Part shown: one piece after another, positions 1 to 64,000 of the stretch
Layout: each line of letters starts with the position of its first letter
Numbering within the stretch: position 1 is the first letter of the stretch
NCBI GenBank assembly: GCA_031422435.1
Contig: JANPLU010000020.1
Location: 15,898-79,897, forward strand
Reading direction: 5' to 3'
Origin: Acaryochloridaceae cyanobacterium VAR_48_metabat_390
GTDB taxonomy: Bacteria > Cyanobacteriota > Cyanobacteriia > Thermosynechococcales > Thermosynechococcaceae
DNA: 64,000 nt
The notes under the pieces: model-generated
Seen by the model: the letters and a program-made list of their open reading frames with translations, nothing else
Database searches by the model: none
Told to the model about the DNA's origin: nothing
Made by a program: the position numbers and the translations under genes

Positions 1-927
1 CTCTCCAAAATCCTTAAGTGGTCGAGTCACAAGCTCGGCTGTACGGTCTACTACGATATAGCAAATTTTGGGCAACACGGCCTGGGCAAAGGGCATTACT
101 TCCAGCAGCACTTCTGACTGGATCTGCATGGCTGAGTCGGCTGCAGCAAAGTCTTCGGAGTCATCTTCTTCCGAATCATAGTCCTCTTCGTCAAATTCAT
201 CGTCATCATCTTCGCCGCTTTCTTCGTCGTCGGACGTAGCGGCGATCGTAAATGAAGACGTTAAGTTAGCCCCCAAGTCTTCTAAGATGGCGCTCATTTC
301 ATCTTGGGGTGGCGTGACTGTGCGAAGCAGCGGGGGTGCAGCGGCAGAATTAACGCTTGCCTCAAGTCCCTCTCCAGAAGCTTCTTGGGCACGAAGTGCG
401 GCAATCTTATTTAAATTGTCTTCTAGAGAATTACTGCTCCAGCGATGACTGCCGACTACATCCTGATGCTCTTGAAGCTCTTCTCTAACGGGTCGTAGGG
501 TTGGGGGTGCAATCGACCGAGGTGTTGCGACTTCAGTTATGGCTTCGGTTACAGCAGCGGCAGGGGAAGGCTCTACATCATGTTGTAACGGTGCTGGAGC
601 CACTGGAAGGGAGGGCTTAAGAATAAGTTTAGGTTTTTTATCTAAGACGATAACCTTTTCGGGAGCGGGCTGTGGGGGAGCATCTTTTTCTAGAGAGAGT
701 GACTCTAAGACCCCATCAGGGAGAGGAAACGGCAGAGCAGCAGCAACCTGGCTGCTCTCTAGCCTCTCTGCCGCAGGAAGTTCTGAAGCAGCCTGCTTCA
801 GTAAGCGCCGGATGGTCGAAGAACTCACCTGATAGCGCTCTGCTAAACCCAGGATTGTCTCCTGCTGTTGCTCGAAGCAGGAGACAATTTCTTGCTTTTC
901 GAGATCTGACAGTTTGCTCCGAGTCAT
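1..927 (-). CDS. Conserved cyanobacterial protein: N-terminal HTH, acidic low-complexity middle, conserved C-terminal domain (runs off the window start)
   Basis: Not in ORF track because no stop lies in the window. ATG at 927 gives MTRSKLSDLEKQEIVSCFEQQQETILGLAERYQVSSSTIRRLLK (HTH-like). The same frame at the window edge reads LEVMPFAQAVLPKICYIVVDRTAELVTRPLKDFGE. Confidence 0.8.
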   Translation of the reverse strand, partial: MTRSKLSDLEKQEIVSCFEQQQETILGLAERYQVSSSTIRRLLKQAASELPAAERLESSQVAAALPFPLPDGVLESLSLEKDAPPQPAPEKVIVLDKKPKLILKPSLPVAPAPLQHDVEPSPAAAVTEAITEVATPRSIAPPTLRPVREELQEHQDVVGSHRWSSNSLEDNLNKIAALRAQEASGEGLEASVNSAAAPPLLRTVTPPQDEMSAILEDLGANLTSSFTIAATSDDEESGEDDDDEFDEEDYDSEEDDSEDFAAADSAMQIQSEVLLEVMPFAQAVLPKICYIVVDRTAELVTRPLKDFGE

Positions 928-988
928 TTGAACCTATCGTTTTTGAAAAATGCGTGACGGGCTTGCCACACCCTATCGTAGCTTTTGT

Positions 989-1759
989 TCAGTCGGTTTT
1001 TCCGAGTTCTGGGGCAGTTTTCTGATGGGCTGCCCACTCAACTTGGCGTAAGATGCCCCGCAGCATCGCCAATTCTAGTTGAGACAACTGCGATCGCAGT
1101 GCCATTTGTCGAAATTTCTGCATCCGGCTAGCCGCAGTATGAGGGTGAAGGTAGCCAATGTTGAGCAAGACGTTCTCTAGATGCGCTACGTACTGGTTAA
1201 TGGCATCCATGGGCGCAAGATCTAGATCTTCCTGCACGATAGGCCGTTGTGGCGGCAAAACACAGGGGGCTTGGACACTTTGGTACAGCTCATAGCAGCA
1301 CACCGCAACGGCCTGCGCCAAGTTCAGCGACGCATACTCCGCCGAACTAGGAATGCTCACAAACCGCTGGGCGTAGTTCAGCTCGGCATTGGACAGCCCC
1401 CGATCTTCTGGGCCAAAGATGAGCGCTGATGGCAGGTCTAGAAGCCAAGGCAGTGCCTGTCGCGGCTGCTCTAGGGGCACAGTCGAGACAACATCGCGGG
1501 GTCTGGCAGTAGTGGCGATCGCCCTAAAGCACCCTTCTAGCGCCAAAGGCAGCGTCGCAACTTGCTGAGCCGCCTCTAAGATATCTGCCGCATGAACCGC
1601 CATCTGTCGCGCCTCAGCACCCAACGGGTCACAGTGAGGGTTCACTAAAACGAGGTGCCGCAATCCCATGTTTTTCATCACGCGGGCGACAGAACCTACA
1701 TTTAGCGGTCCGGCAGGCTCTACCAAAACAATGCGAATATTATGCAGTCCTGCACCCAT
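989..1759 (-). CDS. trmJ: TrmJ/LasT (SPOUT, TrmH-family) RNA 2'-O-methyltransferase
   Basis: IRIVLVEPAGPLNVGSVARVMKNMG, FGPEDRGLSN and SLNLAQAV SPOUT motifs. Confidence 0.88.
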   Translation of the reverse strand: MGAGLHNIRIVLVEPAGPLNVGSVARVMKNMGLRHLVLVNPHCDPLGAEARQMAVHAADILEAAQQVATLPLALEGCFRAIATTARPRDVVSTVPLEQPRQALPWLLDLPSALIFGPEDRGLSNAELNYAQRFVSIPSSAEYASLNLAQAVAVCCYELYQSVQAPCVLPPQRPIVQEDLDLAPMDAINQYVAHLENVLLNIGYLHPHTAASRMQKFRQMALRSQLSQLELAMLRGILRQVEWAAHQKTAPELGKTD

Positions 1760-1825
1760 GAATCTCTATTGCTAAACCTTTCTGCTCGTTGATTCTATAG
1801 TGATGCAGGTAAGCGATACAAATCG

Positions 1826-3307
1826 CTAAAAGCCGCTGGCTAATGGCTGCAAATCTAATGCTGTCTGCTGTCCCAGAAATTCAGTGAGCCATTCTTTAAC
1901 GTGGTAAGTGGCGCGACAGTCATCTTCGTTGTAGAGCACAATGTCGGTTAAGAGCGTTTCATTGCCTGTCTCTAGCCATTCACTGTACCAGCAGATCGCC
2001 TGAGCGCCGTTAGCGGCACTGTTGCGCCATTCAAACCCTAGCCATCGCGCAATCAGCTTTAGGGTATAGCTTTCAATGGGTAAGACTGCCGTGCGAGTCA
2101 CCCATTCATGCAGGTCAAAAAAGCGGGGCAGCATTGACTGTATAAACCCCTCGGGTGCGCCATAAAGCCTTGCCAGTCGCGTGACGGTTTGAACTTCGTA
2201 GGCACAAAAATGAAAAATAGGTGCATCGGGGTAACGCTGAAATAAAGCCACTAAGTCTTGCCAAGCCTGCATTTCTTCATCGGGCTGTTTGGCTAAAAAC
2301 GGATAAAACTGCTGGTGGTTCTGCTGACGGTCTACCATCAAAACGCCGTGGAGATACACCAAGTCAAGCCCTGGCTCTGCTTCAATATCAAAGTACAGCT
2401 CCACAGCGGCGGTGGGCAGCGCATCAAAATTATTAAAGGCTCTCGCGCTGGTGAGCAGCACAGGCTGCTGATACACAAATGCCTGTGCCTGAGACACGAG
2501 CTTACTCGAAATTTCATGGCCTAAACCCGTTTTGGCATGAAGGTGAATCGGGTCGGTTTTGGCTAAAATTTCGGCTGTGGCAAGGTTTTGCGCTTGTAAT
2601 ACCGGATAGCGTGTAGGAGTAACGCCGGGCAAAAGCGAAAGGTGATTTTGAGACTGGGCGATCGCATAGCAGTGGTCAAACCAAACGCACATGCTGCACC
2701 GATTGCGCGCAATAAAGACTTCTGGCTCTTGACGATAGAGCAGCATCTGCAATAGCTCATCGCGCAACGCCTCCATTTGAGGCATTACCTTGGGCAAATC
2801 AATGGCATACCAACCCTTATCTTTGAGATACAGCCAAGCTACCTCGGCTGGCACCTGTTGCACTGTCGCTAGCACATCCGCCCCAAAAGCACTTAGGATT
2901 TGATATTCCAGCTTAGGGCGCTTGCTCAGCTTTACATCTACAGGTACATAGAGCCAATCCCCCCATACAGAAACCCCAGACCTGCGTATCAACAAATCTG
3001 GGGTACTTACAAAACTGTATTGGTCTGCCCTCGGACTCATCAAAACGCCCTTCCGGATAACGGATACACCTTGGCGCATGAGATCTACCGTTGCAAGACT
3101 CCCAGCGTTCCAGTCATGATAGAGATACTCTGGCTGGGCAATAGTCTGGTCAAACGTAAGGCTGTCCTGAAATCGCTGTTTGTCCTGCCCTAGCTTTAGC
3201 AAAAAGTCATTCACTGAACCGCGAACGCTTTTTTCGCCATACATCTCTAAAAATGCTTGTCGATGGCAGCGTTGAAAATTAAGCAGCAGTTGATCGGTGA
3301 GCAGCAT
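1826..3307 (-). CDS. TM0106-family RecB-like nuclease with C-terminal RNase H-like domain
   Basis: PD-(D/E)xK core (PDLL...DVKLSK), Cys cluster CSMCVWFDHC, RNase-H-like YFDIE...YNEDDC. Confidence 0.85.
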   Translation of the reverse strand: MLLTDQLLLNFQRCHRQAFLEMYGEKSVRGSVNDFLLKLGQDKQRFQDSLTFDQTIAQPEYLYHDWNAGSLATVDLMRQGVSVIRKGVLMSPRADQYSFVSTPDLLIRRSGVSVWGDWLYVPVDVKLSKRPKLEYQILSAFGADVLATVQQVPAEVAWLYLKDKGWYAIDLPKVMPQMEALRDELLQMLLYRQEPEVFIARNRCSMCVWFDHCYAIAQSQNHLSLLPGVTPTRYPVLQAQNLATAEILAKTDPIHLHAKTGLGHEISSKLVSQAQAFVYQQPVLLTSARAFNNFDALPTAAVELYFDIEAEPGLDLVYLHGVLMVDRQQNHQQFYPFLAKQPDEEMQAWQDLVALFQRYPDAPIFHFCAYEVQTVTRLARLYGAPEGFIQSMLPRFFDLHEWVTRTAVLPIESYTLKLIARWLGFEWRNSAANGAQAICWYSEWLETGNETLLTDIVLYNEDDCRATYHVKEWLTEFLGQQTALDLQPLASGF

Positions 3308-3503
3308 GCTGAATCGGTCATAGAACCTACAGGCATCTTAACAAAACATTCCATTGTTCGATCAAGTTGGCGTATCACCGTTGCCCCGTCGTGATAGTGA
3401 TATGCCACTCGTTTGTTTTGCTTAGTAAAGAAATGAGTTGCGTTCAAAGATCAAGGGCACTCTCTAAGCAGTTGTCACCTTCCCCTACGCGCAGGGTATT
3501 GGT

Positions 3504-3707
3504 ATGAAATCAATTACGTTACGGAAGCTTTGGTCTATCGTGGAAGAAACTCAAACACCTATTCTGCTTGGGCTAAATGATACAGACTTAATCCAGCAGC
3601 TCCTTCAACAAATTCAGAGTAAGTATCGCCTGAGCACAGAAGAAATGCAGTTGGTGCAGCGCTACTTGGGCGATCGCCTTTCTCTCATCCGCGATATGGC
3701 CCACTGA
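3504..3707 (+). CDS. Small conserved cyanobacterial hypothetical protein (paralog of 3888-4109)
   Basis: 67 aa; shares W..VE.TQ..LL.L.D..L...L..Q......L..EE......Y...RL.LIR with the next ORF. Confidence 0.75.
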   Translation: MKSITLRKLWSIVEETQTPILLGLNDTDLIQQLLQQIQSKYRLSTEEMQLVQRYLGDRLSLIRDMAH

Positions 3708-3887
3708 ATGGGCGATCCAAGCCTGCGTCACCCCGACAGGAAGCGAGAATCTGCGTAAAGGTTAGTAGACGAAAGTAGAGAAACTTAAGCTTTCTGTAAC
3801 TTTTGTTGCATCTTTCTCCAGGACTCTCTGACATAGATATAGATTAAGTATGATTGAAACATAAAGAAAACCTTAAGAGTATTCCCT

Positions 3888-4109
3888 ATGACACCAACCA
3901 TCCTTCACCAGTTCTGGGCTTTCATCGAAAACACTCAGGCCACCACACTCTTGAATTTAGATGACGCAACCCTCGTGGGGTGGCTGATTGGACAGTTTCA
4001 GCGGCAAACCGTTTTGAATACTGAAGAAACCCAAAAGCTCAATACCTATATTTCTGGCCGTCTGCCTCTCATTCGTGAATTAGCAGAAGACAGAAGCCCC
4101 GCCTATTAA
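3888..4109 (+). CDS. Small conserved cyanobacterial hypothetical protein (paralog of 3504-3707)
   Basis: 73 aa; same motif pattern as the upstream ORF. Confidence 0.75.
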   Translation: MTPTILHQFWAFIENTQATTLLNLDDATLVGWLIGQFQRQTVLNTEETQKLNTYISGRLPLIRELAEDRSPAY

Positions 4110-4428
4110 GAATCGTTGTTAGGTCAAGATATTTATAGAGACTGACTTTGAGTACCCAATTGAAAATATTTAGGGTTTTCCTTAGTCTGCCGCCATGGCT
4201 GTCTCACCTCACGTTTTTACATTGCTTTAATGGCTTTGATGGGGCTTGTTTCCCTTCACTAATAGACTGACGCGTCATTTAGGCTGTTACTGATCAAATT
4301 TATCCTACGGCTCTGATGAATTCTAGACACGGGCGAATCATTTATCTCTACAGTTTTAAGATATCTGTCTAAATCACATCCTAATTTTCACTCAGCGTTC
4401 TGAGCACAAGTTTTTCCATCGTTTTGTT

Positions 4429-4478
4429 ATTAAACCCCCTCGAAATGCTTTTGAAACAGCATTTCGAGGGGGTTTAAT
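4429..4478. terminator. Strong inverted repeat, probable bidirectional terminator downstream of sigA
   Basis: Perfect 21-bp stem ATTAAACCCCCTCGAAATGCT / AGCATTTCGAGGGGGTTTAAT between convergent genes. Confidence 0.85.
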
Positions 4479-4509
4479 TTAAGTCCGCAATTTTTAGCTC
4501 GGCTATACT

Positions 4510-5652
4510 TTAGCGAATATATTCTTTGAGGACGCTGTTGCGGTTAGGATGGCGCAGTTTGCGAAGTGCTTTCGCCTCAATTTGACGGATGCGCTCACGG
4601 GTGACGTTAAAGATTTGTCCAATTTCTTCTAAGGTTTTCATCCGACCATCATCTAGGCCGTAACGCAGCTTTAGTACGTCGCGTTCGCGGGGACTAAGGG
4701 TGTCTAAAACGCTCTCTAAATCTTCGCGCAAAAGATTTTTAGAAACCTGATCTTCAGGGGTTTCACCATCGGATTCAATAAAGTCGCCGAGGCGTGAATC
4801 TTCTTCTTTCCCAATGGGAGTTTCTAAAGAGATGGGGAGCTGAGCCGATTTTGCAATAAACCGCAGCTTCTCAATGGTCATCTCCATTCGAGTGGCGATT
4901 TCTTCTTCGGTGGGTTTGCGACCCATTTCTTGAGACAGCAGCTTGGTTGTCTTTTTAATGCGAGAGATGGTTTCGTAAAGGTGAACCGGAAGCCGAATGG
5001 TGCGTGACTGATCGGCGATCGCCCGCGTAATGGCCTGACGAATCCACCAGGTGGCGTAGGTCGAAAACTTGTAGCCTTTCTCGTGGTCAAACTTCTCGGC
5101 GGCGCGAATTAGCCCTAAGCTGCCTTCTTGAATGAGATCTTGAAAAGACAGACCTCGGTTCATATACTTCTTGGCGATCGACACCACCAGTCTTAGGTTA
5201 GACTGCACCATTTTGTCTTTAGCGCGTCGGCCGACGTGAAGACGGTGACGGAACGGGTGAAGCGTCATGCCAACGGCTTCGCCCCATTCGGCATCTAGGG
5301 GTTCGCGGTCTAGCTTCTCAACGAGATCGTCATAAACGCGCTCTAGCTCTAGTAGATCCGCAATTTTACGCGCTAGCTCAATTTCTTCATCGGCGCGAAG
5401 AAGGCGGATTCGACCAATTTCTTGGAGATAGAGCCGAATAGAATCTTCTGTGTAGTGCTTTTTCTTGGCAACACCGCGCTTGCGAGCAGCACCCTTTGTT
5501 TTTTCAGCCTTTTCTTCATCTTCTGTATCGGCATCATCGGGCTGAAAATCTTCGTCCTCGGCATCGTCCTCCGCAACTTCGCCCAACAGCAGCGTTTCTA
5601 GTTCGCTTGGGGGTGCTTTGACAGATTCTAATACAGTACTAGCTTTGGTCAT
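4510..5652 (-). CDS. sigA: Group 1 RNA polymerase sigma factor RpoD/SigA
   Basis: [67 protein letters not shown]. Confidence 0.97.
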
Positions 5653-5996
5653 GCCGAATTCCTCATACTCCCTGGTAAGTGAAAAGGAGAAGTTTATATG
5701 GTCAAAAAAGGTGTGGCTTTACTTTGGATTAAGCCGGATCGTCTAAAAAGTAGGGCAGATGTGAAGTAGCGCTCTCTAAACAATTTAATGAGTCTAGAGG
5801 GTGTTCACCATCTACTTAAAAAACAGTCATAAAGTAGAGCAGTAACTACCTTTACCCATGACGTAAACGATTGTAGCCTCTCTTACAGATTTTGGCTGTA
5901 GACTTGCTAGGTTTCATGGACATTATGGCGCAGTCTTTAAAAGTCATGCACCAAAACTCTGGGCAAATGTTAACTTAGCTTAAGCAATGTCAAGAT

Positions 5997-7529
5997 TTAC
6001 TCTAAATCTTCTCTTTTTTGGGTGTTTTTAAGCGAACTGGCATTGGCATTCTTGGGCGATGTAGGTAGTGAAACGGAGAAGATGCTGCCTTCGTTTGGCG
6101 CTGATTGTACTGCTACGGTTCCACCCATCCCCTCGATAAAGGTTTTAACCAGGGCTAAACCGAGTCCGGTGCCCCCGCTGCGATGACGGGATTCATCTAC
6201 GCGGTAAAATCGCTCAAAAATGCGGGATTGATGTTTAAGTGCGATGCCAGAGCCGCGATCGCATACATGAATCAGGGCGTAGGGCCGCTGCTGCTCGAGC
6301 CGAATGGTAATGGGGGACTTGGCGCTGGCATACTTGATGGCATTCTCAACCAAATTGATCAGAACCTGCTTAAGGCGATGCGGATCAGCATAGACCGGAA
6401 CCAGTTCTGATGCCTCTAGCGTCACCGTATGATGATTAACCTGCTCCACCAGCTTAATGACGTCTGCCACGATGTCGTTGAGTACAAATAGTTCAGGTTG
6501 ATAGGTCATATAGCCATCATCAGCGCGAGCGAGGTCGAGTAAATCTTTTAAGATCCGAATGGTGTGGTCGGTTTCAGAAGAAGCAATGCTGAGCGCTTCT
6601 TGCTGAGTATCAGTTAGGTTTTGTCCCCGTCGTCGCAGGCTATCTAAATAACCCCGCACGATGGTGAGGGGGGTACGCAACTCATGGGAAACGTTGCTCA
6701 CAAACTGCCTTTGCTGCTCAGCGACGGTACGCTGCTGTTGCCAAGCCTCAGAGAGCCGATGCAGCAGCATATTAAAGGTGTTGACCAGCTCCTGCACTTC
6801 TTGAGGGGCGCGAGGTACCGTAATGGGCTGTTCGCCCAAATCTTCTACCGAAATAGCCTGGGTCATTTGGCTGACTTGCCGCAGGGGTAGCAGCAGCCGT
6901 CTGGCTTCATAGGCAATGAGCAGAATGAGTAAAATGAGTGCGGTTAGGTTGCCCCCAATGAGGCTACGAGTGAGCTGATCAAATTTAGTCTGGTCTTCAG
7001 TGAGATCGTGGATTAAATACAGCGTCCCGATGGGCATCTGGCGCACCATCAGCGGACTGGAGCAGGTAATAAAGTCATACCCCTGCACTTGGTAGCTTTG
7101 AGGAATGCTGCTGATTGACAGCTGACTTACTAATTGTTGAAACAGCAGTGCATCAAGCTGGGGTTTTTGAATATCTAGGGGTTCTTTAACCACCAGCTTT
7201 TCGTCTCGGCGCTTCACGCCAATCCAGAGGTTATTGGCCGCACGGTTTTTGAGGGCTTTTTGAATGCTTTCCTCTAGAGGAAACATCTCTCGATACAGGA
7301 CAACATCTTCTTCGATCCGTTTTGCAGTTTCTTGGAGCGCCTGCTTATGGCTGGCGGTCAGAATATCTTGAGTTTTCCAGCAGGTCCAAAGGGTGACGGT
7401 GCTAAGCCCAACGGTAATGATGGCGGCAATGCGAAGGGTAAGGGTAAGCTGAAGCGATTGCGGTTGCGCCAAATTCTTCACCAGTCTGCGAGAGATGGCT
7501 TGGATTTGGACTGAGGAAGACAACCGCAT
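5997..7529 (-). CDS. manS: Membrane sensor histidine kinase (2 TM, HAMP, HisKA, HATPase), probably the Mn sensor ManS/Hik27
   Basis: FVSNVSHELRTPL H-box, NLVENAIKY, GTGLGL. Periplasmic segment (WTCWKTQDILTASHK...DVVLYREM) recalls cyanobacterial ManS. The kinase call is firm; the gene name is less certain. Confidence 0.65.
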   Translation of the reverse strand: MRLSSSVQIQAISRRLVKNLAQPQSLQLTLTLRIAAIITVGLSTVTLWTCWKTQDILTASHKQALQETAKRIEEDVVLYREMFPLEESIQKALKNRAANNLWIGVKRRDEKLVVKEPLDIQKPQLDALLFQQLVSQLSISSIPQSYQVQGYDFITCSSPLMVRQMPIGTLYLIHDLTEDQTKFDQLTRSLIGGNLTALILLILLIAYEARRLLLPLRQVSQMTQAISVEDLGEQPITVPRAPQEVQELVNTFNMLLHRLSEAWQQQRTVAEQQRQFVSNVSHELRTPLTIVRGYLDSLRRRGQNLTDTQQEALSIASSETDHTIRILKDLLDLARADDGYMTYQPELFVLNDIVADVIKLVEQVNHHTVTLEASELVPVYADPHRLKQVLINLVENAIKYASAKSPITIRLEQQRPYALIHVCDRGSGIALKHQSRIFERFYRVDESRHRSGGTGLGLALVKTFIEGMGGTVAVQSAPNEGSIFSVSLPTSPKNANASSLKNTQKREDLE

Positions 7530-7676
7530 GGTTTAGCTTTAGCTCAAGATGATATGACCCTTCTCTAAAGTTTTAGACGAATTTGTGGGCTTCAGGATGA
7601 TGAAGCGCTAACTGCTAGATAAGTTTTAGCTGAGAAGTTCGATCTGCTCAAGCTGTGGTGGCAGTCTCAATCAATG

Positions 7677-8843
7677 CTAGTTTTGCGGTGAGGGCTGTAG
7701 AATCTGCTGCTGAATTAGCTGATCGATCAGGGTTGTGAGGTGTGAATGCAGATTGTCGCCAGGGTACTGCGGAGATAGCTGGGCGATCGCCGCTTCCAAT
7801 CCCTCCATTTTCAAAATTACCCGCCAAAACGCCGCTGCTTTACCGGACAACCCAAAGGTTTCTCCGGTCGGTAGGTGCCCAATCAATATCTGACCATTGA
7901 GTTCTCCAAAAACAATATTTTCAGTGGGCTGTAGCCAGCCCTGCACCGTCGGCTGTACCTGCATGGGTAAAGTCGTGCCGATGGATGGACGGTTTTTGAG
8001 GCAGACCTCAGACGGTAAAATATGCCAGCTTTGCTCTAGGCTCGTCGTTGAAGGGTTCCACAGCAGATGGTCAGGTTCATTCCAGGGGAAGCAGATATAG
8101 TCTGGTAGCCCTAGCCAATACCGATGCCCTGCCAAACGCGCTTGGTTCTGAGTTTGCCAGGTTGTGTAGTTAGCCCCCATTGTTGTAGGGCCGTGGTCAT
8201 AGAGGTCTTGACCGCTCAGGCATTGGATGACGGTCGGTTCACGGATGGCGATCGCCGTTCTCAGATCCGGATGGGAATAAAGGGTTGCAAACACTAGTGC
8301 CTGCTGGGGATATTGCTGAAGCACACGGTAAAACCGAGAGCCGCTAAGGGCGCAGTCATCCACAATGACGACAGGCGTATCACTGGGTTCAGACACATTA
8401 AGCTGTTCAGCGCGTAGATCCAGCATGTAAGACAGCATACCTAACACAATCAGTCCACCCCTTGGCACGCCATAGAACTGAAATTCCCGTAGGGCTTTCG
8501 ACCCAAACGTGGTCTTTAATTGGTTAGCCAACTGCTCACAGGCCTTAGTTGCTTCGGCATAGGTGATATATCGCAGTCGCCCACAGGCTTGGTTTAGAAA
8601 CGGAGCCTGAAGGCTAATTTGCCCTAATACTTTGGCAGAGAACGTTCCTAAGATTGCCAAAACGGGAGTTGGCGCGGCACGAATAATCCCAAGGCACTGG
8701 GGAACTTCTTGCCAAAGAGGATGAAGGGCGATCGCTGCCGCAACATAATGCAGTGACTGCTCTAGCGTTGCTAGCCCTAGCTGCTGCCCGTAATGGAGCA
8801 GCGCGTCTTTTTCAAAGGGCAGCGTGTAGCAGCGATAGGTCAT
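7677..8843 (-). CDS. Type I phosphoribosyltransferase-like protein with C-terminal PqqD/RRE-like domain
   Basis: GVPRGG loop and VVIVDDCALSGSRF PRPP-binding-type loop. Last ~85 aa (IVFGELNGQILIGHLPTGETFGLSGKAAAFWRVI...AIAQLSPQY...LTTLIDQLIQQQIL) fit the PqqD 3-strand/3-helix pattern. Confidence 0.7.
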   Translation of the reverse strand: MTYRCYTLPFEKDALLHYGQQLGLATLEQSLHYVAAAIALHPLWQEVPQCLGIIRAAPTPVLAILGTFSAKVLGQISLQAPFLNQACGRLRYITYAEATKACEQLANQLKTTFGSKALREFQFYGVPRGGLIVLGMLSYMLDLRAEQLNVSEPSDTPVVIVDDCALSGSRFYRVLQQYPQQALVFATLYSHPDLRTAIAIREPTVIQCLSGQDLYDHGPTTMGANYTTWQTQNQARLAGHRYWLGLPDYICFPWNEPDHLLWNPSTTSLEQSWHILPSEVCLKNRPSIGTTLPMQVQPTVQGWLQPTENIVFGELNGQILIGHLPTGETFGLSGKAAAFWRVILKMEGLEAAIAQLSPQYPGDNLHSHLTTLIDQLIQQQILQPSPQN

Positions 8844-8846
8844 CGG

Positions 8847-9770
8847 TTAAGTAAGACCAACACAGCCTAGATTATGGGGTGCTAAATAAGATTCGATAAA
8901 CGTAATCAGTTGAGGGAGTTGTTCAAGAGAACGCGGTCTTTGCAGATAGGCCATAGGGATTTCTTTGGCTAAACGGCTGCACTGATGAAAGTGCTGTACC
9001 CGACAGTTTTGGTCATAGAGCATTTTAGTGGCACGTGAATGCTGAATGAGTTCTGGAAATGCCTGGGTGCGCGATAAAGGCTGAATCTGGTTAAAGTCCC
9101 CCCCTTGCAGGACAAAGAGATGCTTTAAGGGGACTGGCATTTGGGCAAACCGAGTTTCTAACCGCTGAATTTGTTTATGGCTTAGCGAATGCAGCAGCGG
9201 CATTGCGTCAGTCTGGGCACCCACTGCCATCATTGCATCGGGCAACAGCTTTACTTCAGGAAAACTCGGCACCACTTGAGGGGTGGCAGTATCTAAACAC
9301 AGCGCCATAACGTCATCGGTGATTAGCCGATAGCCCCGCTGGTGAAAAGCCGAGGCCAGAGTAGACTTGCCCCAGCCACTGCCGCCGAGAAAGGCGATAG
9401 CTCCGCACCAAGAGTCCGCTCCGCATTTAGAGTCCGCCATATCCTCACGCGCCACACAGCTTGCATGAAGCACCATCAGCCCTCGCTGCCGCAGCACAAA
9501 CGCCATTGCAGTGCCCAAAACGTAGGCTCTCATCACCGCCCGATCCGTTTCTAAAGGTGCATCTATGATCACTTCGCACCCGTCGCGAATGAGTAGCTTT
9601 ACGTTGAGCGGCAGGTCAATCAAAATTTGATTGCTGAGGTCAGGCTCTGCTGCAACCTGATGGAGTGAGTCAAACCGAACCACAATATCTGGCGGTTCAG
9701 AATCTAAGACAGGCTGCAAAAGCGGCAGTTCTGACTGTATGCGTAAACCGTAGGCAAAAGAGGTGTACAT
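8847..9770 (-). CDS. HPr kinase-like P-loop kinase (lasso-peptide kinase type)
   Basis: AYGLRIQSELPL N-terminus, LHASCV, Walker A GGSGWGKSTLA, LITDD. Confidence 0.85.
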   Translation of the reverse strand: MYTSFAYGLRIQSELPLLQPVLDSEPPDIVVRFDSLHQVAAEPDLSNQILIDLPLNVKLLIRDGCEVIIDAPLETDRAVMRAYVLGTAMAFVLRQRGLMVLHASCVAREDMADSKCGADSWCGAIAFLGGSGWGKSTLASAFHQRGYRLITDDVMALCLDTATPQVVPSFPEVKLLPDAMMAVGAQTDAMPLLHSLSHKQIQRLETRFAQMPVPLKHLFVLQGGDFNQIQPLSRTQAFPELIQHSRATKMLYDQNCRVQHFHQCSRLAKEIPMAYLQRPRSLEQLPQLITFIESYLAPHNLGCVGLT

Positions 9771-10345
9771 CCCGACTCAAAAAAGACCAAACTGCTCCAG
9801 ACAGTAAATAGGAACTTACCCAAAAGTCAACCACTTTAGGTCTTATTTTTCTAAGAAGGTCAGTTTAGCGACAAAGTAGAAATGCTAAGCTTGGCTTTCG
9901 TCTAGGGGTAAAGTTCTTACCTTTAAGGATGCCCTGTTGTGGTCTAAGAAATATATTTTTTGGGTCAGCCAACCGTTTTGGCTAATTCTAATAGCCCACT
10001 AACGTACATCCAGACTAAAAATAAGGATGGCTTAAAGGCGAATTTTGCTCCAAATTGGCAGAAGTGGGCAGCGCAATGGGGGCGTGATTCAGTGCCGCAA
10101 TGTGCCCGTTGCGAACGTTGACTTCTCCTCGCAGCATTGTCTAAGCGCCAGCGATCGATTGGTATTGGTTAGCCCAAGGCATGGAATTAGCGCACTGCTG
10201 TGTTTTTCAACTAAAAATTGACTGCCGTTGTTGAGCGCCGAATGCGGATACTGCGCAGGCCACTGTCCATTGAAAACAGGAGAGTATCAAAAATGCCCTG
10301 CGCCGATGTCTTCATACTGATGAACAGAACAAACTCTCTCGTCAG

Positions 10346-10659
10346 GCCATAATAGAGTTAATAGAGACAATGGGGTTTATCAGTTTCCGTTGCTAAGCAG
10401 AGAGGCAATTGAGCAAATGTTAGGACTCAGTGAATTAAAACAGACGCGGGTTTATCAAGATGCTTTGCAAGAAGGTATTGAACGAGGGCGATCGCTAATT
10501 TTAAAGCTATTGACCTGTCGTGTCGGGGGTCTGCCTGCTCAATCTGAAGCTAAGATTATGAAGCTTTCCATCACTCAGCTTGAAGCGTTGGGAGAGGCAC
10601 TCCTCAACTTTTCGAGTGCTGCTGATTTACAAAATTGGCTGACTCGAGTATCTCCTTAG
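10346..10659 (+). pseudogene. C-terminal remnant of an Rpn/DUF2887-DUF4351 gene; small module possibly expressed from ATG 10417
   Basis: AIIELIET, then a frameshift to VYQFPLLSREAIEQMLGLSELKQTRVYQDA...LEALGEALLNFSSAADLQNWL (DUF4351). No N-terminal PD-(D/E)xK domain upstream. Confidence 0.7.
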
Positions 10660-10674
10660 CTGCTGAGGGGAAAT

Positions 10675-12099
10675 GTGATTGCACAACTGCCCATCAACGA
10701 ATTAAAGTCACCACCCTCTAATGGGTTTCACCGTACCGTAAAACTTTTGAATTCTCTCTCCGCCCGACAATCTGCATTTATTGCGCTTAAGTCTGTCCAT
10801 AAAGGTGCTTTTGCAGACGTTGCCCTTGATCGCGTCTTGGCACATCACACGCTCTCTGATTCCGATCGCCGTTTGCTGACGGAGCTGGTGTATGGGTGCG
10901 TCCGGCGAATGCGATCGCTTGATACGCTCATTGATCAACTGGGTCGTAAACCTGCTCTGAGCCAGCCCCCTGATGTGCGCACTGCGCTGCACTTAGGGCT
11001 ATATCAACTTCGCTATTTAGAACAGATTCCGCCCTCTGCTGCGGTCAACACCACTGTTGACCTGCTCAAGCAAAACCGAATGAGTGGGCTAACGGGTTTT
11101 GTGAATGGTCTACTGCGCCAGTATTTACGACTTAGGGAAGTACAAGACCCGCTGACGTTACCCACAGAGCCTGTCGAGCGTCTGGGCGTTTTGCATAGCT
11201 ACCCCGATTGGATTGTTCAAACCTGGATTGACAGTTTGGGGCTAGAAGGTGCTGAGCAGCTTTGCCTTACCCTAAACCATCCCCCCAGCATTGACCTTAG
11301 AATTAACCCCCTCAAAACTGATCGTGATGCAGTACAGGCGGCTTTTACAGATTACGGCGTGACCACAACGCCTTTACCGCCGTTGCCCCAGGCTCTTAGA
11401 ATTGTGGGCAGTTCTGGTCCCATTCATCAGCTCCCTGGCTATAGCGAAGGCTGGTGGACGATTCAAGAAGCCAGCGCTCAACTGGTGGGGCATTTGGTGA
11501 ATCCAGAGCCAGAGACGATCGCGATTGATTTATGTGCCGCGCCAGGGGGTAAGACGACTCATCTTGTGGAACTGATGCAGGGGAAGGGGACCGTGTGGGC
11601 GTGCGATCGCACTGCATCTCGTCTCAAACGTCTCCAGCAGAACCTAAATCGGCTGCAAATCAACACCGTTAACCTTTGGGAAGGGGATGGTCGGAGCCTA
11701 TCTGCCGAGATCCCACTGGCGGACTACATTTTAATAGATGCACCCTGCTCTGGATTAGGCACCCTAAACCGTCACGCTGATGCTCGTTGGCGACAAACGC
11801 CAGAATCGGTTCAGGAACTATCTAAGTTACAGGGGCAGTTACTGAGTGCGGCAACGCAGCACGTTAAGCCAGGGAGCGGTGTAATTGTGTACGCAACCTG
11901 TACGCTACATCCCAAAGAGAATGAGGGTGTTATTACCCGTTTTCTAGAGCAGCATCCACAATGGCAGCTTGATGTAGAAAAAGTGGCGGCAAACCCTGTA
12001 CTTGCCGCGCTACAAACAGAACCAGGCTGGATTAAGATTTGGCCTCATAAGCAAGCGATGGACGGATTTTTTATGACGCGATTAAGGCAGGTATTCTAG
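10675..12099 (+). CDS. rsmB: 16S rRNA m5C967 methyltransferase RsmB/Sun
   Basis: NusB-like N-terminus, DLCAAPGGKT, DAPCSGLG, YATCT. Confidence 0.93.
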   Translation: MIAQLPINELKSPPSNGFHRTVKLLNSLSARQSAFIALKSVHKGAFADVALDRVLAHHTLSDSDRRLLTELVYGCVRRMRSLDTLIDQLGRKPALSQPPDVRTALHLGLYQLRYLEQIPPSAAVNTTVDLLKQNRMSGLTGFVNGLLRQYLRLREVQDPLTLPTEPVERLGVLHSYPDWIVQTWIDSLGLEGAEQLCLTLNHPPSIDLRINPLKTDRDAVQAAFTDYGVTTTPLPPLPQALRIVGSSGPIHQLPGYSEGWWTIQEASAQLVGHLVNPEPETIAIDLCAAPGGKTTHLVELMQGKGTVWACDRTASRLKRLQQNLNRLQINTVNLWEGDGRSLSAEIPLADYILIDAPCSGLGTLNRHADARWRQTPESVQELSKLQGQLLSAATQHVKPGSGVIVYATCTLHPKENEGVITRFLEQHPQWQLDVEKVAANPVLAALQTEPGWIKIWPHKQAMDGFFMTRLRQVF

Positions 12100-12186
12100 G
12101 CAATTGGGGTGACGATGCTACAAAATTTCATGAGAAAAGGTTGAAATAGTTTCCTTTCCAGGTACCCACCCAACTCCGAAAATGGA

Positions 12187-14328
12187 TTATGGCAACTCCC
12201 CTAACTTAGGACTCCACCATCGATCCTGAGACCAAAAAAATGCGACATCCTGATGCTGTTTGTCGATTTTAGCCTTTGGGTCGGCGCATCGCAGCATTTT
12301 TTTAGGCTGCCCATCTTTACTATAGTGATATTCCTCTAAGGGCTTGCTGCAAACTGGACACGGGAAAGCCGTTACGATCGCAACCACAGACGCTGTATTT
12401 TTCTGAGCGTGAGGAGCTTGCCACTGTTTATCGTGTTCAGACCAAAACAATACCAAATCAGTGCCTTCTTCAGTCTTACAGCCGTCTTGTTGGCACTTTA
12501 AGAAATATCCTTTTTTTAGTTTTTTGGTCGGCACCTTGAAGAGAGGTTGGCTACAGCTCGGACACTTTGTCCTTGATTTTTCAAGATCTCGTTTGGGGTA
12601 TGCTGCGACAGAGGTTGCCGGAAGGTTGCTCTGCGCTAGCTTTAGGGCTGGCTCAAAATAGTCTCGGTTCCATCCCGTCAGGTAGCGTTGCCACTCCTGC
12701 TGCCCAAGGGCGATCGCATCCAGTGCCTGCTCCATCTGTGCCGTAAAGTTGGCCTCAATGAGATCGGGGAGGGCGGTTTTCAAGAAAGCATCCACCTCTA
12801 GCCCCAACGTTGTGGGCTGAAGTTTATCTTTGAGGAGTGCCACATAGCCCCGCTGCTTGAGCGTGGCGATAGTAGGGGCATAGGTGGCGGGTCTTCCAAT
12901 ACCGCGACGCTCCATGAGCTGCACCAGCTTTGGCTCGGTGTAGCGCGGGGGCGGCTGGGTTTGCTTTTGCTCGTAGGTGGCGTTTTCTACGTTCAAAGTC
13001 TGCCCCTGGTTTAGCGCGGGCAATACCGCATCGGCGCTGAGATCTTTCCAGTATTTTGTATAGCCTGCAAATTCTAGTACCTGTCCTCTGGCCTGCCATT
13101 GCAGCCCACCAGATTGGGTCAAAACCTTGGTTTTACGCAGGAGTGCCGGCTTACACTGAGAGGCGATCGCCCGCATCCAAATCAGCACATACAGCTTAAA
13201 TTCATCGTCTGGGAGCTGAGCTTTGAGAGTGGCTGAAGCCTTGAAAACATCCGTAGGGCGAACGGCTTCGTGAGCCTCCTGAGCATTCTTGACACTCCGC
13301 TGTTTCGCAACCTGCTTAGGCACGTTGGCCTGATCGTGGGTTTCGAGCCACTGCTTCGCGGCTGCACAAAACTCTGGGCTGAGCTGCACAGAATCGGTTC
13401 GCATATAGGTAATTAGCCCCGCTTCATAAAGCTTTTGGGCAACCTCCATTGTGCGCTCAGGGCTAAACTTGAGGCGAGAACCTGCGGCCTGCTGAAGTGC
13501 GGAGGTTGTGAAAGGCGCTGGGGGCTTTTTGGTCATTTGTTTGCCTTCAATGTGCGTGACGGAATGGGGGTGATTCTGGGCGATCGCCACCAGTCCCTCC
13601 GCCTGCTCCAGGCTTAACACTCGCGTTGATTCTGTTGTCTTCTCAATTACCCCAGCGTCATCTACTGGGTCTTGCTCAGTGGGGTCTTTTTCAATGCCGC
13701 CGTGATAGAACGCGCGAAAACCTTCGGCGTAGTCTATAAACACCGACCAGTAGTCTTGAGGCGTAAAGGCTATAATCTCATGCTCGCGCTGACACACCAA
13801 ATGCAGCGTGGCAGACTGTACCCGACCGACGCTTTTAGCTCCATTATTAAGCCGCCACACCAGGGGCGATCCGCGATAGCCCACCAGTTTATCCAGCACA
13901 TCACGGCAGCGGCCTGCCTCGACTAGGTTCATGTCTAGGGCGCGGGAACGGGCGATCGCCGCTTTCACCGCAGCCTCGGTAATTTCTTGATACACGACGC
14001 GCTTTGGCTTTTTTAAGCCTAAAACCTGGGCAAGATGCCAGGCGATCGTTTCTCCTTCACGGTCTGCATCGGAGGCCAAAATGACTTCTTTAGCACTATA
14101 AGCAGCGGACTTGAGCTGAGCAATGGTCTGTTTGGCCCGCTCATCTTTAGGCACGTAGCGACACTGAATGCGATCCGCTTCAAACTCAAATCCCAAAGAA
14201 TCCACACCATCATTGGCAAGCTGTCGGATATGACCTGCGGAGGCTCGAATCTCCCAATCTGCACCCAAAATCGACTTAAGCTTTTTGATTTTTCCAGCCG
14301 ACTCTACAATCAGGAGAAACTTGGCCAT
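12187..14328 (-). CDS. Type IA DNA topoisomerase (accessory TopA-like) with C-terminal Cys zinc-ribbon-like motifs
   Basis: TOPRIM LLIVES...ASDADREGETIAWH, GRVQS, catalytic GLITYMRTDS, GIGRPATY, CPSC/CPVC. Confidence 0.92.
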   Translation of the reverse strand: MAKFLLIVESAGKIKKLKSILGADWEIRASAGHIRQLANDGVDSLGFEFEADRIQCRYVPKDERAKQTIAQLKSAAYSAKEVILASDADREGETIAWHLAQVLGLKKPKRVVYQEITEAAVKAAIARSRALDMNLVEAGRCRDVLDKLVGYRGSPLVWRLNNGAKSVGRVQSATLHLVCQREHEIIAFTPQDYWSVFIDYAEGFRAFYHGGIEKDPTEQDPVDDAGVIEKTTESTRVLSLEQAEGLVAIAQNHPHSVTHIEGKQMTKKPPAPFTTSALQQAAGSRLKFSPERTMEVAQKLYEAGLITYMRTDSVQLSPEFCAAAKQWLETHDQANVPKQVAKQRSVKNAQEAHEAVRPTDVFKASATLKAQLPDDEFKLYVLIWMRAIASQCKPALLRKTKVLTQSGGLQWQARGQVLEFAGYTKYWKDLSADAVLPALNQGQTLNVENATYEQKQTQPPPRYTEPKLVQLMERRGIGRPATYAPTIATLKQRGYVALLKDKLQPTTLGLEVDAFLKTALPDLIEANFTAQMEQALDAIALGQQEWQRYLTGWNRDYFEPALKLAQSNLPATSVAAYPKRDLEKSRTKCPSCSQPLFKVPTKKLKKGYFLKCQQDGCKTEEGTDLVLFWSEHDKQWQAPHAQKNTASVVAIVTAFPCPVCSKPLEEYHYSKDGQPKKMLRCADPKAKIDKQHQDVAFFWSQDRWWSPKLGELP

Positions 14329-14454
14329 TTTTGTCTACGTTCAATCGCGGAGAAATTCTACTAATAAAGCTTCCAGTCAAAATCAGCGTCCCAAACAAAA
14401 AGGCTGCACCCATTTGAGTACAGCCTTAAGCCTGTCAATTGTAGACTCAAATCT

Positions 14455-15291
14455 TTAGGCTTCTTGCGGCGAAACTCGACCGTAGAAAACGCCTTGGATT
14501 CTGACATCCTTGGGCTCATGGGCACCCATATCGCTATCTGAAGGCTGCTCTGCCTCAAAGGTACCCGCAATTTCTCCAGTGCGACCATCAACCTTCGCAA
14601 CCTGCATCGAAATCGCACCCTTGCCTACGATGAAGCGCTTCACGTTAGCGCGAGCCACTTCTTCTTCGCCTTCCGCTACAGCAGGCCGAGCGACGGCGTT
14701 GTCGTAACCTGTGGTTAAACCACGACCCTTCGGATCCAAAAAGTTTGAAGTCCGGTAGGACGGTACTTCATATTCTCCTTGAAAATCTGTGGAGGCGTTA
14801 ATCGTGGTCAGTCCGCTTTGGGTTTCGGCAACTAACCCCTTGAGGGTAAAGAGCATCGGAACTAGCTCACCATCCGAGAGCTTCACCGTAATGGCCTGAA
14901 AGTCCATCCCGTCTTCTTCATAAAACGTCAAGCCGCCGTCTTTATTGGGCTTGAGCGTTCCATTAACGCCTTCTAGAGAGGTCGTTAAACGAGTCATGAC
15001 TTTACTTGGAACAAACTCGGCTTCACGACGAGAATTTTTAGGTTCTTCTTTAACAAAGAAATTAATTGGCTCAAGACATAATTCAGTCAGCACATATTCT
15101 TGCCCCGACTCCAGCGGAAATGAACCCCGAGTCGTTTGGCCTAAGGTTTGGCATCGGTTTGCTAATCCTGTTCCTCGAATGTCTTCGTAGGTTAGGCTAG
15201 TGCGGCTCTGAGCCAACGCATTGCCGCCACTCAAAGGCAGAGCCGTCAGACAGACGGCGAACAGTGCAATGATGAAAGCGCGGAATCTCAT
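14455..15291 (-). CDS. psbO: Photosystem II manganese-stabilizing protein PsbO
   Basis: Signal peptide, LTYEDIRGTGLANRC, DGMDFQAITV, VPSYRTSNFLDPKGRG, QPSDSDMG. Confidence 0.96.
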   Translation of the reverse strand: MRFRAFIIALFAVCLTALPLSGGNALAQSRTSLTYEDIRGTGLANRCQTLGQTTRGSFPLESGQEYVLTELCLEPINFFVKEEPKNSRREAEFVPSKVMTRLTTSLEGVNGTLKPNKDGGLTFYEEDGMDFQAITVKLSDGELVPMLFTLKGLVAETQSGLTTINASTDFQGEYEVPSYRTSNFLDPKGRGLTTGYDNAVARPAVAEGEEEVARANVKRFIVGKGAISMQVAKVDGRTGEIAGTFEAEQPSDSDMGAHEPKDVRIQGVFYGRVSPQEA

Positions 15292-15716
15292 TGATCACCC
15301 TCGATATCAGAAGTATATAAAGACCTGTAGCACAGGAACCTGTAGAACAGGGATGTAAACATTAGCTCTGATGAAACCTAAAGCTAAAGGCGTTTTGATT
15401 GAGAGCTAAGGATGTTAATCGCAGAAGCCTAGCTTGATGATCGCTATGCATTGGAGCAGGAGTTGGTAGGGCAAGCCTAGACTCAAGTATGCATAAGCTG
15501 AAAGCAGGTGCTAAGGCATGTAAATCATCATCTCAGAAATTGCGTGTTAAACCACGGAGTCAATGACTGAGTTGTGATAGCGGATTGCCTTGCGTAGGAT
15601 GAGAACATCCAGTTTGAGGCTGTTTCACCAATCTCAGATCATCTCACTCTAAATGTTAAGAGACATCACGTCCCCTCGGATGTTCTGTTGAGCATTGTTC
15701 ACAGTTTTTATTATTT

Positions 15717-15971
15717 ATGAACGTGATTAAGGTTTTGTTGCTGATGCTGATTCAGCTTTACCAACGGCTTATTTCGCCACTGCTGCCGCCAAGCTGTCGT
15801 TATCAGCCCACCTGTTCAGCTTATGCCCTAGAGGCGGTTGAGCAGTACGGGGCGATCGCAGGCAGTTGGCTTGCCCTCAAGCGAATTTTGCGCTGCCACC
15901 CTTGGAGTGCAGGCGGCTACGATCCAGTTCCCCCCTGCGGCTGTTCCGATCATCCCAGGGCTAACCCGTAA
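15717..15971 (+). CDS. yidD: Membrane protein insertion efficiency factor YidD
   Basis: [22 protein letters not shown]...[15 protein letters not shown]. Confidence 0.93.
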
Positions 15972-16061
15972 GCGGAAATATAAAAAACAGATTTATAGCT
16001 TCCCAGAGGAAGAATGTTAGTATGGGAAAGTTGTCAAAATTGATTCAGCGACAAGGTTAAA

Positions 16062-16241
16062 ATGGCTTGCCCTAAAAAGAAAACCTCAAAATCCAAGCGT
16101 GACAAGCGTCGCGCTAACTGGAACCATCTTGGTAAAGTCCAAGCGACTAAAGCGATGTCTATGGGTAAATCTATCCTGACAGGTCGCGCTCAAGGGTTCT
16201 ATTATCCCGCTACTGACGAAACTGAAGACGAAGAATCATAA
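16062..16241 (+). CDS. rpmF: 50S ribosomal protein L32 (59 aa; missing from ORF track)
   Basis: Manual translation [59 protein letters not shown]. Confidence 0.93.
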
Positions 16242-16301
16242 GGATACTGCTCCGTCCTGGGGCTAGGGTGCAATCAAGTTCAAATTCGAGAGGGTTGAAT
16301 C

Positions 16302-17300
16302 ATGGCACTGCCCCCAGCCCTAATTATTGGCACAGGCCGCTATATCTGGACTTCAATGTGGCATCTAATGATGTCTCGCTTAGCGCCCCGTTCCTCTTCG
16401 GGTGCATATCAGCGGCCTAAAAGCGAGTTTAGAGAGTGGGTGTCAGAAGAAAGCAGCAAATTCCCTCCTGCTTCTGGGCGCTACGTTTTAATTGTTGGTG
16501 AAGGATGCCCTTGGGCGCACCGAACTTTGGTAACTCGGGCGCTAAAGGGATTAGATGAGGCGATCGCCGTTGTCAAAGTTCTTCCTAACGTCAATGCAGG
16601 CGGTTGGAAGTTTGAGGAACCTTATTTAGGCTGTACTACACTGCCAGAGCTGTATCAAAAAGCGCAGCCCAAGTACAGCGGACGATCTACAGTGCCTATG
16701 CTGTGGGATAGCCAAACTGAGGTGATCGTCAATAACGAGAGCGCGGATTTGATTGTGATGCTCAACGCGCAGTTTAATGCGTGGGCGCAACATTCTAAAC
16801 TCGATCTTTATCCCGAGAACCTACGCGACAAAATTGACGTGTGGAACGACAAAATTTACGCGACGGTCAACAATGGGGTGTATCGCTGCGGTTTCGCCCA
16901 GACCCAAGCGGCCTACGAACAAGCATGCACAGAATTGTTTCAAACCCTAGACGAACTGGATCGGGTGTTAGGCACGCAAAGGTATGTCTGCGGCGATCGC
17001 GTCACGCTGGCAGATGTGCGATTGTTCACAACGCTATTTCGCTTTGATGCGGTGTATTTTGGTCTGTTTAAGTGTAACTTGCGCCAAATCCAGAACTATT
17101 CAAATCTTGGCCCCTATCTACGGGATCTGTATCAGCTCCCAGACGTTGCTGCCACCTGTAGCTTAGAAGCCGTCAAAAACGATTACTACGGCAATTTATT
17201 TCCACTCAACCCTGGACAGATTATTCCGTTAGGACCCGATGCCGACAACTTTAGCTTACCCCATCATCGGGAAGGTCTGGTTATCAAAAAACACGTCTAG
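16302..17300 (+). CDS. Glutathionyl-hydroquinone reductase (omega/xi-class GST, YqjG-like)
   Basis: CPWAHR active site, TVPMLWD, NNESA, NNGVYRCGFA, RFDAVY. Confidence 0.9.
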   Translation: MALPPALIIGTGRYIWTSMWHLMMSRLAPRSSSGAYQRPKSEFREWVSEESSKFPPASGRYVLIVGEGCPWAHRTLVTRALKGLDEAIAVVKVLPNVNAGGWKFEEPYLGCTTLPELYQKAQPKYSGRSTVPMLWDSQTEVIVNNESADLIVMLNAQFNAWAQHSKLDLYPENLRDKIDVWNDKIYATVNNGVYRCGFAQTQAAYEQACTELFQTLDELDRVLGTQRYVCGDRVTLADVRLFTTLFRFDAVYFGLFKCNLRQIQNYSNLGPYLRDLYQLPDVAATCSLEAVKNDYYGNLFPLNPGQIIPLGPDADNFSLPHHREGLVIKKHV

Positions 17301-17536
17301 TTTAAAGAACCCGCAGATGCTAATGGGCAAAATTTGATCACAAATGAATGTGACCTAAGAAGCCAGTCGATTTTCTACCCAAATTCAGCTTTTGCTGAGG
17401 TTTTTAGCATTTTTTAACCAGGAAGCATACAGATTTCAACTGACCGTGATAGTCTGTTGAAAAAAATTGACCTTCTTTATCGATCAATCCTTTCCATTAT
17501 TAAGATTTTGCCCCTCTGCCACGAGTTTAGCCATCC

Positions 17537-20500
17537 GTGTACGTTAAGCGCTTAGAGCTATCCTATTTCAAATCCTTTGGCAGCACTGCCACAATTCCGC
17601 TGCTGCCCGGATTTACCGTCATTTCAGGGCCAAATGGGTCGGGTAAGTCTAATTTATTAGACGCCATGCTGTTTGCCCTAGGTCTGACTGGCTCTAAAGG
17701 GATGCGGGCTGAACGGCTACCGGATTTGGTTAACCAGGCTCAGCTCAAGCGCGGACACTCTAGCGTTGAAACTAAGGTGACTGTTACCTTTGATATTTCT
17801 GACGTGCCTCCAGAAGATGGCACTCCTCTAGAAGAGCGGCCTGCTGAACGAGAATGGGAAGTCACGCGCAAGCTGCGGGTGACAAAGCAGGGCACCTATA
17901 CCTCCACCTACGCCATCAATGGCGAACCCTGCACCCTTACCGATCTTCATGACCAGATGAATCGGCTGCGGATTTATCCTGAAGGCTATAACGTCGTGCT
18001 TCAGGGAGATGTGACGGGCATTATCTCGATGAATGCCCGTCAGCGCCGCGAAATTATTGATGAACTGGCGGGGGTTGCCAATTTTGACCGCAAAATCAAC
18101 CAGGCTAAAGAAAAGCTGGATGCCGTTAAAGACCAAGAAGACCGCTTTCGGATTGTGGAGCAGGAGCTGAAAGAGCAGTGCAATCGCCTCGATAAAGATC
18201 GCGTTAAAGCCCAAAAGTACCAGCTCCTTCGCGCCGAATTTAACGAAAAATCTACCTGGGAAAATGTCTTAGCCTATCGTCAGCTTCAGCAGCAGACTGA
18301 GAAATTGCAGCAGCAAATCCAGGCCGAAGCCCAGCAGCAGACTGCGATTGAGGGACAGCTTGGGGCGATCGCCCTTGAGATTCAGACGCTATCGGCAACT
18401 TTGGCAGAGCTGAATGCTCAGGTCAAGGCATTAGGTGAAGATGAGCAGCTAGCGGTACAGGCGGCGATCGCCACTCAAGATGCAGAACTGCGCCAGCTCG
18501 AGCGCCAGCAGGCAGAACTTAAGGCAACCCAGCAGGTGGCAACAGAGCGAGGACAGCAACTTCAGCGGCAGCTTGCCGAGGAGCAGATGCAGCTTGCCAC
18601 CCTCACCCAGCAGCGTCAAGGTTTAGAAGCTGAAACGCTAAAAGGGCTGACCCAGCAGCGAGATCAGGCGCAGGCAGACCTAGAGCAGATTCGGGAACAG
18701 TCGAGGGTGATCGCCAATTCTGCCGATGCCTGGGTGCAGGAGCAGGCCAAGCTCCGTCAGCAAATGGAGACATTGCTGAGTACCCTAGACCCCAAGCGCT
18801 CAGAATTTGCCCAACTGCGAGAGCGGGTTGAGCAGTTAGGCCGTCAGTGCGAACAGCAAACCGAAGAAAGCCAAACCCTCGCCCAAACCATTGCCGAGAA
18901 GCAGATCCAGCTCACCGAATCACAAGCTGAGCTTGAAACCCATCAGCTTTCAGTTCAAACCTTAGCCACCGCCCTCGCCACCGCCGATGAAAGCGTCCGC
19001 ACCGAGCAGGACACCCAGACCCGTCTCCAGCGCGAACAGCGCGAAAAACAGCGGCAGCTCGATCAGCTTGAGGCCAAAGAAGAAGCCCAACAGGAAGCTC
19101 AAGGCACTTTTGCCACCAAAATTTTACTCAAATCGAACCTCTCTGGCGTTTACGGCTTAGTTGCTAACCTCGGTCGCGTGGAACCCCAGTACCAAATTGC
19201 CCTAGAAACCGCCGCCGGAGCGCGGATGGGGCATTTGGTTGTAGATAACGATGAAGTTGCCGCCGCTGGCATTGAGCTACTGAAGCGAGAACGGGCAGGA
19301 CGCGCCACGTTTTTGCCTCTCAACAAGCTGCGATCAGGGCAAGATTTGCCAAACCTTAAGGTTGAAGGGGCGCTCAACTACGCGGTTTACCTCATCGACT
19401 TCGACCCCAAGTACGATGCCGTCTTTGCCTATGTCTTCGGCAATACCGTAGTGTTTGAAACCCTAAGCGCGGCACGGCGCTACATTGGACGCTATCGCAT
19501 TGTTACCCTAGATGGCGAGCTGCTAGAGCCAACTGGAGCCATGACAGGGGGGAGTCGCTCTAATCAGCAAACCCTTCACTTTGGCAATGCTGAGGCGGGA
19601 GAATCCGCTGAGATTTTGGCGTTGCGTCAGCGTCTGGGTGAAATTGAGCAAATGTTGAGTCGCATTGAGGCGCGGTTAGGTCAGCATCAGCAGTCTCTCG
19701 CCACCGAAACCCAGGCGCTAACCGCCGCGCGTCAGCAGCACCGAGATGTACAGTTTCAGGTAGAACAGTTGACCAAAGAGCTTCAGGGCTTAACCCAGCG
19801 CCGTGACTCCTTATTTCAGCAGCTTGCCGCTAGTACCCAAGAGCTATCCTCCGCAAGCACCCGTCTGCAAACCCTAGAAGCAGAACTACCGCAGCAAGAG
19901 GCAGAACTGGCGGGGCTGAGAACGGCGATCGCCACCCAAGAGCAGTCCCAAACCCACGGCGAATGGCAGCGCCTTCAGGCTCAAATCCAAGCTCAAGAAA
20001 CCCTTCTCAATGCGCGCGAAGCAGACCTTCGAAGGGCACAGCAGCAGCTTCAGGCACTGGATGTGCAACTGCTAAGGCTTCAAGAAAAACAGCAGCAGAA
20101 TCAAACCGAGGTGGAGCGTGGGCAGCAGCAGATTAGCGCCGTTCAACAGCAAGAAGCCGCTAACCTACAACAGCAGCAGCAGATTAGCACTGCGATCACC
20201 GAGATGCGGGTGGAGCTTCAGCGGCTAGAAGCACATCTAGGAGAAGCAAAGCAAAACCGCGACAATGCCGAACAGCAGCTCCGCGCCCGTGCCACCAATC
20301 AACAAGAAATGACCTGGCAGATCCAGAAGTTGCAAGAAACCCAACAGCAGCAGACAGAGCAAATCGCACAACTACAAACCCAACTTCAAGAAAAAGCCCA
20401 AGAGCTGCCAACCCCCCGCCCCGAACTACCAGAAGGGTTGACACTAGAGGTATTACGGGAAGAACTGCGATCTTTACAGCGACGCATCCAGGCCATGGAG

Positions 20501-21094
20501 CCAGTCAACATGCTGGCGATCGAGGAATATGATCGCACCATGGCTCGCCTCGAAGAACTGGTGCAAAAGCTTACTACCCTTGAAGATGAGCGCACGGAAC
20601 TGCTGCTGAGAATTGAGAACTTCACGACGCTGCGGCGGAATTCTTTCCGAGAAGCCTTTGATGTCGTCAACGACAGTTTTCAGTCTATTTTTGCGGGGCT
20701 ATCGGATGGGGACGGCTATCTGGAGTTAGAGGATCCTGAAGATCCGTTCCGAGGAGGGCTGAACTTGGTAGCTCATCCGAAGGGCAAGCAGGTACAGCGG
20801 TTGGCCTCTATGTCGGGGGGTGAAAAATCTCTTACAGCGCTCAGCTTTATTTTTGCGCTTCAACGCTATCGTCCTTCTCCCTTTTACGCTTTGGATGAAG
20901 TGGATAGTTTTTTAGATGGGGTAAATGTGGAGCGCTTAGCCAAAACTATTCGTCAGCAAACCGAGGGCGCTCAATTTATTGTGGTCAGCCACCGTCGCCC
21001 CATGATTGAGGCTGCAGACCGCACCATTGGCGTGACCCAGGCACGCGGCACTCATACCCAAGTGATTGGGATGCAGCTTCGACCTCCCGGCTAA
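17537..21094 (+). CDS. smc: Chromosome segregation protein SMC
   Basis: GPNGSGKSN Walker A, long coiled coils, hinge GRATFLPL, SGGEKS signature, LDEVD. Confidence 0.97.
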   Translation: MYVKRLELSYFKSFGSTATIPLLPGFTVISGPNGSGKSNLLDAMLFALGLTGSKGMRAERLPDLVNQAQLKRGHSSVETKVTVTFDISDVPPEDGTPLEERPAEREWEVTRKLRVTKQGTYTSTYAINGEPCTLTDLHDQMNRLRIYPEGYNVVLQGDVTGIISMNARQRREIIDELAGVANFDRKINQAKEKLDAVKDQEDRFRIVEQELKEQCNRLDKDRVKAQKYQLLRAEFNEKSTWENVLAYRQLQQQTEKLQQQIQAEAQQQTAIEGQLGAIALEIQTLSATLAELNAQVKALGEDEQLAVQAAIATQDAELRQLERQQAELKATQQVATERGQQLQRQLAEEQMQLATLTQQRQGLEAETLKGLTQQRDQAQADLEQIREQSRVIANSADAWVQEQAKLRQQMETLLSTLDPKRSEFAQLRERVEQLGRQCEQQTEESQTLAQTIAEKQIQLTESQAELETHQLSVQTLATALATADESVRTEQDTQTRLQREQREKQRQLDQLEAKEEAQQEAQGTFATKILLKSNLSGVYGLVANLGRVEPQYQIALETAAGARMGHLVVDNDEVAAAGIELLKRERAGRATFLPLNKLRSGQDLPNLKVEGALNYAVYLIDFDPKYDAVFAYVFGNTVVFETLSAARRYIGRYRIVTLDGELLEPTGAMTGGSRSNQQTLHFGNAEAGESAEILALRQRLGEIEQMLSRIEARLGQHQQSLATETQALTAARQQHRDVQFQVEQLTKELQGLTQRRDSLFQQLAASTQELSSASTRLQTLEAELPQQEAELAGLRTAIATQEQSQTHGEWQRLQAQIQAQETLLNAREADLRRAQQQLQALDVQLLRLQEKQQQNQTEVERGQQQISAVQQQEAANLQQQQQISTAITEMRVELQRLEAHLGEAKQNRDNAEQQLRARATNQQEMTWQIQKLQETQQQQTEQIAQLQTQLQEKAQELPTPRPELPEGLTLEVLREELRSLQRRIQAMEPVNMLAIEEYDRTMARLEELVQKLTTLEDERTELLLRIENFTTLRRNSFREAFDVVNDSFQSIFAGLSDGDGYLELEDPEDPFRGGLNLVAHPKGKQVQRLASMSGGEKSLTALSFIFALQRYRPSPFYALDEVDSFLDGVNVERLAKTIRQQTEGAQFIVVSHRRPMIEAADRTIGVTQARGTHTQVIGMQLRPPG

Positions 21095-21129
21095 TTTTGA
21101 CTCTCTATAGTTGATAAAGACCATACGCT

Positions 21130-21591
21130 TTGACAAAGACTCTATATTTAGCCAACCCTTACGGCTTTTCAAAACAGCAGCGATCCTTATTGTTGCCCCC
21201 AATTATTCAATCGTTACAGAAACTAGGAGTCCAGGTATGGGAGCCTTTTGAGCGCAATAATCAAATTGACCTTTCTCAAGCGGGGTGGGCTTATGAGGTT
21301 GCTCAAGCAGACTGTCAAGATGTTGTGGCTTGTGATGGCATATTTGCCATCGTCAATGGCACCCCGCCCGATGAAGGCGTAATGGTGGAATTAGGCATGG
21401 CGATCGCCCTCCACAAGGCCATCTTTTTGTTTCGAGATGACTTCCGTCGCTGCACTGACAGCGAAGAATACCCCCTGAACCTGATGGTTTTTGCAGGGCT
21501 TCCTCAAGACACATGGCAAGATTTCTTTTACACCTCCGTAGAAGAAATCAGCTCACCCCAAAAAGCGCTCTTTTCTTGGGCTGATGGTTAA
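21130..21591 (+). CDS. Nucleoside 2-deoxyribosyltransferase family protein
   Basis: YLANPYGF, D.G...ELGMAIAL, NLM motifs. Confidence 0.85.
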   Translation: MTKTLYLANPYGFSKQQRSLLLPPIIQSLQKLGVQVWEPFERNNQIDLSQAGWAYEVAQADCQDVVACDGIFAIVNGTPPDEGVMVELGMAIALHKAIFLFRDDFRRCTDSEEYPLNLMVFAGLPQDTWQDFFYTSVEEISSPQKALFSWADG

Positions 21592-21612
21592 CTTTTCCTG
21601 GCTCTGACGCCT

Positions 21613-22854
21613 TCACGCGGCACCGCCGCCATCATCGGCTTTATCCAAAACGCTCAGCACCGCCTTCGGTAAAAGCTTATCCTTGAACCAGACCAATGGA
21701 GCAGGCGTATCTCTAAAATCAACCCCCGCCTTTTCAAGGTTTAGTCGCTCCGAGATCGCAAGAATCAAATCGCTACGCCCAGCCTGACGCACCTGAGAAA
21801 ACTTTTTCTTAAGGTACTCCGGTCGCCAATAGCCCACAATCTCTAACAGCGCCGTTCGCCCATCAGGATGTACCAAACGAAAATCTGGAATCACTACGCT
21901 TCCAGGAATTGGAATTAAATCCACTTCTCGCTCTAGCTGCCATTCCGTCTTCGTCTTTGCCCATCGCTCAGCAAAGCCTGCCTCAATGAGGCTATCAAAC
22001 GCTTTGCCTGGTGGGTAGTGGCTCACCAATCCGCAATCGGTATCTAGAGTAAAGCGACGCAGATTAGTGGTGCCCGTATAGGAATCTTCTACTTTTAGGG
22101 TTGCGGTCAAACTCCACTTGGTGACGTGCAGCAGCGCAGGTAAAAGTTTCGCCAAGGCAAGGCCATAGCGGGTACTTGTCTGAAACAGGCTGGCAGGGCC
22201 ATCAATGGTGAGGGTAAACCCGTGTTCCGCATCGCCCTCAATGTAGGTCATGAGGCCAAAGAGCTTCAGATACCGAAACAGCAGCTTATATTCTCCAGGA
22301 TCGTTACGGTGGGCGTTGATTACAATATCGCTGGCACGATAAAATACGCCCTGCACTTGAGACAAGTTGTAGCGGTGCAGTAATGCTTCAGGGGTGGGTT
22401 CTTCAAACTGAGTCAGAATTTGATTTTCGTTGAGGTCAGCGTATAGCCCTTGAGTAAGCTGTATGGGCAAAATCTCTTGCCCTAATTCTTGGGTGAGCTG
22501 TTGCGCTAAGGTTTGTAGCGTTTGGGCTGCGCGCAATGGTGTAGGGGCTTGCTGAGCTGAGAGGCTAAACGCCCTCTGACGCAGTAGCTGCGGATCTAAA
22601 GGGCTGCGGGTTTCAAAGGTGCTGTAGTTTTGAGCTAATAGGTGGGCTAAACCACGCTTCGTTCGGTAGTCGGTATCTTCGCCCTCTAGCTCCAGTAGCT
22701 GACGGTTTACTTCGCCCCGTGTAGTGCCCTGGGCATCGCGGAAGAGCGTGATGAGTTCTGTGGCAATAACGCCATACCCTTGCTCTAATGGCAGTCGTTT
22801 GGGAATCAGCGTTTCGCCGCTATGGCGATGCATGAGAAGATCGCTTGGCAGCAT
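21613..22854 (-). CDS. DUF790 family (Bax1-like) predicted nuclease
   Basis: MLPSDLL start (ATG 22854), LYADL, RYNLSQVQG, DGPASLF..TRYG, FDSLIE, PDF...EIVGYW. Confidence 0.85.
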   Translation of the reverse strand: MLPSDLLMHRHSGETLIPKRLPLEQGYGVIATELITLFRDAQGTTRGEVNRQLLELEGEDTDYRTKRGLAHLLAQNYSTFETRSPLDPQLLRQRAFSLSAQQAPTPLRAAQTLQTLAQQLTQELGQEILPIQLTQGLYADLNENQILTQFEEPTPEALLHRYNLSQVQGVFYRASDIVINAHRNDPGEYKLLFRYLKLFGLMTYIEGDAEHGFTLTIDGPASLFQTSTRYGLALAKLLPALLHVTKWSLTATLKVEDSYTGTTNLRRFTLDTDCGLVSHYPPGKAFDSLIEAGFAERWAKTKTEWQLEREVDLIPIPGSVVIPDFRLVHPDGRTALLEIVGYWRPEYLKKKFSQVRQAGRSDLILAISERLNLEKAGVDFRDTPAPLVWFKDKLLPKAVLSVLDKADDGGGAA

Positions 22855-22856
22855 GA

Positions 22857-23522
22857 TTAAGCGTTTACCTGCTGCCGCACCCATTGCCGGAAGTCGATTT
22901 CTGCGGCAACTTCATCCAATAACGCCGCTTCAAGAAATTGGTATAGATCTGTTTTTTCAATGAGAGGAAAGGTGGGAGGGCGATCGCACTCTACATACGT
23001 CCCGTCTACTAACTGCAAAATCTTCCACACGCGACCGTTAAAGCGCCAAAACTCCTGCACGCCCATGCTGGCGTAGAGCGTGTTTTTATTGAGATCTGTG
23101 TTGGTAATGTCTACTTCTACAACCAAATCAGGTGCTGGATCGACGTTTAGGTTCACTTCGTGACTGGCAACCAAAGCGTAGTTTTGGATGTAGTACCCAT
23201 TGTCTGGCTCAGCACTTTTGAGTAAATCTTCACGGTCTAACGTGGTCGATCCCATCGTCTTGACCTTCATACCTAGTTCCATAACAAGAATCAAGATAAA
23301 TCGCTCAATCAGTCTTGCTGAGCGTTCGTGTCCTTCTAGGGGCATGGTAATTTCCAGCACTCCGTTGTCATAGGTGAAGCGGGCGCGGGTGCGCTCCGTT
23401 AGCAAACTTTGAATTTGTTTAAAGGCGTGCCAATCTAGATTGCGAAAGGTTAGACGCTTCTCACCGACAAGCTTGGGAGGGGACTCTATCAACATCTCAA
23501 TCACCGCAATGACAGGAAGCAT
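22857..23522 (-). CDS. Uma2-family endonuclease
   Basis: YDNGVLEITMP..HE, EPDNGYY, PDLVVEVDIT, YASMGVQEFWRF. Confidence 0.9.
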   Translation of the reverse strand: MLPVIAVIEMLIESPPKLVGEKRLTFRNLDWHAFKQIQSLLTERTRARFTYDNGVLEITMPLEGHERSARLIERFILILVMELGMKVKTMGSTTLDREDLLKSAEPDNGYYIQNYALVASHEVNLNVDPAPDLVVEVDITNTDLNKNTLYASMGVQEFWRFNGRVWKILQLVDGTYVECDRPPTFPLIEKTDLYQFLEAALLDEVAAEIDFRQWVRQQVNA

Positions 23523-23572
23523 TTACTGTGTAGGCTTAATTATAAGAACATCGTGATTAAGTAAACTCTCTT

Positions 23573-23770
23573 TTGCCGAGCAACATGCTTCTAAATTTAC
23601 CGCTAATGCCCCTTGGCATCGGCTTAATGACCTTGCACTGCATCATTGGGGTTATGGCGGCGATCGTCGCCCAGCAGCGTGGCTTAAGTTTTCGTCGCTG
23701 GATTTGGATTGGGTTGTTAGGCGGCACTATTGCTCTTATTGCAGCACTGCGAACTCCTTCTAAACCTTAA
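23573..23770 (+). CDS. Small membrane hypothetical protein
   Basis: Two hydrophobic segments, LHCIIG...GL.F..W...GLLGGT pattern. Confidence 0.6.
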   Translation: MPSNMLLNLPLMPLGIGLMTLHCIIGVMAAIVAQQRGLSFRRWIWIGLLGGTIALIAALRTPSKP

Positions 23771-23774
23771 TTTT

Positions 23775-24302
23775 TTAGGCTTGCACGGCGTAGCCCAAAA
23801 TCAGCAAATCTTTTTGCGCCCCGTCCAGTACTGCAACCCCTGGTAAGCCGCCCCAACACTCAAAACCTTGCTTCTCAAAGAGCGCAAGGCTAGGGGTGTT
23901 ATGCCCAAAAATAAAGGCCAGCAGTCGATTTACCTTGAGGTGCGGGGCATGGGCGATCGCCTCTTTCAGCAAATATGTCCCCAACCCAGACCGACGCACA
24001 GATTCCTCCACATACAGACTTAGCTCTGCTGTGTGGCAGTAGGCCGGACGACCATAAAAGCTGGAAAAACTGAGCCAGGCTATCACCTGAGCGTTGGCTT
24101 CAACCACCCATAACGGACGAGATTCCGGTGGATGGTCATAAAACCACTGAATTCGGCTTTCCACAGTAATGGGATCAAGGTCTGCCGTGACCTGCCGCGA
24201 GGAAACCGTCGCATTATAAATTTCAACAATGCGGGGGAGATCGGCAAAGGTGGCTAAACGGTGCGATCGAGACGATAAAACGCTGTGCATAACCGCTTGC
24301 AA
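23775..24302 (-). CDS. GNAT acetyltransferase, phosphinothricin/methionine sulfoximine type
   Basis: IVEIYN, FYGRPAY..TAELSLYV, FIFGHN.PSLALF. Confidence 0.88.
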   Translation of the reverse strand: MQAVMHSVLSSRSHRLATFADLPRIVEIYNATVSSRQVTADLDPITVESRIQWFYDHPPESRPLWVVEANAQVIAWLSFSSFYGRPAYCHTAELSLYVEESVRRSGLGTYLLKEAIAHAPHLKVNRLLAFIFGHNTPSLALFEKQGFECWGGLPGVAVLDGAQKDLLILGYAVQA

Positions 24303-24400
24303 CCTTGACGAGTATTAGGTTTCCTCCCGATTATAGAAGTACTTTATCTTTTGGGTTAAACGCTACTCACCTTAGAAGCAGTCGCTTAATGGCAGACCTA

Positions 24401-24436
24401 AGATTACACCCTTCGACTTCGCTTAGAGCGCAATCT
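24401..24436. repeat. REP-like imperfect hairpin with TTCGACTTCGCT core
   Basis: AGATTACACCCT-TCGACTTCGCTT-AGAGCGCAATCT; core resembles dispersed cyanobacterial CCCTTCGACTTCGCTCAGGG repeats. Confidence 0.5.
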
Positions 24437-24466
24437 CAGACGGTACGACCTTTGCTACAAAGCGCC

Positions 24467-24826
24467 TTAATGAACCACTAAACCTTCAAAAAAAGTAAGC
24501 GGCCCAAATTCTAAATCATGAATCGTTAGCTCATCTTCATAAATGGTGAGTTTTCGAGGCTGGCATAGATGAGTGCGAACAGACACAATGTGTGCGCCTT
24601 CATCTATTAGATCTTCTAAGTACCCATCTTGAGCCGCAGTAGCAAGGGATGGATTTTCAAACGGGCCAAAGTAATAAATACAGCTTGGATGAGCGGTAAA
24701 AACCTCAACCCACCAGCTAAATCTTAGGGCAACATAGTTTGGGTCAATGGGGCAACTCATAATCATAACTCCTGAGATAAGGGAGAAGACGTTCAACGTC
24801 CGTCTGGTCTCGATCTCACTCCTCAT
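24467..24826 (-). CDS. DUF1816 family protein (true start probably downstream of the ORF-track start)
   Basis: WWVEVFT..P.CIYYFGPF...GYLEDL..EGA...CQPRKLTI. Confidence 0.85.
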   Translation of the reverse strand: MRSEIETRRTLNVFSLISGVMIMSCPIDPNYVALRFSWWVEVFTAHPSCIYYFGPFENPSLATAAQDGYLEDLIDEGAHIVSVRTHLCQPRKLTIYEDELTIHDLEFGPLTFFEGLVVH

Positions 24827-24998
24827 CTACATTGGTCAACTACACACACGAGTGAACCAATGGGTTTCAACAGGTCTGAACTGCCGATTAATACTCCAGC
24901 CCAGCAACAGCTTTGCTTGTCTTTCTACCAAGCTACACAAAGAAAGTGAGGAAACGAGAAATGCAGCAAATGTTTTAAGACGACAGCCTCGAGCAGCG

Positions 24999-25373
24999 CT
25001 ACCAATTCAACATCTGAGCAACATGATGGGCTAACTTAAGCGGGTCAAAAGGTTTAGCTAACACACCCGCAATATCTAGTTGGGCATATTCGTTTTGATA
25101 GGAAGACTGCATTTTTGCAGTGAGTAAAATTACTGAAATATCTTGAGTTTTAGGGTTTGCTCTAAGCTGGCGTAAAACTGTGAGTCCGTCTAAATCTGGC
25201 ATCATCACATCTAGCAAAATCGCATCTGGCAGAAACGCTTCAGCATGGCGCAAACCCTCCGCCCCTGATGCCGCTGTGAGAACCTTCCATCTCCCCAGCT
25301 TTTGCAGACAGATTTTAATGACTGAAACCAGATTTTCTTCATCATCAATCAACAGAATTTGTTTAGAGGGCAT
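24999..25373 (-). CDS. Single-domain response regulator (RcaF/CheY-like)
   Basis: ILLIDDE, ILLDVMMP, LLTAK, KPF; 1-nt overlap with upstream kinase. Confidence 0.92.
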   Translation of the reverse strand: MPSKQILLIDDEENLVSVIKICLQKLGRWKVLTAASGAEGLRHAEAFLPDAILLDVMMPDLDGLTVLRQLRANPKTQDISVILLTAKMQSSYQNEYAQLDIAGVLAKPFDPLKLAHHVAQMLNW

Positions 25374-27628
25374 TACGGCTGCTCCTCTTCGTCCGAAGGG
25401 ATAGGAATGGTGAAGTAGAACGTACTTCCTTTCCCCACGACGCTCTCAACCCAGATTTGCCCCCCGTGCTGCTGGACGATCATTCGGCAAATTGACAACC
25501 CTAAGCCCGTTCCGCCTTCATTGCGCGAGTCAGTAACATCCACCTGCTGAAACCGCCCAAAAATAGTTTCGAGCTTATTTGCCGGAATCCCCCTGCCCTG
25601 GTCTTGGACTTGAAACACCACTTGTTGGGCTTGGACTGGCTGGGTTTGGACTGAGGCCGTCAGCGTTACGGTGCTGCAAGGGGGCGAAAACTTAATGGCG
25701 TTACTCAATAAATTGACGAGGGTTTGAATAATGCGATCTGGGGCTGCCCAGAGTTGAAATGAGAGAGGTAAACAGGAAAGGGTGATCTGATTTTCGTCAG
25801 CGAGGGGCTGCAATACTTCTATGGCCTGCTGCATTAGGGTGCTTGCACAACACCACTGCTTGTCTAAAATAACCTTGTGAGATTCAAGCCGCTCTAAATC
25901 GAGAATATCGCTGACGAGGCGCACCAGTCGCTCTGTCTCGATCGCCGCAATTTCTAGCATACGTTTGGCTGTATCGGGTTCATCTTTGAGTACATCCGAG
26001 GCAAGTAACCCCAGGGAACCACGGATGGAGGCCAACGGGGTTCGCAGTTCGTGGCTCACAATCGAAATAAACTCATTTTTCATCTGCTCAATCGCACGAC
26101 TTTCGGTAATATCTTCAACCGTACCGACGTACCCCAGCAGTTCATGGGTCGTCGATAAAATGGGCGCAGCTTTCACTTGGCAAAGCCGGATGGTGCCATC
26201 TTTATGGATATGGCGCAGTTCTACAGAGCTTTCTTTTTGGGTTGCCATTATGACAGAGCGCTGGGGCAAAATTTTTTGAAGGTCTTCAGGGTGAATGAAT
26301 GCCTGCCATCCATCTCCCAATGTCTCTTCAAAGGTCGCGCCCGTAATTTCTTGACAGCGGGGGTTAGTGTAAGTACATTTACCCGCAGCGTCGTTTCTAA
26401 AAATGCCGACTGGGGAGGATTCGCTGAGGGAGCGAAAGAGCGCTTCGCTTTGTCTGAGCAATTCCTGAGCTTGTCTACGGTCTTGTAGCTCTTGCTGAAG
26501 CTGCTGGTATAGCTCTGCCTGCTGAAGGGCGATCGCCATCTGATCCCCAATATGCTGGAGCAGTTCTGCCTCGTCTTGCTGCCACTGCCGATGGTAGGCG
26601 CAGGAATGCACAATCAAGAGTCCCCAGACAAAGGTTGAGCCATTTTTTCGATGCTGAATAATGGGCGCAACCATCTTCGACTTAACGTGAATTGACTGCA
26701 TAAATTCGGTAAGACAAGCCGTCCATTCGTCTACTGCCACATCTTGTACAATTCGTGGGTTTCCCTGACAGTAGTAGTCGTAGCACGCTAGAGAGAAGAA
26801 TTCATCGGGGAAGTGGATATCTGTAGTGGCCGGATAGTGTGGCAAGACAGATTCTTGAACCACCGCTCCTGTGCCGTCGGCGGTGAGCTGAAAAATTAAG
26901 GCTCGATCTGCCTGGAGCAGTTGGCGAACCTCATACACGGCAGTGGGCAAAATAGCACTGAGGTCTAAAGACTGACGAACCTTTTGCGTAATGCCTCGCA
27001 ATAGCCGCTCACGGGCAACTTGACGCTGTAGCGCCTCTTTTGCGTGTTGACGATACATTAGCTCTTTTTGCAGGTTGCGATTGACCTGGGTTAATTCGGC
27101 AGTGCGAGATTGAACCCTAGACTCTAATTCTTGATTGAGCTGCTGTAGATCTGCTTCTGCCTGTTTGCGGTCGCTAATATCTTTCATAAAGCAATGATGC
27201 CCAGTCAACTGCTTTTGATCGTTATAGGCAGAAACCATGAACAACTGCTTATAAAAAATAGAGCCGTCTTTACGCACGCCTCGCGCCTCTACCTCAACCT
27301 TGCCACTGCTGATCATGACTCGATAAGCCGCTGTCAATTTTGGTAAATCTTCAGGATGAACAGTTGTACGCCAGTCCATCCCTATCATTTCGTTCGGCTG
27401 ATATCCCGCCATCTGGGCATAGGCTTCGTTAACAGAAATGTATCGCCCTTGAGCATCTAGACGTGAGATTCCCTCCACTGCATTACTCAAGGCATCACTC
27501 AGTTCTCGCCGATTTTTTTCGGTGCGCCTGCGCTCCGCTAGCTCAATCTGCGCCACGTTCTTAAGCCAAGCCACTTCAGATCGCAGAGACTCGAGTTCTA
27601 GTTTGAGCTGCTGTTCTTTTTGGCTCAT
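25373..27628 (-). CDS. PAS-GAF(cyanobacteriochrome)-PAS histidine kinase
   Basis: Two PAS domains (VHPEDL, IHPEDL); GAF with QADRALIF, FPDEFF, WTACLTEF, WGLLIVHSC..RQW; SHELRTPL; NLLSNAIKF; GTGLGL. Confidence 0.88.
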   Translation of the reverse strand: MSQKEQQLKLELESLRSEVAWLKNVAQIELAERRRTEKNRRELSDALSNAVEGISRLDAQGRYISVNEAYAQMAGYQPNEMIGMDWRTTVHPEDLPKLTAAYRVMISSGKVEVEARGVRKDGSIFYKQLFMVSAYNDQKQLTGHHCFMKDISDRKQAEADLQQLNQELESRVQSRTAELTQVNRNLQKELMYRQHAKEALQRQVARERLLRGITQKVRQSLDLSAILPTAVYEVRQLLQADRALIFQLTADGTGAVVQESVLPHYPATTDIHFPDEFFSLACYDYYCQGNPRIVQDVAVDEWTACLTEFMQSIHVKSKMVAPIIQHRKNGSTFVWGLLIVHSCAYHRQWQQDEAELLQHIGDQMAIALQQAELYQQLQQELQDRRQAQELLRQSEALFRSLSESSPVGIFRNDAAGKCTYTNPRCQEITGATFEETLGDGWQAFIHPEDLQKILPQRSVIMATQKESSVELRHIHKDGTIRLCQVKAAPILSTTHELLGYVGTVEDITESRAIEQMKNEFISIVSHELRTPLASIRGSLGLLASDVLKDEPDTAKRMLEIAAIETERLVRLVSDILDLERLESHKVILDKQWCCASTLMQQAIEVLQPLADENQITLSCLPLSFQLWAAPDRIIQTLVNLLSNAIKFSPPCSTVTLTASVQTQPVQAQQVVFQVQDQGRGIPANKLETIFGRFQQVDVTDSRNEGGTGLGLSICRMIVQQHGGQIWVESVVGKGSTFYFTIPIPSDEEEQP

Positions 27629-27645
27629 TGTTTTGTTTTAAGCGC

Positions 27646-28521
27646 TCAATAGGCTACAGAGACAGCGTAATCTTTGGGTTGAATCGTTGCGTCTGATGAT
27701 GAGGGTTGATACACCTGCGGTTGAGACTGATAGTCTTGGAATTTTTGACCGTTTCTCTGCTGCGTTACAACCTGTTTGAGTGCTGCTACCCAATCACAAA
27801 GCTGCTGCGCTTCACGCTGATCGAGTAAGGTATTAGCTCGCAATAGCTGCTCAATATTCCGCGCCAGTTCGGAGCCTTCTGGCAACCCAAAAGTCCCTAG
27901 ATTTCCGGCTAACCGATGGGCTTCTAACGTGGCAGTTTGAAGCAGCTCAGAGTCTAAGGTCATTGCGCCAGCCGCATAGGGCGCAGCGGACTCTGGGTGC
28001 GAAGCGATCGCCTGTATACAAATCTGGTCAAACAGTGCAAACGTTTTGCTGAAGGTTGCCTTGAGCTTTTGCCAGACCTTTTCAATGGCAGCCTCAACCT
28101 CTGCTTGCGCCTGCTGCTGAGAAGAAGAATGATGAATTTCTGCACTTTGTTCTAAGACTTTGGCGGGTTCTGAGTTGAGACGATAGCCTAGTCCATAGAC
28201 CGTTTCTAAACAATCGGCGGTCATGCCAGCAGCCTTCAGTTTTTGGCGTAACCCCTTAATTTGGGTAGTAACAGCCTGCTCCCCTGGAACCTCATCAGCC
28301 TTCCAGACATTCTCTAGTAGGGCACTTCGGTTAAAAATTCTGCGCGGGTTTTTTAAAAACAGCGCTAGCAAACCATATTCTTTGGGTGTGAGGTGTATGG
28401 GTGCTTTATCGTAAATCACCTCGCAGGTATCAAGATCAATCTTTAGCTTTTCCCAAGTCAGTACCGTCTGGAGGGCTGACAGTCTACGGCGCTCATTTTC
28501 TTCAACGAATAGGATTTTCAT
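27646..28521 (-). CDS. OmpR-type winged-helix + Hpt regulator (RcaC-like) lacking its receiver domain
   Basis: MKILFVEE stub, then directly LTWEKLKID..CEVIY..LTPKEYGLL...LRQKL...ETVYGLGYRL (wHTH) and AHRLAGNLGTFG (Hpt). Confidence 0.8.
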   Translation of the reverse strand: MKILFVEENERRRLSALQTVLTWEKLKIDLDTCEVIYDKAPIHLTPKEYGLLALFLKNPRRIFNRSALLENVWKADEVPGEQAVTTQIKGLRQKLKAAGMTADCLETVYGLGYRLNSEPAKVLEQSAEIHHSSSQQQAQAEVEAAIEKVWQKLKATFSKTFALFDQICIQAIASHPESAAPYAAGAMTLDSELLQTATLEAHRLAGNLGTFGLPEGSELARNIEQLLRANTLLDQREAQQLCDWVAALKQVVTQQRNGQKFQDYQSQPQVYQPSSSDATIQPKDYAVSVAY

Positions 28522-28774
28522 GCTAGATAATCCCTAAGATACACAGAGCTTTATATCAAACAATGATGCTTGTCTGGCTGAGCTAAAGTACTTACCTTCA
28601 ACTATAGGCCAGACCTCTAAAATGCAGATTTATAGTTGATATTTCTATATTTATGCTTCCCCCCACGACCTTTAAATGTGCGGACATAGTAAGCACTCTC
28701 TCGCCGAGGCAAGGGCACTCGCCGATTTAAAGGCATTGGTGCCACAATATTAGGGATAGCACGATGGCAAAAGC

Positions 28775-29563
28775 ATGAATCTGACGTGGTTTGATAGCAA
28801 CTCTTGGCTCATTGAAATGGCTGGGGCGCGGGTATTGCTCGATCCTTGGCTTGTGGGCGATTTGATGTTTGGCAATACGCCTTGGTTTTTTAAGGCGACC
28901 CACCGTCAACCGATTGCAATCCCTGACAACATCAGTTTTGTGCTTCTGTCTCAGGGTCTACCCGATCATGCCCATGTCGAAACGTTACGGCAGCTTGATC
29001 GATTAATTCCTGTGGTCGGTTCGCCCAATGCGGCAAAGGTTGCTCAATCTTTAGGGTTTGAGTCTGTTACGGCATTAGCGCATACCGAAACCTTTACATG
29101 GAATCAGGTTCTTGAAGTTCAGGCTTTTCCTGGTTCACTGGTGGGACCCAATTTGGTTGAAAATGCCTACCTCCTTACCGATCTTCAGACTACAACTAAG
29201 CTTTACTACGAACCTCACGGCAATCATTCGCCAACCCTTAAAGCCGCTGCTCCAGTCGATGTGGTCATTGCGCCGCTGGTGAATCTCAAACTGCCGCTCG
29301 TGGGCACTTTTATTCAGGGGGGCGATCGCGCGCTAGAGCTGATGCAGTGGCTTCAGCCCCAAGTGGTGTTGCCTACGACCGTTGAGGGCGATATTGAATA
29401 TGAAGGGTTCTTAAACAAGCTGATTGCGGCAGAAGGGACGCTGGAGGACTTTGGCGATCGCCTCCATCAGATCCTTCCGACTGCTCAAGTGCTAGCGCCA
29501 AAACCCAACCAGCGTATCAGTATCCCTCTAAGCGCCAAGCCTTCAGTTCTTTCAACGACTTAA
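28775..29563 (+). CDS. MBL-fold metallo-hydrolase (beta-lactamase superfamily)
   Basis: NSWLIE...LLDPWLVG, LLSQGLPDHAH, YYEPHG. Confidence 0.85.
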   Translation: MNLTWFDSNSWLIEMAGARVLLDPWLVGDLMFGNTPWFFKATHRQPIAIPDNISFVLLSQGLPDHAHVETLRQLDRLIPVVGSPNAAKVAQSLGFESVTALAHTETFTWNQVLEVQAFPGSLVGPNLVENAYLLTDLQTTTKLYYEPHGNHSPTLKAAAPVDVVIAPLVNLKLPLVGTFIQGGDRALELMQWLQPQVVLPTTVEGDIEYEGFLNKLIAAEGTLEDFGDRLHQILPTAQVLAPKPNQRISIPLSAKPSVLSTT

Positions 29564-29668
29564 ATTAGGTACGGCAGTCCTGTAAAATCTCCACAGAGAG
29601 GAGCGATTGCAGCCTAGAGCCATTTTGTGGCTTGAGGGTGATCGCAGAATTAGCAAGGACTGAAAACT

Positions 29669-30712
29669 GTGAACCTGGGCAAGTGGATTGGTCTAGTGGC
29701 ACTTGGTGTATCGCTGTTTATTTTGTGGCAAATTCGACAGGTGATCCTGCTGGTCTTTGGGGCAGTAGTGTTGGCTTCTGCCATGAATGCACTTATTCGC
29801 CTGTTGACTGCCCGTATCAAAATAAAGCGCGGCTTAGCAATCCCCCTGGTGATCGGGCTGCTGTTGGGCATTTCTACGGTATTTGGGCTGCTCGTGATTC
29901 CGCCTTTTGTGGCACAGTCTCAGGAATTAGCAGCCCTTGTTCCTCAAAGCGTTGATCGGCTGGTATCGCTGTTTCATTGGGTCGAGAAACAGGTGCCGGG
30001 ACAGACTTTAATTAATGGCAACCTGCTAGAAGATTTTAAGAAGCAGGCTACACCGTTAATGGGGTCGGTGCTAACTAATTTCTTTGCAATTTTTTCAAAT
30101 TCTTTGGCGGCTGTGCTTAACATCCTGCTGGTGCTGATTCTAAGCATTATGTTTTTGCTAGAGTCTGATAAATATCGAGGGCTATTAATACGAATATTTC
30201 CTTCGTTTTATCGCCGCCGCGTGGATGAAGTTTTAAAGCTGTGTGAAACGGCTTTAGATAGCTGGATGGCGGGGACGTTGTTCAATATGTTTGTGATTGG
30301 ACTGAGCAGCTTTATTGCGCTGCTGGTGCTTCAGGTGAGGCTACCGCTTGCCAACGCGCTGATTGCGGGTGTACTAGAAGCTATTCCTACCATCGGCCCT
30401 GCGTTTAGTGTGCTGCCGCCAATGGCGGTTGCCCTTTTAGACGCGCCTTGGAAGGCTGGAGCAGTTTTGGCGCTGTACTTTTTAATTCAGCAGCTAGAAC
30501 AATATCTATTAGTGCCGACCGTGATGGCAAAACAGGTGTCTTTGCTGCCTGCGGTGACGCTACTCTCTCAAATTATTTTTGCGATCTTCTTTGGATTTTT
30601 AGGGCTATTGCTGGCTTTGCCCCTTGTTATTGTGGGTCAAATTTGGATTAAGGAAGTCTTAGTCAAAGACGTATTAGACCAATGGAATGAACCTTCTCAA
30701 AGGATCAGCTAA
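29669..30712 (+). CDS. AI-2E family transporter
   Basis: Multi-TM; IPTIGP, IQQLE...P, GFLGLLLALPL. Confidence 0.88.
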   Translation: MNLGKWIGLVALGVSLFILWQIRQVILLVFGAVVLASAMNALIRLLTARIKIKRGLAIPLVIGLLLGISTVFGLLVIPPFVAQSQELAALVPQSVDRLVSLFHWVEKQVPGQTLINGNLLEDFKKQATPLMGSVLTNFFAIFSNSLAAVLNILLVLILSIMFLLESDKYRGLLIRIFPSFYRRRVDEVLKLCETALDSWMAGTLFNMFVIGLSSFIALLVLQVRLPLANALIAGVLEAIPTIGPAFSVLPPMAVALLDAPWKAGAVLALYFLIQQLEQYLLVPTVMAKQVSLLPAVTLLSQIIFAIFFGFLGLLLALPLVIVGQIWIKEVLVKDVLDQWNEPSQRIS

Positions 30713-30742
30713 GAAATGAGAATACAATAATATTCAGGTTTT

Positions 30743-30808
30743 GTTGGGGCAGGTTTTGCCGATAAACCTAGGATTTTCCAGCGCGGTATCAGCTAAACCC
30801 GTCCTTAC
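30743..30808. repeat. REP/REPIN-like inverted repeat, copy 1
   Basis: GTTGGGGCAGGTTT ... AAACCCGTCCTTAC ends; related copy at 44363-44428. Confidence 0.55.
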
Positions 30809-30816
30809 GGACTTCG

Positions 30817-31268
30817 TTAATCGGGTAGCCATTGCTCATCGAGCGTATCTTTGAGAAGAAATGGGCATTCGTGGGAGAAAATATCTAAGCCTGTCTCAGT
30901 CTTGGCCACAACGACCGACTTGCAATAGCAGCTTTCTAGGGAAGTTGGCAAATATTGCTTGAGGCTAGGATTGTCTTTGAGAAACTGAGCAATTTCAAGG
31001 TGTGAGTACCGAATAGAGCCAGCCCAATTGCCCTTTGGGGTTCCCTCTGCGGTGTATTGCCGTTCGCTAGTTTGATATTTCCACTTCAAGAGATGAGTCA
31101 GCAGCACCGTTAGGTATGAGGCGATCGCACTGCGCTGAGATTTGCCCAATGACTCAATCTCCTCAATTAAGTTGTCAAGGTCAAGCTCAGAAAATTTCTT
31201 CTCTTTTAGAAGTTCAATGGTTTGATCTAACTACTGAGAAAATCTGACTCATAAAGGGTAGACAGCAT
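30817..31268 (-). pseudogene. DUF29 family pseudogene
   Basis: MLSTLYESDF, then a 1-nt frameshift plus TAG at the usual Trp position, resuming LDQTIELLKEKKFSELDLDNLIEEIESLGKSQ...HLLKWKYQ. Confidence 0.8.
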
Positions 31269-31303
31269 GTGCATCATTCTTGAAACCTATTATCAAGGTT
31301 TTT

Positions 31304-31759
31304 CTACATTGATTCAGGTGAAATATCTTGCCAGTTCTTAGCTATGGTAAATCGGCTAATATGTTTGACATTGGTGGTAGCAATCACAGTGCTGTGGCCT
31401 TGTTCAGAAATAGTCAGTGCCGTGGCTGCCAGAATAACATCCGCATCTAGGGCTGTATGGCCTGCTGTGGGTTGTCCCTGGTTGCGTACGTTTGCCCACA
31501 ATTGAGCAGCTTTCAGCATAATTTGAGTTGTAATCGGTGCATAGCCAGTGATGGCTTGCAGCATATCAAGACGGTTAATGCCCTGCACCTTACCAGAGCG
31601 GATCAATTCGCGTCTCACTTCATAATCTGAAATTTCGGGAATAATGATTGAGGAATTAGAGCGAATTAGATCATCAAGCCAGGCTTTAATCTGTGGATTC
31701 TTTCGAGGATGAGTGATCATTCCTAGAGGACCAGCATCCAGCAATATCAGTCTACTCAT
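31304..31759 (-). CDS. PIN-domain (VapC-like) toxin
   Basis: MSRLILLDAGPLG, EISDYEVRREL, LDADVILAA, IATTNVKH. Confidence 0.88.
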   Translation of the reverse strand: MSRLILLDAGPLGMITHPRKNPQIKAWLDDLIRSNSSIIIPEISDYEVRRELIRSGKVQGINRLDMLQAITGYAPITTQIMLKAAQLWANVRNQGQPTAGHTALDADVILAATALTISEQGHSTVIATTNVKHISRFTIAKNWQDISPESM

Positions 31760-31958
31760 TGAATAATTGTCTAGCTTCAACCGCATCTCGTTCTCGGTTG
31801 AGCGCTTCTTTTAATTCAGGCCATGCAGCCTCATCGTATCCAGACTCATCGTGCATCCATTCGTTAAGCATTGCGATCGCCCTATCCTTTTGCTCTGCCG
31901 TAAGCGGCTTTAGCAAAGATTTCTGATGATTGCTTGGTTTAATGGGTGTGGTTGTCAT
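31752..31958 (-). CDS. Putative antitoxin of the PIN toxin
   Basis: 68 aa, 8-nt overlap with toxin start; AIAMLNEW..DESGYDE..W..LK.AL...R...R.LF. Confidence 0.72.
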   Translation of the reverse strand: MTTTPIKPSNHQKSLLKPLTAEQKDRAIAMLNEWMHDESGYDEAAWPELKEALNRERDAVEARQLFNE

Positions 31959-32207
31959 ACTGCGCTATGTGTACCTTGTATTTCCATACAACACTTATCT
32001 TAGCTATTTTCTCAGCGCTCAATACGTTAAGCCATAGAGTAATGGAGCGGTGATCAAAAACTCTGGCGAAGGAAAAATATATTCATACATCTTGATGTTA
32101 TTTCAGCGAAGCGTTAAGGGAACAATACTTACAAACACACCCAGTTACTGACATACAAGCAGAATACTGTCAGAAAGTGTTTATTTCAGAGCCATAAGGA
32201 GCATATA

Positions 32208-34112
32208 GTGCAAAATCATCCAAAAACAAGCTTTTGGGGCAATGTTCTTGATAATGTACAGGGCGCTGCCAATACAGCAGGAACATTTCTTGACCAGGTA
32301 AAAGGGAATTAGCAGTTTAAGGATCTAGCGAAACAACTTCAGGTCGAGCCTTTCCTATTTGCACTGGAAAAAGTGGATATACAGAGCGCTCAAAAACATG
32401 TTCAGAAAATTATGAGGAAGCATCCTGACTGGAATGCAGAAAAGGTTGCCGACCAGCTCATTCAAGAGAAAGCCATTCTTCTAGGCACTCAAGGGCTGGT
32501 ATCTAGTCTTGTGCCAGGATTTGCGGCTGGATTGATGGCGATCGATTTGGCTTCTTCTATGGCTATGCAAGCAGAACTTGTGTACCAGATTGCCTATGCC
32601 CACGAAATGGATCTCAATGATCAGGCTCGAAAGGCTGAGGCCTTAACCATTTTTGGTCTTGCACTGGGTAGCGGTATGGCGCTCAAGTTTGGCGTAGGTT
32701 TTGCGGCTCGAAATATTCCGGTAGCAGGTGCATTGGTAGGTGCTGGTGGCAATGCCGTCATGACCTATGCGGTTGGTTTTGCTGCCTATAAGTATTACAA
32801 CGCGATCGTATCAGGGAAAACTCAGGAACAAGCCCTTGAAGAAAGCCAGCAGGCAACGGAGCTGGTTCTTGAAGAAGCTTCCGTCCAAGAAAGCGCTCTA
32901 GATGGCATCTTGGCACACATGATTCTGGCGGGTCAGCCAGAATTGAGCATTGAGGATATTGAACGAAACTTAGCTCAGTTACCTGTTGAAGAGGCTTCGC
33001 GCACCAGCATTTCCAAGCATTTGAAATCGTTACGAGACTTCGATACGTTGCTGACGGAGCTACAACCAGAGTATGGTCTAGTTGCCTTAGCTCAGGCTGA
33101 ACGTCTTGCGCGTTCGGATGCCCAAGTTAACCCTCAAGAACAAAAACTGCTGACTCAACTAGAGCAACGATTTCAGGAACAGGCTGAAATGCTAGATACT
33201 ATGCTGCCTAGTAACTATATTTTGACCGATGAATTTAAGCAAACCATTCGAGGCGCACAATTTAGCCACGATGGTTCATATTTGTGTGCATGTAGTGATG
33301 ATCGCAGCCTAAGAATCTGGAAAACCTATGACCAGTGCAAATCATTTCAATTGATCCATAACCTACAAGGCGTTCATAATGACGAAATTAAAGCACTCAG
33401 CATTAGCCTAAACGATGAACTCTTGGCTACAGCATCTAAAGACCGAGTACTTACTTTCTGGGATTACCGAAACGGCCAAAAGGTTAGGCAAGTTGAGAGT
33501 GGACACCAAACAGGAATTTATTCGCTTGCCTTTGGGCAGGATCAAATTCTAGCCAGTGGCAGCGAAGATGGTGAGATTAAACTGTGGAGCGTCAAGAGTG
33601 GAGCAGTGCGACGTTCGCTACTTGGGCATAAAAAGGGCGTATGGTGTCTTGACTTCAATTCTGCCGGAAATGTCTTAGCAAGTGGCTCAAACGACAACAC
33701 AATTCGACTATGGAATCCATCTAATGGGGAAACTATACGGGAACTTAAAGGACACCAACATGGAGTGTATGCTTTAGCCTTCAGTACTGACGGACAAACT
33801 TTAGCTACAGGAAGCTGGGATCAAACCATAATTCTCTGGGATGTCGAAACTGGAGAAAAGCGTACTACCCTAAAGGGTCACAAGGCTGCTGTTTGGCAAT
33901 TGGCTTTTACACCCGATCAAAAGTTTTTAGTGAGTGCATCAGATGACAATTCCATCGTTATTTGGGATCTTGCTACGGATAACGTTCGGATTCGTCTTGA
34001 TGGTCATCGTAATGGGGTATATGCTCTTGCAGTCTCGCCCATCAGCTCTGCGATCGCTAGTGGCAGTTGGGACAGATCGTTACGAATCTGGAATGTTGAC
34101 CTGAGCGAATAG
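32208..34112 (+). CDS. EcsC-family + TerB-like + WD40-repeat fusion; in-frame TAG at 32310-32312 (possible pseudogene or restart at GTG 32373)
   Basis: AAGGAG RBS before GTG 32208, in frame with the 32373 ORF. EcsC-like LVPG..IDL...QAELVYQIA; TerB-like LARSDAQVNPQEQKLL; about 7 GH...SGS.D..I..W repeats. Confidence 0.75.
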
Positions 34113-34272
34113 CGCTTAATTAAAGTGAATGTGGACAAAAAGACTTTAATCTTCACATCTTGCAATCCAAAACCTAAATTTCTAGGTGCATTCTTAGTGT
34201 ATTAGGGTTTCCAAGACTCATAAAACTTATTTACACCCAAACTTAGATTATTAAAGCTCTGTTACATTGACA

Positions 34273-34710
34273 CTATGGTAAAAATTCCGGCGTAAGAATG
34301 TCTATTAGCGCATAGAGGCATTCAGTTGGAAATGTGTCTAGGGGTAGCCCTGTTTCAATAGATGCTAGTTCTCGCGCATCACCATAACATTCGCTCAATA
34401 TTTCTTCTGGGTAAGATTGGAGGCTAGGGGACTTTTTAACCTGGCGTTTGATCCGCTGTCGATGTTCAACCATTGAAGCTCTCCAACTGTTGGTCTGCTT
34501 ATGGGGCTGAAATTGCCACTTCAGCAGGTGCAGTACGATAACTTTGAGGTTGCTATAAAGGGCATCTCGCTCCCGTCTACTCAAGTCTTCAACCTCTTCA
34601 ATTAGGTGTTCTAGATCTATTTCTGAAACACGACCGTCTTTGAGCATCTGAGCGGTTTTTTCTGCCCATTGTGCAAAATCTGTGTCATAAAGCGTAGTTG
34701 TGTAGGTCAT
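34273..34710 (-). CDS. DUF29 family protein
   Basis: LYDTDFAQW, DLEHLIEEVEDL, HLLKWQFQ, SPSL, ETGLP..FP.EC. Confidence 0.9.
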   Translation of the reverse strand: MTYTTTLYDTDFAQWAEKTAQMLKDGRVSEIDLEHLIEEVEDLSRRERDALYSNLKVIVLHLLKWQFQPHKQTNSWRASMVEHRQRIKRQVKKSPSLQSYPEEILSECYGDARELASIETGLPLDTFPTECLYALIDILTPEFLP

Positions 34711-35012
34711 GCCTCATCATCCCTTATTCGTTTTCGCTAGCTCAACGCTTTAGCCTGTTTCAGCTTCATATTTCCGCACCTAGTCGTCATGCTGCGATTC
34801 AGCGGCTGCGATCACTTTTCTCCCATCATGACCTAATGCTGAAGAGCGCCGTTGCCAAGATTGCCACTAAACTCCAAAACCAAGCTTCTTGACCATTGTT
34901 GCCCTGCTCAAGGGAATCAACCCACTTGTTTACAGATTTAGATAAATCTGCAATGCACTGATCGGTTCATTACAGATAGAACCTTAACTTGCATTTTGGT
35001 TCTGATTAATAA

Positions 35013-35094
35013 TGCGGACAAAAGGACTTGAACCTTCACTTCGTGAGAAACTAGAACCTAAATCTAGCGCGTCTACCAATTCCGCCATGTCCGA
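35013..35094 (-). tRNA. trnL: tRNA-Leu (anticodon TAG)
   Basis: Reverse complement TCGGACATGGCGGAATTGGTAGACGCG-CTAGA TTTAGGT TCTAG-variable arm-GAAGGTTCAAGTCCTTT-TGTCCGCA; TATGAT -10 box upstream. Confidence 0.93.
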
Positions 35095-35144
35095 AGGAAT
35101 TTCACGATTTCTATCATAGCACCTTGTTAGCAGAAATTAAGTTT

Positions 35145-36872
35145 TTACCAAGTCACGCGAACGCCAATTTTCTCTAAAACCTTCGCCTTAACCCCTGGCA
35201 CACGCTTTAGATCTTCGAGTGCGCTAAACGGCTGCTGCGATCGCGCATCTATGATTCGTTGAGCCAGCTTAGCCCCTACTCCCGGAAGGCTTTCAAGTTC
35301 TTTGCGAGAGGCCGTATTAAGGTTGATCCGCCCAGTGTTTGCGCTTGGGGTCGGAGATTGAGAAACCGAAGCTGTCCCGCAGGTTTGCTCCATCGTCTGC
35401 CAAGCGGAGCGAACCCTTTCAGGCAGACCTAAGCGGCTATTTGCCCAGAGCCTGTCATACTCGCGTTCGTAGTGGGCGGCAACGGTTGGGCTTTCAATCA
35501 CTAGAAGGGTTTCGTCGTTATTGCGATCAGCAGCCTCTGTCCAGTTATGAGAACCCACAATGACGGTTGTTGCATCAACCACACCATACTTATGATGCAA
35601 AAGGTCGCCAGGGGGTAGTTTAGGAATGCCTACGGTTTGAATGGGGCGCGACCAAGGACGATTGTTAAGCTCAGTGCGACAAGGTTTCGGGATACTGTTT
35701 TGGTCAGAATTGTTGTCTTGTTGTGCTTCTGAAGAATCAGTTGAGTTTCGAGTACGCGTAGGAAGTGCTGCCCCCAACAAATCGAGGGCTTCGCTGTAGT
35801 ACTGAAAAATAAACGATGGCTCAACTAGCACACGCACAGCAGCGCCCTTCTGGGCAGCAGTTTCGAGCTGATCGGCAATTTGCTGAGATGAGAAGACGAA
35901 TAGTGCCAGGTCAATCTTTTTACGTCCCTGAGTCAAGGTTTTACCAATTAAGCCATTGGAGCTAAATTCCCAGGGCATCTCTGCGGGGGTGGGCGAAAAC
36001 TTAACCTGCACCACGGCATCGCCGACGTTAATCGCTTGGGCAGGGCGGAAGGGTTTCTTGACTCCAAACAGGCTGTCTGCTTTTGCGCCAGGGCCATCAC
36101 CCCAGAGAAGATTGAATTCTTCGGTGAAGAGATTGGCGATCGCCCCATTCTGTATCTGCACCAAAGAATTTGCATTGCCCAAACTCTGTTGAGGCGAAAA
36201 GTCGCCGTGCATATCAGACATGGTGAAGTTGGCAGAGGTCACAATTACCTGCTGACCGTCTACCACCACAAACTTATGGTGCATCAGCCCACTCCCTGCG
36301 GAGCCATCGGCAGTATCGTCAATCCACGGGATACCAGCTTTGGCAATAATCACCAGCGCATCATAGCTGTCGATTTCATTGGCGCTGAGCTGCCCATCAC
36401 CGTCGCGGTCAATAAGCCGGATATTTTGGCGGTAGCGCTCTTGTTGGTGCGCGTCCATTTGCTGCACCTCAACGGCAGGGATGCTGCTCAACGGACGGCT
36501 ATAGGTATTTTCAAGCACAAGGCGAACGCGGACTCCAGCCGCAACGCGATCGCCTAAAGCTTTGGCAATCAAAGGCGATCGCAGTTCTTGCACTGCCACA
36601 TCTACACTCGTGCGCGCCTGCCCAATCTGATCGACGATAATCTGCTCTAAATTGTCTCCCAGTCGGGTTTGATTCCGGTAAGGCTCCTGGTAGCGGTTGA
36701 GGGGGTTGTGGTTGGTATAGACCTGAATGAAGGAATGTTGGGGGAGGGGCTGCGATCGCTGAGCATTAAGGCTGGGAGCTTGGCACCAGCGAAAAATCAG
36801 CGCTAGCACAAGCCCAATCCCCAGCAGAAACAACCCACGCTGCAATTTCTGAAGGAAGCGATGCCGATTCAT
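35145..36872 (-). CDS. comA: Competence nuclease/DNA-binding protein: two PLD HKD motifs plus C-terminal ComEA HhH domain
   Basis: MHHKFVVVD and LHHKYGVVD; INLNTAS..ELESLPGVG.KLA.RII; N-terminal membrane anchor. Confidence 0.82.
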   Translation of the reverse strand: MNRHRFLQKLQRGLFLLGIGLVLALIFRWCQAPSLNAQRSQPLPQHSFIQVYTNHNPLNRYQEPYRNQTRLGDNLEQIIVDQIGQARTSVDVAVQELRSPLIAKALGDRVAAGVRVRLVLENTYSRPLSSIPAVEVQQMDAHQQERYRQNIRLIDRDGDGQLSANEIDSYDALVIIAKAGIPWIDDTADGSAGSGLMHHKFVVVDGQQVIVTSANFTMSDMHGDFSPQQSLGNANSLVQIQNGAIANLFTEEFNLLWGDGPGAKADSLFGVKKPFRPAQAINVGDAVVQVKFSPTPAEMPWEFSSNGLIGKTLTQGRKKIDLALFVFSSQQIADQLETAAQKGAAVRVLVEPSFIFQYYSEALDLLGAALPTRTRNSTDSSEAQQDNNSDQNSIPKPCRTELNNRPWSRPIQTVGIPKLPPGDLLHHKYGVVDATTVIVGSHNWTEAADRNNDETLLVIESPTVAAHYEREYDRLWANSRLGLPERVRSAWQTMEQTCGTASVSQSPTPSANTGRINLNTASRKELESLPGVGAKLAQRIIDARSQQPFSALEDLKRVPGVKAKVLEKIGVRVTW

Positions 36873-36951
36873 GGGTCAATCGTAAGTCAGGACAAGGCGC
36901 TTAGCCGTTATCCTAACAGGTCTATATAAAAGCGAAAGAGATCTTAAAGGG

Positions 36952-37182
36952 CTAATTAATGCACTCAAACTGCTGAGTCTTTAAGCAAACTTCTCCATGA
37001 TCAGGCACCCAGGCCAACCATTCATCAAAGGCAACTTGGCACAGTAGAAGCGCTTCATCAAAACAGAACGCAGAGGGCAACTGCCGCAGCCGAACCCAAG
37101 TATTGGCTTCAATTCTGGGGGCGCAGAGAATTTCTGTCGTGCGCTGATTAGCAGAAGAAGGCAAAGCAACTGCAAAACTCAT
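36952..37182 (-). CDS. Small conserved cyanobacterial hypothetical protein
   Basis: 76 aa with LP..F.FDEALLLCQ...EWLAWVPDHGE; GAGGA RBS upstream. Confidence 0.7.
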   Translation of the reverse strand: MSFAVALPSSANQRTTEILCAPRIEANTWVRLRQLPSAFCFDEALLLCQVAFDEWLAWVPDHGEVCLKTQQFECIN

Positions 37183-37198
37183 AATTAGTCCTCAATTC

Positions 37199-37214
37199 TG
37201 TATCTAATTATACA
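37199..37214. promoter_or_regulatory. Consensus NtcA box TGTA-N8-TACA
   Basis: TGTATCTAATTATACA between the 76-aa gene and glcD. Confidence 0.65.
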
Positions 37215-37362
37215 AAATGTGCAATTCTCTTCGCATTGATTGTCTTAGAACGTTACCAACATGCACAAAAGTCTCAACGTTAAACTGCGATCGCCGCCAT
37301 CCGCTCAAAATACTGAAATCCCTTGCCACTTATACTGGTAGAGAAGTAATGCATGGGTCTCT

Positions 37363-38832
37363 ATGATTGCAACCGCACCAACTCGGCACTGGCAGCCTAT
37401 TATCCAGAAGCTAGAGACTATCGTGGGTCGCAACGGCATTATCAGCAGCCGTGAAGAGCGCTCGGTTTACGAATGCGATGGGCTAGCCAGCTATCGAGAA
37501 TTGCCGGGTCTGGTGGTGCTGCCTCAAACCACCGAGCAGGTGGTTGAGATTGTGAAAGTTTGCGATCGCCACAATATCCCCTTCGTCGCGCGAGGCTCTG
37601 GCACAGGGCTGTCGGGTGGTGCCATGCCGACAGAAGACTGTCTGCTCATTGTGACTGCCCGAATGAACTGCATTTTAGAAGTGGATTTTGAAAATCAGCG
37701 CGTTGTTGTACAGCCTGGAGTCATTAACGCATGGGTCACGCAGGCCGTCAGTGGCGAAGGGTTCTACTATGCCCCTGACCCTTCTAGCCAAATTATTTGC
37801 TCCATTGGCGGCAACATTGCCGAAAATTCTGGTGGGGTTCACTGCCTGAAATACGGCGTAACCACCAATCACGTCTTGGGTATGAAAATAGTGCTGCCCG
37901 ATGGTGAACTGATTGAGGTGGGCAGCAAAATTGCCGAAACCCCTGGCTATGACTTAACTGGACTGTTTGTTGGCTCAGAGGGCACTCTTGGTATTGCCAC
38001 AGAAATTACCCTCAATATTACGAAAACCCCTGAAGTGGTTGAGGTATTGCTGGCAGATTTCACCAGTGTAGAAGCAGCGGGAACCACGGTGGCTGACATT
38101 ATTGCCGCAGGCATTATCCCCGCAGGCATGGAAATTATGGACAAACTCAGCATCAACGCAGTGGAGGACGTGGTAGCAACCAACTGCTACCCCAGAGATG
38201 CAGAAGCTATTCTGCTCATTGAGTTAGATGGGCTAGCTGTGGAAGTAGCGGCCTGTAGCGATCGCGTCCAGGGCATCTGCCTCAAAAATGGCGCTCGTGC
38301 TGTCACCGCAGCCAAAGATTCAGAGGAGCGCCTTAAGTTCTGGAAAGGTCGCAAAGCCGCCTTTGCAGCCGCCGGAAAGCTTAGCCCTAACTACTTTGTG
38401 CAAGATGGCGTGATTCCGCGTACAAAGTTAGTCTCCGTGCTTCAGGAGATTGAGGCTTTAAGCACAAAGTTTGGGTACGCCATTGCAAACGTGTTCCATG
38501 CGGGAGATGGCAACCTACACCCGCTAATTTTGTACGATGAATCGGTGCCAGGTGCCTTTGAAAAGGTAGAGGAACTGGGCGGCGAAATTTTGAGACTGTG
38601 CGTGAGAGCAGGGGGCAGCATTTCTGGCGAACACGGTATTGGAGCCGATAAGCGCTGCTACATGCCGGATATGTTTTCTGCAGCAGATTTAGAAACCATG
38701 CAGTGGGTACGCGCTGCCTTTAACCCTAAAGAACTCGCAAACCCAGGCAAAGTGTTTCCCACTCCACGCACCTGTGGAGAAGCCGCCCACGCGCACCATC
38801 ACGAAACTATTGAGGGTATAGACCTCTTTTAG
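37363..38832 (+). CDS. glcD: Glycolate oxidase/dehydrogenase subunit GlcD
   Basis: YECDGL, ARGSGTGLSGG, YAPDPSSQ, FHAGDGNLHP, SGEHGIG. Confidence 0.92.
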   Translation: MIATAPTRHWQPIIQKLETIVGRNGIISSREERSVYECDGLASYRELPGLVVLPQTTEQVVEIVKVCDRHNIPFVARGSGTGLSGGAMPTEDCLLIVTARMNCILEVDFENQRVVVQPGVINAWVTQAVSGEGFYYAPDPSSQIICSIGGNIAENSGGVHCLKYGVTTNHVLGMKIVLPDGELIEVGSKIAETPGYDLTGLFVGSEGTLGIATEITLNITKTPEVVEVLLADFTSVEAAGTTVADIIAAGIIPAGMEIMDKLSINAVEDVVATNCYPRDAEAILLIELDGLAVEVAACSDRVQGICLKNGARAVTAAKDSEERLKFWKGRKAAFAAAGKLSPNYFVQDGVIPRTKLVSVLQEIEALSTKFGYAIANVFHAGDGNLHPLILYDESVPGAFEKVEELGGEILRLCVRAGGSISGEHGIGADKRCYMPDMFSAADLETMQWVRAAFNPKELANPGKVFPTPRTCGEAAHAHHHETIEGIDLF

Positions 38833-38912
38833 CTCGTGTTCACTCTCTAAATTTCCTACACACATTTTCCCTATCGGTTTACGTTTTAGCCAGGACGGCT
38901 GCTGCTGTTCAC

Positions 38913-39968
38913 CTAAGCGATCGCACTCAGCTCTGGCCAGCGACCCATCGCACGACCAAACACAGACAGTTCTTTCATAAGCTGATCAAACTGATCTGGT
39001 GTAAGAGACTGCGGCCCATCGGACAATGCTTTGGAGGGATTGGGGTGAACTTCAATCATGAGGGAATCGGTTCCGGCGGCGATCGATGCCTTTGCCATAG
39101 ACGGCACATAGCTAGACCACCCTGTCCCGTGGCTGGGGTCAATCATGATAGGCAGATGGGTGAGGGTTCGCAGGACAGGAATCACCGCGAGGTCAATGGT
39201 GTTACGGAGATACTGACGGTCAAAGGTGCGGATGCCCCGCTCACATAGAATGACGTTGGTGTTGCCCTCAGACATGACGTATTCTGCTGCCATCAGCCAG
39301 TCGTCAATGGTCGCTGCCATCCCACGCTTGAGCAGTACGGGCTTATCTTGGGCACCTACCCGCTTGAGGAGCGAAAAGTTTTGCATGTTGCGCGCACCCA
39401 CCTGCACTACATCGGCGACTGCCGCAATTTTATCGAGGTCAGCCGCATCCATTACTTCGGTAATAATGCCCAGCCCAGAGGCTTCGCGGGCAGCGGCTAA
39501 TAGCTCTAGCCCACTTTCGCCATGGCCTTGAAAATCGTAGGGAGACGTGCGTGGCTTGTAGGCTCCGCCTCTTAAAAACGAAGCGCCTGCTGCCTTTACT
39601 CGCAGCGCTGTTTCAATAATCATCGCTTCGTTTTCTACCGAGCAAGGACCAGCGACCACCACCAGCGGATGATGTTCGCCGATGGTAATGACCCCATTTG
39701 GGGTGGGCACTTTAACTTCACTGGCTTCGCCGTGGTGGAACTCACGGCTAACGCGCTTAAAGGGTTTTTCGACGCGCAATACTTTCTCAATCCAGGGGCT
39801 TGCATCTTGGATGGCATCTGGATCTAGAGATCGCGTTTCGCCAACTAGTCCAATGACCACCTTATGACTGCCCACAATCTTTTCTGGCGTAAACCCTCGG
39901 CTGATCATCTCTTGACAAAGGCGCTCAATCTCTTCAGTGGGGGCACCAGTTTTCATGGCTATGATCAT
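38913..39968 (-). CDS. aroF: DAHP synthase class I-beta (3-deoxy-7-phosphoheptulonate synthase)
   Basis: Start trimmed to MIIAMK; AGPCSVE, GGAYKPRTSPY, GARNMQN, CERGIRTF, DPSHG, EVHP. Confidence 0.92.
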   Translation of the reverse strand: MIIAMKTGAPTEEIERLCQEMISRGFTPEKIVGSHKVVIGLVGETRSLDPDAIQDASPWIEKVLRVEKPFKRVSREFHHGEASEVKVPTPNGVITIGEHHPLVVVAGPCSVENEAMIIETALRVKAAGASFLRGGAYKPRTSPYDFQGHGESGLELLAAAREASGLGIITEVMDAADLDKIAAVADVVQVGARNMQNFSLLKRVGAQDKPVLLKRGMAATIDDWLMAAEYVMSEGNTNVILCERGIRTFDRQYLRNTIDLAVIPVLRTLTHLPIMIDPSHGTGWSSYVPSMAKASIAAGTDSLMIEVHPNPSKALSDGPQSLTPDQFDQLMKELSVFGRAMGRWPELSAIA

Positions 39969-40101
39969 TGAGTTCATCCTTTTGTAATTCGTCAGCGTCT
40001 CAAAGACACAAGTTTTGAAAGGTATCTGTATCCTATTTCTTATAATAGTGTTCTCATCTAAATCTGATGGGCAATTTCTGCTTAACTCAAATAAAACTGC
40101 C

Positions 40102-40713
40102 GTGCCTGCTTCTGCTACCACCGCCACTCTACCTACCATCAAATTCCTCAAACAGCCTACGTCTCAAGCCTGGATAGATCAGGCGATCGCCCATCTTGAC
40201 ATCATCTTGTTAGACCACTCCCACTGCGAACGTAAAGCGGTGGGGGTTGCCCTCAACCTGATGTTTCGTTACCCAGCTCACGCAAAACTGGTGCGGCAGC
40301 TTACGGCGATCGCCCAAGAAGAACTAGAGCATTTTGAATTAGTCAACCAATGGCTAGAACAGCGCAAGATTGCAATGGCGGCACTCCCCGCACCACCCTA
40401 CGGCGCCAGTCTCAACGCTCACATCCGCCGAGCAGAACCAGACCGACTGATGGATACGCTGTTAGTTTCAGCACTCATTGAAGCCCGTAGCCACGAACGC
40501 TTAGGGTTATTGGCGCAGCACTGCCCTGATGCTGATCTGGCAAAGTTTTACCACGCGCTGATGGCTTCAGAAGCTAGACATTACGGCATTTACTGGGTGT
40601 TAGCCAATACCTACTGCAATCCGTCTGCCGTGATGATCCGCTTAGAAGCCCTTTCGGTACTTGAGAGCGACATTCTAGCCACCCTTCATCCTGAGCCACG
40701 GATTCATAGTTGA
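40102..40713 (+). CDS. miaE: tRNA-(ms2io6A) hydroxylase MiaE (ferritin-like)
   Basis: LDHSHCERKA, EELEHF, IEARSHER, SEARH, EPRIHS; start trimmed to GTG 40102. Confidence 0.9.
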   Translation: MPASATTATLPTIKFLKQPTSQAWIDQAIAHLDIILLDHSHCERKAVGVALNLMFRYPAHAKLVRQLTAIAQEELEHFELVNQWLEQRKIAMAALPAPPYGASLNAHIRRAEPDRLMDTLLVSALIEARSHERLGLLAQHCPDADLAKFYHALMASEARHYGIYWVLANTYCNPSAVMIRLEALSVLESDILATLHPEPRIHS

Positions 40714-41207
40714 TGCACAGCATTTTTAGGCACTACACCCTTCGAGACTGGGAACCCCGCGATCGCCACCCCGCTGCAACGGTCATTGCAGCCGTATTAG
40801 AAGAGTATGGGTTGGGCTGGGATCCTGAAGGCGCAGACCGAGACGTATTGGCAGTCGAAGCCTGCTATCTCGAAGCGGGAGGAGAATTTTGGGTGATTGA
40901 AAAAAGTGGGGAAATCGTGGGCACAGGCGCCTACTACCCCATTTCTCGAGGTAACAACGCCGTAGAAATTCGCAAGATGTATTTACTGCCGACATCGCGA
41001 GGGCAAGGCTTAGGACATTTTTTATTGCAGCAGCTAGAAGGGGCGATCGCCGCCCGTCACTACCGCGAAATCTGGATCGAAACCGCCTCCGTTTTAGCCG
41101 AAGCCGTTCAGCTCTACGAACGTAATGGCTATAGCCCAGCGACAGGGGTTGAAACTGCTCGATGCGATCGCGTTTACTGCAAAGTGCTACATAGCATTCC
41201 TGAGTAA
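40710..41207 (+). CDS. GNAT N-acetyltransferase
   Basis: VL.EYGL, EIRKMYL...RGQGLG, ETASVL.EAV.LY. Confidence 0.85.
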   Translation: MMHSIFRHYTLRDWEPRDRHPAATVIAAVLEEYGLGWDPEGADRDVLAVEACYLEAGGEFWVIEKSGEIVGTGAYYPISRGNNAVEIRKMYLLPTSRGQGLGHFLLQQLEGAIAARHYREIWIETASVLAEAVQLYERNGYSPATGVETARCDRVYCKVLHSIPE

Positions 41208-41561
41208 TGGTGGGTACCGCCCCAGGGAGCCAGAAGCTCAACCTACTGCTGCTAAATTTTGGCTGCCATAGTGCCCATCATGAGTTAATAAAGTGTCTTT
41301 GGCATAGTCTTTAGGAGTGAGATCACGAACGCTACACAGGGCAAGAAGTTTACTACATCACCTTGCCAGAGCGACTGTCAAACTATCACCGCCTTCGGGT
41401 TTTCTGCATTTTTTAGGTCAAGGTCAGGTTGTGAATGAGGCAGATGTGTCCTAGCGAGACACGTTTTATAGTGGAACAGAAGTTTCCTTTCTGGGACTGA
41501 CCTCTTAAGAGAAGGAGAAAACGATTTTGATAACTCCTAGCCCTTTAAAATTCAATCTTTT

Positions 41562-42464
41562 GTGACTCAACTAAAACCGATATTGAAATCAAGCCCTGCC
41601 TCGCTAGGGGTTGTTTTTGCGATCGCCACGGCATTCTGCTTTGGGCTAAGTACGCCTCTCGCAAAATATTTCTTAAGTGAGGTTCAGCCCTGGACTTTAG
41701 CTGGATTGATGTATTTGGGTGGTGGGTTAGGTCTCATTCCAATCTATTTTGTACGGAACCGCATTCAACGTTCTACTGACTCTCTGAGACGAGAAGACTG
41801 GCCGATTTTACTGGGGTCAATGGTGGCAGGGGGCATGGCTGCTCCTATTTTGCTAATGACGGGTCTAGAGCATACTTCAGCTTCGGTGGCGTCCTTACTC
41901 TTAAACTTTGAGAGCGTTTTTACGGCGTTGGTGGCTTGGACTATCTTTAAAGAAGCTTGGCATTGGCAAGTGCTAGTCGGCATTCTGGTCATTACGACAG
42001 GCGGTATTCTCGTCTCCCATTCGGGTCAATCCTCCGTCGCTCTATCCTGGGGCGCACTGGCAATTTTAGGAACCTGCCTTGCTTGGGCGGTTGACAGTAA
42101 CTTCACGGCACAAATATCCCATCGAGACCCCCTTGAGGTGGCAATCTTCAAAAGTGGCGGTGCGGGGTTGCTCAATACGGTGATCGCTTGGCTTATGGGG
42201 CAACCCTGGCCTCCAATGCCAGTTCTATGGCAGATCTTGGGTGCGGGGTTTGTGGGCTATGGCCTAACCTACTGCTCTTTTGTAATGGCTTTACGAAATA
42301 TTGGCGCATCCCGGACGGGCGCTTTTTTTGCGTTGTCTCCTTTGGTAGGGGTGGCGATCGCCATTCTATTTTTAGAAGAGCCGCTGACGACCGCAATCGT
42401 TATTGCTGCGGGACTAATGACCATTGGAGCAACCCTATGTGCTTTAGCACCCGCACAGGGGTAG
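41562..42464 (+). CDS. DMT/EamA family transporter
   Basis: About 10 TM; ASLLLNFESVFTA, WAVDSNFT, IGASRTGAFF. Confidence 0.87.
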   Translation: MTQLKPILKSSPASLGVVFAIATAFCFGLSTPLAKYFLSEVQPWTLAGLMYLGGGLGLIPIYFVRNRIQRSTDSLRREDWPILLGSMVAGGMAAPILLMTGLEHTSASVASLLLNFESVFTALVAWTIFKEAWHWQVLVGILVITTGGILVSHSGQSSVALSWGALAILGTCLAWAVDSNFTAQISHRDPLEVAIFKSGGAGLLNTVIAWLMGQPWPPMPVLWQILGAGFVGYGLTYCSFVMALRNIGASRTGAFFALSPLVGVAIAILFLEEPLTTAIVIAAGLMTIGATLCALAPAQG

Positions 42465-42694
42465 CTCAAAGTAGGGCGTCAATAGCTAGAGATAACGTAG
42501 ACCATCCCTACGGTAAGGGCGTAGCGGACTCACTGCTGATCGCGATCTCAATAGGTGATCGCGGCCTTGTGCTCACGGCTGTTTGCCTCTATCGCAGAAT
42601 CGCTAACATCTCCTGTCTTAAAGCCGCAGACAACCCGATACTATTAGAAAATCAGCAGCAGCTTGCCCATTCGTTGCATCGGAGAACAGCGTAG

Positions 42695-44329
<1,635 letters not shown>

Positions 44330-44362
44330 TCCGCTCAACTAAGCGAGCCATGCGTGGCATTT

Positions 44363-44428
44363 GTAGGGGCAGGTTTCGTTAAAGCCATAGAGGTCACATC
44401 CCAAAAGCTTTTGCAAAGCCTGCCCTTC
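44363..44428. repeat. REP/REPIN-like inverted repeat, copy 2
   Basis: GTAGGGGCAGGTTT ... AAAGCCTGCCCTTC between convergent genes. Confidence 0.55.
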
Positions 44429-44433
44429 TTGTC

Positions 44434-45321
44434 TTATGACCAAGCACAAAGCGTAATAATTGTGACCTCTGGAGGACAGAAAAACCGTCCAGGTAGATGG
44501 GTTCCCAAGCCTCGATTCACATACAGCAAATTTTCGCCTACCCGATGTAGACCCTGCGCCCAGTCCCAGTTTTGAACCACCTTATCGCAGTTTTTGGTCA
44601 AAGGCTTCATCCATCGCCTGACAGACGGACTGCTGCGCTTTCGGATCTGTTTTAGACCCGTCACCATTGGTCCAAAGCCTGGTAGAACAACCTCTCCGCC
44701 GTGGGTATGTCCAGAGAGCTGAAGGTCAACACGCCACTGTTTCAATGGTTTGGCGCTGTCAGGGTTATGGGAAAGCACAATGCGCGGGGTTTGCTTGGGC
44801 ACCTGATCCATCACAGGCTTCGGGTTAAAGCGCGGCGACCAGTAATCTCGTAAGCCGACGAGAGCAAGCCCCGCGCCAAAGGGGTAAATCGTCTCGTCCC
44901 ACAGTACCCGAATGCCAACCTCGGTCATGGCGTGTGTGACCATTTTCTGTGAATGTGGCTGGCAGAGGTCGTGGTTGCCCAGAATTGCGTAGCAACCCCA
45001 CTCACTTTTGAGCGCTTTAAGATGCTGGGCGAGGGGATAAATGGGGCGAGGGTCGTCTGTAACATAGTCGCCTGTCAAAAATATGGCATCTGGATGAGCT
45101 GCATTGGTAACGGCGATCGCCTCTTCCAAAAGCCGTTCCGAGAGCCGCACCCCATCAAAATGAAAATCTGAAAGCTGTACAACGGTAAGTCCGTCAAGTC
45201 CAGTCGGCAACCCTCGGATGGGAACCTTAACCCGCTCTACGCTCAGCGGCCCAGCGATTCGATCCATTAATTTCAGTTCTCCTGCCCAAGTGAGCAACGG
45301 CTGCGTCTTCATACAGCCCAT
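44434..45321 (-). CDS. Calcineurin-like metallophosphoesterase (YkuE-like)
   Basis: SDFH, TGDY, GNHD, SHNPD, SGHTHGG, YVNRGLG. Confidence 0.9.
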   Translation of the reverse strand: MGCMKTQPLLTWAGELKLMDRIAGPLSVERVKVPIRGLPTGLDGLTVVQLSDFHFDGVRLSERLLEEAIAVTNAAHPDAIFLTGDYVTDDPRPIYPLAQHLKALKSEWGCYAILGNHDLCQPHSQKMVTHAMTEVGIRVLWDETIYPFGAGLALVGLRDYWSPRFNPKPVMDQVPKQTPRIVLSHNPDSAKPLKQWRVDLQLSGHTHGGEVVLPGFGPMVTGLKQIRKRSSPSVRRWMKPLTKNCDKVVQNWDWAQGLHRVGENLLYVNRGLGTHLPGRFFCPPEVTIITLCAWS

Positions 45322-45494
45322 AAAAGCTCTATTGAACTGGACAAAGGTTATGACAGCGTGAAGCGGCGTTTATGGATCGTCAGCTTTGAATGTTTTTATT
45401 AGTGTCAGTTTTGTTTGGATGTTGATCGGGTATACCGAAGTCCATCTTTCACATAGGCTACAATAGAGCATTACATATCTTGGAATTCTCAAAC

Positions 45495-45806
45495 ATGTCA
45501 ATTTACGTTGGTAATCTCTCCTATGAGGTTACGCAAGAAGACCTCACCACTACTTTTGCTGAATACGGCTCCGTCAAAAGAGTCCAGCTCCCTACCGACC
45601 GCGAAACCGGTCGGCTACGTGGGTTCGCCTTTGTCGAAATGGGCAGCGACGCTGAAGAAGAAAAGGCGATCGCCGAACTCGACGGCGCTGAGTGGATGGG
45701 TCGCAGCCTGAAAGTCAATAAGGCTAAGCCCCGTGAAGATAACCGAGGCGGCGGCGGTGGCGGCGGCAGCTTTGGCGGCGGCGGTGGTGGCGGCCGACGA
45801 TACTAA
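45495..45806 (+). CDS. rbp: RRM RNA-binding protein with Gly-rich tail (Rbp family)
   Basis: MSIYVGNLSY, RGFAFVEM, LDGAEWMGR.LKVNKA, (GGC)n tail. Confidence 0.95.
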   Translation: MSIYVGNLSYEVTQEDLTTTFAEYGSVKRVQLPTDRETGRLRGFAFVEMGSDAEEEKAIAELDGAEWMGRSLKVNKAKPREDNRGGGGGGGSFGGGGGGGRRY

Positions 45807-45821
45807 GCCCTAAGCTTTTGT

Positions 45822-45877
45822 AAAAAAGGGCGATCGCACTGTTTCAGTTAGTATCTGGCAGTGCGCTCGCTCTTTTT
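45822..45877. terminator. Bidirectional terminator between rbp and hisB
   Basis: A-tract, GGGCGATCGCACTG...CAGTGCGCTCGCTC, T-tract. Confidence 0.7.
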
Positions 45878-45942
45878 GTATCATCTTTTCCCGCAATCTA
45901 TTGAAGAATGCACCTTGCACCTCAGCTCAATTTATCCAAGCT

Positions 45943-46572
45943 TCACAAAATGCCCTTAGAGCTTGGGATTTCATGCTGGCGACGCGGATCAATTTCAACT
46001 GCCATGCGAACCGATCTCGCAAACGCCTTAAACGTCGCTTCAATAATGTGGTGAGAGTTGATGCCGTCGAGCTGACGGATGTGAAGCGTCATCTGGCTGT
46101 GGTTCACAATCGCCACAAAAAACTCCCGCACCAACTGCGTATCATAGGTGCCCACCCGCTGCGTCGGGATCTCTAGCCCATAGCTCAGATGCGGACGACC
46201 CGAAAAATCGAGCGCCACCTGTACCAAAGACTCATCCAATGGCGCAACAAAGTGACCAAAGCGCTGAATGCCCTTGCGATCGCCCAATGCCCTTGCGATC
46301 GCCTGCCCTAGGGTAATGCCCACATCTTCATTGGTGTGATGGTCATCAATATGCACATCCCCCGTCGCCTGCACCGATAAATCCAGCAGTCCATGAGCCG
46401 TAATTTGATCCAGCATGTGATCTAAAAACGGAACACCCGTATGGTTATTTGCTTTCCCCGTGCCGTCTAGGTTGATCGACACCGAAACGTCGGTTTCATT
46501 GGTTGCACGACGCACCGAAGCAGTTCGACCAGACGCAACGGAAAAAGCAATGGGGTTCTCTTGGGTTTGCAT
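45943..46572 (-). CDS. hisB: Imidazoleglycerol-phosphate dehydratase
   Basis: [26 protein letters not shown]; start trimmed to MQTQ. Confidence 0.95.
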
Positions 46573-46721
46573 GGTGTTGAGCAGCATAGTGACAATACTG
46601 GCTTTATTATCCTGCAAAAAAGACGGCGATCGCTTTGGCTCTAGAGAGAACGCTCAAACTGTCGCTCAAGATTGTGGGTTAAATAACTTAGAGAAGTGGA
46701 GAGAAGTTATCCACCTTGCAC

Positions 46722-46809
46722 ACCCTCATCTCCTAAACCCTTGTCCCGCAGCGGAAGGAGGATCAGACTTTTTCTCCCTCTCTCTGGGGAGAGGGTTGGG
46801 GTGAGGGGC
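46722..46809. repeat. Dispersed cyanobacterial MITE-like double-hairpin repeat
   Basis: ACCCTCATCTCCTAAACCCTTGTCCC ... CTCCCTCTCTCTGGGGAGAGGGTTGGGGTGAGGGG with terminal complementarity. Confidence 0.6.
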
Positions 46810-46837
46810 AAACGTTGAGGTTATTTAATCCATAATC

Positions 46838-47836
46838 CTAAAGGTCTTTCAAATGTAGCCTTGGGTTATAGCTGCGACTTGCCGCTATTTTTTCATAACA
46901 CTCACGCTCAAGAGTGCTGAGATCCTTCGGCGGCACAATCTGAATTTTGAGGATCTGATCGCCATGACCGCCCTTAGAAAGTGGCCAACCTTTACCGCGT
47001 AGCCGCAGCGACTGACCCGACTTAACCCCTGCCGGAATATTGACCTGTACGATCCCCGTGGGCGTGGGCACATCTATTTTGGTTCCCAGCACGGCTTCAT
47101 CGGGTGCGATAGGCAACTCACATACAAGCTGATCGCCCTCAAACTTAAAGAAAGTATGGGGCTGTAGCTTCACATTTAAATAGAGATCGCCACGGGTTTG
47201 AGTCATCGGGTTAAGCTGCCCCTTCCCTCGTAGCCGAATGCGGCTTCCCGCCTTTGCCCCTGCCGGAATTCGCACGGTCAGATTTTCTTGAGTGCTCAGC
47301 AATAAACGCTTTTCAGTTCCCTTCAGGGCTTCAGCAAACGTGAGCGTAATTTCTGCTTCTGCATCGGCAGAGACATTTCTTGGGGGGAACCCGCCGCCAA
47401 ACCCACCAAAGTTTTCAAACCCAAATCCGCCGCCGCCGCCACCAGGCATACCCGTGGTAGTGCGGTAGGATCTGGAGCCGCCGCCACCTCCTGCACCGCC
47501 GCTAAACCGTCCTAGCAGCTCATTAATAAATTCATCAAAGTTACCGTACTGTCCAAAATCTGTATCAAAGCCGCCCGCGCCGCCTGGGAATCCACCGTCC
47601 ATTTGCCGCCAGTATTGACCAAACTGATCGTATTTTTTGCGCTTATCGAGATCTGAGAGGACTTCGTAGGCTTCGTTAATTTCCTTAAACTTTGCTTCTG
47701 CAACCGTGTCATTGGGATGCAGGTCAGGGTGATACTGACGGGCTAGCTTGCGAAATGCTTTTTTAATATCAGACTCACTGGCCGACTTACCTACCCCAAG
47801 AATTTGGTAATAGTCCTTAAAATCTGTTGCTGGCAT
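46838..47836 (-). CDS. DnaJ class B protein (CbpA-like)
   Basis: J domain with HPD, G/F-rich linker, DnaJ C-terminal domain, no zinc finger. Confidence 0.9.
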
Positions 47837-47935
47837 GGGTCGAATCTCCCTTGAAAGAAGTCGTTAGAACGGCAGTGAAAATAAGCATATGCGGGGTCGG
47901 AGTCTAGCGCTTTATTTAAGATAGCCCATAGAGAA

Positions 47936-47970
47936 AGCTCTGCACTTCTTATCACGGAAGGTGCAGAGCT
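47936..47970 (-). terminator. Hairpin downstream of hspA
   Basis: AGCTCTGCACTTC ... GAAGGTGCAGAGCT. Confidence 0.6.
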
Positions 47971-48012
47971 ACGTTGTTCATTGACCGTAAGGAAATATCA
48001 ATGGGCTGAAGA

Positions 48013-48453
48013 TTAGTTCAGCTCAACCTTAAAGGTCTTTTGCTTGTCACCTTCTGCTTTAGGCAAGGTTAGGGTTAAGATGCCGTCCTTATATTCAGCC
48101 TGGGTTTTGTCATTGACCACACGAGCCGAAAGCGGCACAATCCGCTGGAAGCGACCGTAGCGGAACTCAGAGCGAGTCACGCTGTTTTCCTCCGATTCAG
48201 TCTGGGACTTGCGCTCTCCGCTGATGGAGACAGATTTTGAAGAAACCTGAATATCCAGGTCTTTTGCGTCAAGTCCGGGCAGCTCTAGCTTGAGGTAAAT
48301 TGCTTCTGGAGTTTCCTTAAGTTCAGCAGCTGGCATAAAGGCCAGATCATCAAATCCCCTTTGCTGCGCGGGCGTAAGGCTATCAAACAGGCGATTGACC
48401 TCCCGATGTAAGCCTTCAATCTCTGACAGTGGTGCCCAACGAACAAGTGCCAT
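48013..48453 (-). CDS. hspA: Small heat shock protein Hsp20
   Basis: MALVRW.P, PAAEL.ET, LELPG, SEFRYG.F.R, YKDGIL.LTLPK; GGAGG RBS. Confidence 0.92.
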   Translation of the reverse strand: MALVRWAPLSEIEGLHREVNRLFDSLTPAQQRGFDDLAFMPAAELKETPEAIYLKLELPGLDAKDLDIQVSSKSVSISGERKSQTESEENSVTRSEFRYGRFQRIVPLSARVVNDKTQAEYKDGILTLTLPKAEGDKQKTFKVELN

Positions 48454-48534
48454 AGGTTTACCTCCTGTTTTATCTTTGTGAAATTACCCTATTTGTGGCA
48501 TGTTTTTACTCTATCAATCTGCTTAAAAGACTCG

Positions 48535-48573
48535 GTTCGGTTTTGCGTAAAGGGTTCGGTGAAATAGCCGAAC
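48535..48573. promoter_or_regulatory. K-box/Rre1-like GTTCGG motifs upstream of hspA
   Basis: GTTCGG at 48535 and the inverted pair GTTCGG-N8-CCGAAC at 48554-48573. Confidence 0.6.
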
Positions 48574-48665
48574 TTCGAGAAGTTGATCTATTATTTGCCC
48601 AGTGTGACCTTCAACCAACTCAGACAGTAGACCCCTTGCAGGGTCTGCTTCTGCCGCCGCTGCCG

Positions 48666-50444
48666 CTACCTGGACGGATTATGTTTGAAGTACGCCTCAA
48701 ACACCTTGAGGGCAATGGGACCGCAGGTACTACCGCCACCCCCGCCAGAGTTTTCGGCAAAAGCTACCACGACAATCTCTGGCTTACTGAAAGGCGCAAA
48801 CCCGCCAAACCAAGTATGAGATGGACGCGGTGGATCTTCGCCCGTACCACTTTTCCCTGCTACGGGCGGAATATTTGGCATATTGAGCGCAGTGCTGGTT
48901 CCGGCTTCTACTACGGCTCGCATTCCTGTGCGAATGGTATTGAGGGTCTGGGGCTTAAGGTTTAAAGACTGTCGCCAGCGATCGGCAGCAGCAGCATCAG
49001 ATTTCAGCAGATGAGGCTTCACGCGGTAGCCGCCGTTTGCCGGAACTGCAAACACCACAGCCGTCTGAAGTGGACTTACCTGTACGGCTCCCTGCCCAAT
49101 CGACATCATGACCGAATCCGCTGGGTTCCAATTTTCTTGCCAAACCTTTTTTTTCCAGTCTGGGGTTGGTAAAAAGCCTTCTGCTTCGCCACCAATTTCA
49201 ATTCCGGTTTTTTGACCTAGCCCGAAGCGCTGAGACCAGTCCAGCAGCGTTTTAGAGCCAACGCCAACGCCCACCTGACCAAAAAAGGTGTTGCTACTCC
49301 ACTGGAGCGCTGTTACAAATCCAATGGCTCCAAATCCAGCGCCGTTCCAGTCACCAACCCCATGAATGGAGGGATAGGTCATGAGTACAGTATCGGGAGG
49401 AAATTTTCCAGACTCCATGCCCGCCGTTGCTGTAATAATCTTAAAAGTGCTGGCGGGGGGAAACCCCTGAATAGCACGGTCTACAAACGGAAACGATCGC
49501 TTTTGTAGATCTTGCCACTGGGCTTCGGTCATATTTTTAGAAAACCAGTTGGGGTCAAAGGCCGGATGACTCACCATTGCCAGCACAGACCCATCTCTAG
49601 GATCCATTGCCACAATCGACCCGGAGCGATCGCCCAATGCCGCTTCCGCCGCCTTTTGCACATCTAAATCAAGGGTCAGCGTAATATCCTTGCCGGGTAC
49701 CGTTGGTTTTTGACCCAAAATGCGAACAATCTGCCCTGCGCCGTCCACCTCAACCTGCTGACCGCCCCAGGTGCCCCGTAGCTCCTCTTCATAGGCCGCC
49801 TCAATACCCATTTTGCCAATCACATCGCCCAAACGATAGCCGCGATGCTTTTGCTTTTCGAGTTCTTCTCCGGTAATTTCGCCAATGTAGCCCAACGCCT
49901 GAGCTGCCAACTCTCCCGCAGGGTAAAATCGCGTCGCTTCGTTGTCTACCTCAACCCCCAACAGCTCACTGCGATGCTCTTGAATTGCCACAATTTGAGC
50001 ATAGGAAATACCCCGCGCCACGCGGACTAAAGAGGGAGAATTAACCCCAGCTTTTTCAACCTTCTCTTTAATTTGCGAAGCCGGAATCTCTAAGAGTCTA
50101 GACAGCGTTTTCAAGACTTTCGGCCACTGCTCTTTTTTTTGAACCAGAGGCCACACAAATACGGAGTATGAGAGCTGACTACTGGCCAAAATCCGACCCT
50201 TACGGTCAAAAATTTTGCCCCGCTCTGGGCGTTTGGGAATGAGCTGGATTCGGTTTTCGTCTGCCAGCTCTCGATTGTACGGCCCTTGAACAATCTGCAA
50301 GAAAGCGAGTCGTGCGGGAATGAGTCCAAACAGCAGCAGGCTCACGAGGCCAATTAAAACAATGTTTCGGGGACTTTGCCCAACGGCCTGAGGAGAAGAT
50401 CGATTTGGCGATCGCGGAATGCGTCGAGACTGAAGCAACGTCAT
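48666..50444 (-). CDS. mrdA: Penicillin-binding protein 2
   Basis: RGKIFDR, R.YP, GK.GIE, PASTFK (SxxK), SSN, KSG. Confidence 0.9.
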   Translation of the reverse strand: MTLLQSRRIPRSPNRSSPQAVGQSPRNIVLIGLVSLLLFGLIPARLAFLQIVQGPYNRELADENRIQLIPKRPERGKIFDRKGRILASSQLSYSVFVWPLVQKKEQWPKVLKTLSRLLEIPASQIKEKVEKAGVNSPSLVRVARGISYAQIVAIQEHRSELLGVEVDNEATRFYPAGELAAQALGYIGEITGEELEKQKHRGYRLGDVIGKMGIEAAYEEELRGTWGGQQVEVDGAGQIVRILGQKPTVPGKDITLTLDLDVQKAAEAALGDRSGSIVAMDPRDGSVLAMVSHPAFDPNWFSKNMTEAQWQDLQKRSFPFVDRAIQGFPPASTFKIITATAGMESGKFPPDTVLMTYPSIHGVGDWNGAGFGAIGFVTALQWSSNTFFGQVGVGVGSKTLLDWSQRFGLGQKTGIEIGGEAEGFLPTPDWKKKVWQENWNPADSVMMSIGQGAVQVSPLQTAVVFAVPANGGYRVKPHLLKSDAAAADRWRQSLNLKPQTLNTIRTGMRAVVEAGTSTALNMPNIPPVAGKSGTGEDPPRPSHTWFGGFAPFSKPEIVVVAFAENSGGGGGSTCGPIALKVFEAYFKHNPSR

Positions 50445-50644
50445 TATTGAGGCCGACTAGGAATAATACGCTATACCCAACACTCTAATCTGACCGTTAG
50501 CCTATCGCCAAGTCATGGGTGCGGATCTCTATGTTTTGCCCCAAAACTTTTGCAACGCATCGCATGAGCTGATTTTACGGCGAGATGATAAGCTAGCGGC
50601 ATTGTTAGCCCATATCGTTTTGTGTGGAGTGAACCCATCGCGTC

Positions 50645-61714: not shown

Positions 61715-62371
61715 ATGGCTCAGTCTGACCCCAATCGAATTTTGCGCCTCTTGCCTCTGGTTATTGGCGGATTTGGCGGTACGCTGCTTTTTATCAATCG
61801 GCTCATGACCGCTGGCCTCACCAATTCTCAATCTCGATCTGATGCGCTGGGGGTTATTTTAAGCGCCATCCTCATTTTGACGGGGCTGCTCTGGCGACGG
61901 GTTCAGCCACGAATGCCTGAGTCTGTTGAGCTAATGGGCGCCCAAGGGTTTGAGCTAGAGCCTACGCTCCCTGAGGTTATCAAGGTGGAATTGGCGTGGG
62001 CTTCTCATAGTCTGCTAACCAATACCGTTACAAGGTCTGTTGTAGTCTGGTACAACGGCAAGATGCTGCTGCGTCGTGGCATATTGGGCATTGAGCCAGA
62101 GTTAAACCCTGGCCCTATTGTGAAGCGCGTATTAGAAACAGAAAAGCCCATTTACTTAGTTGCTCTTAAGCTTTACCCAGGTCGTATTGAATTCCCGTAT
62201 CTGCCAGAGAATACTCAAGGTGTCATCTGCCAACCCCTCGGCAAACAGGGCGTGTTGGTCTTAGGCGCAAATGCACCGCGCAGCTATACCCAGCAAGATG
62301 AAGCTTGGGTGGCGGCGATCGCCGATAAGCTTGCCGCTACCCTCACACAACTCCAGCCCACAGCGCATTGA
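61715..62371 (+). CDS. Cofactor assembly of complex C subunit B (CCB2/CCB4 family)
   Basis: SQSRSD.LG, ELAWASH.LLT.T, L.LYPGR.EF.YLP.NTQ.V..QP. Confidence 0.87.
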   Translation: MAQSDPNRILRLLPLVIGGFGGTLLFINRLMTAGLTNSQSRSDALGVILSAILILTGLLWRRVQPRMPESVELMGAQGFELEPTLPEVIKVELAWASHSLLTNTVTRSVVVWYNGKMLLRRGILGIEPELNPGPIVKRVLETEKPIYLVALKLYPGRIEFPYLPENTQGVICQPLGKQGVLVLGANAPRSYTQQDEAWVAAIADKLAATLTQLQPTAH

Positions 62372-62518
62372 TACGGTAGTTTAAGCAGACGGGGCTATTC
62401 TCAAAACCGCACCCTATTCTTTGCCTAAAGTAGGGGCTTACAGACCCCAAAAAAGTGACACTCAAAGAAGTGTCACCCAAACTTCAGCACACTCTTGTAG
62501 AGAAGATATCTTTTACTT

Positions 62519-62590
62519 AGTGAGGAGTGATTCAGATAAGAAGCGCTTGAGGTCGAAACACGGAAAGACTCTCAAGCGCTTTTTCTTTTG
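62519..62590 (+). ncRNA. yfr2: Yfr2-family small RNA
   Basis: 5' GTGAGGAGTGA, then stem AAGCGCTTGAG/CTCAAGCGCTT capped by GTC-GAAACACGGAAA-GAC, then a T-tract; TATCTT -10-like box just upstream. Confidence 0.75.
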
Positions 62591-62624
62591 GATTTTTTGA
62601 ACTTTTAAAGTGCCTGTGTAATGA

Positions 62625-63119
62625 TTGAGGCTAAACGCTACGCTTGACCGCCCAAACGCTATTATGAGCCAGGAAGCCGTCATCATTACTCTGACCCAGC
62701 GCTACCCAACTAACGCGCAACAGGTTGTACAGGGGGTCGTGGCGCTCAGTGCAGAAGAACGACTGCGATCGCGCTATTTTTGCCAAACTGAAAACGGCAT
62801 AGAACTAATGCTCAGCCAACCTCGTGGCACTGTTTTACACGAAGGCGACCTGCTAACGACAGAAGCAGCAGACTGGTGGGTGCGGGTGCAGGCAAAAGCA
62901 GAGCCTGTCTTAAAAGTGGAAGCATCATCATCCCTAGATTTGTTACGAGCAACCTATCACTTAGGGAATCGCCATGTACCCCTAGAGGTGACGGCGACCG
63001 CCCTTAAGCTTTCTCCAGACCCGGTACTCAAAGCAATGCTAGAGCATCTGGGCGCTACAGTAACAGAACGAGTAGAGCCGTTTTATCCAGAAACGGGTGC
63101 CTATCATCACGCCCATTAG
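62625..63119 (+). CDS. ureE: Urease accessory protein UreE (true start probably ATG ~62663)
   Basis: PRG.VL..GD, YHLGNRH.P, PF.PE.GAYHH. Confidence 0.92.
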
Positions 63120-63852
63120 TTGCCAGCACAACATTGTGAGCCAACTCAACCTATCTTCGCTTTCTTTACTAAGGCTGCTTCAGCTTGCCAGCTCAACGCT
63201 GCCTGTGGGAGCCTACAGCTATTCTGAAGGCTTAGAACTGCTCGTTGAATCCCAGTGCATCCCTACAGCAGCTTTGCTTCAAGACTGGATGACGCAAGAG
63301 ATTCGCTATGGCTCCATTCGGGTAGAAGCAGGCATAATGCTTCGTGCCTACTACGCTGCCGTAGGTCAAGATAGCGTTTCACTTTTGAAATGGAATCACT
63401 GGTGGTCAGCAGCCCGTGAGACGGAAGAATTGCGGCTCCAAAGCTGGCAGATGGGGCGATCGCTCCTTCGGCTATTTCTAGATTTAGAAGACCCAGCGCA
63501 GACCGAAACCATAACCAAAACTTGGACTGCCCTACGAGAACTGTTTGGGCAAGAGTGTAACTTTGCGATCGCCTTTGGACTAGTCGCAGCCGCTTGGCAA
63601 ATTGAACCCACGGCGGCACTGCTGGGTTATTTACAAAGCTGGGCAACTAATCTCGTTAGTGCAGGGGTTAAGCTCATTCCTTTGGGGCAAACCGCAGGGC
63701 AACAGCTTTTGCTGAACATTGAAGATGAAATTCAGGATGCAGCTCAGGTTATTTCACAGCTTTCTGATGAAGCACTAGAAAGCTGTGGCTGGGGGCTATC
63801 ACTGGCAAGCATGGCTCATGAGACTTTGTATAGCAGACTATTCCGCAGCTAA
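63097..63852 (+). CDS. ureF: Urease accessory protein UreF
   Basis: [37 protein letters not shown]. Confidence 0.94.
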
Positions 63853-64000
63853 CCGACCTCCCCAATCCGCTTAAAAACAGACAAAGCCCCTCCATCAAGA
63901 GTAAAATCTTGCTGTAGCGCTGTTGTGTCTAAATGTCCATTGACCTGTTGCGATCGCTTGTTTGGACAGATTTTCGTCTGGCCGTATTGTTTGGTGTCCT

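Follow-up and report, generated by a model that had tools for sequence, protein, structure and literature searches.

The window, the whole 64,000-nucleotide stretch of DNA analysed, lies on contig C20 of a cyanobacterial source genome (3.7 Mb, 99.99% complete). It contains two minus-strand genes separated by 3 nt, a kinase ORF (9770-8847, 307 aa) and an ORF encoding a phosphoribosyltransferase fused to a RiPP recognition element (PRTase-RRE; 8843-7677, 388 aa). Both ORFs are real, and their co-oriented arrangement is as described in the initial annotation. The features of the locus are listed below, with the evidence for each in brackets.

8847..9770, minus strand: HPr-kinase-like peptide kinase, 307 aa (motifs, 34% identity to the kinase of contig C84, quick tree)
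7677..8843, minus strand: PRTase-RRE fusion, 388 aa (sequence, homologues, AlphaFold2 model, structural matches)
8577..8843, minus strand: N-terminal alpha/beta domain of the fusion, residues 1-89, weakly conserved (separate model)
7974..8576, minus strand: type I PRTase core, approximately residues 90-290, with a Trp-rich C-terminal segment (structural match with Z 11.8, Foldseek, conservation)
8454..8471, minus strand: pyrophosphate-binding loop GVPRGG, residues 125-130 (conservation, alignment to PDB entries 1wd5 and 2yzk)
8334..8372, minus strand: PRPP-binding loop VVIVDDCALSGSR, residues 158-170 (conservation, reference motif given in PMC10357585)
7689..7940, minus strand: RiPP recognition element of lasso B1 type, residues 302-385 (structural and profile match)
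9994..10345, minus strand: remnant of a CHAT-domain gene, broken and internally deleted (tblastn, blastn)

The nearest homologues of the pair come from Thermosynechococcaceae and Altericista. Relatives have the gene order CHAT-kinase-PRTase, followed in most by gatB; the broken CHAT remnant alone is left upstream of the window pair, indicating that the locus has been rearranged. A promoter and terminator scan of positions 7400-10500 gave no signal exceeding shuffles. Motif scanning detected no precursor gene in the window, nor did scanning and translation of its flanks, no cyclase or peptidase was seen adjoining the pair, and the full lasso set (precursor, B1, B2, and cyclase) is not present as one cluster at this locus, which is not itself a lasso cluster. 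The description of the pair as an orphan is therefore correct within the window but not genome-wide, as a lasso precursor, cyclase, and peptidase are all encoded on another contig of the same genome, in agreement with the proposal that the pair acts in trans.

The kinase displays LHAS (residues 101-104), a Walker A motif GGSGWGKST (129-137), and a DD pair (152-153), and so combines the His, Walker A Lys, DD, and RiPP context by which HPr-like RiPP kinases are recognized. With the kinase encoded in the C84 lasso cluster it shares 34% identity, and its top NCBIfam match is HprK_rel_A (E 3.7e-7, far under the cut-off of that model). In a kinase tree, computed as a quick version, it nests with cyanobacterial lasso-cluster kinases and outside the clade of kinases adjacent to the ASL gene described below. 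As all library matches of both proteins fall under cut-off, the domain assignments are based on structure and on family profiles; these agree with the kinase, PRTase, and PqqD-like domains first read from motifs.

Predicted fold and putative active site of the PRTase-RRE fusion

The AlphaFold2 model of the 388-residue fusion (50 sequences) has a pLDDT of 94.2 and a pTM of 0.89. Residues 90-290, approximately, align to HGXPRT (PDB entry 4z1o) with a Z score of 11.8 and an rmsd of 4.2 over 144 residues, Foldseek matches the core to XGPRT (E 4.6e-6), and the nearest folds overall are HGXPRT-, UPRT-, and XGPRT-type transferases. PRPP synthetases share this fold (Z 8-10), as do PyrR (1w30, Z 10.3) and PurR (1o57, Z 7.7), PRTase-fold proteins that act as PRPP or nucleotide sensors. 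PF00156 is matched by 28 of 65 family members at E up to 0.05. Residues 1-89, folded alone (pLDDT 89.3), give a best structural Z of 6.5 to a common arrangement and match no known structure clearly. ESM Atlas searches with residues 1-295 and with the ASL peptide returned only matches under 0.9, which serve as leads.

Conservation was assessed in 65 aligned PRTase-domain sequences, out of 77 usable, at 36-89% identity. The pyrophosphate loop (GVPRGG, 125-130) aligns with the matching loop in PDB entries 1wd5 and 2yzk and is followed by the PRPP loop (VVIVDDCALSG, 158-168), with a spacing of 34 residues from R128 to D162 in 35 of 60 rows scored. P127, G129, G130, D162, D163, and G168 are invariant, position 167 is Ser or Thr in all 65 sequences, and the loop Arg128 is present in 64. 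Further invariant residues are L188, G245, F252, W254, E256, and W273; D213 and D216 are kept in approximately 90% of relatives, and Cys164 and Arg170 are also conserved.

The 6-oxopurine PRTases are described as carrying a catalytic Asp four residues past the first acidic residue (PMC10357585). This Asp is absent from the PRTase-RRE family, in which the corresponding position 166 is hydrophobic (L, I, F, or Y in 65/65; Leu166 in the window protein), and the fusion is not a 6-oxopurine PRTase. Flexible loop 2, reported to shield the transition state in normal PRTases (PMC10357585), is likewise missing: judged from profile alignments, the solved enzymes 6igs and 2yzk have 22 and 12 extra residues there, respectively. 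We infer an open site that may still bind PRPP; such a site would fit a bulky substrate and would fit an inactive domain equally well. The fusion thus shares with type I PRTases (XGPRT, HGXPRT, UPRT, and OPRT) the core fold, the pyrophosphate loop, and the acidic-pair PRPP loop, but differs in lacking loop 2, in having Leu in place of the catalytic Asp, and in its conserved Cys164 and Arg170, its extra N-terminal domain, its Trp-rich segment replacing the hood, and its RRE.

Residues 302-385 have the three strands and three helices of solved RREs and closely resemble the lasso B1 proteins TfuB1 (6jx3; Z 12.3, rmsd 1.9, 83 residues aligned) and TbiB1 (5v1u; Z 11.9), and the family profile matches TbiB1 with an E of 5.8e-11. 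The single sequence matches PqqD at E 0.0035, under cut-off. The C-terminal domain, named PqqD-like at the outset, therefore models as an RRE of lasso B1 type.

Distribution and genomic context of the family

Clustered at 90%, the PRTase-RRE family numbers 525 proteins; clustering at 50% identity gives 503 clusters (390 at E 1e-30), with a length of 370-430 aa in most of the 150 listed. Tree labels span more than 10 bacterial phyla and methanogens, and the window PRTase falls in a seven-row clade of satellite pairs with a support of 100. Among 401 genomes of its own phylum the PRTase occurs in two, the source genome included.

Genomic context was examined at the best 80 of 123 genome matches, using HMMs built from clusters, representatives of which were checked in Pfam; 40 of these loci have flanks of 5 kb or more in both directions (long loci). 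A lasso cyclase is present in 36 of the 40 long loci, together with a kinase in 35, a precursor in 34, a separate RRE in 23, B2 in 22, and PF14907 in 18. The corresponding counts for all 80 loci are 58 (cyclase), 63 (kinase), 54 (precursor), 28 (separate RRE), 28 (B2), and 22 (PF14907). The co-occurrence with RiPP genes expected from the initial annotation is thus clear. In 37 of the 80 loci the gene immediately upstream of the PRTase gene encodes a precursor, and in Nostocales the PRTase gene sits within clusters bearing lasso precursors of the C84 type. A kinase lies within approximately 400 nt in 47/80 loci, yet is not obligatory, being absent from four Acidobacteriota loci with long flanks (L030, L038, L040, and L042). 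As a separate RRE is often encoded in the same loci, the fused RRE is unlikely to be merely the B1 of the cluster. Many family loci, and the ASL gene, are surrounded by genes for glycosyltransferases, sugar transferases, and cyanoexosortases.

Core sequences were compared in 40 precursors encoded directly upstream of PRTase genes. Asp or Glu occurs at core position 7-9 in 39 of them, and all 40 have a Ser or Thr past core position 9. His (12/40), Trp (6/40), and Tyr (13/40) are sporadic and were rejected as conserved acceptors, which argues against a conserved ring-nitrogen acceptor. The motif [GA]-S-hydrophobic is found in 26/40 (shuffle mean 4.8; none of 2000 shuffles gave as many); in 16 of these precursors its Ser occupies core position 14. 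The controls, cyanobacterial precursors for which no PRTase was found, have the motif in 5/25, not above shuffle (mean 4.0). In Nostocales it is present in 10/12 precursors upstream of the PRTase gene and in 0/4 downstream. These counts are to be read with the knowledge that the motif was picked after viewing the data, from four tried, that kin are not independent, and that the controls are cyanobacterial only; the motif may also belong to the kinase instead of the PRTase. G[ST] alone was rejected as a PRTase-specific motif, occurring in 19/25 controls.

The initial annotation knew of no characterized RiPP enzyme with this architecture. No function was found in print, and to that extent the statement holds; the architecture itself, however, already has a name. 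RRE-Finder model RREFam048, Phosphoribosyl_Transferase_RRE, has the same named architecture (Bregman et al. 2025, PMC12710340, Table S1), and the PRTase-RRE family is presumed, from the model name, to be this RREFam048. The main text of that paper has no match for 'phosphorib'. The main text and readable supplements of RRE-Finder 2020 contain no PRTase match, while two scanned supplement PDFs may show the fusion. The open full-text literature, to which the search was confined with subscription journals outside its scope, yielded neither a characterization of a PRTase-RRE fusion nor phosphoribosylation of RiPPs. What is new here is the split layout and a non-lasso candidate substrate.

Candidate substrates in the source genome

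A genome-wide search found contig C84 to carry a complete lasso cluster, comprising an RRE (35072-34758), B2 (34798-34295), cyclase (34281-32203), and precursor (32027-31866), all over NCBIfam cut-offs, as well as its own kinase (31654-30770) and an ABC exporter. B2 and the discrete PqqD have one match each in the genome, both on C84. A genome-wide scan for the leader motif gave seven matches, two of which are convincing: the C84 precursor and an ORF at C134:29329-29490, each 53 aa long. The latter, named ASL after its C-terminal motif, is stand-alone and located upstream of cyanoexosortase A. Codon changes in three comparisons (13-17 synonymous vs 6-8 non-synonymous) indicate that ASL is a real gene under purifying selection.

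The ASL leader has W/Y-x-x-P-x-L and a Thr at -2, with W, P, L, and T invariant in 24 copies. All 24 match lasso_cyano, the query under cut-off and through the leader portion only. None has Asp or Glu at core position 7-9, if cleavage is assumed after the residue following Thr; on these residues ASL is unable to form a lasso ring and is a predicted linear peptide. Ser49 is the sole invariant core residue in the 24 aligned copies, and A-S-[LFI] is present in 23/24. A search of the 24 members for a PEP-CTERM exosortase substrate signature produced no such NCBIfam match at E up to 10. Outside the taxonomic family, 14 other genomes in the sample of 401 phylum genomes had an ASL match; these were lasso-type precursors matched mainly in the leader, with 1 of 19 matches reaching weakly into the core.

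Among 48 genomes of the taxonomic family, the PRTase is found in 10 (plus one marginal profile match, E 3.7e-4), B2 in 27, and ASL in 24. Strong ASL homologs occur in 11 of the 48, namely all 10 with the PRTase and G012, a 76% complete genome with a split kinase followed by gatB and no PRTase. The 11 satellite genomes have exactly two kinase loci each, one in the lasso cluster and one satellite, and a lasso cyclase is also present in the three others checked (G012, G013, and G019). In G019, a closed genome, another copy of ASL follows the kinase-PRTase pair, approximately 140 nt behind the PRTase gene. In the remaining 13 ASL genomes the PRTase is missing and the kinase is of another type, adjoining ASL in 10. 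Judging by this distribution of kinases, the pair may have taken the place of the ASL kinase. The co-distribution of ASL and PRTase is essentially that of one clade and thus represents one event.

A predicted complex of the PRTase-RRE with ASL lends weak support to their binding, scoring 0.33 against 0.00 for the best control, with contacts agreeing to at least 54% and a partner pLDDT of at least 40. The mark used was reached by 116/157 solved and 2/215 mismatched pairs, but of those that reached it only 18 solved pairs, and both mismatched pairs, scored 0.60 or less. As RRE-leader complexes have already been solved, the score may reflect likeness only.

ASL is slightly favored as the substrate of the pair and the C84 lasso precursor is a substantial second candidate, leaving a small chance that it is neither; both may be used. 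Points against ASL are its adjacency to the pair in only 1/9 satellite loci, the grouping of the window kinase with lasso-cluster kinases in the quick tree, the restriction of the co-distribution to one clade, the lasso cyclases of the satellite genomes checked, and the Nostocales clusters in which the PRTase accompanies lasso precursors of the C84 type. The C84 core of the source genome is without the Ser motif, which 4/7 such lasso precursors in the clade carry.

ASL looks like a cyanobacterial analog of the linear polyphosphorylated peptides (LPP; Popov et al. 2026, PMC13381572). As described there, LPP also combines a linear peptide with a lasso-like leader and an HprK-like kinase, has a lasso cluster in the same genome, and adjoins polysaccharide genes. 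The defining features of LPP, in Bacillota, are an SpI/SipW-like peptidase, a discrete RRE, and phosphorylation of Ser3 (PMC13381572). The invariant Ser of ASL, unlike that of LPP, lies close to the C-terminus, and no SpI was seen by eye adjoining ASL.

Proposed role of the pair

Lasso systems tailored by kinases are known for paeninodin (PadeK), pseudomycoidin (PsmK/PsmN), and Bradymonas bsf (BsfK/BsfB1/BsfN); from the accounts drawn on here, they have in common with the window pair an HPr-like kinase, a lasso-type RRE and leader motif, and a Ser target. Those accounts mention no PRTase, to which the RRE is fused here, and the window pair, unlike these systems, lies on a different contig from B1, B2, the cyclase, and the precursors. 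Phosphorylation of Ser is assisted by an RRE in BsfK/BsfB1 (PMC10368454) and in LppK (PMC13381572). PsmN is reported to add sugar to phospho-Ser, with PsmN-dependent hexose on phosphorylated pseudomycoidin (PMC6993621).

About half of our confidence goes to a reading in which the pair serves as a satellite, detached from the rest of the lasso-type RiPP machinery of the genome: a Ser of the peptide would be phosphorylated, and 5-phosphoribose would be attached either to this Ser or to its phosphate group. The pair would thereby work like the tailoring arm of paeninodin-type lasso clusters and, for ASL, like LPP. The fused RRE probably binds the W/Y/F-x-x-P-x-L leader of the precursor. The HPr-like kinase, by analogy with its characterized relatives, would then phosphorylate a core Ser, and the PRTase core would bind Mg-PRPP and transfer 5-phosphoribose (+212 Da), releasing pyrophosphate. 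By analogy with the PsmN-dependent addition of hexose, the acceptor oxygen might be that of the Ser hydroxyl or one on the phosphate of phospho-Ser. Leader removal would fall to the B1/B2 pair on C84, and in the wider family the substrate would be a true lasso precursor. The fuller reading is possible but doubtful: the PRTase would be a repurposed, leader-guided enzyme O-phosphoribosylating Ser or phospho-Ser, which in this cyanobacterial clade would have left the lasso cluster to decorate the conserved linear ASL encoded next to cyanoexosortase A, within a decentralized network in which one B1/B2 pair would serve several kinase-peptide satellites.

The usual substrates of type I PRTases are small bases. 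If the PRTase is leader-guided, this would be a new post-translational modification in RiPP chemistry, extending over approximately 500 protein clusters, more than 10 bacterial phyla, and methanogenic archaea, and would offer a site-specific route for placing ribose-phosphate on peptides. It is interesting to speculate that phosphoribose could explain the threading of small Gly/Ser-rich lasso tails, as has been proposed for the sugars added by PsmN (PMC6993621). The source genome also shows that the genes of a cyanobacterial lasso-type pathway can lie dispersed among distant loci, and mining based on neighborhoods would miss such layouts.

The main rival, rather unlikely in our estimate, is that the PRTase domain is non-catalytic: the protein would be an adaptor lending the kinase an RRE, and the domain would sense PRPP or a nucleotide. 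In its favor, the domain lacks loop 2 and the catalytic Asp of purine-type enzymes, the sensors PyrR and PurR share the fold (Z 10.3 and 7.7), a kinase is close by in 47/80 loci, efficient phosphorylation by BsfK requires an RRE (PMC10368454), and very similar lasso precursors occur in genomes in which no PRTase was found. However, the invariant E256, W254, F252, and W273, together with D213 and D216, resemble an active site, the PRTase gene persists in kinase-free clusters, and 23/40 long loci already encode a separate RRE.

Less probable still is peptide-directed catalysis of another kind, in which PRPP serves as a (pyro)phosphate donor, a carboxylate or terminal amine is ribosylated, or an activated sugar phosphate is made for PF14907. 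If the PRTase were coupled to the PF14907 nucleotidyltransferase, joining phosphoribose to AMP would yield an ADP-ribose-like group. In favor of such chemistry, the fold is shared by PRPP synthetases (Z 8-10), PF14907 is found in 18/40 long loci and in two copies in the source genome, and LppN showed no activity when expressed heterologously, for which its authors suspected a missing partner (PMC13381572). Against this, PF14907 is missing from 22/40 long loci, both copies in the source genome lie away from the pair, C84, and C134, and the folds nearest to the PRTase core are those of HGXPRT/UPRT/XGPRT-type transferases.

It is very improbable that the pair has no peptide role and works in nucleobase salvage or exopolysaccharide synthesis, its PqqD domain being vestigial. 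The glycosyltransferase, sugar-transferase, and cyanoexosortase genes around many loci and ASL would suit such an enzyme, but it lacks the catalytic Asp of 6-oxopurine PRTases, its RRE belongs to the lasso B1 type, and in 37/80 loci the PRTase gene is immediately preceded by a precursor gene.

The ASL peptide family

The ASL peptide, a linear 53-residue lasso-leader peptide of the source genome (G000, C134:29329-29490) and candidate substrate of the kinase/PRTase-RRE pair, belongs to a conserved family of 47-53-residue lasso-leader peptides (L103-L128) that is present in 24 of the 48 family genomes. Its members lack a ring acceptor, and a Ser in the C-terminal region is invariant. Cyanoexosortase A adjoins the primary ASL copies in the 11 satellite-clade genomes (confirmed by HMM in four, judged by eye in the others), and in another genus copies of the family are adjoined by a kinase of their own. 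No description of the ASL family was found.

Cyanoexosortase A neighbours and further kinase-peptide modules

Genes for the lasso RRE and leader peptidase (B1/B2), or for the kinase, adjoin cyanoexosortase A at L196, L199, and L188 (in G030, G025, and G011), which hints that lasso-type machinery is linked to cell-surface polysaccharide or protein sorting. An HpsJ-like gene accompanies cyanoexosortase A in L196 and L199.

Another satellite, a module detached from the lasso cluster, occurs at L176 and L178/L195 (G033 and G030). It encodes a lasso-leader peptide whose very basic core opens with a run of 6-7 Arg residues; behind the peptide gene come genes for a kinase and an ABC transporter, and then a nucleotidyltransferase-like gene. 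The exopolysaccharide locus L194 (G003:C23:290000-303000) contains an acidic lasso-leader peptide and a kinase, forming a third kinase-peptide module in that genome.

Variant and possibly decayed loci

Four Acidobacteriota loci (L030, L038, L040, and L042) combine a cyclase, a precursor, and PRTase-RRE, with neither kinase nor B2 nearby; a DegT-type aminotransferase gene lies 3' in at least L030 and L042. The PRTase-kinase pair is followed by a PRMT-like methyltransferase gene at L037, L081, and L082. L035, L039, L047, L054, L066, and L074 each carry two cyclase-like genes in tandem.

In G012 (L190 and L198; genome 76% complete) both kinases and the ABC gene look split and the PRTase is absent, reflecting either pathway decay or an assembly error. 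Two PF14907 nucleotidyltransferase genes of G000 (C16:73978-75378 and C128:95015-96067), distant from its lasso cluster, are possible further satellites.

Other genes of the window

Two further genes of the window were noted:

10390-10659, plus strand, short DUF4351 ORF
21613-22884, minus strand, archaeal Bax1 endonuclease-like protein (E 1e-44, far below the cut-off)

The former lies between the CHAT remnant, a broken CHAT-domain gene, and a gene reading like an rRNA methyltransferase, and is probably a fragment.
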